Part shown: in pieces, positions 1 through 38,018 of the stretch
How positions within the stretch are numbered: the stretch's first letter is position 1
How the letters are laid out: each line of letters opens with the position of its first letter
Virus record (IMG/VR): IMGVR_UViG_3300038321_000426
Location: 1-38,018 of that record
Source of the DNA: a virus
Taxonomy: Duplodnaviria > Caudoviricetes
DNA: 38,018 nucleotides
Strand: one strand, 5' to 3'
Program-made: the position numbers and the translations under genes
Notes under the pieces: model-generated
What the model was told of the DNA's origin: nothing
Databases searched by the model: none
Seen by the model: the letters and a program-made list of their open reading frames with translations, nothing else

Positions 1-1407
1 TTACCACCTACCTGCTAATCTAATCTTAATACTTCCACTTACTGTAGCATTAGTTGCACTTGTAACAGTTATAGTTAAATATTCAGTTCCATCACCCTTT
101 AAATTACTAATACTAAAGTTATTATTATCTATTACAGTCAAAGTATAATAACTAGGATCACAACCACTTCCAGTAAGGGTAAATGTGTCATTTACGATAT
201 TTCCATTACTTGTTTCGCTAATAGTATAATTTTGAGTATTATTTACTTTTATTTTGTTCGGATTAGTTGCTGTACTTGTTATTGTTATAGTTTTTGCTAC
301 TACCGCATTAATAACTATAGGTATTGTCTTAGAATATGTATTACCATCCTCGCCTACATAACTTACAGTAACATTACAAGTGCCTTGAGATATTGCTGTA
401 ACAAGCCCACTATTATTTACCGTTGCAATTGCTATATTATCACTTGAATATGTAAGAATTGGTAAATTTATTGCCGTTCCCTTGTCAGTAACACTTGCTG
501 TAATTTGTTGAGTATTTCCAGTATCCATGCTAATACTCTCAGGCGAAACAGATAATATATAATTATGCTCTGCTACTGCTGCCACTTTTATATTAATACT
601 TGTATCTGCCATATCATAATCACCAATATATTGTATATTTATATCACAAGATCCTTCATTGATTCCAGTAATCATTCCAGTATCAGAAATACTTGCTATA
701 TTCTCATTATCTGATTTATATATTAATGTAGGATTTTCTACTTTTATACCATTTTGATTTACAACTACAATTAATTGTTGTGTTTGTCCCTTCTTTATAC
801 TTACAGGTGAAGGATTAATATTAAATGAATAAGAAGGTTTTTGAGCATTATTAGGTGTTTCATTTACTAAATCATCAGTTTCCATTGTTTGGTCTTTATC
901 TGCATTTACTTTGATTATTCCTTCACATGATTTATCAAGACCACTTACTTTCCATGCTGAACCCATTGTAATAAATCTATCATTTACTTCTATTTTGTCC
1001 GTTGTAGCGTTCCTACTTATAATTACAATAATTTTTCCTACTGGTAATATAATACTTTGGTTGGTTTGCACATCTATTGTTTTAGTTTCAATAATACTGG
1101 GTATTCTTTGAAGTACACCCCCTGGTATAAAATTAATATTATATGGTTCTTTTTGTATTGTATACTTATAATAAACTCCATTCACTTTTTCGTTTCTTGT
1201 CATAATTAAATAATTTATATTATCACATGATATTTCAGTACCTTGTTGCAAATCTTCCATAGTAAAAAGATATTTACTATCTATGGACTGTAATTTATCA
1301 TCAATCTCCTTAATTAATCCTTTAAAGAAGATAGTTTTTTTATAATTATTGAGTTGTGAGCCACTTCTTTTTATACATTGGTTATAAAAATTTAATACTG
1401 TATTCAT
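1..1407 (-). CDS. Virion protein: head-closure-like beta N-terminus plus two bacterial Ig-like group 2 (Big_2) domains
   Basis: Two repeats of the type SxxxGxTQQL...YxSDNxxIA(S/T)(I/V)xxxG(M/L)(I/V)T(G/A)IxxG(S/T)CxI/V; last gene of the head cluster in the window. Confidence 0.8.
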   Translation of the reverse strand: MNTVLNFYNQCIKRSGSQLNNYKKTIFFKGLIKEIDDKLQSIDSKYLFTMEDLQQGTEISCDNINYLIMTRNEKVNGVYYKYTIQKEPYNINFIPGGVLQRIPSIIETKTIDVQTNQSIILPVGKIIVIISRNATTDKIEVNDRFITMGSAWKVSGLDKSCEGIIKVNADKDQTMETDDLVNETPNNAQKPSYSFNINPSPVSIKKGQTQQLIVVVNQNGIKVENPTLIYKSDNENIASISDTGMITGINEGSCDINIQYIGDYDMADTSINIKVAAVAEHNYILSVSPESISMDTGNTQQITASVTDKGTAINLPILTYSSDNIAIATVNNSGLVTAISQGTCNVTVSYVGEDGNTYSKTIPIVINAVVAKTITITSTATNPNKIKVNNTQNYTISETSNGNIVNDTFTLTGSGCDPSYYTLTVIDNNNFSISNLKGDGTEYLTITVTSATNATVSGSIKIRLAGRW

Positions 1408-1415
1408 TTAACCAC

Positions 1416-1772
1416 CTACCTATCTGACGTAAATAACATAAAAACGTTAGAATCTTCACCTGTATCATCATTTGGATCAGGTAAAGTTGCTATTTTATCT
1501 TTGATTCTTTCAATTCTCTGTTCAAGATATTTTGAACATTCAGATACACTCATATTTGTAGTAGTATCTTCCACTTTTCTCATTATATCAATATCATTGC
1601 TTATTGCTTCCAGTATATCAACTACTGTAAGTAATAAATTACGCTGCATAGTAGTTTTATTATATGTATCTGTAGCAGTTAAACTATTTTCTGCCAAATA
1701 CATAGTGTATTCATCATCTGTAAAGTAATCCTTATGATTTAATTCAATTTTTAAACGATCTAATACATTCAT
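1416..1772 (-). CDS. Putative head-tail connector (head completion) protein
   Basis: 118 aa helical protein starting LDRLKIEL...FTDDE, typical of gp6/gp15-like adaptors; position downstream of portal. Confidence 0.6.
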   Translation of the reverse strand: MNVLDRLKIELNHKDYFTDDEYTMYLAENSLTATDTYNKTTMQRNLLLTVVDILEAISNDIDIMRKVEDTTTNMSVSECSKYLEQRIERIKDKIATLPDPNDDTGEDSNVFMLFTSDR

Positions 1773-1789
1773 TTATATATACTTCCTTT

Positions 1790-2080
1790 CTATTTACATA
1801 AATAATATTGTAATTGTCCTGACATATCGCCAGCAAATTCAAATTTCACATGATTTATAGCAAAATCTTTTAATACTAACTCATTTAATCCATTATTACC
1901 GCCAACTAATATATAATCTATAGAATTATTAACATATATTTTAAATTCACCTGTAGTCATGTACACTCTTATATATTCATAATTGTCACAATCAAATTCT
2001 TGTATTTTTGTAGAATCTAAACTATTAAATTTAATTACACCATTGCTGGATTTTATTTTACTGTATTTTACAGTTCCCAT
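1790..2080 (-). CDS. Small beta-rich hypothetical protein, possibly structural
   Basis: 96 aa ORF with AAAGGA RBS, tightly linked to the connector gene. Confidence 0.6.
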   Translation of the reverse strand: MGTVKYSKIKSSNGVIKFNSLDSTKIQEFDCDNYEYIRVYMTTGEFKIYVNNSIDYILVGGNNGLNELVLKDFAINHVKFEFAGDMSGQLQYYLCK

Positions 2081-2129
2081 TTATATCAAGTCCTTTCTTT
2101 ATTTATAGATTTATTTATTTTTAGGCATA

Positions 2130-2165
2130 AAAAAAGGCATTGCTATTTAACAATACCTTTTTTTA
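2130..2165 (-). terminator. Rho-independent terminator after cargo genes
   Basis: aaaaggcattg-ctatttaa-caataccttt hairpin flanked by A/T tracts. Confidence 0.65.
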
Positions 2166-2411
2166 TTATTTATCAATATCTTTTTTATACTTACAATACC
2201 ATTTAACGTATTTTATGTTTAAGTTATATATAATATCTTCATCATTATCCCACAAATTCAAATCTACTTCTTCATGTTTATCCCCTATTTTACGACACTT
2301 AGGATTTCTAATTTGAATAAAATTGTCATCAATTCCAACAAATTCTCCACGATAAATTAAATCTTCTGTAGTTTCTAACATTACCTTTTCTTTCAATTCT
2401 TCATTTTCCAT
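2166..2411 (-). CDS. Hypothetical protein, possibly Sm/LSm-like beta fold
   Basis: GGAGG RBS; KVMLET...YRGEFVGIDDNFIQI resembles an Sm1-like pattern. Confidence 0.55.
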   Translation of the reverse strand: MENEELKEKVMLETTEDLIYRGEFVGIDDNFIQIRNPKCRKIGDKHEEVDLNLWDNDEDIIYNLNIKYVKWYCKYKKDIDK

Positions 2412-2433
2412 TAATATACCTCCAATATAATAT

Positions 2434-2820
2434 TTATAAATTCTTTGTATCTGGATATCTTTGGTTTATATTTAAGTAATAAAAAACGTCTGAGAAAATA
2501 TTTATTAATTCATCAATTTTACTTTTAATTTTTTGATCTAAATCCTCAAGATTTACAGATATATATTTATCATTATTATCATTACTATCAGTAATAGCAG
2601 AAGATTCATTAATTAAGCTATAAATAGATCTCGAAATTTTATTTAAATATTCATTATTAAAATTTCTATCCTCTTTTTGGTATTCTTGAATAAATTCTTT
2701 ATATTCCTTAAAATAATTATTATAAGGATATGGTATTCTGTTTTCTATACTTTTTAATATTTTTCCATGACCAATATAATATATTTTTCCTGCAATTTCA
2801 TAAATAAATGAAACTTTCAT
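2434..2820 (-). CDS. Hypothetical protein
   Basis: 128 aa ORF with GAGGG RBS. Confidence 0.55.
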   Translation of the reverse strand: MKVSFIYEIAGKIYYIGHGKILKSIENRIPYPYNNYFKEYKEFIQEYQKEDRNFNNEYLNKISRSIYSLINESSAITDSNDNNDKYISVNLEDLDQKIKSKIDELINIFSDVFYYLNINQRYPDTKNL

Positions 2821-2860
2821 GTTATCGCCCTCTTATTATTTAATTCATTTCCTACACCAA

Positions 2861-3490
2861 CTAGTTGTTATTAGGTACAACTGTTTTTAATTTATCTACT
2901 AAGCTATTAAAGTCATTTTCCTTATTTGATGTTTCAGTATTATATGACATCAACGTTCCAGTAGGATTGGTTGCTTCCTGATATAAACTGTTATAATCAT
3001 CATATAAACTACTTAATGTTTTATAACTTTCTTCATAACCTTTTGGAGGATTTTTTAGTTTTGACATATTTTTATCTATATCATCTTTAGCTTTTTTTCT
3101 AGTATCCAAAGAGCCATCTGTCTGCCAACCTGTGTTTAGATTACTAATTGCCGTATTAAAATCTGTTTCAGAATTAAAAATAGCACCATGCCATGTACTA
3201 GAAATTTGTGAACACATACTTTCAACTAAATCGCCTTCAACTTTAATACTCAAATAAGTTTCATTAAATGTTCGCACATAATCATCATGTTGTTCTTGAA
3301 TATTTAAGTATTTACCATAACAAACTCCTGCTATAATAAATACAGCAATAATTATAAAAAATATCGTTTTCTTTTTAAATCTTTTAGGTTTAATTTCACC
3401 ATTGTTATTTACCTCTTCTAAACTAGCACCACATTTACCACAAAATACATTACCTTTTCTATTTTTTTCTCCACATTTTGGACAAATCAT
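2861..3490 (-). CDS. Zinc-ribbon, single-TM membrane protein with helical extracellular domain (cargo)
   Basis: N-terminal CPKCG...FCGKCG, hydrophobic IFFIIIAVFIIAGVCYG segment. Confidence 0.8.
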   Translation of the reverse strand: MICPKCGEKNRKGNVFCGKCGASLEEVNNNGEIKPKRFKKKTIFFIIIAVFIIAGVCYGKYLNIQEQHDDYVRTFNETYLSIKVEGDLVESMCSQISSTWHGAIFNSETDFNTAISNLNTGWQTDGSLDTRKKAKDDIDKNMSKLKNPPKGYEESYKTLSSLYDDYNSLYQEATNPTGTLMSYNTETSNKENDFNSLVDKLKTVVPNNN

Positions 3491-3565
3491 AATAGCATCC
3501 CCTTATATTCTATATTACTTCTTATATTATTAATGCATTCACAATTTATTCATATCTTAATCAAT

Positions 3566-3590
3566 ATTCTACAAAATGTAATCAAATCCT
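3566..3590 (-). promoter_or_regulatory. SigH-type promoter
   Basis: - strand gcAGGA-N17-GAAT (GTAGAAT) upstream of 3490. Confidence 0.65.
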
Positions 3591-4498
3591 GCTAAAATAT
3601 TAAAATATTCTTGTAAACATCCATAATAGATAATAATATTTAGAATATAAAATACCCTCAAACGTACCCCATTAACCCGTTTGAAAGAATTTCAGATTTA
3701 AAATTTGTATTTATAAAGTCAAATTTTCCTGTGGGTAAAAATTGTACTTACTGCAATGGTTTTTAAAAATTTAGAGTGATTGAGTTATTTTTAATGCAAA
3801 TTTGCTTCAAAAAATAATAAAAGACATACCTCTATGCCCTTCTATCAAAATATTTTTATACAATATTCTATGAAATTTTATACATTTGTAATGCAGTACC
3901 TAATTGATAATATAATTCAATTGACACATCAACTTCGCTAAATAAATCCTTAGCGAACTTAGTCAAGTACCTTAAAATGCCTTACATCCGTTGATATAAC
4001 TTGTCTAACACAGTTTCGCTTTTTTATTTCGTTCAATTAGCTCATTGAGAATACGGAAAATTGGTAATTATTTTGCCTTTTAATACCATATATTACATTT
4101 AATATGGTATATTTTGCTATTTATTACAATGTATAAATTCACATAATTATTGTATATAAATACATAATATAGATTCAATGTCATTAAGTTAAAAAATAAA
4201 TATTATAGTTATGGAACAGAGTGTGTTAAAAAATACATACCTGTTCCTTTTTATATAATAATTTTTAAAAATTTACTCACTTTATAATTTTTTTTAAAAT
4301 ACTATTGTAATTTTATATTGAGATACCGTAAAATTCATTTTTTCCATAACAATAGATTTTTAAAAAACTGACTGACTAGTCAGTATTGCTCTATGTTATG
4401 TTAACCTCTTTACTATTATAAATTTATACTTATTAATTAATCATTAACGTGTATTAATTACATACTAATCATTAATATTTGTCAATTAATATTTGCTA

Positions 4499-5848
4499 TT
4501 AGTTAGCATTATCACCATTCATACTATTATTGTCTTTACTATTATCTTTGCTATTTATATTATCACTTTCCCCTTCTTCTTTCAATCTGTCTAATTCTTG
4601 CGTAACATCTGTTGTTATAGGAGATTTCTCAATAATAGTTTTCTTTGATATAGCACCCATATCATATTGCTTATTTAATTGATCTAGTAAGTCACTAGCA
4701 TTTACTGGTCTACTATAATTAAATTCTACATCGATATATTCATCATCACTAAACATTACTCCTTTTAATAGCAATAACTTATCAAATGCTTCAAACCTTT
4801 GGATTAATCCTGCCCTTATACATTGTTCATTGACCATTGCATACACATCAGCCAACTGATAAAGTATCTGTAAACTAACTTCCGATACATTAGATATATT
4901 ACCATTACCACCAGTTGCAATGCTTGGCATATGTGCTACAAAATTGAGTTTCTGTTCCAATTTATCAATATACATTTTAATGGTATTATAATCCATAGTA
5001 GCATTTACATATTTCATATCACTACCATTTTCAAGTGAAATGGAATAACCTACTGCATCCTTATCAATTGTACCTTCTATTTGTTGTCCTGTAATTACTG
5101 GTATAGGACTTAATGACAACGTATATATACTATCACCTAACTTGGATAATAAGTCCTCTATTTCATCAAGAATAGGCAATATATCATATAATAGAGATTC
5201 TCCATAATTAATATTCCAATCATTTTTATTATGATAATGAATAGGAAGTCCACTTAAATTGGGACTACTCGATATTAGATTAATACCTTCATTTTCATTA
5301 TTATAAGAATCCACCCTATCTGGATAATATACATTATAGTAATCAATACCATTTACAGTCCAATACTCTATAAAAGCAACATAGTTATTTGTCTCAGTAA
5401 TTACTGGATAACCGTCCGCACTATCAATAATCTTAGATACTATATTCTTATTACCATCAAGATATACGTATTCATAAGCATCTCCAAACTTACCTATATT
5501 ATCTATAATATCATAATCTATTTGGTTATAATTGCCTTTCCTATATATATTCTGGTATGCAGATACTTTATTCTCTGAACCCGTTAAACTTAATGGTTTC
5601 CCTAATAAATATGTACTATGGAAATTTAATATTGTTTTTGCTTCCTGTATAATTAATTTCTTTGTCTTATATTCCTTGCCTTTATACTGCATATCCTTTT
5701 TCTGTAATATTCTATGTATTCCATGCAGATATTCTTTATTGCTTATTACTCTACTAATTCTATTTAAATGAAATCCTTGATTTACTTCTTGAACAAACCA
5801 TTCAGGATCACCACTATATACTTTATTAATATATTCATTTATATCCAT
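4499..5848 (-). CDS. Phage portal protein, SPP1 gp6-like
   Basis: 449 aa, immediately after TerL; motifs FGDAYEYVY, LPIHY..N..GES, SNVSEVSL, EFNYSRPVN. Confidence 0.9.
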   Translation of the reverse strand: MDINEYINKVYSGDPEWFVQEVNQGFHLNRISRVISNKEYLHGIHRILQKKDMQYKGKEYKTKKLIIQEAKTILNFHSTYLLGKPLSLTGSENKVSAYQNIYRKGNYNQIDYDIIDNIGKFGDAYEYVYLDGNKNIVSKIIDSADGYPVITETNNYVAFIEYWTVNGIDYYNVYYPDRVDSYNNENEGINLISSSPNLSGLPIHYHNKNDWNINYGESLLYDILPILDEIEDLLSKLGDSIYTLSLSPIPVITGQQIEGTIDKDAVGYSISLENGSDMKYVNATMDYNTIKMYIDKLEQKLNFVAHMPSIATGGNGNISNVSEVSLQILYQLADVYAMVNEQCIRAGLIQRFEAFDKLLLLKGVMFSDDEYIDVEFNYSRPVNASDLLDQLNKQYDMGAISKKTIIEKSPITTDVTQELDRLKEEGESDNINSKDNSKDNNSMNGDNAN

Positions 5849-5862
5849 TTAATCAATCCTTT

Positions 5863-7428
5863 CTACCATTTATAATTTATTCCATGCTTTATGATATATA
5901 ATGCAAGTGCTGTGGCCATTACACTATCATCATGCTGGCCTGAAACTGCACCCATACTTCCACTATCACTTATTTCAAAAACCTGCATTTCCTGAAGCAA
6001 TCTTACTGAATTAATTTGTATTGCTCCAGTATCAAACAATTCAACAAAATCATTTATAATAATTCCTTTGCTTTTAGCATTGGTATCAAAACCTAATCTG
6101 GTTATCATTTTATTGTTTTCATCAAATAATTTTTGTTTGTATATTCTTTGATATTTGAAAGTATATCTCAATCTTTCAATAACACTATTACCACCACTGG
6201 CTCTTTCAACATTTAATATTGCTTTATTATAATAATGACCTAATGTATCAATTATTTCTGCCATTTGATAAGGTTTAATCTTATTATTATAAAACTCTGC
6301 TACCTGTTCGCCATCTTGGGAGAATACTTCACATACAGAATAATCTTGTCCTACACCTTCAGACATATCTACTCCAATAAAATAACGTTCTCCTACTTTT
6401 TTTGTCTTATAAATAAAAAATGATTTACCATAATATTTTTTCAATAATACTGGCAAGTCAATCAAATTATCTTTCTTTATGTAATTATTCTTTGGAATAC
6501 TTCTTTGCACATCTGTTATTCTTTTATTATTGAATATATTTGCTCCACTGTTTATGAATCCTTCTAAATCTGTAGAAGGGTACTCCTGATGAAAAGCATC
6601 CAATCCACTACTAGCAACTTTTAATCTTCTCCACATTAATTGTTCCATACTGGCACCCAAATTTACTAATTCCAATTCTTCATCATCTAATTCTTCTTTA
6701 ATAAGTGATTTGTTATTATGTTTTGCTTTATATATTTCAGCACTATTTTTATAATCCTTTTCAAATAATGTGCTGCCATCAATCCAATTAAAGAAGAACG
6801 ATTTATAACTATTTTCATTATTTTTTGCTTGAAAATATAGATCGTGAAAATAATTCAATCCATTTGCAGTAGATTCAATAATTAATTTTCCATCTGGTGC
6901 TAATGCCTGAGTAATACTATTTAATTGTTTCTTGGACATCTTCCAAAATGCAAATTCTGATAAATGTACTAGATGCAATGTATCGCCCCTTGCTACATCT
7001 TTATTACCTGCACATACACAAGTAATCTTGCTACCATTTACCATTTTTATTTCCTGTCTATTGTTAGCAATTGTTTTTGGTCTTAACCAATCGGGTAATG
7101 AATTAAACTGCTGCTTCAATTTATCGAATATAGTATTACAACTCTTCTGATCATGTGATACAAGTAAGCAACAACTATTAGGATATACAATACATTGTCT
7201 TATACTTAAAGCAACTGTACATACAGATAGTCCCAACTGCCTAGATTTAAGTACAATATTAAATTTATTTAATCCTTCAACAAATTGTTTTTGCTCTGGT
7301 GTAAGTATAAAAGGTACTAATTTTGTATCTTTATTAACTATTTTAATAAATGCTCCTATCCATTTAATTTCGTGTCCATCTTGCCACAAATATTTTAATT
7401 TCTTAGCATTTTCTATGCTCAATGGCAT
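5863..7428 (-). CDS. terL: Terminase large subunit
   Basis: Walker A LKSRQLGLS, Walker B variant LVHLSEFAFW, coupling motif ESTANG, RNase H-like nuclease IGVDMSEG...HDDSVMA. Confidence 0.95.
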   Translation of the reverse strand: MPLSIENAKKLKYLWQDGHEIKWIGAFIKIVNKDTKLVPFILTPEQKQFVEGLNKFNIVLKSRQLGLSVCTVALSIRQCIVYPNSCCLLVSHDQKSCNTIFDKLKQQFNSLPDWLRPKTIANNRQEIKMVNGSKITCVCAGNKDVARGDTLHLVHLSEFAFWKMSKKQLNSITQALAPDGKLIIESTANGLNYFHDLYFQAKNNENSYKSFFFNWIDGSTLFEKDYKNSAEIYKAKHNNKSLIKEELDDEELELVNLGASMEQLMWRRLKVASSGLDAFHQEYPSTDLEGFINSGANIFNNKRITDVQRSIPKNNYIKKDNLIDLPVLLKKYYGKSFFIYKTKKVGERYFIGVDMSEGVGQDYSVCEVFSQDGEQVAEFYNNKIKPYQMAEIIDTLGHYYNKAILNVERASGGNSVIERLRYTFKYQRIYKQKLFDENNKMITRLGFDTNAKSKGIIINDFVELFDTGAIQINSVRLLQEMQVFEISDSGSMGAVSGQHDDSVMATALALYIIKHGINYKW

Positions 7429-7832
7429 TATTTATCACCTTGCAATCCAGGTATATTAATTCCATCAAGATATTCATTAACCTCATCTTCTCCATTTTTA
7501 AAGAAATCACTTTTAAAAAAATCTTCGCACCATTTAGCAGAATTTACATCACCTTTTTTTATTGCTTTGTTGTACATACTATTATAAATATCAAGCATTT
7601 TTAAATTTTGTACTTGCTTCAAATATGCTTTTATTGCTTCCTGTACGTCTTCTCTCATTATCCAATCTGACATAGCAGTTTCATACTCAACTGCTGTACA
7701 ATTTTTTATCTCTTTATCATAATTTTCTTTAGTTCTATCACTATCTACATACCACTTAACAAAATATGAAATTTTTTGGTTATTACCATGTAACATATTT
7801 TTTATATTTTCTGGTGGAGTTTTTTTTGCCAT
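7428..7832 (-). CDS. Probable terminase small subunit
   Basis: 134 aa helical ORF whose stop overlaps the TerL start; KAIKKGDVNSAKW resembles the TerS GDxxA motif. Confidence 0.7.
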   Translation of the reverse strand: MAKKTPPENIKNMLHGNNQKISYFVKWYVDSDRTKENYDKEIKNCTAVEYETAMSDWIMREDVQEAIKAYLKQVQNLKMLDIYNSMYNKAIKKGDVNSAKWCEDFFKSDFFKNGEDEVNEYLDGINIPGLQGDK

Positions 7833-7927
7833 ATATATTACTTCCCTTCTTTATTATTTTGTTGTATTAAAAAAAGACACTATAAAAATATAGCATCTTT
7901 AAATTATTTTATTATCTTTTTTACCTT

Positions 7928-9361
7928 CTAATCAAATCTTCTCGTATATATATTATTTACCCATCCTTTTACAATATTATCATTATTATCTTCATCTATG
8001 TATTCAACATAAGACCAATGATTATTTTTCTTTATAATTTCTACAACATTACCTTTATATAACTTTTTAATACAATATGACTTCATGGACTTTCTTACCC
8101 TCACATAAGCTTTATCTGAAACAATATATCTATAAGTTCTAAAAACTATTTTTTCATTTTCATGAAATTCATTTTTTATCTTAAACGCTACATCCTTTTT
8201 AATAACTTTCAATTCTCCATTATTAATATTTTTTTTATCACTAGTAATTCTTATAATATTAGTAATACCTTTTACAAAATTATTTCGATTAGTAATAGCT
8301 AAATTAACCAAATTTGTAATAATAATAGTAATAATAATCATTATAAATTTAGCTATTAAAGGATTCTTATTAGAAAAAATTTTCCATTTAGCATCTATTT
8401 TCTGTTGAGTATTTTTCTTTTCAACAACCGTATCATTTTCACTGAATACATCTTTTATAATATTTTGAGTTTCTGATATTTCTTCTGTAGTTGGTCTATA
8501 ATTATTTAAACTTTCAATATCTTCATCAGTTAGAACCATATCTTCTGCTAATCGCTGGAAATTCCAAATTGGTTTAAAAGAAGTTTTAAATTGTGAAACA
8601 ACACTATCAGATATTATTTTTGACATACCTGTTAATGGTTGTAACATTTCTTCAATTTGTATTTTTGTATCTATAATTGGTGCTAAAGTTTCAGCAACAT
8701 TATTAGCTTTCCAAATTAGTTGGGTACAAAACAAATTATTTGATGATATTACATCTGATATACCACCATTAATTCTAAAATCATCTACATTAAATTTAGG
8801 AATAATTTTACACCAATTATCATAATTAAACTGAAATAATTTATTTACTTGTACAAGATTATCTATAAAACTTTTTGGTATTGATTGAATAGTATTTCTA
8901 AAATCTAAAAATCTATTAGCTATATCTTCACACTTTTTTAAACACTTGTTTCTTTCATATTCAATCGCATTATAAAATCTTTCAAAGTGATTATCAATTA
9001 CGTTTTTATTGTAATATTCAGTCAACGTTTTTGATTGCTTTACTACTAATTCTAATATTTTAATTAAATCTTTATCATTAAAATTTTCTACATCCTTTAT
9101 TTCTACATTATTAATTTTTTGTTCAACCTGAGCCATATTAACTTTTATCATAGAAAACACTAATCCACAGAATGCTTTTCTATAATCTTTAAATTTATTA
9201 TATATCTCAAAATATTTTTTATGAGCATTACAATTATAATATACTGGAACATAAAATATACCTTTATCACTAGGTACTTGTACTATTTTTGTTTTATTTT
9301 TTATACTTTTTATTAATTCACTTGCGTTATGTATTTTTTTACTTTTATCATTATCAGCCAT
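7928..9361 (-). CDS. Membrane-anchored protein with C-terminal bacterial SH3 domain (cargo)
   Basis: TM segment IMIIITIIITNLVNLAI; C-terminal AYVR...KLYKGNVVEIIKKNNHWSYVEY...KGWV. Confidence 0.75.
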   Translation of the reverse strand: MADNDKSKKIHNASELIKSIKNKTKIVQVPSDKGIFYVPVYYNCNAHKKYFEIYNKFKDYRKAFCGLVFSMIKVNMAQVEQKINNVEIKDVENFNDKDLIKILELVVKQSKTLTEYYNKNVIDNHFERFYNAIEYERNKCLKKCEDIANRFLDFRNTIQSIPKSFIDNLVQVNKLFQFNYDNWCKIIPKFNVDDFRINGGISDVISSNNLFCTQLIWKANNVAETLAPIIDTKIQIEEMLQPLTGMSKIISDSVVSQFKTSFKPIWNFQRLAEDMVLTDEDIESLNNYRPTTEEISETQNIIKDVFSENDTVVEKKNTQQKIDAKWKIFSNKNPLIAKFIMIIITIIITNLVNLAITNRNNFVKGITNIIRITSDKKNINNGELKVIKKDVAFKIKNEFHENEKIVFRTYRYIVSDKAYVRVRKSMKSYCIKKLYKGNVVEIIKKNNHWSYVEYIDEDNNDNIVKGWVNNIYTRRFD

Positions 9362-9404
9362 AATATCACTTCCCTAGCAATATTATACTATATAATTACA
9401 TTTG

Positions 9405-10103
9405 TTAATGTATTTCTTTTATTAGATTTATACACTTAATACCTAATTCATTTATAAAATACTTATCGCCCCAAAATGCTCTGGTCAAAAAGCCATCTAA
9501 AATTAAAGTATTAACACAAATATCAGTATTTTGTCTTGTTAAATTATCTAAAGGCAAATCTTCATTATCAAAATCAGGTTTATCCCTATCATTTATTTCC
9601 AAATGTTTTTTATAAACTTCATCAAGTAATAATATATGTTCCTCCGTATAATCTGATACACGATTTAAAATATACTCTTTATAAAAATCATGAGAAAACT
9701 CTTTAGTAGAGTAATTAATTAATATATTAGCATAATATTTTATTTTTTCTTCTCTATGATCTCTTCTTACATTATTAAATACTTTAAATACAAGTTCTGT
9801 AAATTCCTCTGAATTAGTAAAATCATAATCAATTTTAGTTTTATCCATTAACTTTATTTTTTTATCTAAGTTATCTAACAAGTTAATCATTCTTTTATGC
9901 TCAATGCTCCTTAATTTTTCACCTAAAGCAGAAATTATCGGATCTACTCCTATACAATTGCCAGTAAATTTCAAAATTACACTTCTATTATAGATATCAT
10001 ACAATGACTCTATACCTTTTTTTAATGTTTCCTTATTTATAATTTTTGTATGAACTGGATCTACACATTTCCTTATAACTATACTTTTAGATTTATCACT
10101 CAT
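9405..10103 (-). CDS. Hypothetical protein, Abi-alpha (DUF4393)-like helical domain with wHTH-like tail
   Basis: SEEFTELV...EEKIKYYANILIN...EEHILLL pattern and C-terminal YFINELG; family resemblance by eye. Confidence 0.5.
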   Translation of the reverse strand: MSDKSKSIVIRKCVDPVHTKIINKETLKKGIESLYDIYNRSVILKFTGNCIGVDPIISALGEKLRSIEHKRMINLLDNLDKKIKLMDKTKIDYDFTNSEEFTELVFKVFNNVRRDHREEKIKYYANILINYSTKEFSHDFYKEYILNRVSDYTEEHILLLDEVYKKHLEINDRDKPDFDNEDLPLDNLTRQNTDICVNTLILDGFLTRAFWGDKYFINELGIKCINLIKEIH

Positions 10104-10170
10104 TCTATTATCACTTCCCTAATGAAAATTATATACCAATAAATCAATTCTACAGACGTGCCACAATTTA

Positions 10171-10905
10171 TTAATCATCATCTTCAAACAAATTTGGATG
10201 ATATAAAATACTTGCACTCTTACAATCAGGATTTTGAAAAGCATAAAATTCAACTTCATTTTTTCCCCAACTATCTTTCCAATTACATAAAAATAAATCA
10301 CTATTTTTATGTTGTACAAGCAAACAATCTGTCAAACAATCATCTACTGCAAATTTTTCTAATCCATTTTGAAACCAAACACTCTTACCATTTGGAACAG
10401 CAATCTGATTGCTTATTAAATATTTTTTCTTATTAGCTTCCTGTTCTTCTTTAGTAGTACCTGGAATATTCCAAAATTCAATAAATGGAGGTATATACCA
10501 TGCTGTAATCTCTACATCTTCAGTATTTGCTTTCAATTCTAATATTTTAACCATATAGAGTGTTATAACATCTCCACTATTGTATGTTGTGTCTATATTT
10601 ATGTATCCAGTTCCTCCTGTTTCATCCCAACATAAAGCGTGATTTATGCTGCAAGTATTTTTTACCTTTATTTCTAATTTATAAAACCATGTCTTTGCTT
10701 GTATTATAGAATCACCTGTTGCTGGATTTATACCACTTTGCAGCTTACTCCAGCACCTATATGTATCATGTTTGTAGCCAAAAACTTTGGGATCTATATC
10801 GTTCCAATCTAAAATATTCCTTGCATCACTTAAAGTTGCATCCATTTGTTGCTGATAATTCTGGCCATCTGGTAATTTATTTATATTTTCTTCAAATGTT
10901 ATCAT
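10171..10905 (-). CDS. Hypothetical protein
   Basis: 244 aa ORF with AAGGGG RBS; no recognisable motif. Confidence 0.7.
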   Translation of the reverse strand: MITFEENINKLPDGQNYQQQMDATLSDARNILDWNDIDPKVFGYKHDTYRCWSKLQSGINPATGDSIIQAKTWFYKLEIKVKNTCSINHALCWDETGGTGYINIDTTYNSGDVITLYMVKILELKANTEDVEITAWYIPPFIEFWNIPGTTKEEQEANKKKYLISNQIAVPNGKSVWFQNGLEKFAVDDCLTDCLLVQHKNSDLFLCNWKDSWGKNEVEFYAFQNPDCKSASILYHPNLFEDDD

Positions 10906-10969
10906 TATAACATCCCCTTTATGATTTTTTTTATAAAAAAAGATGCTACTTATGTAACATCCTTTAAAA

Positions 10970-11461
10970 TTATTTTATCTGATTTTTAATATCATTTATT
11001 AATCCACTACTATCATCAACTTGAAGAATTATATCTTCATTTTTATCTTCCCTCTCATAAGAAATAACCACATATTTAACTACATTAGTTTTGGATTTTT
11101 TAAATGCAAATGCAAACAATCCAAATAAAAATATTTTTGGTACAGTTACCCTATCCCCTATAGATTCTTTTGTATTAAAATTTATATCTACTACATTCTC
11201 CATAGGAATTTCTATACTATATCCATCATTTCCTTTATCAATTTGATTTATATAAATAAAATTAGTAAATATAAGAACATTTATTTTAAATCCTGCATCA
11301 TACACATCTGAACAACCTTTTATATAAATTCCTTTATAAGAACTTACATAATTATTACCTAAACTTTTTATATATTTTTTTCTTTCTAATTTATAAAGTA
11401 TATAAAGTATTACTATAATTGTAACTATTGCTAGTAAAACTGTAAATGTCGCATCATCCAT
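10970..11461 (-). CDS. Membrane protein with PH-like beta domain (cargo)
   Basis: N-terminal TM helix; RVTVPKIFLFGLFAFAFKK motif common in phage membrane proteins. Confidence 0.7.
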   Translation of the reverse strand: MDDATFTVLLAIVTIIVILYILYKLERKKYIKSLGNNYVSSYKGIYIKGCSDVYDAGFKINVLIFTNFIYINQIDKGNDGYSIEIPMENVVDINFNTKESIGDRVTVPKIFLFGLFAFAFKKSKTNVVKYVVISYEREDKNEDIILQVDDSSGLINDIKNQIK

Positions 11462-11516
11462 ATATTAATATCCCCCAAACAGTATATTATCACATCTATT
11501 AATCCACAATAGCAAT

Positions 11517-11541
11517 ATTCTACAAAACATAGTAAATTCCT
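11517..11541 (-). promoter_or_regulatory. SigH-type promoter
   Basis: - strand ggAGGA-N17-GAAT (GTAGAAT) upstream of 11461. Confidence 0.65.
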
Positions 11542-11612
11542 CCTAAAAGTGGAATTATAAATTATTAATTTTTGTATAAAAAATAAGCTCCCGATTATTC
11601 ATCAAGGGCTTA

Positions 11613-12167
11613 TTATAATGCCATATACATAGGTTCACAACCTTTTAAATATACATCATCATTCTTTTTCATAATAGGTTTAAATGATACAAATTTATTT
11701 CTAATGTAAAATTTTTTAGCACTAGGAACTGAATATAATATAATACAAACAGCCCCACACGTACTTTCTGTAAAATTATTAATTTGATTTATTGCTTCGC
11801 ATAATAAAATATCACTAAAAGTACCATCTTCTTTAATCTTTGAATATGATATATCTTGATATGATTTATCTACCGCAAACATTTTTATTTCAACTGCTGG
11901 AGCTAAACCAATTTTACCTTGAGATTCATTTGTTTCTACAATCATTGCAGAACAATCTAACGTATAAAAACCAATAACTTTACTTTTATTATCATTCAGT
12001 ATTAATTTAGTTACTCCACGTCCTTCAGTTGTGTCACATTTTGCATCATTACATAAATATCTATCTATTTCACTATTTCCACACTCAAATTCACTTAACA
12101 TAGAACAATATTCCGTAGAGAAACTTTCTATACTATAGTCAATATTTTCACCATATAAAATAGCCAA
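11613..12167 (-). CDS. GNAT acetyltransferase, TacT/AtaT-like toxin
   Basis: FECGNSEIDRYL, VIGFYTL, PAVEIKMFAVDKSYQ, AKKFY..NKF. Confidence 0.8.
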   Translation of the reverse strand: MAILYGENIDYSIESFSTEYCSMLSEFECGNSEIDRYLCNDAKCDTTEGRGVTKLILNDNKSKVIGFYTLDCSAMIVETNESQGKIGLAPAVEIKMFAVDKSYQDISYSKIKEDGTFSDILLCEAINQINNFTESTCGAVCIILYSVPSAKKFYIRNKFVSFKPIMKKNDDVYLKGCEPMYMAL

Positions 12168-12181
12168 AACCGTACCCCTTC

Positions 12182-12451
12182 TTACTTATGCCTATTTCCT
12201 TTTAATCTTTTTAGCTTGTTTAAAACACTATTTATAGGTGTTTTATCCTGACTTAATTTAATAAAATCCTCTTTCTTCTCTGGATCAACTCTCAATATTG
12301 TTTTTACTGGCATTGAAATTGAACTCATAGTATCACCATCCCCCTCATTTTTTTGTTGCTCCTTACCGAGCTCCTTATTATTTTCGTTATCTTTATTAGA
12401 CATTATATTTTTGTTGCCACTATTATTTTGTGGCTTGTCCTTTTTGTCCAT
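12182..12451 (-). CDS. Small protein, probable antitoxin partner of the GNAT (true start may be internal MSSISMP)
   Basis: Ends 14 bp upstream of GNAT start; internal GGGGATGGTGA RBS before MSSISMP. Confidence 0.5.
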   Translation of the reverse strand: MDKKDKPQNNSGNKNIMSNKDNENNKELGKEQQKNEGDGDTMSSISMPVKTILRVDPEKKEDFIKLSQDKTPINSVLNKLKRLKGNRHK

Positions 12452-12719
12452 ATTATATATCCCCCATTAATTGTAAATCATTTCTAATTTAATTATACAA
12501 TTAATGGAAATATATACAATAACTTTCGTACTAACTTTTATTACATTATATCACAATTTACATAAATTTTATCACATTTACGCATATTTTATGAATTTTT
12601 GCATATAATATATATTTAAAATAATTCGGTTATATATAAATTTCAGATACTTCAAGACCACTTATATACCAACACTTTCCGCTCCATTAATTCCTATATC
12701 ATCAAATAAATTAATCCTG

Positions 12720-13895
12720 TATGCAGTATATGACTAATTATACATAGCAACATTGTAGATTAAGTTATTTGCAAATATAGAGGATGCTATATGATAAGGA
12801 CATTAAGTCCCTCTGACGCTGAGTTTCACATTGAAACCCACTAACTTTATAAATTTGACATAACATCAAATAATTGCACCCAGTGACAACTTTTAAAATA
12901 TTACAAATCGCCTTGTATGGCGAATCATAAATATAAATATTCTTATATCCTGTAGCGGGACACTATATATTTGTATCCATCAACTTGATATTTGCAATTA
13001 AAGATACAGCCATAATGACTAAAGGTACTCGTATTATACTTGAACCCTTTGTAGGGAGGACTAAATTTCGTCCCCCGATTAATAAATATCTCATACTCAA
13101 TGATTGCTTATCAGTATTATAGAGTTCTACTTTATGTCTACCCCTTCAAGGATATTCATAGTTTGATTACCCTATAAAAATAAATAGATAAGTGGAAATT
13201 CCCCCTATAGGGAATTAGGATCACACATAGTGACTCAGATATTTCTAAATGTTCTATATGAACCATTAGAACCATCCCCTGATTTGTTGACGTTACGATA
13301 ACATATAATTTCCGCTATCCCATAGAAGGACATCCGCTGCATTTAATATGCTTAGGTATTAGTTACCGTTCCAAGCGTTAACGAATATAATTAATTTTCC
13401 TATATTCTAGATTAAACTTATGACGTTAATATCTACCAATAGATTTAAAATCCATTATTATTTTCAGTGATATCAATTATTTACGAACTAATTTTGGGTA
13501 ATAACAGGTCATTTGAATTCACCTGTTTTAAATTATCATCCTAAGTTTAACTTAGGTAGTGATACTCCCTATGAAGATCAGTTATTTTCCCCAACTCTGG
13601 AGATTATTCTTTAAAGAAAACACCTCGTTTGAACCGTCCTGTTTTAAAAATATTGCTATTTTGGCAATGTGCTTTAATAGGTTACAGAACTTTGGTATCT
13701 TCATTATGGAGAACGCATAACTGGTATTCATTTAAAGGCCAGCTAATTTCAGATAGAAACCCTTGGCAAGGGAACGCTGTATTCATGTAATATTCTTTTA
13801 GGAATTTACATATATATTGGTTCGGACTCTCAGTCGTAACGATATCAGCGACACGTTAAAATCATCCATTAATAAGTCAATTTTAACCCATATAA
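12720..13895 (-). ncRNA. Candidate large structured non-coding RNA (~1.1-1.2 kb), family not recognised
   Basis: No ORF of 60 aa or more; more than 15 consecutive hairpins; G-U pairs favour - strand; upstream promoter; structural paralog at 16510-16840; 3' end approximate. Confidence 0.7.
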
Positions 13896-13901
13896 TTCCA
13901 T

Positions 13902-13930
13902 ATTATACAATAATACCTCTACATGGTAAA
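13902..13930 (-). promoter_or_regulatory. SigA-type promoter for the large RNA
   Basis: TTTACC (13930-13925)-N17-TATAAT (13907-13902); overlapped by inverted repeat atacctcta/tagaggtat. Confidence 0.6.
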
Positions 13931-13959
13931 ACGGCTGTATGGAACATATAGAGGTATGC

Positions 13960-14322
13960 CTATTTTTCTTGTTCTTCTTGAGATAACTTAGCCCATATTT
14001 TGTATACTGTAGTAGCTTTTAAAGCATCATTTTCTACCATTGTTTGTAATTCTGGTATTAAGGTTGTAAGTTTCTTATAATTTTGAAGTTGTCTTTGATC
14101 AATATTTAATTGTTTTGCTAAATCTTCTTGTGTTTTTGCTTGAGCGAAATTATTTCCATCAAGCTCCTTATTTATAATATATTGATTGTTACCATTCCCC
14201 CAGCACTACCTTGTCTAATTCCATAAATTCTTTCAAGCTCCATAATACATTTAGCCATTTTCATAGGATTGCAGTTCCCGATTCCACGTTGCATAATATT
14301 TGTGGATATTAAATCCTCAGTT
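13960..14322 (-). pseudogene. Truncated, frameshifted phage ParB/Spo0J-like gene fragment
   Basis: Manual translation EDLISTNIMQRGIGNCNPMKMAKCIMELERIYGIRQGSAG / shift at G run ~14197-14201 / NGNNQY...TQEDLAKQLNIDQRQLQNYKKLTTLIPELQTMVE (ParB HTH). Confidence 0.8.
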
Positions 14323-14382
14323 CACTTTTGAAAAGATATTCAATATTTAATTTATAAACTTCACCTTGTTTCAATCACTAGC

Positions 14383-14727
14383 TTATCTACCACTTTCAAA
14401 ACTTCCAGGATAACGATAGCTCATCGCATCTTTAGGCATATACTTTTTCTTTTTGGGTTTCCTACCTAGTACTGTATTTTTAGTAATGCGTTTACTAACT
14501 ATAGCTCGATTAATAATTTTTTTAAAATGCTTAATTGAAGTAATATTTATTTCTACTACTTTTTCTGTATTTTTACTAACTTTCTTCATAACAATTACTT
14601 TAATAAAACGCATATTATATTCAAGATTAATTACTAACCTTTTTCTAATCCAACCAGTTCCGTCAAGATAAATAAATTCATTTTCTTTTAAATATTTGTT
14701 GCAATCACTTAACATATTCTTAAACAT
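14383..14727 (-). CDS. Basic hypothetical protein
   Basis: 114 aa Lys-rich ORF with GGGG RBS. Confidence 0.55.
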   Translation of the reverse strand: MFKNMLSDCNKYLKENEFIYLDGTGWIRKRLVINLEYNMRFIKVIVMKKVSKNTEKVVEINITSIKHFKKIINRAIVSKRITKNTVLGRKPKKKKYMPKDAMSYRYPGSFESGR

Positions 14728-14953
14728 TGTCCATACCCCATATTAATAGATCATATTTTAAAATTAAGTTTAATATTTTACATTAAAACTCATATAAATA
14801 ATATGGCAAAGTAAGTTATTGTACTACCTTTATTGGGTTGATTTTAGCATATTTTTTAAACCAACTCACCTTTCATATTATAAAATATATAGTTATATTA
14901 GCCGTATATAGCTATTATAATGCTTTAAATGTATAGATAATATAATTTTAGAA

Positions 14954-15004
14954 GTAGTCGATTTAAAATCCATTGGTATGCCTGTATACTCATTCTGGAG
15001 TACC
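14954..15004. repeat. 51-bp direct repeat, copy 1 (copy 2 at 16790-16840)
   Basis: 43/51 identical by manual alignment, all differences transitions; core gatttaaaatccatt also at 13442-13456. Confidence 0.9.
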
Positions 15005-15136
15005 ATATCTATATTATAGTTAAATTATATATAATTTGTTTATAATTTACTATAAACATTAAAGTTCAAAAAATACACTAAAAAATCTTGATATATATAT
15101 ACCTTTTAATACAAAATTGGTTCATTATGAATCCAT

Positions 15137-15466
15137 TTATAAATATAAATTCCCATTTTTAACGCAGCATCCAAATATATAATCATTGTAATACTGATGT
15201 TCATCTAAAAGCATTTCTTTATTTTTGTCCCAATATTGTGGGTTTATATCACTTCTATAACAATGTAATATATCCGAAACTTCAAAATCAAAATTTTTGG
15301 TATCCTCTACTAAGTTATATGCTTCTTTTATAATTCTTTCCTTTATATCATTTATAGATCTTTCTCCATCTACCATAATTAACGTATAGTACCCTTTGTG
15401 ATTGGAGTAGTTACACATCACTTTATCATTTATTATTAATTTAAAATATATTACCATGAATGGCAT
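15137..15466 (-). CDS. Hypothetical protein
   Basis: 109 aa ORF with AAGGA RBS. Confidence 0.6.
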   Translation of the reverse strand: MPFMVIYFKLIINDKVMCNYSNHKGYYTLIMVDGERSINDIKERIIKEAYNLVEDTKNFDFEVSDILHCYRSDINPQYWDKNKEMLLDEHQYYNDYIFGCCVKNGNLYL

Positions 15467-15600
15467 TTATTAATCATTCCTTTCATTTTATAAATTACTT
15501 CTTTTCTAATTTTTTGCATAAAATTTGCATAAAAAAAGAACCTATATTTTTATAAGTCCTTTAAATCTCAATTATATATATTTATAATATTATAATTTAG

Positions 15601-16356
15601 TTAAAATTGATTTAATTTATCATAATCAAATGCTTGCTTTACTTCTTTCCCATCTGGATATATAACTATTATTTCTAATTTTTGAGGATTTAATTTTACA
15701 ATATCTTTTGCATTAAATATTCCTATTATAGAATTATAATATAATTTACCTCCCATTAATACATCTGCTGAAGCAGTATTATTAAATTTAATAGGTTGCA
15801 ATTCTTTGGTTTCATTTTTACCATACACTCTTAATACCATATGTGTATATTTTGCAAAATCCATATCAGTCCCATTTATGCACGCCATACATCTAAATGT
15901 GTTTAAATCAATATTACTTTTTTCTTTTTGTTGATTATATTCATTTTTAAAATTATTATTATTTACATCTATATATCTTTCTGTTAATTCTTTACTTATA
16001 TCTATAACCATTTTATATGGTGTCGTTATAAGAAACATAATCCCTTTTTCTGATATAGAATTATCAATTTTTTCTGTAATTTGATTTATACCTTCTACAG
16101 CAGTTTTCTTTCCTTTGTATTCCTTACCTTTTTCTAAAGCATTTTCAAATTCCTCTTTAGTAAGAACACCTAACCTAAAATTATCAATTTTATTTTCTTC
16201 CTTTGGCTTTTGTTGAGCAACTGATTGACTAGTAGTTATCTTGTTAGATGTATTTTTATTATTACCTGTATTCTTAGCAAAATAATAGCCACAAGTAAAA
16301 ATAATACATATACCTATTACTCCACCAACTATTATTCCTATCTTTTTTTTATTCAT
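15601..16356 (-). CDS. Exported / membrane-anchored protein (cargo)
   Basis: MNKKKIGIIVGGVIGICIIFTCG signal/anchor followed by a low-complexity linker. Confidence 0.75.
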   Translation of the reverse strand: MNKKKIGIIVGGVIGICIIFTCGYYFAKNTGNNKNTSNKITTSQSVAQQKPKEENKIDNFRLGVLTKEEFENALEKGKEYKGKKTAVEGINQITEKIDNSISEKGIMFLITTPYKMVIDISKELTERYIDVNNNNFKNEYNQQKEKSNIDLNTFRCMACINGTDMDFAKYTHMVLRVYGKNETKELQPIKFNNTASADVLMGGKLYYNSIIGIFNAKDIVKLNPQKLEIIVIYPDGKEVKQAFDYDKLNQF

Positions 16357-16414
16357 GATAGAAATCCCCTCTCATAAATTTATATCATTAATAATTTATT
16401 CATATATCATTAAT

Positions 16415-16440
16415 ATTCTACAAATTTATGACTAAATCCT
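16415..16440 (-). promoter_or_regulatory. SigH-type promoter
   Basis: - strand gaAGGA-N18-GAAT (GTAGAAT) upstream of 16356. Confidence 0.65.
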
Positions 16441-16509
16441 TCTAAAACATATTATTACATACAATTTTTACTTAAAATGTTTTTAAATTATTTTTTTGTA
16501 TTTGTGACA

Positions 16510-16840
16510 CTGAGTGGTACACTATATATTTACAATTAAAGGTATAGTCATAATAACTGTAGGTATTCGTATTATACTTGTACCCTTTGTAAATAGATTT
16601 AACCAATTTATAAATAATATTTCACACTCAATCACACATAGTGATTATCCTGCATGAACCATTAAAATCTGTTGACGCTATGATAGTATATATTTTCCGT
16701 TATCTCTGAAAAGGATATCATTTTTTCTCCTGATATGTTGAGGAAGTTAAGTTCCGCTACATTTGAAATGCTTAGGTATAATTATATTAGTGGTCGATTT
16801 AAAGTCCATCGGTATACCTGTACACCCGTTTTGGAGTACC
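16510..16840 (-). ncRNA. Compact paralog of the core of the 12.7-13.9 kb RNA
   Basis: Colinear blocks shared with 12955-13456: cactatatattt, ggta.tcgtattatacttg.accctttgta, atcacacatagtga, atgaaccatta, tgttgacg, ccgct.cattt..., atgcttaggtat. Confidence 0.6.
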
Positions 16841-17417
16841 CATGATGGAAAATCTTTTATTATCAACTAAATATATCAAATAAATTTACAATTAATTATG
16901 AATATAAAGGTGCAAATTTTGCATTAAATGATGTTAATATATAATATACTATACATACCATTTAGCACATTTTTTGCACCTCATAATCTTATATGAATTG
17001 TTTTGTGTACAAGCCATCCTATTACTATTATTACTGCAAACAATTGCTATATTTTATTACTTATTGCATTATAAGAATATAGATATATCAATACTTATAA
17101 TGAATAAAGTTGACTATCATACCATTATATTTCAACAGTCAACTTTTAAACATAATTTTTAGGTTATTCAAATACAAATATTTTTTATTGTAAACTACAA
17201 ATATAAATTTAAGTTACAATATTATTATCTTTTAATAAACAAATGAAGCCAGTATAATACTGACTTCAAATGATTAAATGGGTTTGCTTGTACTAGAAAT
17301 ATATATTCCTACAATAAAAATATATGATATTCCAATCATTCCGTCTAGTATTTATCGTTGGCCAAATATGAAACTTATGGTAATTATTTTTCCAACAAAA
17401 AGTAAAAAACTCAACTC

Positions 17418-17650
17418 TCGATTAATTAAACTTTTTATGAAAGTGGAACGCCCTCAAGGCGGTGGAACTTGAATAAAAAGTTTAATTAATCGAAAAAGGT
17501 CTTAGACAACAATAACTATTATTAACAACTATTATTAACTATTATTTTTATATTGATTGAGTTGAAGGTCAAGATCAAGAGCTTGCAGGCAAATTGCAAA
17601 GAACCGCAATTTGCCTTTGTGTCGGCCTAAAGTCCGCCAGACAAGGTTAT
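17418..17650. other. Putative replication origin / cruciform region
   Basis: Perfect 21-bp inverted repeat (17418-17438/17473-17493), three aactattatt repeats (~17514-17547), 11-bp GC hairpin (17587-17616), directly downstream of the helicase. Confidence 0.55.
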
Positions 17651-17758
17651 TTTTTTGATTGATTTATTTTTTATGTATATATGTATAATTGATTATTTTT
17701 TACCTACATTTTATGCATTAAGCTTTATATAAGGTTATTGTATGTTTTGTAGGTAATA

Positions 17759-19243
17759 TTATTCTATAACAATCCAATATCTAATATTTTTCTTTTTACT
17801 ATTAATTATTTTGCTTGTCATTTTATTTTCTATAATATAATTTATCTTTAAATCTTTTAACCAACCATTGAGGGTATTAATTCCTAATGTCCTTGCTTTA
17901 AGTCCTGCTTTATTAAATACTTTCTTCAATTCCTCTTTATCATCTTTAAATAATTTTTGTCCTTTTATATTTTCTAAATAATGTATTAGTAAATCTTTTC
18001 CTTTTTCTTCTTCAAGAACTCTATAATTATATTTTCCAGTATCTTCATCATAAAATCCAAATAAATTTGCTAAATACTTACAATACCCAAAATCACCAAG
18101 CTGTTTCATGATATCAATATTTACTAAATCCGTTTTACATTTAAAATACATCATCTCATTAACTTTCTTAGTTCCTTTATCATCTTCTTCTACTGGATCA
18201 TCATATACAATATTAGATTTATCATATTCTCTAGGATATTTTAATATAAAACTTTTAACATCATTTTCTCTTAAATAATCAGCCATTTCAATCTTCTTAT
18301 TAAGTTGAGTTTCAGTGCCACCAAGTTGTTTATTATTAATTGTTTTAATATATACATTCACATAATCATTTAATCCCTGAATTCTTTTTCTACCAATACA
18401 TTGTATTAAGCTTCCTACATCCTTTACATCTACAACTATATGCTTTATATCTGTATCAATAAGATTTATCCCTGCATCCATACATGTTGTTGTTATTAAC
18501 ATATTTCCTTCAAATTTTTCATCACTTAGCATGTCTGATATTTTCTTCTTGTCCACTTTTTTATAATATTCCTTATTACTTTTAGAACAATTAAATAAGC
18601 TATAATCCTTAAATTGTAAATGTAATTCATATGCCTTTTTAGCAGATTGTATAAAAAATATTATTTTTTCTTTTGTTTTAATTGCTTCTTTAGCCAACTC
18701 TTCTAAAGTCGTATCTTTGTTAAAGAATGTTAAAGTATTAAATTTATATTCTATAGGTAGTGTATAATCTATCGTTTCTATATGTTTGTAATTAGCAATA
18801 TAATTTTTAACATAATTTCCAGTAGCACTCATGAATATTTTAGTGGCATTTGTATTTAATATTAGATTTAAAGATATATCAGTGGTTTTATTGAAACTGG
18901 CATCACTCATGAAATAGTGGAATTCATCACATACTATGTATTGATATTGATGTAAAAAAATCTCATAATTATGTAATTCTTTAAATTCTAATTTCTGATA
19001 TGTTTGTATATCAATAACATCTGTCTTTTTGTCTTGAATAATTTCTTCTCTAAATTGATTCACACAATTAGTTCTATGTATTAACATCAAAATTTTCTTA
19101 TTCTGTTTTTTAGCAAACGCATATAATATATTTTTTATAAAGTAACTTTTGCCCGTACCTGTTCCTGCTGTAATTGTTATAATATCATTTCTTTGCCATT
19201 GTCTAATATCGTTAACCTTTATAAGTTCACTTATTCTTTTCAT
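17759..19243 (-). CDS. Superfamily 2 (DExH) helicase, ResIII/origin-binding-like
   Basis: Motifs AGTGTGKS, CDEFH, MSAT, TTTCMDAGIN, QCIGRKR. Confidence 0.92.
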   Translation of the reverse strand: MKRISELIKVNDIRQWQRNDIITITAGTGTGKSYFIKNILYAFAKKQNKKILMLIHRTNCVNQFREEIIQDKKTDVIDIQTYQKLEFKELHNYEIFLHQYQYIVCDEFHYFMSDASFNKTTDISLNLILNTNATKIFMSATGNYVKNYIANYKHIETIDYTLPIEYKFNTLTFFNKDTTLEELAKEAIKTKEKIIFFIQSAKKAYELHLQFKDYSLFNCSKSNKEYYKKVDKKKISDMLSDEKFEGNMLITTTCMDAGINLIDTDIKHIVVDVKDVGSLIQCIGRKRIQGLNDYVNVYIKTINNKQLGGTETQLNKKIEMADYLRENDVKSFILKYPREYDKSNIVYDDPVEEDDKGTKKVNEMMYFKCKTDLVNIDIMKQLGDFGYCKYLANLFGFYDEDTGKYNYRVLEEEKGKDLLIHYLENIKGQKLFKDDKEELKKVFNKAGLKARTLGINTLNGWLKDLKINYIIENKMTSKIINSKKKNIRYWIVIE

Positions 19244-19269
19244 ATACTTTCATCTTATCCTTTCCTAAA

Positions 19270-19440
19270 TTATTTATGATTTAAGCACCATAAACTATAA
19301 ACTTTTTCTGTAACTTTATCATTGAAAACGAAAAATACTTTACCTGTCTTAAAATGTACCTGTGGTCTTTCAATAGGCATTATTCCATGTTCCATATAAA
19401 AGTAAGCTTGTTCCCAATTATATATGTATCTTTTCTTCAT
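19270..19440 (-). CDS. Small phage protein (56 aa, not in ORF track)
   Basis: MKKRYIYNWEQAYFYMEHG...HFKTGKVFFVF with AGGAAGGA RBS. Confidence 0.7.
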   Translation of the reverse strand: MKKRYIYNWEQAYFYMEHGIMPIERPQVHFKTGKVFFVFNDKVTEKVYSLWCLNHK

Positions 19441-19549
19441 AATACTTTTCCTTCCTATTTATTTAAAATTTCACCTTATATATTAAAGGAGAATAACCCC
19501 TATTATTTTGGCCATTCCCCCTAATTTTCTTATTTCTTTTTATATGTAT

Positions 19550-20068
19550 TTATGCAGCCATTTTTAATTCTTTAAGAGATTGGAATAGTATATTTTTGTA
19601 AATATTGAATTGTTCCATATCAACTTTAGCATCATCTAATTCTCTATATTTAATAAAAATCTCATGATTGATTACGTCTTCTTCAGCCAATAATTGTGAT
19701 TTTTTCACTAGATCATAATTTTGGTTATTTCTTAAATTTTCCAATTTATATTCACATTTATATATACCTTCTATTTTCCTTTTGAGATACTTCTTTGCTT
19801 TCTTTATATTATTTTTACGTGGGATTAATTGAATTTTATAAATTTCATCTATAAGACCTCGAATAATTTCTTCTTCACCGTCTTCTTCTTTAAGTTTATA
19901 TTCAAAATTATATACTTCTTTATCCTCGGTAATGCTTAATAGTACATTTCCATATGCTGTTCCTAAATCTATTTTTTCTAAAAATTCTCCACCCAATATT
20001 ATTGGTTGTGCTACATTTATAGCTTTCATAATATTTTCCAACACATCATTTAATTTTTTTGTTAACAT
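19550..20068 (-). CDS. Hypothetical coiled-coil protein
   Basis: 172 aa ORF with AAGGAG RBS. Confidence 0.7.
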   Translation of the reverse strand: MLTKKLNDVLENIMKAINVAQPIILGGEFLEKIDLGTAYGNVLLSITEDKEVYNFEYKLKEEDGEEEIIRGLIDEIYKIQLIPRKNNIKKAKKYLKRKIEGIYKCEYKLENLRNNQNYDLVKKSQLLAEEDVINHEIFIKYRELDDAKVDMEQFNIYKNILFQSLKELKMAA

Positions 20069-20099
20069 TTATGAAATCTCTCCTTTTTATTAATTATTT

Positions 20100-20969
20100 T
20101 TATATGTATGATAATTTTAAGTAATCCCTGTTTGTCCACGCTTTTGTAAATATTATTCTACCTTCAGATTTTAGCTTTTCTTCTAATTGAAAATATTGAT
20201 ATGAATTAACTCCAATATTGTTATATTTATAAGTTAGTTTAAATTTATTTTTGGGCAAAATAAAAGATATGTTAAATATCTGCTCCATAGATTTTAAATC
20301 AATAGAAGTTTCTAACATATCATCATTTATGTATATTTTTTCATGTAAGTTATATTTTTTTATTAAATCATAAAATTCTTGCTGCTTATGTTGTTCACAT
20401 AGCTTATATAAATCTTCTAGTTCTAGTATGTCCACTAAATAATGTTTACAATTTTCTTTATTAAACCCATACATCTTAAATGTTGTATCTACTGCAAGTA
20501 ATATCATTTTTGCTTCTTCTGATAGCATACTAATATCAAGATCATAATAAGATATTATCTGGAGTAAGCAACTACCAGCATACTTATGTAAATAGTTTAT
20601 ATTGCCTATTTTTAGTATCGTATTTATATTGGCACTATTAGGATTGTAAGTTCCTGCAACGTGATTCCCCCAACAAAAATAATCTTTTGCTACAATATCC
20701 ATATCAATTCCTACTAATGTAGTACCATTGTTAATATAATTGTCACCTCTAAATAATTCATTGAAACTATAGAAGTGAGTTATCTCATATCCTAGTATCT
20801 TTTCTAGTATAATACAACTAAATAAACTGTCTAAATCATCACTTAGATACATATAATACTTTTTGTTATCTCTTGTCCATTCTGGAAATTTTGCTGCATA
20901 TTTTTTATTCATATTTGTTAGGGAATAATAATATTCTCCAACTCTTCTTACTATGTACTTATATTTCAT
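20100..20969 (-). CDS. Divergent DHH-like phosphoesterase-fold protein (true start possibly MNKKY)
   Basis: LSDDLDSLFSC (motif I), GIDMD (motif II), WGNH in place of DHH, LLAVD (motif IV). Confidence 0.6.
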   Translation of the reverse strand: MKYKYIVRRVGEYYYSLTNMNKKYAAKFPEWTRDNKKYYMYLSDDLDSLFSCIILEKILGYEITHFYSFNELFRGDNYINNGTTLVGIDMDIVAKDYFCWGNHVAGTYNPNSANINTILKIGNINYLHKYAGSCLLQIISYYDLDISMLSEEAKMILLAVDTTFKMYGFNKENCKHYLVDILELEDLYKLCEQHKQQEFYDLIKKYNLHEKIYINDDMLETSIDLKSMEQIFNISFILPKNKFKLTYKYNNIGVNSYQYFQLEEKLKSEGRIIFTKAWTNRDYLKLSYI

Positions 20970-21207
20970 TTATTCTTTAATTCGTGTCCACCACTGGGAC
21001 ATTTATTTTTTAACTGGCCTAGTCAAACTAGGTGTGTTAATTTTACTCTAATTCTCTCATTTAAGAAGAATTAGAGTTTATGTATATCCCATTATTTCAC
21101 CTATCCCTTCAATTTTTAAATTCTTAATTTTAATCTCCAATTTACTCATCTCCTATTACTCAAATTTAATGGTAGTTGGATTATCCAACCCACCTTAAAA
21201 ATATATA

Positions 21208-21435
21208 TTATTTATATTTTTTAGCATTTTTAAGTTTCCTATCATTATTAATTTTCAGTTTTAATCTATTCTCTTCACTCTTAGTATGTTTTTTATGCTG
21301 AGAGTCCCTGATTATTTCGTGACTCTGTTTTTTGAACTGTTCCATCATTAAATTAAATTTTTCTTCCTTACTTAGTGTTTTTTTTGCTTGATTTTTTATC
21401 TGATTCCTGTTCCTGAACTTCTTCAACTTTTTCAA
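21208..21435 (-). CDS. Small basic hypothetical protein
   Basis: 75 aa Lys-rich ORF overlapping the 3' end of the HTH gene, AAGAGG RBS. Confidence 0.5.
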   Translation of the reverse strand: MKKLKKFRNRNQIKNQAKKTLSKEEKFNLMMEQFKKQSHEIIRDSQHKKHTKSEENRLKLKINNDRKLKNAKKYK

Positions 21436-21694
21436 CCTCTTTATCTTTATTATTTTCTTCTACCTCTTTGACATCATCTATTATTTCAACAGTATCTTCC
21501 TTCTGCTTTTGTTTTTGTGATGATACTGCATAAATAGCATTGATATATTTATCATGCTGCTCCTTAGAATAAGGATGCTTCCTATTTTCAATCATACTGA
21601 TATAATTTTTAGAAACCCCCATATAATCTCCTATATCCTTCTGACTTAGATTATGTAACTGTCTTAAAAATTTCATTTTCTCTGCACTTAACAT
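21368..21694 (-). CDS. Xre-family HTH regulator
   Basis: MKFLRQLHNLSQKDIGDYMGVSKNYISMIENR. Confidence 0.9.
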   Translation of the reverse strand: MLSAEKMKFLRQLHNLSQKDIGDYMGVSKNYISMIENRKHPYSKEQHDKYINAIYAVSSQKQKQKEDTVEIIDDVKEVEENNKDKEVEKVEEVQEQESDKKSSKKNTK

Positions 21695-21696
21695 TT

Positions 21697-21882
21697 TTAT
21701 TCCTCACTTTCTATTAATTTACTAATCTTATATAATATTTGATTATTTTTTTCAAATTGTATATTATCTTTATCAAGTTGGTTTTGCAATTTTTGTATCA
21801 TATCTTCTTGGTTTTGCAATAGTTTTACATAGCCACCTACAATTTCCAATACTTCCTCTCTTGTAAATGTATCTTTTCCCAT
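21697..21882 (-). CDS. Small coiled-coil hypothetical protein
   Basis: 61 aa ORF, GGGAG RBS, coupled to the HTH gene. Confidence 0.6.
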   Translation of the reverse strand: MGKDTFTREEVLEIVGGYVKLLQNQEDMIQKLQNQLDKDNIQFEKNNQILYKISKLIESEE

Positions 21883-21924
21883 ATTAAAACCACTCCCTAA
21901 TTAATTTATGTTAACAAAATCACT

Positions 21925-21965
21925 TAAAAAAAAGGAAAGAGGTAATTTTCCACTTTCCTTTTTAA
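21925..21965 (-). terminator. Terminator after the major capsid gene
   Basis: aaaaggaaag-aggtaattttcca-ctttcctttt hairpin with A/T tracts. Confidence 0.7.
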
Positions 21966-21976
21966 ATATGTACAAA

Positions 21977-22807
21977 TTATACAATGGTCTTTTTGAGCAT
22001 TATAACGCCACTATCATCAGTCAATTTCGTAGCGTATATATACGTACCCACGATATCACTGCAATGTTCTTTTTCTTCTCTTTCTTCCTTTATATCTATT
22101 GCTCTTTTTTCCATATATGCAAGTGCATTTTTCTTTATGATGAATGATTTACATTCATTTGAAGTAGTATCAAAAGTCCCATGGTTAGAATGATAAACTG
22201 GTATTCCTCTGAAAAAACCAATCATGCCATTTCTTACTATACCATTTCCTGCCTGTGTAAATGTTTTATTTACATCAACGAATTCATCCATAGAATAGAA
22301 AGAACTATCTATTCGACTATTCACGACAATTCCTGACATTGAATCTACGTCTGCATCGTCTCCAAAATTTGCTAATGCAGTATCTAGTTCTGCTGCGGTA
22401 ATTGCTGTAGCACTTGCAGTTGGAGTTTTTAATGGAGTTTTACTTGCTTCTGTGATAATATCCTGATCCAAACTACGACTAAATACTACTGCCTGCTGAC
22501 TACTTGCTTCTTCTATCTGGTTTCCAAGTGCTGTCATATCATCTATGTCATACACTCTTACAATGGAATCCTTCATTACTATTTTTGCAGTAGAATCGTC
22601 TTGATCTAGTGATTGTATTGGAGATACTGTTCCCTTTACTACAGTATTAGCATCTCCTATAGTTTTAAATTTTGGGAAATGGATAGTATCACCAACTGTT
22701 GTATTTTTTAAATCTCCTAATGCTGACGCTAAGAGTGCAACTCTTATCTTTCCTTCAAACTTTTCTCTTGTTACTTGACTATATACCTCTGGTATTATTA
22801 ATGCCAT
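21977..22807 (-). CDS. Major capsid protein (HK97 fold, N4-gp56-like family)
   Basis: LIIPEVYS start, GDTIHFPKF, IVVNS, GMIGFFRGIPVYHSN, IKEERE, YATK; follows the scaffold gene. Confidence 0.92.
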   Translation of the reverse strand: MALIIPEVYSQVTREKFEGKIRVALLASALGDLKNTTVGDTIHFPKFKTIGDANTVVKGTVSPIQSLDQDDSTAKIVMKDSIVRVYDIDDMTALGNQIEEASSQQAVVFSRSLDQDIITEASKTPLKTPTASATAITAAELDTALANFGDDADVDSMSGIVVNSRIDSSFYSMDEFVDVNKTFTQAGNGIVRNGMIGFFRGIPVYHSNHGTFDTTSNECKSFIIKKNALAYMEKRAIDIKEEREEKEHCSDIVGTYIYATKLTDDSGVIMLKKTIV

Positions 22808-22888
22808 ATAAACATCAAATCCTTTCTTATTTAAAATTTTTGATTATAATAAAAAAAAGCCACCTACTTTTTATAAGTAAATGACTTT

Positions 22889-23506
22889 TTATTTACTTAA
22901 TTTTTTATATAATTCTTCATTCGTCTTGAATAAATTCATCCTATCAACTACACCCATTTTTTTAAATTGTTCCTTAGTAATAGAATCTTCTTTAGATTTA
23001 TGACTATCTGGTTTGAAGCCACTTTGAATTTGAGCATTATTAAAAATTTCTTTTAAACTTCCGATTTCAGTTTCCACTTTATCATCTTCCACACCTGACA
23101 AATATTTAGCCAGTTGTTCTGGTAATCCCTGTTCCTTCAGTTGAGAAGAAATATTTATAACCTTCTCTTTTTGAGCAACTTCTTTTTCCTTATCCTCTAA
23201 CACTTTAAGACGTTTCTCCATTTCAATTTCTGCTGGAGATTTATCTTTTGGCTTGTACTTATTTATTTCGTCTGTAGCATCCTTTAATTTTTTACTATAT
23301 TCTGTGCGAACTTTATCAGATGAACTCTGTAGTTGCTTATTTAAGTCCTCTTTACTTACATAGTCCTTAAATGTTTCCTTTGCCTTTGTAACCTCGCCTG
23401 TAACATATTCAGTAACCTTTGCTCCCTGTTCTTCATTTAAACCTAATTCTTTAATATCCATTAATATCCTTCCTTTCAAAGTTTTTAAATATAAACCCTT
23501 ATACAA
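22889..23506 (-). CDS. Capsid scaffolding protein (DUF4355-like); likely start at MDIKEL
   Basis: QSSSDKVRTEY, coiled coil, GLPEQLAKYL, C-terminal ITKEQFKKM; upstream of capsid gene. Confidence 0.85.
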   Translation of the reverse strand: MYKGLYLKTLKGRILMDIKELGLNEEQGAKVTEYVTGEVTKAKETFKDYVSKEDLNKQLQSSSDKVRTEYSKKLKDATDEINKYKPKDKSPAEIEMEKRLKVLEDKEKEVAQKEKVINISSQLKEQGLPEQLAKYLSGVEDDKVETEIGSLKEIFNNAQIQSGFKPDSHKSKEDSITKEQFKKMGVVDRMNLFKTNEELYKKLSK

Positions 23507-23528
23507 GTTTTTATATTAAAGCCCTTAT

Positions 23529-23726
23529 TTAATAATTCAATATAAATTTTGCTAATTTTTTAAATTTGTTTTTACCTATTTTTCTATTATCAGTAACTAA
23601 ATGTGCAATATCGAATCTAGTAACACCTTCTCCAGATTTATCAGCCATAAACTGATATGTAACACCTTTTTCTTTTTTTAAATAAATTATTTTTTGTTTT
23701 ATCATATCAACTATCTCATCATTCAT
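23529..23726 (-). CDS. Small HTH protein
   Basis: LKKEKGVTYQFMADKSG-VTRFDIAHL. Confidence 0.7.
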   Translation of the reverse strand: MNDEIVDMIKQKIIYLKKEKGVTYQFMADKSGEGVTRFDIAHLVTDNRKIGKNKFKKLAKFILNY

Positions 23727-23821
23727 CCTTCCTCTCTCCCTTGTGCTTAATTTTATTTATTAATATAGTAATATCAACCGTTCTAGCATTTTATTTAATT
23801 AATTTTAGCTTATTTTGTGCT

Positions 23822-23995
23822 AAAAAGAAAAAAGGAGAGTGAGTAATAAATGCTCACCCTCACTTGTTGTATTCAAAATTAAAGTATTATAATTTATTTA
23901 TCATAATACTTGTGCAGCATTAATTCCCTGCACTCAGTTAGTTTCTCTTAATTTTGAGGAGGTTGGCCTTGAACCAACATGAATCCTAACAAAGT
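23822..23995 (-). ncRNA. Candidate structured leader or small RNA ending in a terminator, upstream of the capsid operon
   Basis: Hairpins at 23962-23978, 23912-23933, 23882-23911 and terminator 23835-23861 with U tract. Confidence 0.45.
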
Positions 23996-24205
23996 TACCA
24001 TTTAATAATGTCAATCATATAACATACAATACAGTATTTGCTGAATCATAATATTTTGGTTTAAAAGTAAGCATAAACTCTTGACACAATGTTTATGCTA
24101 TGATATTATAAATTTAAGTTAAGAAATTTATAATAAAAGAGGATTGAGTGTTTGTACACTCCATATACCCCTTTTTTTATGATGTCTTTTTTTCTTTTAT
24201 TTACT

Positions 24206-27043
24206 TTATTTTATGGCATTTTTTTCTTCTTTATCGTGAAAGTTCAGAGGATTCTCCTTAAATATATCTATCGTTTCTTTTGGTACTGCCTTGTATAACA
24301 AAGTCAGTAATGTCAATCCATAACGGCTAATTTCTTTGTTTTTACTCCTCTCTGAATACAATTGCTTATAGATTGATATTATACTTTCCGTTTTTATTTT
24401 TAGTTTTCTTAATTCTTCTAAAATGGTATCAGTTGTTTTTGTTTGTTGTTCATATAATTTAAATCTTTCTTTTTTATCTTTTTCTGTATTTATCTGCATT
24501 TTTATACCTCTTAATGTACTATCAAGATTTTTAGCAATTGTTTCTAGTTTATCCATCTGCTTTCTATTTTCTTTATCTTTAGTTTCTATAGTAATCATTA
24601 AATCTAATATGCTCCATGTAGATACACTTCTTTTTTTGCCAGGTATTTCTTTATCAAGTATTTGTTCCAGATAATCCATACTACATTTAAATATGGCATA
24701 TGCTGTAGTTTTATTATCATCCTTTTTACTTTTAAATTTATTTTTCTTTTTATTTTCTTTGTTACCATTCTTATTATCATTTTTGCAATATTTCATAAAC
24801 ATAGGTCTTACAGTTTTCTTTAAATCATCATTACATTTTTCTTCTGCTTTTTCCTTATCATTTGAATATTTCTCTCTATAATCTCCAAGCTTTATAAAAT
24901 CTTTAACGTCTAAATATTTACTATATAAAGTTTTTCTCAATTCATCTAAAATGGAATACATTTTTATATTCGTAAAATTCTTTTTAGCACTATCTATTTC
25001 AACATTACTTAGAGAAGAAAGTTCACTAACAATACTATAAAGTTCTTTAATTTTTTTATCATTTTTAATTTCTTGATATTGCTTATTCCAATCTTCTTCA
25101 TTTTTGGCTACAATATCTTTTGTTTTTTTATGAATCATATCCCACATTAAGGATTGATATACCTGAGATAAGTTCACTATTTTGCCAGTATAATTTACAC
25201 CTATTTTTCCATCAATTTTGGCTCTATTTTCTGCTGTAAAAGGTTCTATTAATTTTGAAGCTTCTATCTTATTAACTGGAGTTAGCCATTGTTGTGCATC
25301 TAAAGCTTTGGAAACAATTGTCGGGTAAACGGACAATATCATTTCATCTCCGTCGAAATCGAATCCAGATCCACGTTCCATGAGGTCATTATCTATTCCG
25401 TTTATAATTATTACATTATCAGTAAAATTGAAGTAATATGTAAATTCATCTTTATAAGTATTTTTCATATAAAGAACATTCCCACCACAAATTAGGGGGC
25501 TTCTAAATCCTGCTATGCATTCTTCATCATCAAACATAGGGCAATAACATTCATTACCTTTTAATAATGCTTTATCCTTGCTATATGCACCCACTGATTG
25601 AAGTAATAATTCATAAGGATTTCCACATAAGATTGCATAATCAGTATTAGGTATTTTTATTCTACCTTCTCTCAAATTATCTATATAACTATTAACTAAT
25701 TCATGTACATAATTTTTATATAGTGCTGTATGCTCTATATCCTTGTTTCTAGCAATTAAATTATAGATCAATTGTCTACTATAGCATAATTTCCCTGTAG
25801 CACCTACATACCTTGCTACGGCTCGTATATCGTCTTTTATAGATTGTATAAAGTTAAAATCATATTTTAGCAGTTTCCTAAGTTCATCTTTTGTAAAATC
25901 TAAACTGTTAATAACTTGATATGTTAATTGCTGGATTTTATCTCCAAATTTACTCTTAGTTTCACTTCTAACTATACCAAAATTATTATCATGATTAATG
26001 AATTGCTTCCAGTATTCATAATATCTTTTCTGGTCTTCTCTATTATTTTTATCTGCCATTTTAAGCCACTTTAAACTACTAGGAGTTGTAATTACTAGAA
26101 CATCTTTCGCTTTTATTTTATTATCAAACATATCTTTTATTTTCCAGCTATCAAAATCAATATTATTTTTAATAGCATATGCCTTTAAAAATAATTGAAT
26201 ATTTGTGTTGAATGTGCAAGATTTGAACCAGGACGATCTTAATTGCATTACTGCTTTGTCTTCTCTCACTGCTTGTTTAAAAATACTATAATCAACCAAG
26301 CTTTCACCATCAGTGACTTTGTTTTTTAAAGTAATTTTTTCATCTTGTGCTGAAATTACACCATTATTTTCTCTAGTTACACTTGCATATGTAGGATATT
26401 CTTCTACAATATCATTAACCATTAATATGTTTTTGGGATTGATAGTTATAGTTCTTTCTATAGCACTCATAGTTAATGCTCTATAAGCTTGTATAGAACA
26501 TACTTCAAGTTCTTTATTTTCAAAATCTTTCCCCATATTTTCAAATTTTATCATATCTTTATAATATTTTTCTAAAATAAATATACAACTGTTATTTTTT
26601 GCCTTTGATGCAGTTCTACTATATTGAACATAATGTTTACCATTAAGGTTAAATCCATTTTTATATAAATTATTTCTAATTTTATTACCTTTAGCATTTA
26701 CGTGTATATACGTGGTTATTTCATTTCCATTTTTATCATATCTTTTTTTAGCATTTTTACGGTTATTTACAACTTTATTACCTTCATCATCTTTTTTTAT
26801 CACCCTATATTTATTATTAAATTTTACATTAATAAATATATCAGTATATAGATATGTTTTATCATTCAAAATTTTAGATTTAATTGCTTTGTCTCCTTTG
26901 CTTTCTATAAAATAGCATATATCTAAATTGGCATTAATACTGCAATTATATAAATCAAAGTCCTTTTCATTCTTAACTTTATAATTATCATTTTCATATA
27001 AATATTTTCCTTTTATAGTTCTTATATAATAAATATTACCCAT
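24206..27043 (-). CDS. Single-subunit two-barrel RNA polymerase, cellular RdRP (QDE-1/RDR) / SPbeta YonO-like
   Basis: Ordered motifs TDGESL, MQLR...FKS, GRIKIP..YAILCGNPY, FRSP, catalytic GSGFDFDGD, GKIVN, EIDSAK. Confidence 0.92.
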   Translation of the reverse strand: MGNIYYIRTIKGKYLYENDNYKVKNEKDFDLYNCSINANLDICYFIESKGDKAIKSKILNDKTYLYTDIFINVKFNNKYRVIKKDDEGNKVVNNRKNAKKRYDKNGNEITTYIHVNAKGNKIRNNLYKNGFNLNGKHYVQYSRTASKAKNNSCIFILEKYYKDMIKFENMGKDFENKELEVCSIQAYRALTMSAIERTITINPKNILMVNDIVEEYPTYASVTRENNGVISAQDEKITLKNKVTDGESLVDYSIFKQAVREDKAVMQLRSSWFKSCTFNTNIQLFLKAYAIKNNIDFDSWKIKDMFDNKIKAKDVLVITTPSSLKWLKMADKNNREDQKRYYEYWKQFINHDNNFGIVRSETKSKFGDKIQQLTYQVINSLDFTKDELRKLLKYDFNFIQSIKDDIRAVARYVGATGKLCYSRQLIYNLIARNKDIEHTALYKNYVHELVNSYIDNLREGRIKIPNTDYAILCGNPYELLLQSVGAYSKDKALLKGNECYCPMFDDEECIAGFRSPLICGGNVLYMKNTYKDEFTYYFNFTDNVIIINGIDNDLMERGSGFDFDGDEMILSVYPTIVSKALDAQQWLTPVNKIEASKLIEPFTAENRAKIDGKIGVNYTGKIVNLSQVYQSLMWDMIHKKTKDIVAKNEEDWNKQYQEIKNDKKIKELYSIVSELSSLSNVEIDSAKKNFTNIKMYSILDELRKTLYSKYLDVKDFIKLGDYREKYSNDKEKAEEKCNDDLKKTVRPMFMKYCKNDNKNGNKENKKKNKFKSKKDDNKTTAYAIFKCSMDYLEQILDKEIPGKKRSVSTWSILDLMITIETKDKENRKQMDKLETIAKNLDSTLRGIKMQINTEKDKKERFKLYEQQTKTTDTILEELRKLKIKTESIISIYKQLYSERSKNKEISRYGLTLLTLLYKAVPKETIDIFKENPLNFHDKEEKNAIK

Positions 27044-27336
27044 TCATTATCCCCCTTAAATTTTCTTAACCTATTTTTACAATAAGATTCATGAAGGACA
27101 AAATAACTTGTCCTTATATGTTTAATTATCCATTTCTATTTCCTTCTTCCCATCCGCAAATATCACAATGCCACTTACATTCTTCTAACTCTCCTGCACC
27201 ATTAGGTGATTGGTCACATATTTCACGACCATATTTAGGACACGTCCTTATATGTTCCTTTATCCATTCTTTATGTTCTGCTTCAGCCCATTCCTTATTT
27301 ATTTCTACCTTTTAACCTTTCATTATTTAAATTTGC

Positions 27337-27798
27337 TTAATTCGTTTTTTTATTAAAATAACTTAAACCTGCTAATAACTTATTCTTTTTTTCATCTATT
27401 TTAGATTTATCTACTTGTTGAACCTTTGAGGTATCATTAATATCAGCTTTCACCTTTTCGGTACTATCTGTAACTTTTATATCCTTATTGCCACTATTAG
27501 GTAATATACCTTTTTCATCCTTTTGGGTATTAATTGCACCCTTTTGTACCTTTTTATTACTATTCCTTTTAGTAACTTTTTGAACCTCTTTATTTCTTTT
27601 GGGTACTATCTGCACCTTTTCGGTACAATTTGTACCCATTTGAACCCGTTGAAAACTATTAGTTGCTAAACGATATATTGCTTCTTTAATTGCATCAGAT
27701 TCAGAATAGGATTGAGATAACCAATCACTGATTATCCTATCCTTTTCTTTTTTTGGATTTAATGTTATATATATGCGTCTACTATCTCCCTTAGCCAT
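27337..27798 (-). CDS. ParR-like ribbon-helix-helix adaptor with repetitive C-terminal tail
   Basis: RRIYITLN...DRIISDWL...SDAIKEAIYRLA; 3 bp downstream of the actin-like ATPase. Confidence 0.7.
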   Translation of the reverse strand: MAKGDSRRIYITLNPKKEKDRIISDWLSQSYSESDAIKEAIYRLATNSFQRVQMGTNCTEKVQIVPKRNKEVQKVTKRNSNKKVQKGAINTQKDEKGILPNSGNKDIKVTDSTEKVKADINDTSKVQQVDKSKIDEKKNKLLAGLSYFNKKTN

Positions 27799-27801
27799 AC
27801 A

Positions 27802-29151
27802 CTAAGCCACCTTACTCATTTCCTGTAATAGTAGCATAGCTCCATCTATATTACTTTCAGTTGGATTATCTAATACATGAACTATATCCTTATGGACTCC
27901 TAAAATTTCAATTAGCTTATCTAGTAAAGTTATCCCATTTGATAACTTATTGTTTGAAAGTAAATTTGCAACTCCTCCTGTAAATACAATGTTGTCATAA
28001 TCTTCCAAATCTTTATTATATCCTTGTAGTGCTTCTTTAATTTTATTTAGATAATCTATAAGAATACTATCATCTACTATCAGCTTATCTTTCTCATATA
28101 AATATGCTATTTTTTCTATAGATTTATCTTTACCCTTGTTATTTTTTAAGTCATTTTGAATACTACCATATAAGTCAAAAGAACCACATTCTAAAGTATC
28201 AGCATTTATAATATCTCCATCTGATAAAGACACTGCATTAATAGTCCTACTTCCAAGATCTGTTATTAATAAATCTCCATCTAAATAGTTAATCATATTT
28301 TCATCTTCTATAAATAATCGGGTAGAAGAATATCCTTCTGGCATTATATTTACTGATTTTATAGTTATAATTCTGCTTCCATTTTGCGTTTCAAATTCAA
28401 ATTCTTGACCTTGTAATGAATCTATAATACTGCCAGCTCTAGATGTTTGTGTTATTGGGAGTAAATAACCTAAATTAACGTCATATATATCTTGATCTGA
28501 ATCTACAACCTTATCCACCGCATAAAGTATTTGACATTTAACATCCTTAAATTTTTTAACTTTATCATACTCTCCAATATATTCAGCATTTTCTGTTCCT
28601 ATATATATCTTTTTACCGCCATACTTTACCCATTCCAAATTAGGTAAATCAGGTAAACTTTGTTTACAAATCTTACTTGTCATAGTTATTTTATGTTCTC
28701 CACATTTTGCTTTTATGTTATAGTTACCATTATCCAAAATCACATCATATACCATATTCTTGTCACTATTTTCAACCAATTTATTATTTTCCATTTTAAA
28801 ACCTTCCTTCATTAAATTTATATAAATTTTGCTTGATATTTCTTCATCACTTAAACCTTCATCTATCATTTGTTTTGCTATATGGATAATTTTATCATCT
28901 ACATTCATCCATACTGGTTCTGTGGTTGTATTAATATTTACTTGACTCAAATCAATTTGCAAGTTCCCTTTTTCATTTTTATCTTTGTCAAGCTTTTTAA
29001 ACCTCCAGCTTATATTACTATCAATTCCATATTCTTGAGTTATACTTGATGCAGTTTTTCCCATGTTTTCAGGTCTTTCTAAAAGTGTTGAAAATCTTAC
29101 ACCTGAAATGAAATAACGGTTCTGAAAATAGAAATTTTTGGTTTTTGGCAT
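27802..29151 (-). CDS. parM: ParM/StbA-like actin-family ATPase with ~119-aa N-terminal extension
   Basis: Phosphate-1 ILDNGNYNIK, connect MPEG, phosphate-2 TDLGSRTIN, adenosine VFTGGVA. Confidence 0.85.
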   Translation of the reverse strand: MPKTKNFYFQNRYFISGVRFSTLLERPENMGKTASSITQEYGIDSNISWRFKKLDKDKNEKGNLQIDLSQVNINTTTEPVWMNVDDKIIHIAKQMIDEGLSDEEISSKIYINLMKEGFKMENNKLVENSDKNMVYDVILDNGNYNIKAKCGEHKITMTSKICKQSLPDLPNLEWVKYGGKKIYIGTENAEYIGEYDKVKKFKDVKCQILYAVDKVVDSDQDIYDVNLGYLLPITQTSRAGSIIDSLQGQEFEFETQNGSRIITIKSVNIMPEGYSSTRLFIEDENMINYLDGDLLITDLGSRTINAVSLSDGDIINADTLECGSFDLYGSIQNDLKNNKGKDKSIEKIAYLYEKDKLIVDDSILIDYLNKIKEALQGYNKDLEDYDNIVFTGGVANLLSNNKLSNGITLLDKLIEILGVHKDIVHVLDNPTESNIDGAMLLLQEMSKVA

Positions 29152-29268
29152 CTGATTATATTCCTCCTATATACTCTCTAATTTTGTTGTAGTAAAGAAA
29201 TGAAGATAATCTTCACTCCCTGCTACATCTTCATAATATGCTCTCTTTCTTAATATTTTTATAAGTAA

Positions 29269-29916
29269 TTAATGTAGTTCATCCAATATATGGTCAACCT
29301 GCTTTTCAACATTTTCATCAGTAATATGTTCTAATTGTTCCGTATACAATTTCATAATTTCTGTAGCTTTTTTATAAAATACCTTTATATCAGTACCTTC
29401 TTTTATAAAAGTTGTAGAATATATATCATGGTTCTGATTATCTATGCAAATTTGGCAATACCATTCTTCTGGATAATCCTTATATTCCTTCTGTACAAGA
29501 TGTACCAATTTCAATATATAATCTCTATTCCACTTAATGGCTTGGCCTAAAGTTGCAGTTTCAGGAGATGTTGGATACTGTCTTCCTGGATATTGCTTTT
29601 TCCAACTATCAATATAAAAATGCTCCCTTGCTTCTTTACTCTTATACTTAGTTTTAATACCAAAATCAGTATCTTCTAATATTATTGGTGCAGGTACAAG
29701 TTCGTTATAACTCTGTGTAAAATTTACTTCTCCATCACTTATATCATGTATTGTTGCATTACCAGAGACACCTACACTACCATCACTATATTCTTCTAAT
29801 CCTTTAAATTCTTCTTCTGCCTTTTCCCTTATTTCCTGTTCGGTTGCATTGTCCTCTACTTCTACCTTTTGTATTACCTCGCATACTGCATATCCACTTA
29901 CACTTACTTTTTTCAT
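29269..29916 (-). CDS. Hypothetical protein
   Basis: 215 aa ORF with AGGAGG RBS. Confidence 0.75.
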   Translation of the reverse strand: MKKVSVSGYAVCEVIQKVEVEDNATEQEIREKAEEEFKGLEEYSDGSVGVSGNATIHDISDGEVNFTQSYNELVPAPIILEDTDFGIKTKYKSKEAREHFYIDSWKKQYPGRQYPTSPETATLGQAIKWNRDYILKLVHLVQKEYKDYPEEWYCQICIDNQNHDIYSTTFIKEGTDIKVFYKKATEIMKLYTEQLEHITDENVEKQVDHILDELH

Positions 29917-30139
29917 ACTCGTTTTCCTCCTTGAATTTCATCTTTAATTTTGTGTTTAAAACTTAGTTATTGTGATATAATATAAATGATTTTTAAATTA
30001 CATATAGTAGAGTAGTGTCGCCAAACTCAACTCTACATTTAAAATTATATTTTTATTGGGGGTATGGTATTTTTCCATGCCTTTTTACTTTTCTATCCAT
30101 AATTTTTCACCTTCTTTCAATGCATATATTTTTTAACCT

Positions 30140-30787
30140 TCACCATGTTTTACTTTCCTTATTATATTCTTTTATATCTTTAGCAATTTTTCTAACAAAT
30201 TTCTCGGAATCAAAAATTTTTCCATAAGCAAGTTGTACACCCATTAATACTCTTTTTATAGTGTTATTATCTATATCTGTATTATTCACTAATTTTAAAA
30301 ACCTTTCATATAATTCTAATATTTCATTAGCGTGACCTAATCCATAATCCCTATATTCATCATTATTTTCTTCAAATTGCCTATCCATTGAATCTTTTAT
30401 AGCTATTAAAAGTTTTTTTTGATTCAAATTGTAACTATTTAAGCTAAAATCAAATAATGCACCTTCATCTATACTAATTTGTGGTACAATTATTTCTTCA
30501 CCTGTGTCTGGATCTGTAATTGTATCTTCAAATTCATATTCAGAATTTTTAAGTTCGTTATTCAATTTTATATTTTGAATTTCTAATTCATCTATTTCAT
30601 TCAACTCTTTTTGAAAATATTTTTCTTGAATATTGAACAAATTAGAAAGTTGATTTAATCTTTTATCTGATATAGGAATCTTTCGTTTTTCCCATTTAGA
30701 TACTGTTTGCTTTGTTATATTTAGATTATGTGCTAATTCATCCATAGACATATTATATAATTTCCTAATGAAGTAAAGTCCTATCAT
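30140..30787 (-). CDS. Xre-family HTH regulator (repressor-like)
   Basis: IRKLYNMSMDELAHNLNITKQTVSKWEK. Confidence 0.9.
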   Translation of the reverse strand: MIGLYFIRKLYNMSMDELAHNLNITKQTVSKWEKRKIPISDKRLNQLSNLFNIQEKYFQKELNEIDELEIQNIKLNNELKNSEYEFEDTITDPDTGEEIIVPQISIDEGALFDFSLNSYNLNQKKLLIAIKDSMDRQFEENNDEYRDYGLGHANEILELYERFLKLVNNTDIDNNTIKRVLMGVQLAYGKIFDSEKFVRKIAKDIKEYNKESKTW

Positions 30788-30820
30788 AATATACTCACAT
30801 CATTTCTTTTATAATTATAG

Positions 30821-30875
30821 GTTACTTTTGTCAACCTGTAATTATATATTACATCGTTGAGTTACTTTTGTCAAC
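30821..30875 (-). promoter_or_regulatory. Tandem operators overlapping the promoter of the Xre gene
   Basis: Two exact copies of gttacttttgtcaac (30821-30835, 30861-30875); - strand TTGACA-N17-TAATAT. Confidence 0.8.
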
Positions 30876-31224
30876 TATTTTTTACTTTCAATAATTAAAT
30901 TATTCTATTTTCCTATCTTTTCCCTCTTTATTTAATTTTTTTAAACAAAAAAAAGTGTTATTATATGGAGATAATATAAATAGTTCACTTAATAGAATTA
31001 ACATCAAATTAATTCCAATCACGAAACTATTCTATTTTTCTCTATGTAATAACACTTACGGTTATAAAAATGCCACATGGCAATAATTTCTTTATTTGCT
31101 TAACGATTACTATTATATTGCCTAATCATATCCATGTCAACACATTTTTTCTAATTTCTATTTTATTTTCATAAAATGCTATTACTTTTTACACAATAAA
31201 TATTATTTTGTCATATTATTAGTT

Positions 31225-31611
31225 TTATTCATTTAGAGATATTTCTAACTCTGTGCCACTCTTAAAAAACACACTTAAACTACCATCCAATGGGTTTTTA
31301 TATGCACAATAAACATCCTCCACATTTATAAAAATGCTACTTTCTTCATCACCTAATTTTATTCTATAATTACCCTTTATATCTTTAAATTCTCCTATCA
31401 CCAATTCGTCAATGAATAATGCAGTTGAAACTTCTCCAATTAAATCAATTGTTACATCTTTACCTTTAAACTTTTTTAGTTGTTTTTTTAATTCTTTTCT
31501 ATTAATCTCTACTTGTACTTTCTGTGTTGCTTCATATACCTTTATATCTTTAAAAATATTTTTATCTTCTTTCTCAGCGTACTCCCTAACTTTGCTCATC
31601 ACTGCATTCAT
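31225..31611 (-). CDS. Hypothetical protein
   Basis: 128 aa ORF with GGAGG RBS. Confidence 0.7.
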   Translation of the reverse strand: MNAVMSKVREYAEKEDKNIFKDIKVYEATQKVQVEINRKELKKQLKKFKGKDVTIDLIGEVSTALFIDELVIGEFKDIKGNYRIKLGDEESSIFINVEDVYCAYKNPLDGSLSVFFKSGTELEISLNE

Positions 31612-31639
31612 TTAAATAATTCCTCCCCTTATAATTTAA

Positions 31640-31819
31640 TTAACAGATTTCACAAAATTCTTCATAGGTTAGCGTATTACTACATACTCTTATAGGTATA
31701 TTTCCCATTATAAAAGCAGTAAATACATGTTCACCTGGTAATGGCTTATAGTTCCAAGGTACAATTTCACCTAACTTGTCCTTCAGCTGCTCTCTTTTAA
31801 CTTCAAGAATGTTACTCAT
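31640..31819 (-). CDS. Small hypothetical protein (59 aa, not in ORF track)
   Basis: MSNILEVKREQLKDKLGEIVPW..., GAGGAG RBS. Confidence 0.6.
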   Translation of the reverse strand: MSNILEVKREQLKDKLGEIVPWNYKPLPGEHVFTAFIMGNIPIRVCSNTLTYEEFCEIC

Positions 31820-31855
31820 ATTATTTCTCCTCTCATAATATAATCTTGTATTTTT

Positions 31856-31957
31856 TTATCTCCATAACTTTTTAAAACTATATAATCCATTTATTGTAAC
31901 TTGTTTATGTTTTGATTTACATTGTTGTACATACTCTATTAAAATGTAAATACTCAT
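31856..31957 (-). CDS. Small phage peptide (33 aa, not in ORF track)
   Basis: MSIYILIEYVQQCKSKHKQVTINGLYSFKKLWR, GGAGG RBS, first gene after the leftward promoter. Confidence 0.55.
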   Translation of the reverse strand: MSIYILIEYVQQCKSKHKQVTINGLYSFKKLWR

Positions 31958-32064
31958 TTGGTTTTTGTGCCTCCTTCAATTGATTTCCTATGCCCAAATG
32001 TGATATAATCTAATTGCGACTTAGTATCTCACCTTCGGGTTAGGTACTTTTTTCTTTATATAAT

Positions 32065-32190
32065 TTGACTACTATCTGTCTACAGTTATTATTATATATC
32101 TACAATTAGTAATTGTCAACGGTTAGTATTAAAACTTTTTATAAATCTTTAATACTATCTATTGACATATAGTATCTGTAAACGTATAAT
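32065..32190. promoter_or_regulatory. Divergent consensus SigA promoters with operator repeats (genetic switch)
   Basis: - strand TTGACA(32119-32114)-N17-TATAAT(32096-32091); + strand TTGACA(32162-32167)-N17-TATAAT(32185-32190); repeats ta(c/g)tatct. Confidence 0.85.
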
Positions 32191-32229
32191 ATATACATAA
32201 TTACTATTTATTGAAAGAAGTGTATTAAA

Positions 32230-32466
32230 TTGATAAAAATAACTATAGACGAGATTTTACATAAAAAAGGCAAAACAAAATATTGGTTAAGCCAACAAAC
32301 TGGAATAACTCAAACTAACTTAGGAAAATTAGTTAATAATAAGACCAATAGTATTAGATTTGATAACTTAGAAAAAATCTGTGAAGTGCTAGAATGCGAT
32401 ATTTCTGACGTATTAGAAATAATAAAAGATGATAAATTTAATAATGAAAAAAAGATAGAGGAATAA
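32230..32466 (+). CDS. Cro/CI-type HTH regulator (YozG-like)
   Basis: TKYWLSQQTGITQTNLGKLVNNKTNSIRFDNLEKICEVLECDISDVLE. Confidence 0.92.
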   Translation: MIKITIDEILHKKGKTKYWLSQQTGITQTNLGKLVNNKTNSIRFDNLEKICEVLECDISDVLEIIKDDKFNNEKKIEE

Positions 32467-32488
32467 ATGTTCCTCTATCTTTTTTTCA

Positions 32489-34390
32489 TTATTTATTATT
32501 TTCAATTTTAACATAATTAGTTAATTCTACTATTGGAACTTGATTTCCATCCATATGTGCTAATACTTCACTAACACCAGTAATTCCTATCCAACTATAC
32601 CCCGATTGCTCTAAATCTAATAAATAATAATTATTGTTTTTAAGTAAATCTTTATTCCATACAACTACTAAACTCAAATCGCTCATTTTTTTATAGTTAT
32701 CCTCAAAATCTTTTATCAAATCACTTAAGTTAACTTTAAATTCGATATTCAATAAATCATTATCTCTAGTTATTGTTTTAAATTTATTTTTCGTTTTATA
32801 AAATATGTTAATATCACCATCATATTTATTAAAAGAAGATAGTTGATATGTATTAATCCCTTTAATTATGCCTTTTCCTATTAATTCATAAAAAATTGCT
32901 ATAACTGTATTTTCATGTTTGGGAATTTTTTTTATAGATAAATTACTCTTTATATTAGGTAATTCAGTAATTATTACATCTGGTTCAATATATTCATCCT
33001 GATTTTCAACAGGAATTTTACCTGCAACACTAATAGCTAAATATACTAATTTACTAACATATATTTGTTCAAAATATTTATATATGTTTGAAAGTAATTT
33101 AGGATTTTTAATTCCTTGCTTTCCATAGTTAACTCTATCGTTTATATTTATTACAATGTGTATATTATTTAAATAACTTTGGTTTTTCCCTTTTTTAGGA
33201 GCTCTTATAGGATTAGTAGTTAACACACCATCTGCTGCAATGATTTGATCTGCCTTGTTTAAAAGTAAACTGCTAATATTATACTTTGCACTTTTTGAAG
33301 CTGAAGCTATGACCAAATAAATTCCTTTTATTTTTGCACTTAATAAATTATTAAAATTGTCTAATTTATTATAATTATTTAAACTAGGACTTACTAATAA
33401 CTCCTTTAAATTATTTTCATCAGTTATTTTTATTACCCACGCATGAGATCCCCCATATTTCACATTTGGATTAAACGCTTTTAATGCTTCTTCATTAAAA
33501 ATACCTTTTCTTCTTGAATCACTATATATTTCTGATAAGTCCCAATATTTACTTGGAAATTTTATTTCATAACGTTTATCTTTACTACATTGTTCTGTCA
33601 TTTTCCAATAATTTCTTAGTTCCAAATCATATGTTTTAACATAATTAGCTTCATCCATTCCAGTATCCTTTTTTATAATTATTTCAATTTCAGCTGGTTT
33701 TTTATTATCAAAGAGTCTATTAACATCTCCAGAATATGAATGAGTTCTAAAATAATGTTCTACATATAAGCTAGCTTTACTTCTATTTTTTAAAAATTCT
33801 TCATATGGCACAATACCTTCATATTCTTTAAATATATTTACAATAAAGCTTCTTATGCTCAGTATTCTCATCGGTTTTTCAGTTAAGAAAGGAAATGTAT
33901 ATTCTATTAAAGTATTATAACCTTTAGGTAATCTTTCATATTCAATACACTCTGTATCAAAAAATTCTTCGTCACCATTATTTAAGAACTTAAATCCATT
34001 ATTAAATCTTGCATACCATAGTTTTCCTTTAGGATTTCTCGTGATAAGTTCAAACTGTTTAGAACATAAGATTATCATTTTCATTCCTACTCCATGTTCA
34101 CCTCTTATGTTGTGATTTCTAGTGTTAGATTTTTCACCTTTGCCTAATGAAAAAAACACTTTATTACAAGGAAACCCTTTACCATTATCATAAATTAGAA
34201 CTTTATTGTTAACAATGTCAAAAATAACTTTAACTTTAGGATTATCAACATCTTCAACAGCATCAAGTGCATTTTGTAATCCTTCAAAAATCATAATCCA
34301 TTCGTCAGCATAAGAATCTAATTGTTTGTTTGCAGAAGTTCTTAAAATACTTTCAGCATCCTCAGTATTATTTAAAAAAATTGTACTCAT
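32489..34390 (-). CDS. GHKL (MutL/MORC-like) ATPase fused to a C-terminal PD-(D/E)xK-like nuclease; candidate defence gene
   Basis: EGLQNALDA, DNGKGF, GEHGVGMK; C-terminal HENTV...YDG...IEFK...LVVVW. Confidence 0.8.
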   Translation of the reverse strand: MSTIFLNNTEDAESILRTSANKQLDSYADEWIMIFEGLQNALDAVEDVDNPKVKVIFDIVNNKVLIYDNGKGFPCNKVFFSLGKGEKSNTRNHNIRGEHGVGMKMIILCSKQFELITRNPKGKLWYARFNNGFKFLNNGDEEFFDTECIEYERLPKGYNTLIEYTFPFLTEKPMRILSIRSFIVNIFKEYEGIVPYEEFLKNRSKASLYVEHYFRTHSYSGDVNRLFDNKKPAEIEIIIKKDTGMDEANYVKTYDLELRNYWKMTEQCSKDKRYEIKFPSKYWDLSEIYSDSRRKGIFNEEALKAFNPNVKYGGSHAWVIKITDENNLKELLVSPSLNNYNKLDNFNNLLSAKIKGIYLVIASASKSAKYNISSLLLNKADQIIAADGVLTTNPIRAPKKGKNQSYLNNIHIVININDRVNYGKQGIKNPKLLSNIYKYFEQIYVSKLVYLAISVAGKIPVENQDEYIEPDVIITELPNIKSNLSIKKIPKHENTVIAIFYELIGKGIIKGINTYQLSSFNKYDGDINIFYKTKNKFKTITRDNDLLNIEFKVNLSDLIKDFEDNYKKMSDLSLVVVWNKDLLKNNNYYLLDLEQSGYSWIGITGVSEVLAHMDGNQVPIVELTNYVKIENNK

Positions 34391-35184
34391 ATAACTTCAC
34401 CTTCCATTTAGTAATCTATGCTTAATTAAATTGAAAAAATTACATAGAAAATAAGAACAAATTTCAAGTAATAAAAAATACTATATTTAATATTAGCTTT
34501 TATTGTGTTTTATATTACTTATTTTGTAATAAAAAAGCAGTTAAACATGATATAAATGAAAATTTAAATGATATAGAAATGACTATCAGAGATCCTATTA
34601 GTAAAAAGTAACTATGATTTTAAAAAGCATGATAATAAATTTTAAAAGAATAAATTAAGTAAAACTATAAGGAGTGTAAAAGTTCTTCGTAAACAACTTT
34701 TACACTGCCTACAAATCTATATGAAATTACCACATCAACTTCCAGTAGACCAACTATACTTGTAAGTGATTTTGTATCTTAATTCTATATAAATTATAAT
34801 AAAATTTGAAGTAAATTTTGATTATGCACTTTACTTTTGTAACTGTTAAACTAGAATAAGCAGATTTCATCAAATAAGAACAAGCAACATTTATTACATA
34901 TTTCCTTTTTTTGATATGATATTACTGGGAATTGTACTAGGCATTCAGGAAGGAGGATATATGAATCAAATTGAAGGTTGGGATATATATAGGCCGTGAA
35001 AATAATTATGTGTATTCTCTTTCTTTCGACAAATATTTTTGAAAAATGTAATTTATAAAATAATGTAAATTAAGATTGATAGTCACCATCTCTTAATCAG
35101 CATTACATTGTATATTATATCCGTTTCTGGTAGAACATATGCGGTAAACATCAGGGGTTCGGGTGACAGAGTTCCCATGGTATA

Positions 35185-35273
35185 TATGTTAAGTTGGTTT
35201 ACAACAAGATCCCAATTTGCATAGGAACGAGTCCATTTCTTACTTATTTTCTGTGTGGCAAGGTATAATATTT
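35185..35273 (-). pseudogene. IS256-family transposase C-terminal remnant
   Basis: Manual translation EILYLATQKISKKWTRSYANWDLVVNQLNI matches the IS256 C-terminal LYL...KKW...NW...QL pattern. Confidence 0.75.
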
Positions 35274-35708
35274 CTATGTCAACTTTCTCGTATTACTTTT
35301 TACAAATCCACCATAATCTATTATAACTATTTTATTATTTAAACTACCTATATTCTCTAGTTTTATATCTTCAAGCAATACATGATTTTTGTATTTTTCA
35401 ATTAATTCTTTATATTTACTTACCATAAGCTCATTTTTACGATCAAACGAATTAGCTTTTTTCATAACTATTAAAAATCCAAAAATATGAAAAACTATTG
35501 GACATAATATATGTCTCATATCTTTATTTCTTTTCCAATTTGATATTTCTTTTTTATTAGATAGTAGTCCTTGTTTAAAATATTTATAAGACATTTCAAT
35601 ATATTCATTATTGTGATCATCTAATTTTCTACTAAAAGCATTAGGAATTTTAAATGCATAATTTTTAGAAATAAAAACTAATCTATATGATCCAGTATAT
35701 ATTCTCAT
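35274..35708 (-). CDS. Minimal protein-kinase-like fold protein
   Basis: GSYRLVF, AFKIP, helix-C Glu, LIVMKKA, catalytic DIKLENIG, IIDYG. Confidence 0.8.
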   Translation of the reverse strand: MRIYTGSYRLVFISKNYAFKIPNAFSRKLDDHNNEYIEMSYKYFKQGLLSNKKEISNWKRNKDMRHILCPIVFHIFGFLIVMKKANSFDRKNELMVSKYKELIEKYKNHVLLEDIKLENIGSLNNKIVIIDYGGFVKSNTRKLT

Positions 35709-35763
35709 TATTATATAAAACCTTTCTTAAAACATTGGTAAACTTTTCATTTATCATAAAATC

Positions 35764-35998
35764 TTATTTTGCACATTCATCTATTTTAGATTCTAATCTT
35801 TTGAAACAATCTTCACATAAAGTTATTTCTATCTCAGTCATTTCAAAATGAATTTTATAAGTAAGTATCATAATTAATTACAAAATCGTCATCTTTATCA
35901 CTAAATCGTGTTATATTTTGACAACAGTCACAACATCCAGTAGCTTCAACTTTTTCTTTAGTTACTTCTATGTCATAAATTTCTTTTATTTTTTCCAT
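35764..35998 (-). pseudogene. Frameshifted small Zn-finger gene
   Basis: MEKIKE...CCDCC...INYDT / 4-bp duplication at 35858-35867 / YKIHF...LCEDCFKRL. Confidence 0.65.
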
Positions 35999-36188
35999 CA
36001 TCTGTTTCTTCCCCTTTTGTATAAAAGTCACACCATTTTGCTTCTTCCTTGCTACTTAATTTGCAATTACTACGCCTTAAAAAATATAAATCAGGATTCC
36101 TATATTTACTTTTAAGATTAACTTTAACATATATACAATCAGTACATATCTTATTTATTGTATCAATATCTCTATTCATTATAATCAC
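35973..36188 (-). CDS. Small Cys-containing hypothetical protein
   Basis: CTDC...C...WCDFY; AGGTGA RBS. Confidence 0.55.
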   Translation of the reverse strand: MIIMNRDIDTINKICTDCIYVKVNLKSKYRNPDLYFLRRSNCKLSSKEEAKWCDFYTKGEETDDGKNKRNL

Positions 36189-36374
36189 CTGTTTATATTT
36201 TTTCTTCTAATTTATCACTTCGTGTGAAACTATTGTAACATTAACTAAAATTACATACCAATATACAAAAATAAATAGTATATCTCTATTAAAACTCTTT
36301 ATACTTATATCTGATTTACTACTCCAATTTCTAATAAATTTATTAAGGATTTAACTCTAAATTTTGATTTTAAA

Positions 36375-36785
36375 CTTGACTTTTGGTTCAGGTCTTATAT
36401 ACTTGCGGTTTGTTAAGCACGTTCTGGAATATAGTTTGCCCTAAGAAAAGGGCAAAAATAAAAATATACTTGCGTACGTGCTGAAGTATCCTGTTTATAT
36501 CACTGCTATTGTAGTATATTTTTAATATTTTAATTGCTACCCTAAAATACTTATCCACAACCTGTGGGCAATTAATATACTGCCGATATTTCTATATCTA
36601 GCAAACCTACCTATCTAATTTATTAGTCGGTCAGATACACCCAACTGAGGGGCAAATAATACAATAGCAGTAATATTGCTTGTCCCCATGAATTTTATAG
36701 CATCGGCTTCATGTAACCTACTAGAATTATTTACCGTTGCTCCAGTGTAAGCACAACTCACATATACCTTAAAAAAGGGTATAGG
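36375..36785 (-). ncRNA. Candidate ~400-nt structured RNA downstream of the integrase
   Basis: 12-bp long-range stem 36502-36513/36660-36671, stem 36416-36422/36476-36482 enclosing hairpin 36435-36456, GCAA loop on - strand. Confidence 0.5.
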
Positions 36786-36894
36786 AAATACACTTGCAAA
36801 ATCTTAATTTTTTTGATAAACTATATATTAGTTGGATATAAGATTATCAATAATAGTTTTGGTTTTACAAGACATATTGTTCATATTAAGTTGT

Positions 36895-36925
36895 AGTCAC
36901 CTTTTGGGTGGCTTATTTCTTTTTG
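36895..36925 (+). terminator. Rho-independent terminator of a short + strand transcript
   Basis: agtcacc-ttttg-ggtggct followed by tatttcttttt. Confidence 0.65.
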
Positions 36926-37028
36926 TGTATTATATGCTCCATAGAGCCATTCTTAGAGAGTTTACTTTGTAGATGTATATTTACTTGTCTGCATAAATTA
37001 AATGTCTTATATATGCCAATTCATGTGA

Positions 37029-38018
37029 TTATTTTCTAAAATATCTATCAACAGTATTAATTTTGTTATGATTTCTTTTTAAATCTTTTGTTTCTAATTG
37101 TATATATTTTCTAGTGGTCACAATTGTAGAATGTCCCATGATCCTCTGTAGTGTAAATATATCCATACCTGATTTAACACTATTGGTTGCAAAGGTATGT
37201 CTAAATAAATATGGTGAACATCTATGTTCTAATCCAACTTTTTTACCTATTTTTTTAAAACTTAACATTAAATTTTGTTTTTTTATATATCCACCATAGG
37301 TATTTTGGAATACATAATCTCCTTTCCCCATTTCTACTGCAATGTCTATTAATTCTTTTAATACTTTTGCTGTTCTAATTGAAATCGGTAATTCTCTCGA
37401 CACTCTTGTTTTAGAAACATCCGCTCTTACTTTAACAAGTCCATCTTTTAAATCAAAATCACTAATTTTTAATTCCGCTGCTTCACCAATCCTAATACCA
37501 CAATCTAAAATCAAAAGCATCAACGAGAAATCTCTAAAACCTGTATAAGTATTTAAATCACACCCATTTAATAGTTTTTTAACTTCAACATCAGTAAGTG
37601 GCGTTTTTGCATCATCTGGTGTTTTTTGCAAATGAATCTTTATTGCTATATTTTCTGTAATATAATTATTGTTATAAAGCCATCTTAAATATGCCAATAA
37701 AGTTCTTAATCTTAAATTAACTGTAAAAGGAGAATACTTCTTTTCAAAAGTCATATAATACACATAACTCTTAAAAACATCTGAATTTATTGGCATATCA
37801 GTTTGTTTAAATTGTGTTTCACCTTCTACATATTTCTTAAAATATTTTAAATGTACATTATATTCTTCAAGTGTTCTTTCTCTAAGGTTTTCTAGTTCTT
37901 TTTCTTCCATAAATTTTTCATGTAAATCAAAAAATTCAGATATTGATATATTGTCAGTCGTTCTACCTACTTTTTTTAAATTTGTAATGTGGTTTAATTT
38001 AATCTTTCTTTTAGCCAT
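37029..38018 (-). CDS. int: Tyrosine recombinase / integrase
   Basis: SAM-like N-domain; GIRIGE (R), VSKT (K), YLFRH, MGHS, RKY catalytic residues. Confidence 0.95.
   Translation of the reverse strand: MAKRKIKLNHITNLKKVGRTTDNISISEFFDLHEKFMEEKELENLRERTLEEYNVHLKYFKKYVEGETQFKQTDMPINSDVFKSYVYYMTFEKKYSPFTVNLRLRTLLAYLRWLYNNNYITENIAIKIHLQKTPDDAKTPLTDVEVKKLLNGCDLNTYTGFRDFSLMLLILDCGIRIGEAAELKISDFDLKDGLVKVRADVSKTRVSRELPISIRTAKVLKELIDIAVEMGKGDYVFQNTYGGYIKKQNLMLSFKKIGKKVGLEHRCSPYLFRHTFATNSVKSGMDIFTLQRIMGHSTIVTTRKYIQLETKDLKRNHNKINTVDRYFRK

Follow-up and report, generated by a model that had tools for sequence, protein, structure and literature searches.

Here we present element A, an ORF-free region of about 1.2 kb on the minus strand of a small, Clostridium-type provirus of 38,018 nt (IMG/VR record IMGVR_UViG_3300038321_000426; this whole stretch is referred to below as the window). 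The reading that we favour, held with about even confidence, is that 13895-12690 is the gene of a single large folded non-coding RNA (ncRNA) with its own promoter, carried as optional cargo of the provirus, GOLLD/ROOL-like in kind and representing a new family. The first-pass annotation of the window had already proposed a large ncRNA at this place; its minus-strand orientation, structural constraint, non-coding character and lack of an Rfam family all stood up in the present analysis, but a long-range helix that it named is not kept in the sole full-length homolog.

Large non-essential prophage RNAs have precedent in GOLLD and ROOL, which are prophage-borne, abundant, dispensable where tested and cage-forming (PMC12286853; PMC7567579). 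According to PMC5737381, the 581-nt ROOL is surpassed in length by rRNA, GOLLD and group II introns only. As GOLLD is given as often >800 nt, an RNA of 1.2 kb would be unusually long. The role of these giant phage RNAs is an open question, and element A would add a third, longer family, the natural size variants of which (1.2 kb, 1.0 kb and 0.37 kb) map the modules that can be lost. It would also provide an independent case in which to ask whether these RNAs converge on cages and what they do on induction, as well as a new fold for cryo-EM. If it founds a new class, element A would be among the largest RNAs of the bacterial world outside ribosomes and introns.

Results and discussion

Element A, its promoter candidate and its copies

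The features that bear on element A are listed here, with L017 designating the related locus that carries the full-length homolog.

12690..13895, minus strand: element A, candidate ~1.2-kb multi-domain structured RNA; ORF-free, homolog at L017 8476-9475, strand-specific pair sparing, no Rfam match
13902..13930, minus strand: sigma-A-type promoter candidate (-35 TTTACC, 17 nt, -10 TATAAT); predicted start ~13895, L017 counterpart 8443-8471
13960..14321, minus strand: frameshifted ParB-like gene remnant, directly upstream of the element A promoter; also in L017
14905..15010, minus strand: copy C, a ~100-nt fragment resembling the 5' part of copy B
16490..16860, minus strand: copy B, a ~370-nt paralog that combines a C-type 5' part with the A core and is without several inner hairpins

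The hairpins quoted in the first-pass annotation were found on the minus strand for all 13 motifs checked, among them those at 13772-13760, 13556-13540, 13527-13503, 13216-13197, 13076-13054, 12923-12908, 12839-12821 and 12812-12796. The stretch is indeed devoid of ORFs, the longest stop-to-stop frames being 71 aa (plus strand) and 65 aa (minus strand). A decayed protein gene was rejected because no credible Pfam or PHROGs match was found among the 22 peptides from these frames (0/22 at E<0.01). Element A has a GC content of 0.32, higher than that of the other six ORF-free gaps in the window (0.22-0.27).

The promoter-like site TTTACC-17-TATAAT at 13930-13902 was likewise borne out. Promoter-like matches are not enriched in the region (29, against 28.6 +/- 5.4 in shuffles), and the call is supported instead by the retention of TATAAT and the 17-nt spacer at the aligned place in L017. 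The -35 box is flanked by the arms of an inverted repeat (13953-13910). One arm is repeated directly, over 9 nt, close to the element A 3' end (12782-12774), and L017 shares this direct repeat. The 3' limit of homology lies at ~12690, 30 nt past the limit first annotated, and is the same in L017 and in an X9 contig. No clear terminator was found at this 3' end; terminator-like hairpins sit internally.

The sole full-length homolog, L017 8476-9475, is ~1.0 kb long. Across the 932 columns common to both it is 83% identical to element A, and 11 indels of 10-85 nt separate the two. It lies downstream of the same ParB-like remnant, has the same -10 box and ends ~125 nt before the putative terS. There are three partial copies besides this homolog; copies B and C are in the window, and a C-like fragment is found in L017 at 7995-8100, upstream of its full copy.

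Among related records identified through terminase and capsid, element A was absent from 21 of 22 in one set and from 32 of 32 in the other (53/54), with only 22-35-nt matches in four records of the first set. Many of these 54 records are fragments, and among the near-complete ones element A is present in 0/2 and 0/12. Because nearly all relatives lack it, the RNA would be optional cargo, not a core part of packaging. Near-identical and diverged copies were present in contigs of four public runs from four studies (4 of the 13 listed runs were examined). BLASTN queries with A, B and the L017 region found no counterpart of the RNA part among 50,697 phage records or 72,556 plasmid records, the ParB remnant alone giving real matches. 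Pattern scans of the viral collection returned 10, 1, 11, 116 and 1 stretches, among which the L017 record was the sole homolog; the scans of the genome collection (one exact 19-base pattern, 1 match) and of metagenomes (2 matches) gave chance matches only, and a profile search of 254 loci (1.87 Mb) added no homolog. Since bacterial genomes were searched with one exact pattern, the family may be larger than seen here.

Folding energy and hairpin density

Element A folds better than dinucleotide shuffles at a span of 100 (z -5.8 on the minus strand, -4.7 on the plus strand) and also at a span of 300 (-3.6 and -4.4, respectively). Both strands exceed the shuffles, and thus the folding z-score by itself does not tell the strand. 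Moreover, z values of -4.5 to -5.2 are attained by three of the window's six other ORF-free gaps, and when 89 gaps in related elements were ranked by coverage with significant hairpins, the L017 gap came ~15th and the window gap ~27th, so that hairpin density alone is not unusual in this phage family. In view of these comparable gaps, neither hairpin density nor folding z was accepted as proof of an RNA. Copy B has an overall folding z of -0.8, no better than shuffles.

These observations bring in a DNA-level explanation, in which the region is a packaging, origin or recombination region with single-stranded DNA hairpins, or a set of palindromes maintained by template switching without any selected RNA. 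Folding of both strands beyond shuffles, the richness of the family in hairpin-dense gaps and the position of the L017 copy upstream of terS all fit such a region, and two loops that are inverted between A and L017 carry the signature of template switching (PMC8794818). Template switching also hits real RNA genes, however, including those for rRNA (PMC8794818), and 53 of the 54 relatives have the same packaging module without element A. With pair sparing confined to one strand and proceeding via G-U, as set out below, we regard a DNA-level structure as very unlikely.

Pairing is spared on the minus strand

Selection on base pairing was assessed with a slid-substitution null, in which the real substitution pattern is moved along the sequence with its clustering kept and the stability of the consensus fold is scored. 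For A and L017, the sense (minus) strand gave z -3.3, beyond 24 of 24 nulls, against -0.14 for the antisense strand; three non-coding and two coding pairs, drawn as controls from these same elements, ranged from -1.3 to +1.7. With both inverted loops masked, none of 56 nulls matched the sense strand over the whole element (antisense, 14/56). The same was true of the 5' third (segment 13780-13470; 0/112 sense, 37/112 antisense) and the 3' third (segment 12790-13080; 0/112 sense, 11/112 antisense). The middle third and the tail gave no sparing signal (76/112 and 66/112 nulls, respectively), the 100-nt span limit of the test being one that hides long-range helices there. A further region, D, was rejected as an RNA for want of a sparing signal.

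In the middle third, the 15-bp helix 13273-13256/13096-13077 holds all 15 pairs in A, L017 and B, and the six pairs that vary do so on one side, all through G-U. The helix was derived from the A/L017 consensus, and B, which stood outside the derivation, keeps 15/15 pairs despite four changes of its own. In the three-way core of A, L017 and B, 95% of 140 cells pair, compared with 38-50% with slid partners; this core contains no both-side change, and its shuffle control was uninformative (500/500). Among the 226 consensus pairs of A and L017, 22 are changed on one side, all via G-U, and eight on both sides, these counts being fold-selected and hence partly circular. Loops differ between A and L017 while their stems hold in 16 of 23 cases.

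A naive test based on single-sequence folds was weak: changed pairs were kept at 16/41 (10.4 expected) and 24/46 (19.4 expected), and the substitution rates of paired and unpaired sites were nearly equal (0.14 vs 0.16). The public-run contigs contributed 26 variant positions, of which eight fall in consensus pairs; seven of the eight keep the pair, as do five of the six that are new with respect to L017. On the minimum-energy fold of A itself, the same variants keep the pair at only 7/19, several of them coming from single low-depth contigs. Altogether the evidence for structure derives from two full and three partial copies, too few for formal covariation statistics. The G-U-type changes favour the minus strand, a conclusion that the data support, and tolerance of G-U on one strand is the pattern that an RNA yields and that a duplex DNA site would not give.

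Domain organization

The predicted organization of element A is as follows.

13366..13778, minus strand: 5' domain; predicted closing pairing of 13778-13771 with 13379-13366, hairpins 13772-13760, 13745-13718, 13603-13588 and 13556-13540
13077..13273, minus strand: central domain with the 15-bp long-range helix 13273-13256/13096-13077, which encloses hairpins 13233-13221, 13216-13197 and 13192-13107
13114..13176, minus strand: 63-nt self-contained hairpin, in A but in neither L017 nor B, that interrupts the loop of a helix which the copies share
12790..13080, minus strand: 3' hairpin series, 13050-13022, 12990-12978, 12963-12945, 12923-12908, 12870-12854, 12839-12821 and 12812-12796
12690..12790, minus strand: near-invariant 3' tail (6 substitutions over 101 columns) with a long imperfect hairpin that lacks a U-tract

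Transcription from the sigma-A-type promoter candidate would yield an RNA of 1.0-1.2 kb, predicted to fold into a nested, multi-stem structure with a 5' domain, a central domain built on the 15-bp helix and a 3' series of hairpins. The closing strands of the 5' domain are invariant in A and L017 and hence show no covariation; likewise, the helices that would join the domains into one molecule are invariant. Within the 5' domain, the 13603-13588 hairpin shows a C-G to A-U change between A and L017. In the 3' series the stems are retained and the loops altered, with both-side changes at 12989/12979 and in the 12839-12821 hairpin. The 12690-12790 tail may be the end of the RNA or a DNA control site for downstream genes. 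The invariant hairpin 13216-13197 presents a self-complementary 6-mer around its loop, a lead, and as yet a lead only, toward a multimer joined by kissing loops.

Whole hairpins have been gained and lost between the copies. The 63-nt and 27-nt indels are self-contained hairpins (0/200 shuffles fold as well in each case), and 9 of the 11 indels are unable to fold alone. Element A is without a 22-nt piece, bounded by a 3-nt microhomology, that provides the 5' strands of two L017 helices, a loss that looks like erosion. The two loop inversions that separate A from L017, one exact (13233-13221) and one at 13 of 14 positions (13738-13725), show that loop sequence is not constrained there. The first of these inversions also decides the fate of the long-range helix named in the first-pass annotation, CACUAUGU/AUAUAGUG (13232-13225 with 12968-12961). 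The window and copy B both have this helix. L017 lacks it, because its counterpart of the 13-nt hairpin 13233-13221 is an exact inversion and the strand that should pair with CACUAUGU is different. Not being kept in the sole full homolog, it was rejected as a feature of the family.

The indels also bear on the view that element A is an eroding relic: a real RNA family, the copies of which (A, L017, B and C) are all decaying under relaxed selection, so that the signal reflects past function. Besides the microhomology deletions that take out one strand of helices, this view can draw on the frameshifted ParB remnant beside element A, on the partial state of B and C together with the poor folding of B, and on the absence of the element from 21/22 and 32/32 related records. 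What speaks against decay is that B has preserved the whole long-range helix through its own changes, that the -10 box and its spacing are kept, and that the A-specific and L017-specific pieces include whole hairpins. We consider general decay unlikely, and were it true, element A would still mark an undescribed RNA family worth looking for; the window's own copy of the family is possibly eroding.

The modular make-up of the copies could alternatively mean that the region comprises tandem smaller RNAs or cis elements, such as one RNA on the 5' side, another on the 3' side and a packaging-operon leader or promoter. Copy B has just the central-3' core with a different 5' part, the tail is without a structure signal, the L017 copy abuts terS, and internal terminator-like hairpins are frequent in the L017 region (7 vs 0.6 expected). 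Against this, the two full copies align collinearly all the way from the promoter to 12690, without an internal promoter conserved at the aligned place, so that a tandem arrangement seems to us distinctly unlikely.

Relationship to known RNAs

The first-pass annotation could not match element A by eye to GOLLD, ROOL, OLE, tmRNA, RNase P or group I/II introns, and the Rfam searches agreed, with no family match for A, the L017 copy or B at E<=10; these searches and one of the whole window at gathering score gave chance-level matches only. Rfam 15 contains the GOLLD model, which did not match A, L017 or B either at gathering score or at E<=10; nor was there a match of these three to the ROOL covariance model. 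OLE RNA has a conserved chromosomal gene context, whereas the context here is a provirus, and element A has no OLE match in Rfam. By the tests run, membership of element A in GOLLD, ROOL, OLE or the introns was rejected, and the resemblance is one in kind only. The article text covered by the literature search yielded no description of element A.

Like GOLLD, element A is large (>800 nt), multi-stem, ORF-free and prophage-borne, and the variable length, shared core and variable 5' part of GOLLD (PMC12286853) recall copy B. Element A differs in being 1.0-1.2 kb long, as against "many members exceeding 800 nt", and in its setting, since GOLLD is often found beside tRNA genes and the window holds 0 tRNA or tmRNA genes. 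Whereas GOLLD is a homo-multimeric nanocage held by kissing loops and A-minor contacts, element A is known from sequence alone. With ROOL it shares prophage carriage, freedom from ORFs, a complex fold and few invariant bases, ROOL being dispensable in one tested strain (PMC5737381; PMC12286853). It is about twice the 581-nt mean of ROOL and lacks a tRNA cluster; ROOL has six multistem junctions along with three pseudoknots, whereas the multistem junctions of element A are predicted from two sequences.

An ORF-free gap of ~1 kb in a tRNA-less phage is also seen with the ~800-nt ORF-less transcript of ICP1 and the ncRNA of its PLE satellite (PMC7567579). In ICP1 such a gap gives the most abundant transcript (PMC7567579). 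The present case differs in host phylum and in its lack of a DNA match in the 50,697 phage records, and its transcript is a predicted one. By analogy with GOLLD and ROOL, the RNA would accumulate on induction and self-assemble, possibly as a multimer, and would work as an abundant folded scaffold and not as a message. As a tentative proposal for its function, the RNA might bind or shelter some partner on induction, as a scaffold or a cage.

The prohead RNA of phi29 is a phage RNA multimer tied to packaging, and the L017 copy resembles it in adjoining terminase genes. Element A is far longer and its provirus uses a terS/terL system; furthermore, 53 of 54 relatives are without it, which means that it cannot be an essential motor part like the phi29-type packaging RNA.

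Another possible origin is a group I or group II intron, or some other RNA-based mobile element, that has lost its ORF. The occurrence of several partial copies in one element is in keeping with this, as is a weak S-like group I motif (2 mismatches to the consensus) in A and B. That motif is absent from L017, however; A has neither an R-like motif nor a domain-V motif, no Rfam match to group I or group II introns was found in A, L017 or B at E<=10, and no gene is interrupted, element A sitting between its own promoter candidate and intergenic DNA. An intron remnant is therefore highly improbable.

The host provirus

The gene set of the provirus in the complete record comprises a tyrosine integrase, scaffold, major capsid protein, helicase, terminase, SPP1-type portal and Ig-domain structural protein; no match to tape-measure, holin or lysin was found among the 33 ORFs of the window. 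The neighbouring genes are as follows.

4499..7832, minus strand: operon of putative small terminase (7428-7832, assigned by position), large terminase and SPP1-type portal
11613..12451, minus strand: 89-aa ORF followed by an acetyltransferase-like ORF (phrog_1758, E 8e-22)

The ParB remnant matches annotated Clostridium ParB-family genes, its HTH_ParB hit (E 4e-4) being below the curated cut-off. The ORF pair at 11613..12451 is inserted cargo between element A and the packaging genes and is absent in L017; its layout is like that of a GNAT toxin-antitoxin pair. Overall, ~4.9 kb of cargo genes separate element A from the putative terS in the window, against only ~125 nt in L017.

Terminase and capsid searches led to a family of mostly 12-21-kb Firmicutes elements. 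They (L016-L037, L179-L211 and the window) carry integrase, scaffold, capsid, terS/terL, SPP1-type portal and Ig-domain protein; tail or lysis genes are not recognisable in the window, and among the relatives are complete ones of 17-18 kb that have terminal repeats. Proteins listed for Clostridium ljungdahlii and Clostridium sp. JN-1 match the L016 and L017 terminases identically, and close kin of the provirus are found in acetogenic Clostridium. We infer that the family is satellite-like, possibly a capsid-forming satellite type not yet described. The provirus resembles the capsid-forming phage satellites (cfPICI; PMC10085698) in carrying an integrase together with capsid, portal and terminase genes, in giving no match to a tape-measure, holin or lysin, and in having relatives of mostly 12-21 kb; the likeness so far is in gene content and size, and the provirus differs in its SPP1-type portal with scaffold protein.

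Several other features of these elements were recorded. In the cargo slot upstream of terS, where L017 has the RNA, giant ORFs are found in L016 (1192-9528, 2778 aa) and L018 (21-7577, 2518 aa). The cargo region of the window encodes a 633-aa protein with a GHKL/HATPase_c_3 domain (32489-34390, minus strand), which could be a defence or restriction-associated gene. At 24206-29151 (minus strand), a 945-aa phrog_8308 protein lies beside an actin-like partition protein (ALP_N, phrog_691) and a 153-aa ORF, cargo of a kind that is unusual in an integrated element. Long near-perfect inverted repeats occupy the gap that follows the helicase (17422-17489 and 16907-16982; L017 7415-7515), and an inverted repeat at 16887-16985 is common to the window and L017 with its orientation flipped. 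An ORF-free gap at 3490-4499 (minus strand), with matching gaps of 0.5-1.4 kb after the portal in about 20 of 22 loci, has short shared motifs; neither it nor its counterparts gave a structure-sparing signal, and it is likely a DNA control or packaging site.

A second RNA candidate

A second ORF-free region, element E, of ~300-400 nt, lies just downstream of the integrase (window 36430-36830, minus strand) and occurs in the window and 10 loci (L020, L023, L026-L032 and L177). It matched no Rfam family at E<=10, nor did a profile comparison link it to element A. An alignment of eight sequences contains nine helices, 5-8 bp in length, the pairing of which holds in 85% or more of the rows; six of the nine show 3-7 both-side changes, and three helix pairs cross like pseudoknots. 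Helices with many both-side changes are listed here.

36682-36675/36660-36653, minus strand: element E helix
36548-36542/36533-36527, minus strand: element E helix
36604-36599/36539-36534, minus strand: element E helix
36645-36641/36630-36626, minus strand: element E helix
36745-36741/36725-36721, minus strand: element E helix
36637-36632/36617-36612, minus strand: element E helix

Element A might, in a rather speculative extension of the favoured reading, found a new class of phage RNAs >1 kb in length and longer than GOLLD, which would gain and lose whole hairpin modules around a ~350-nt core, self-assemble into an RNA-only particle and travel with capsid-encoding Clostridium satellites in which there is also a second RNA, one with three pseudoknots. 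Element E is better supported by covariation than element A and is a strong lead, possibly a ribozyme or an RNA regulator of the provirus.
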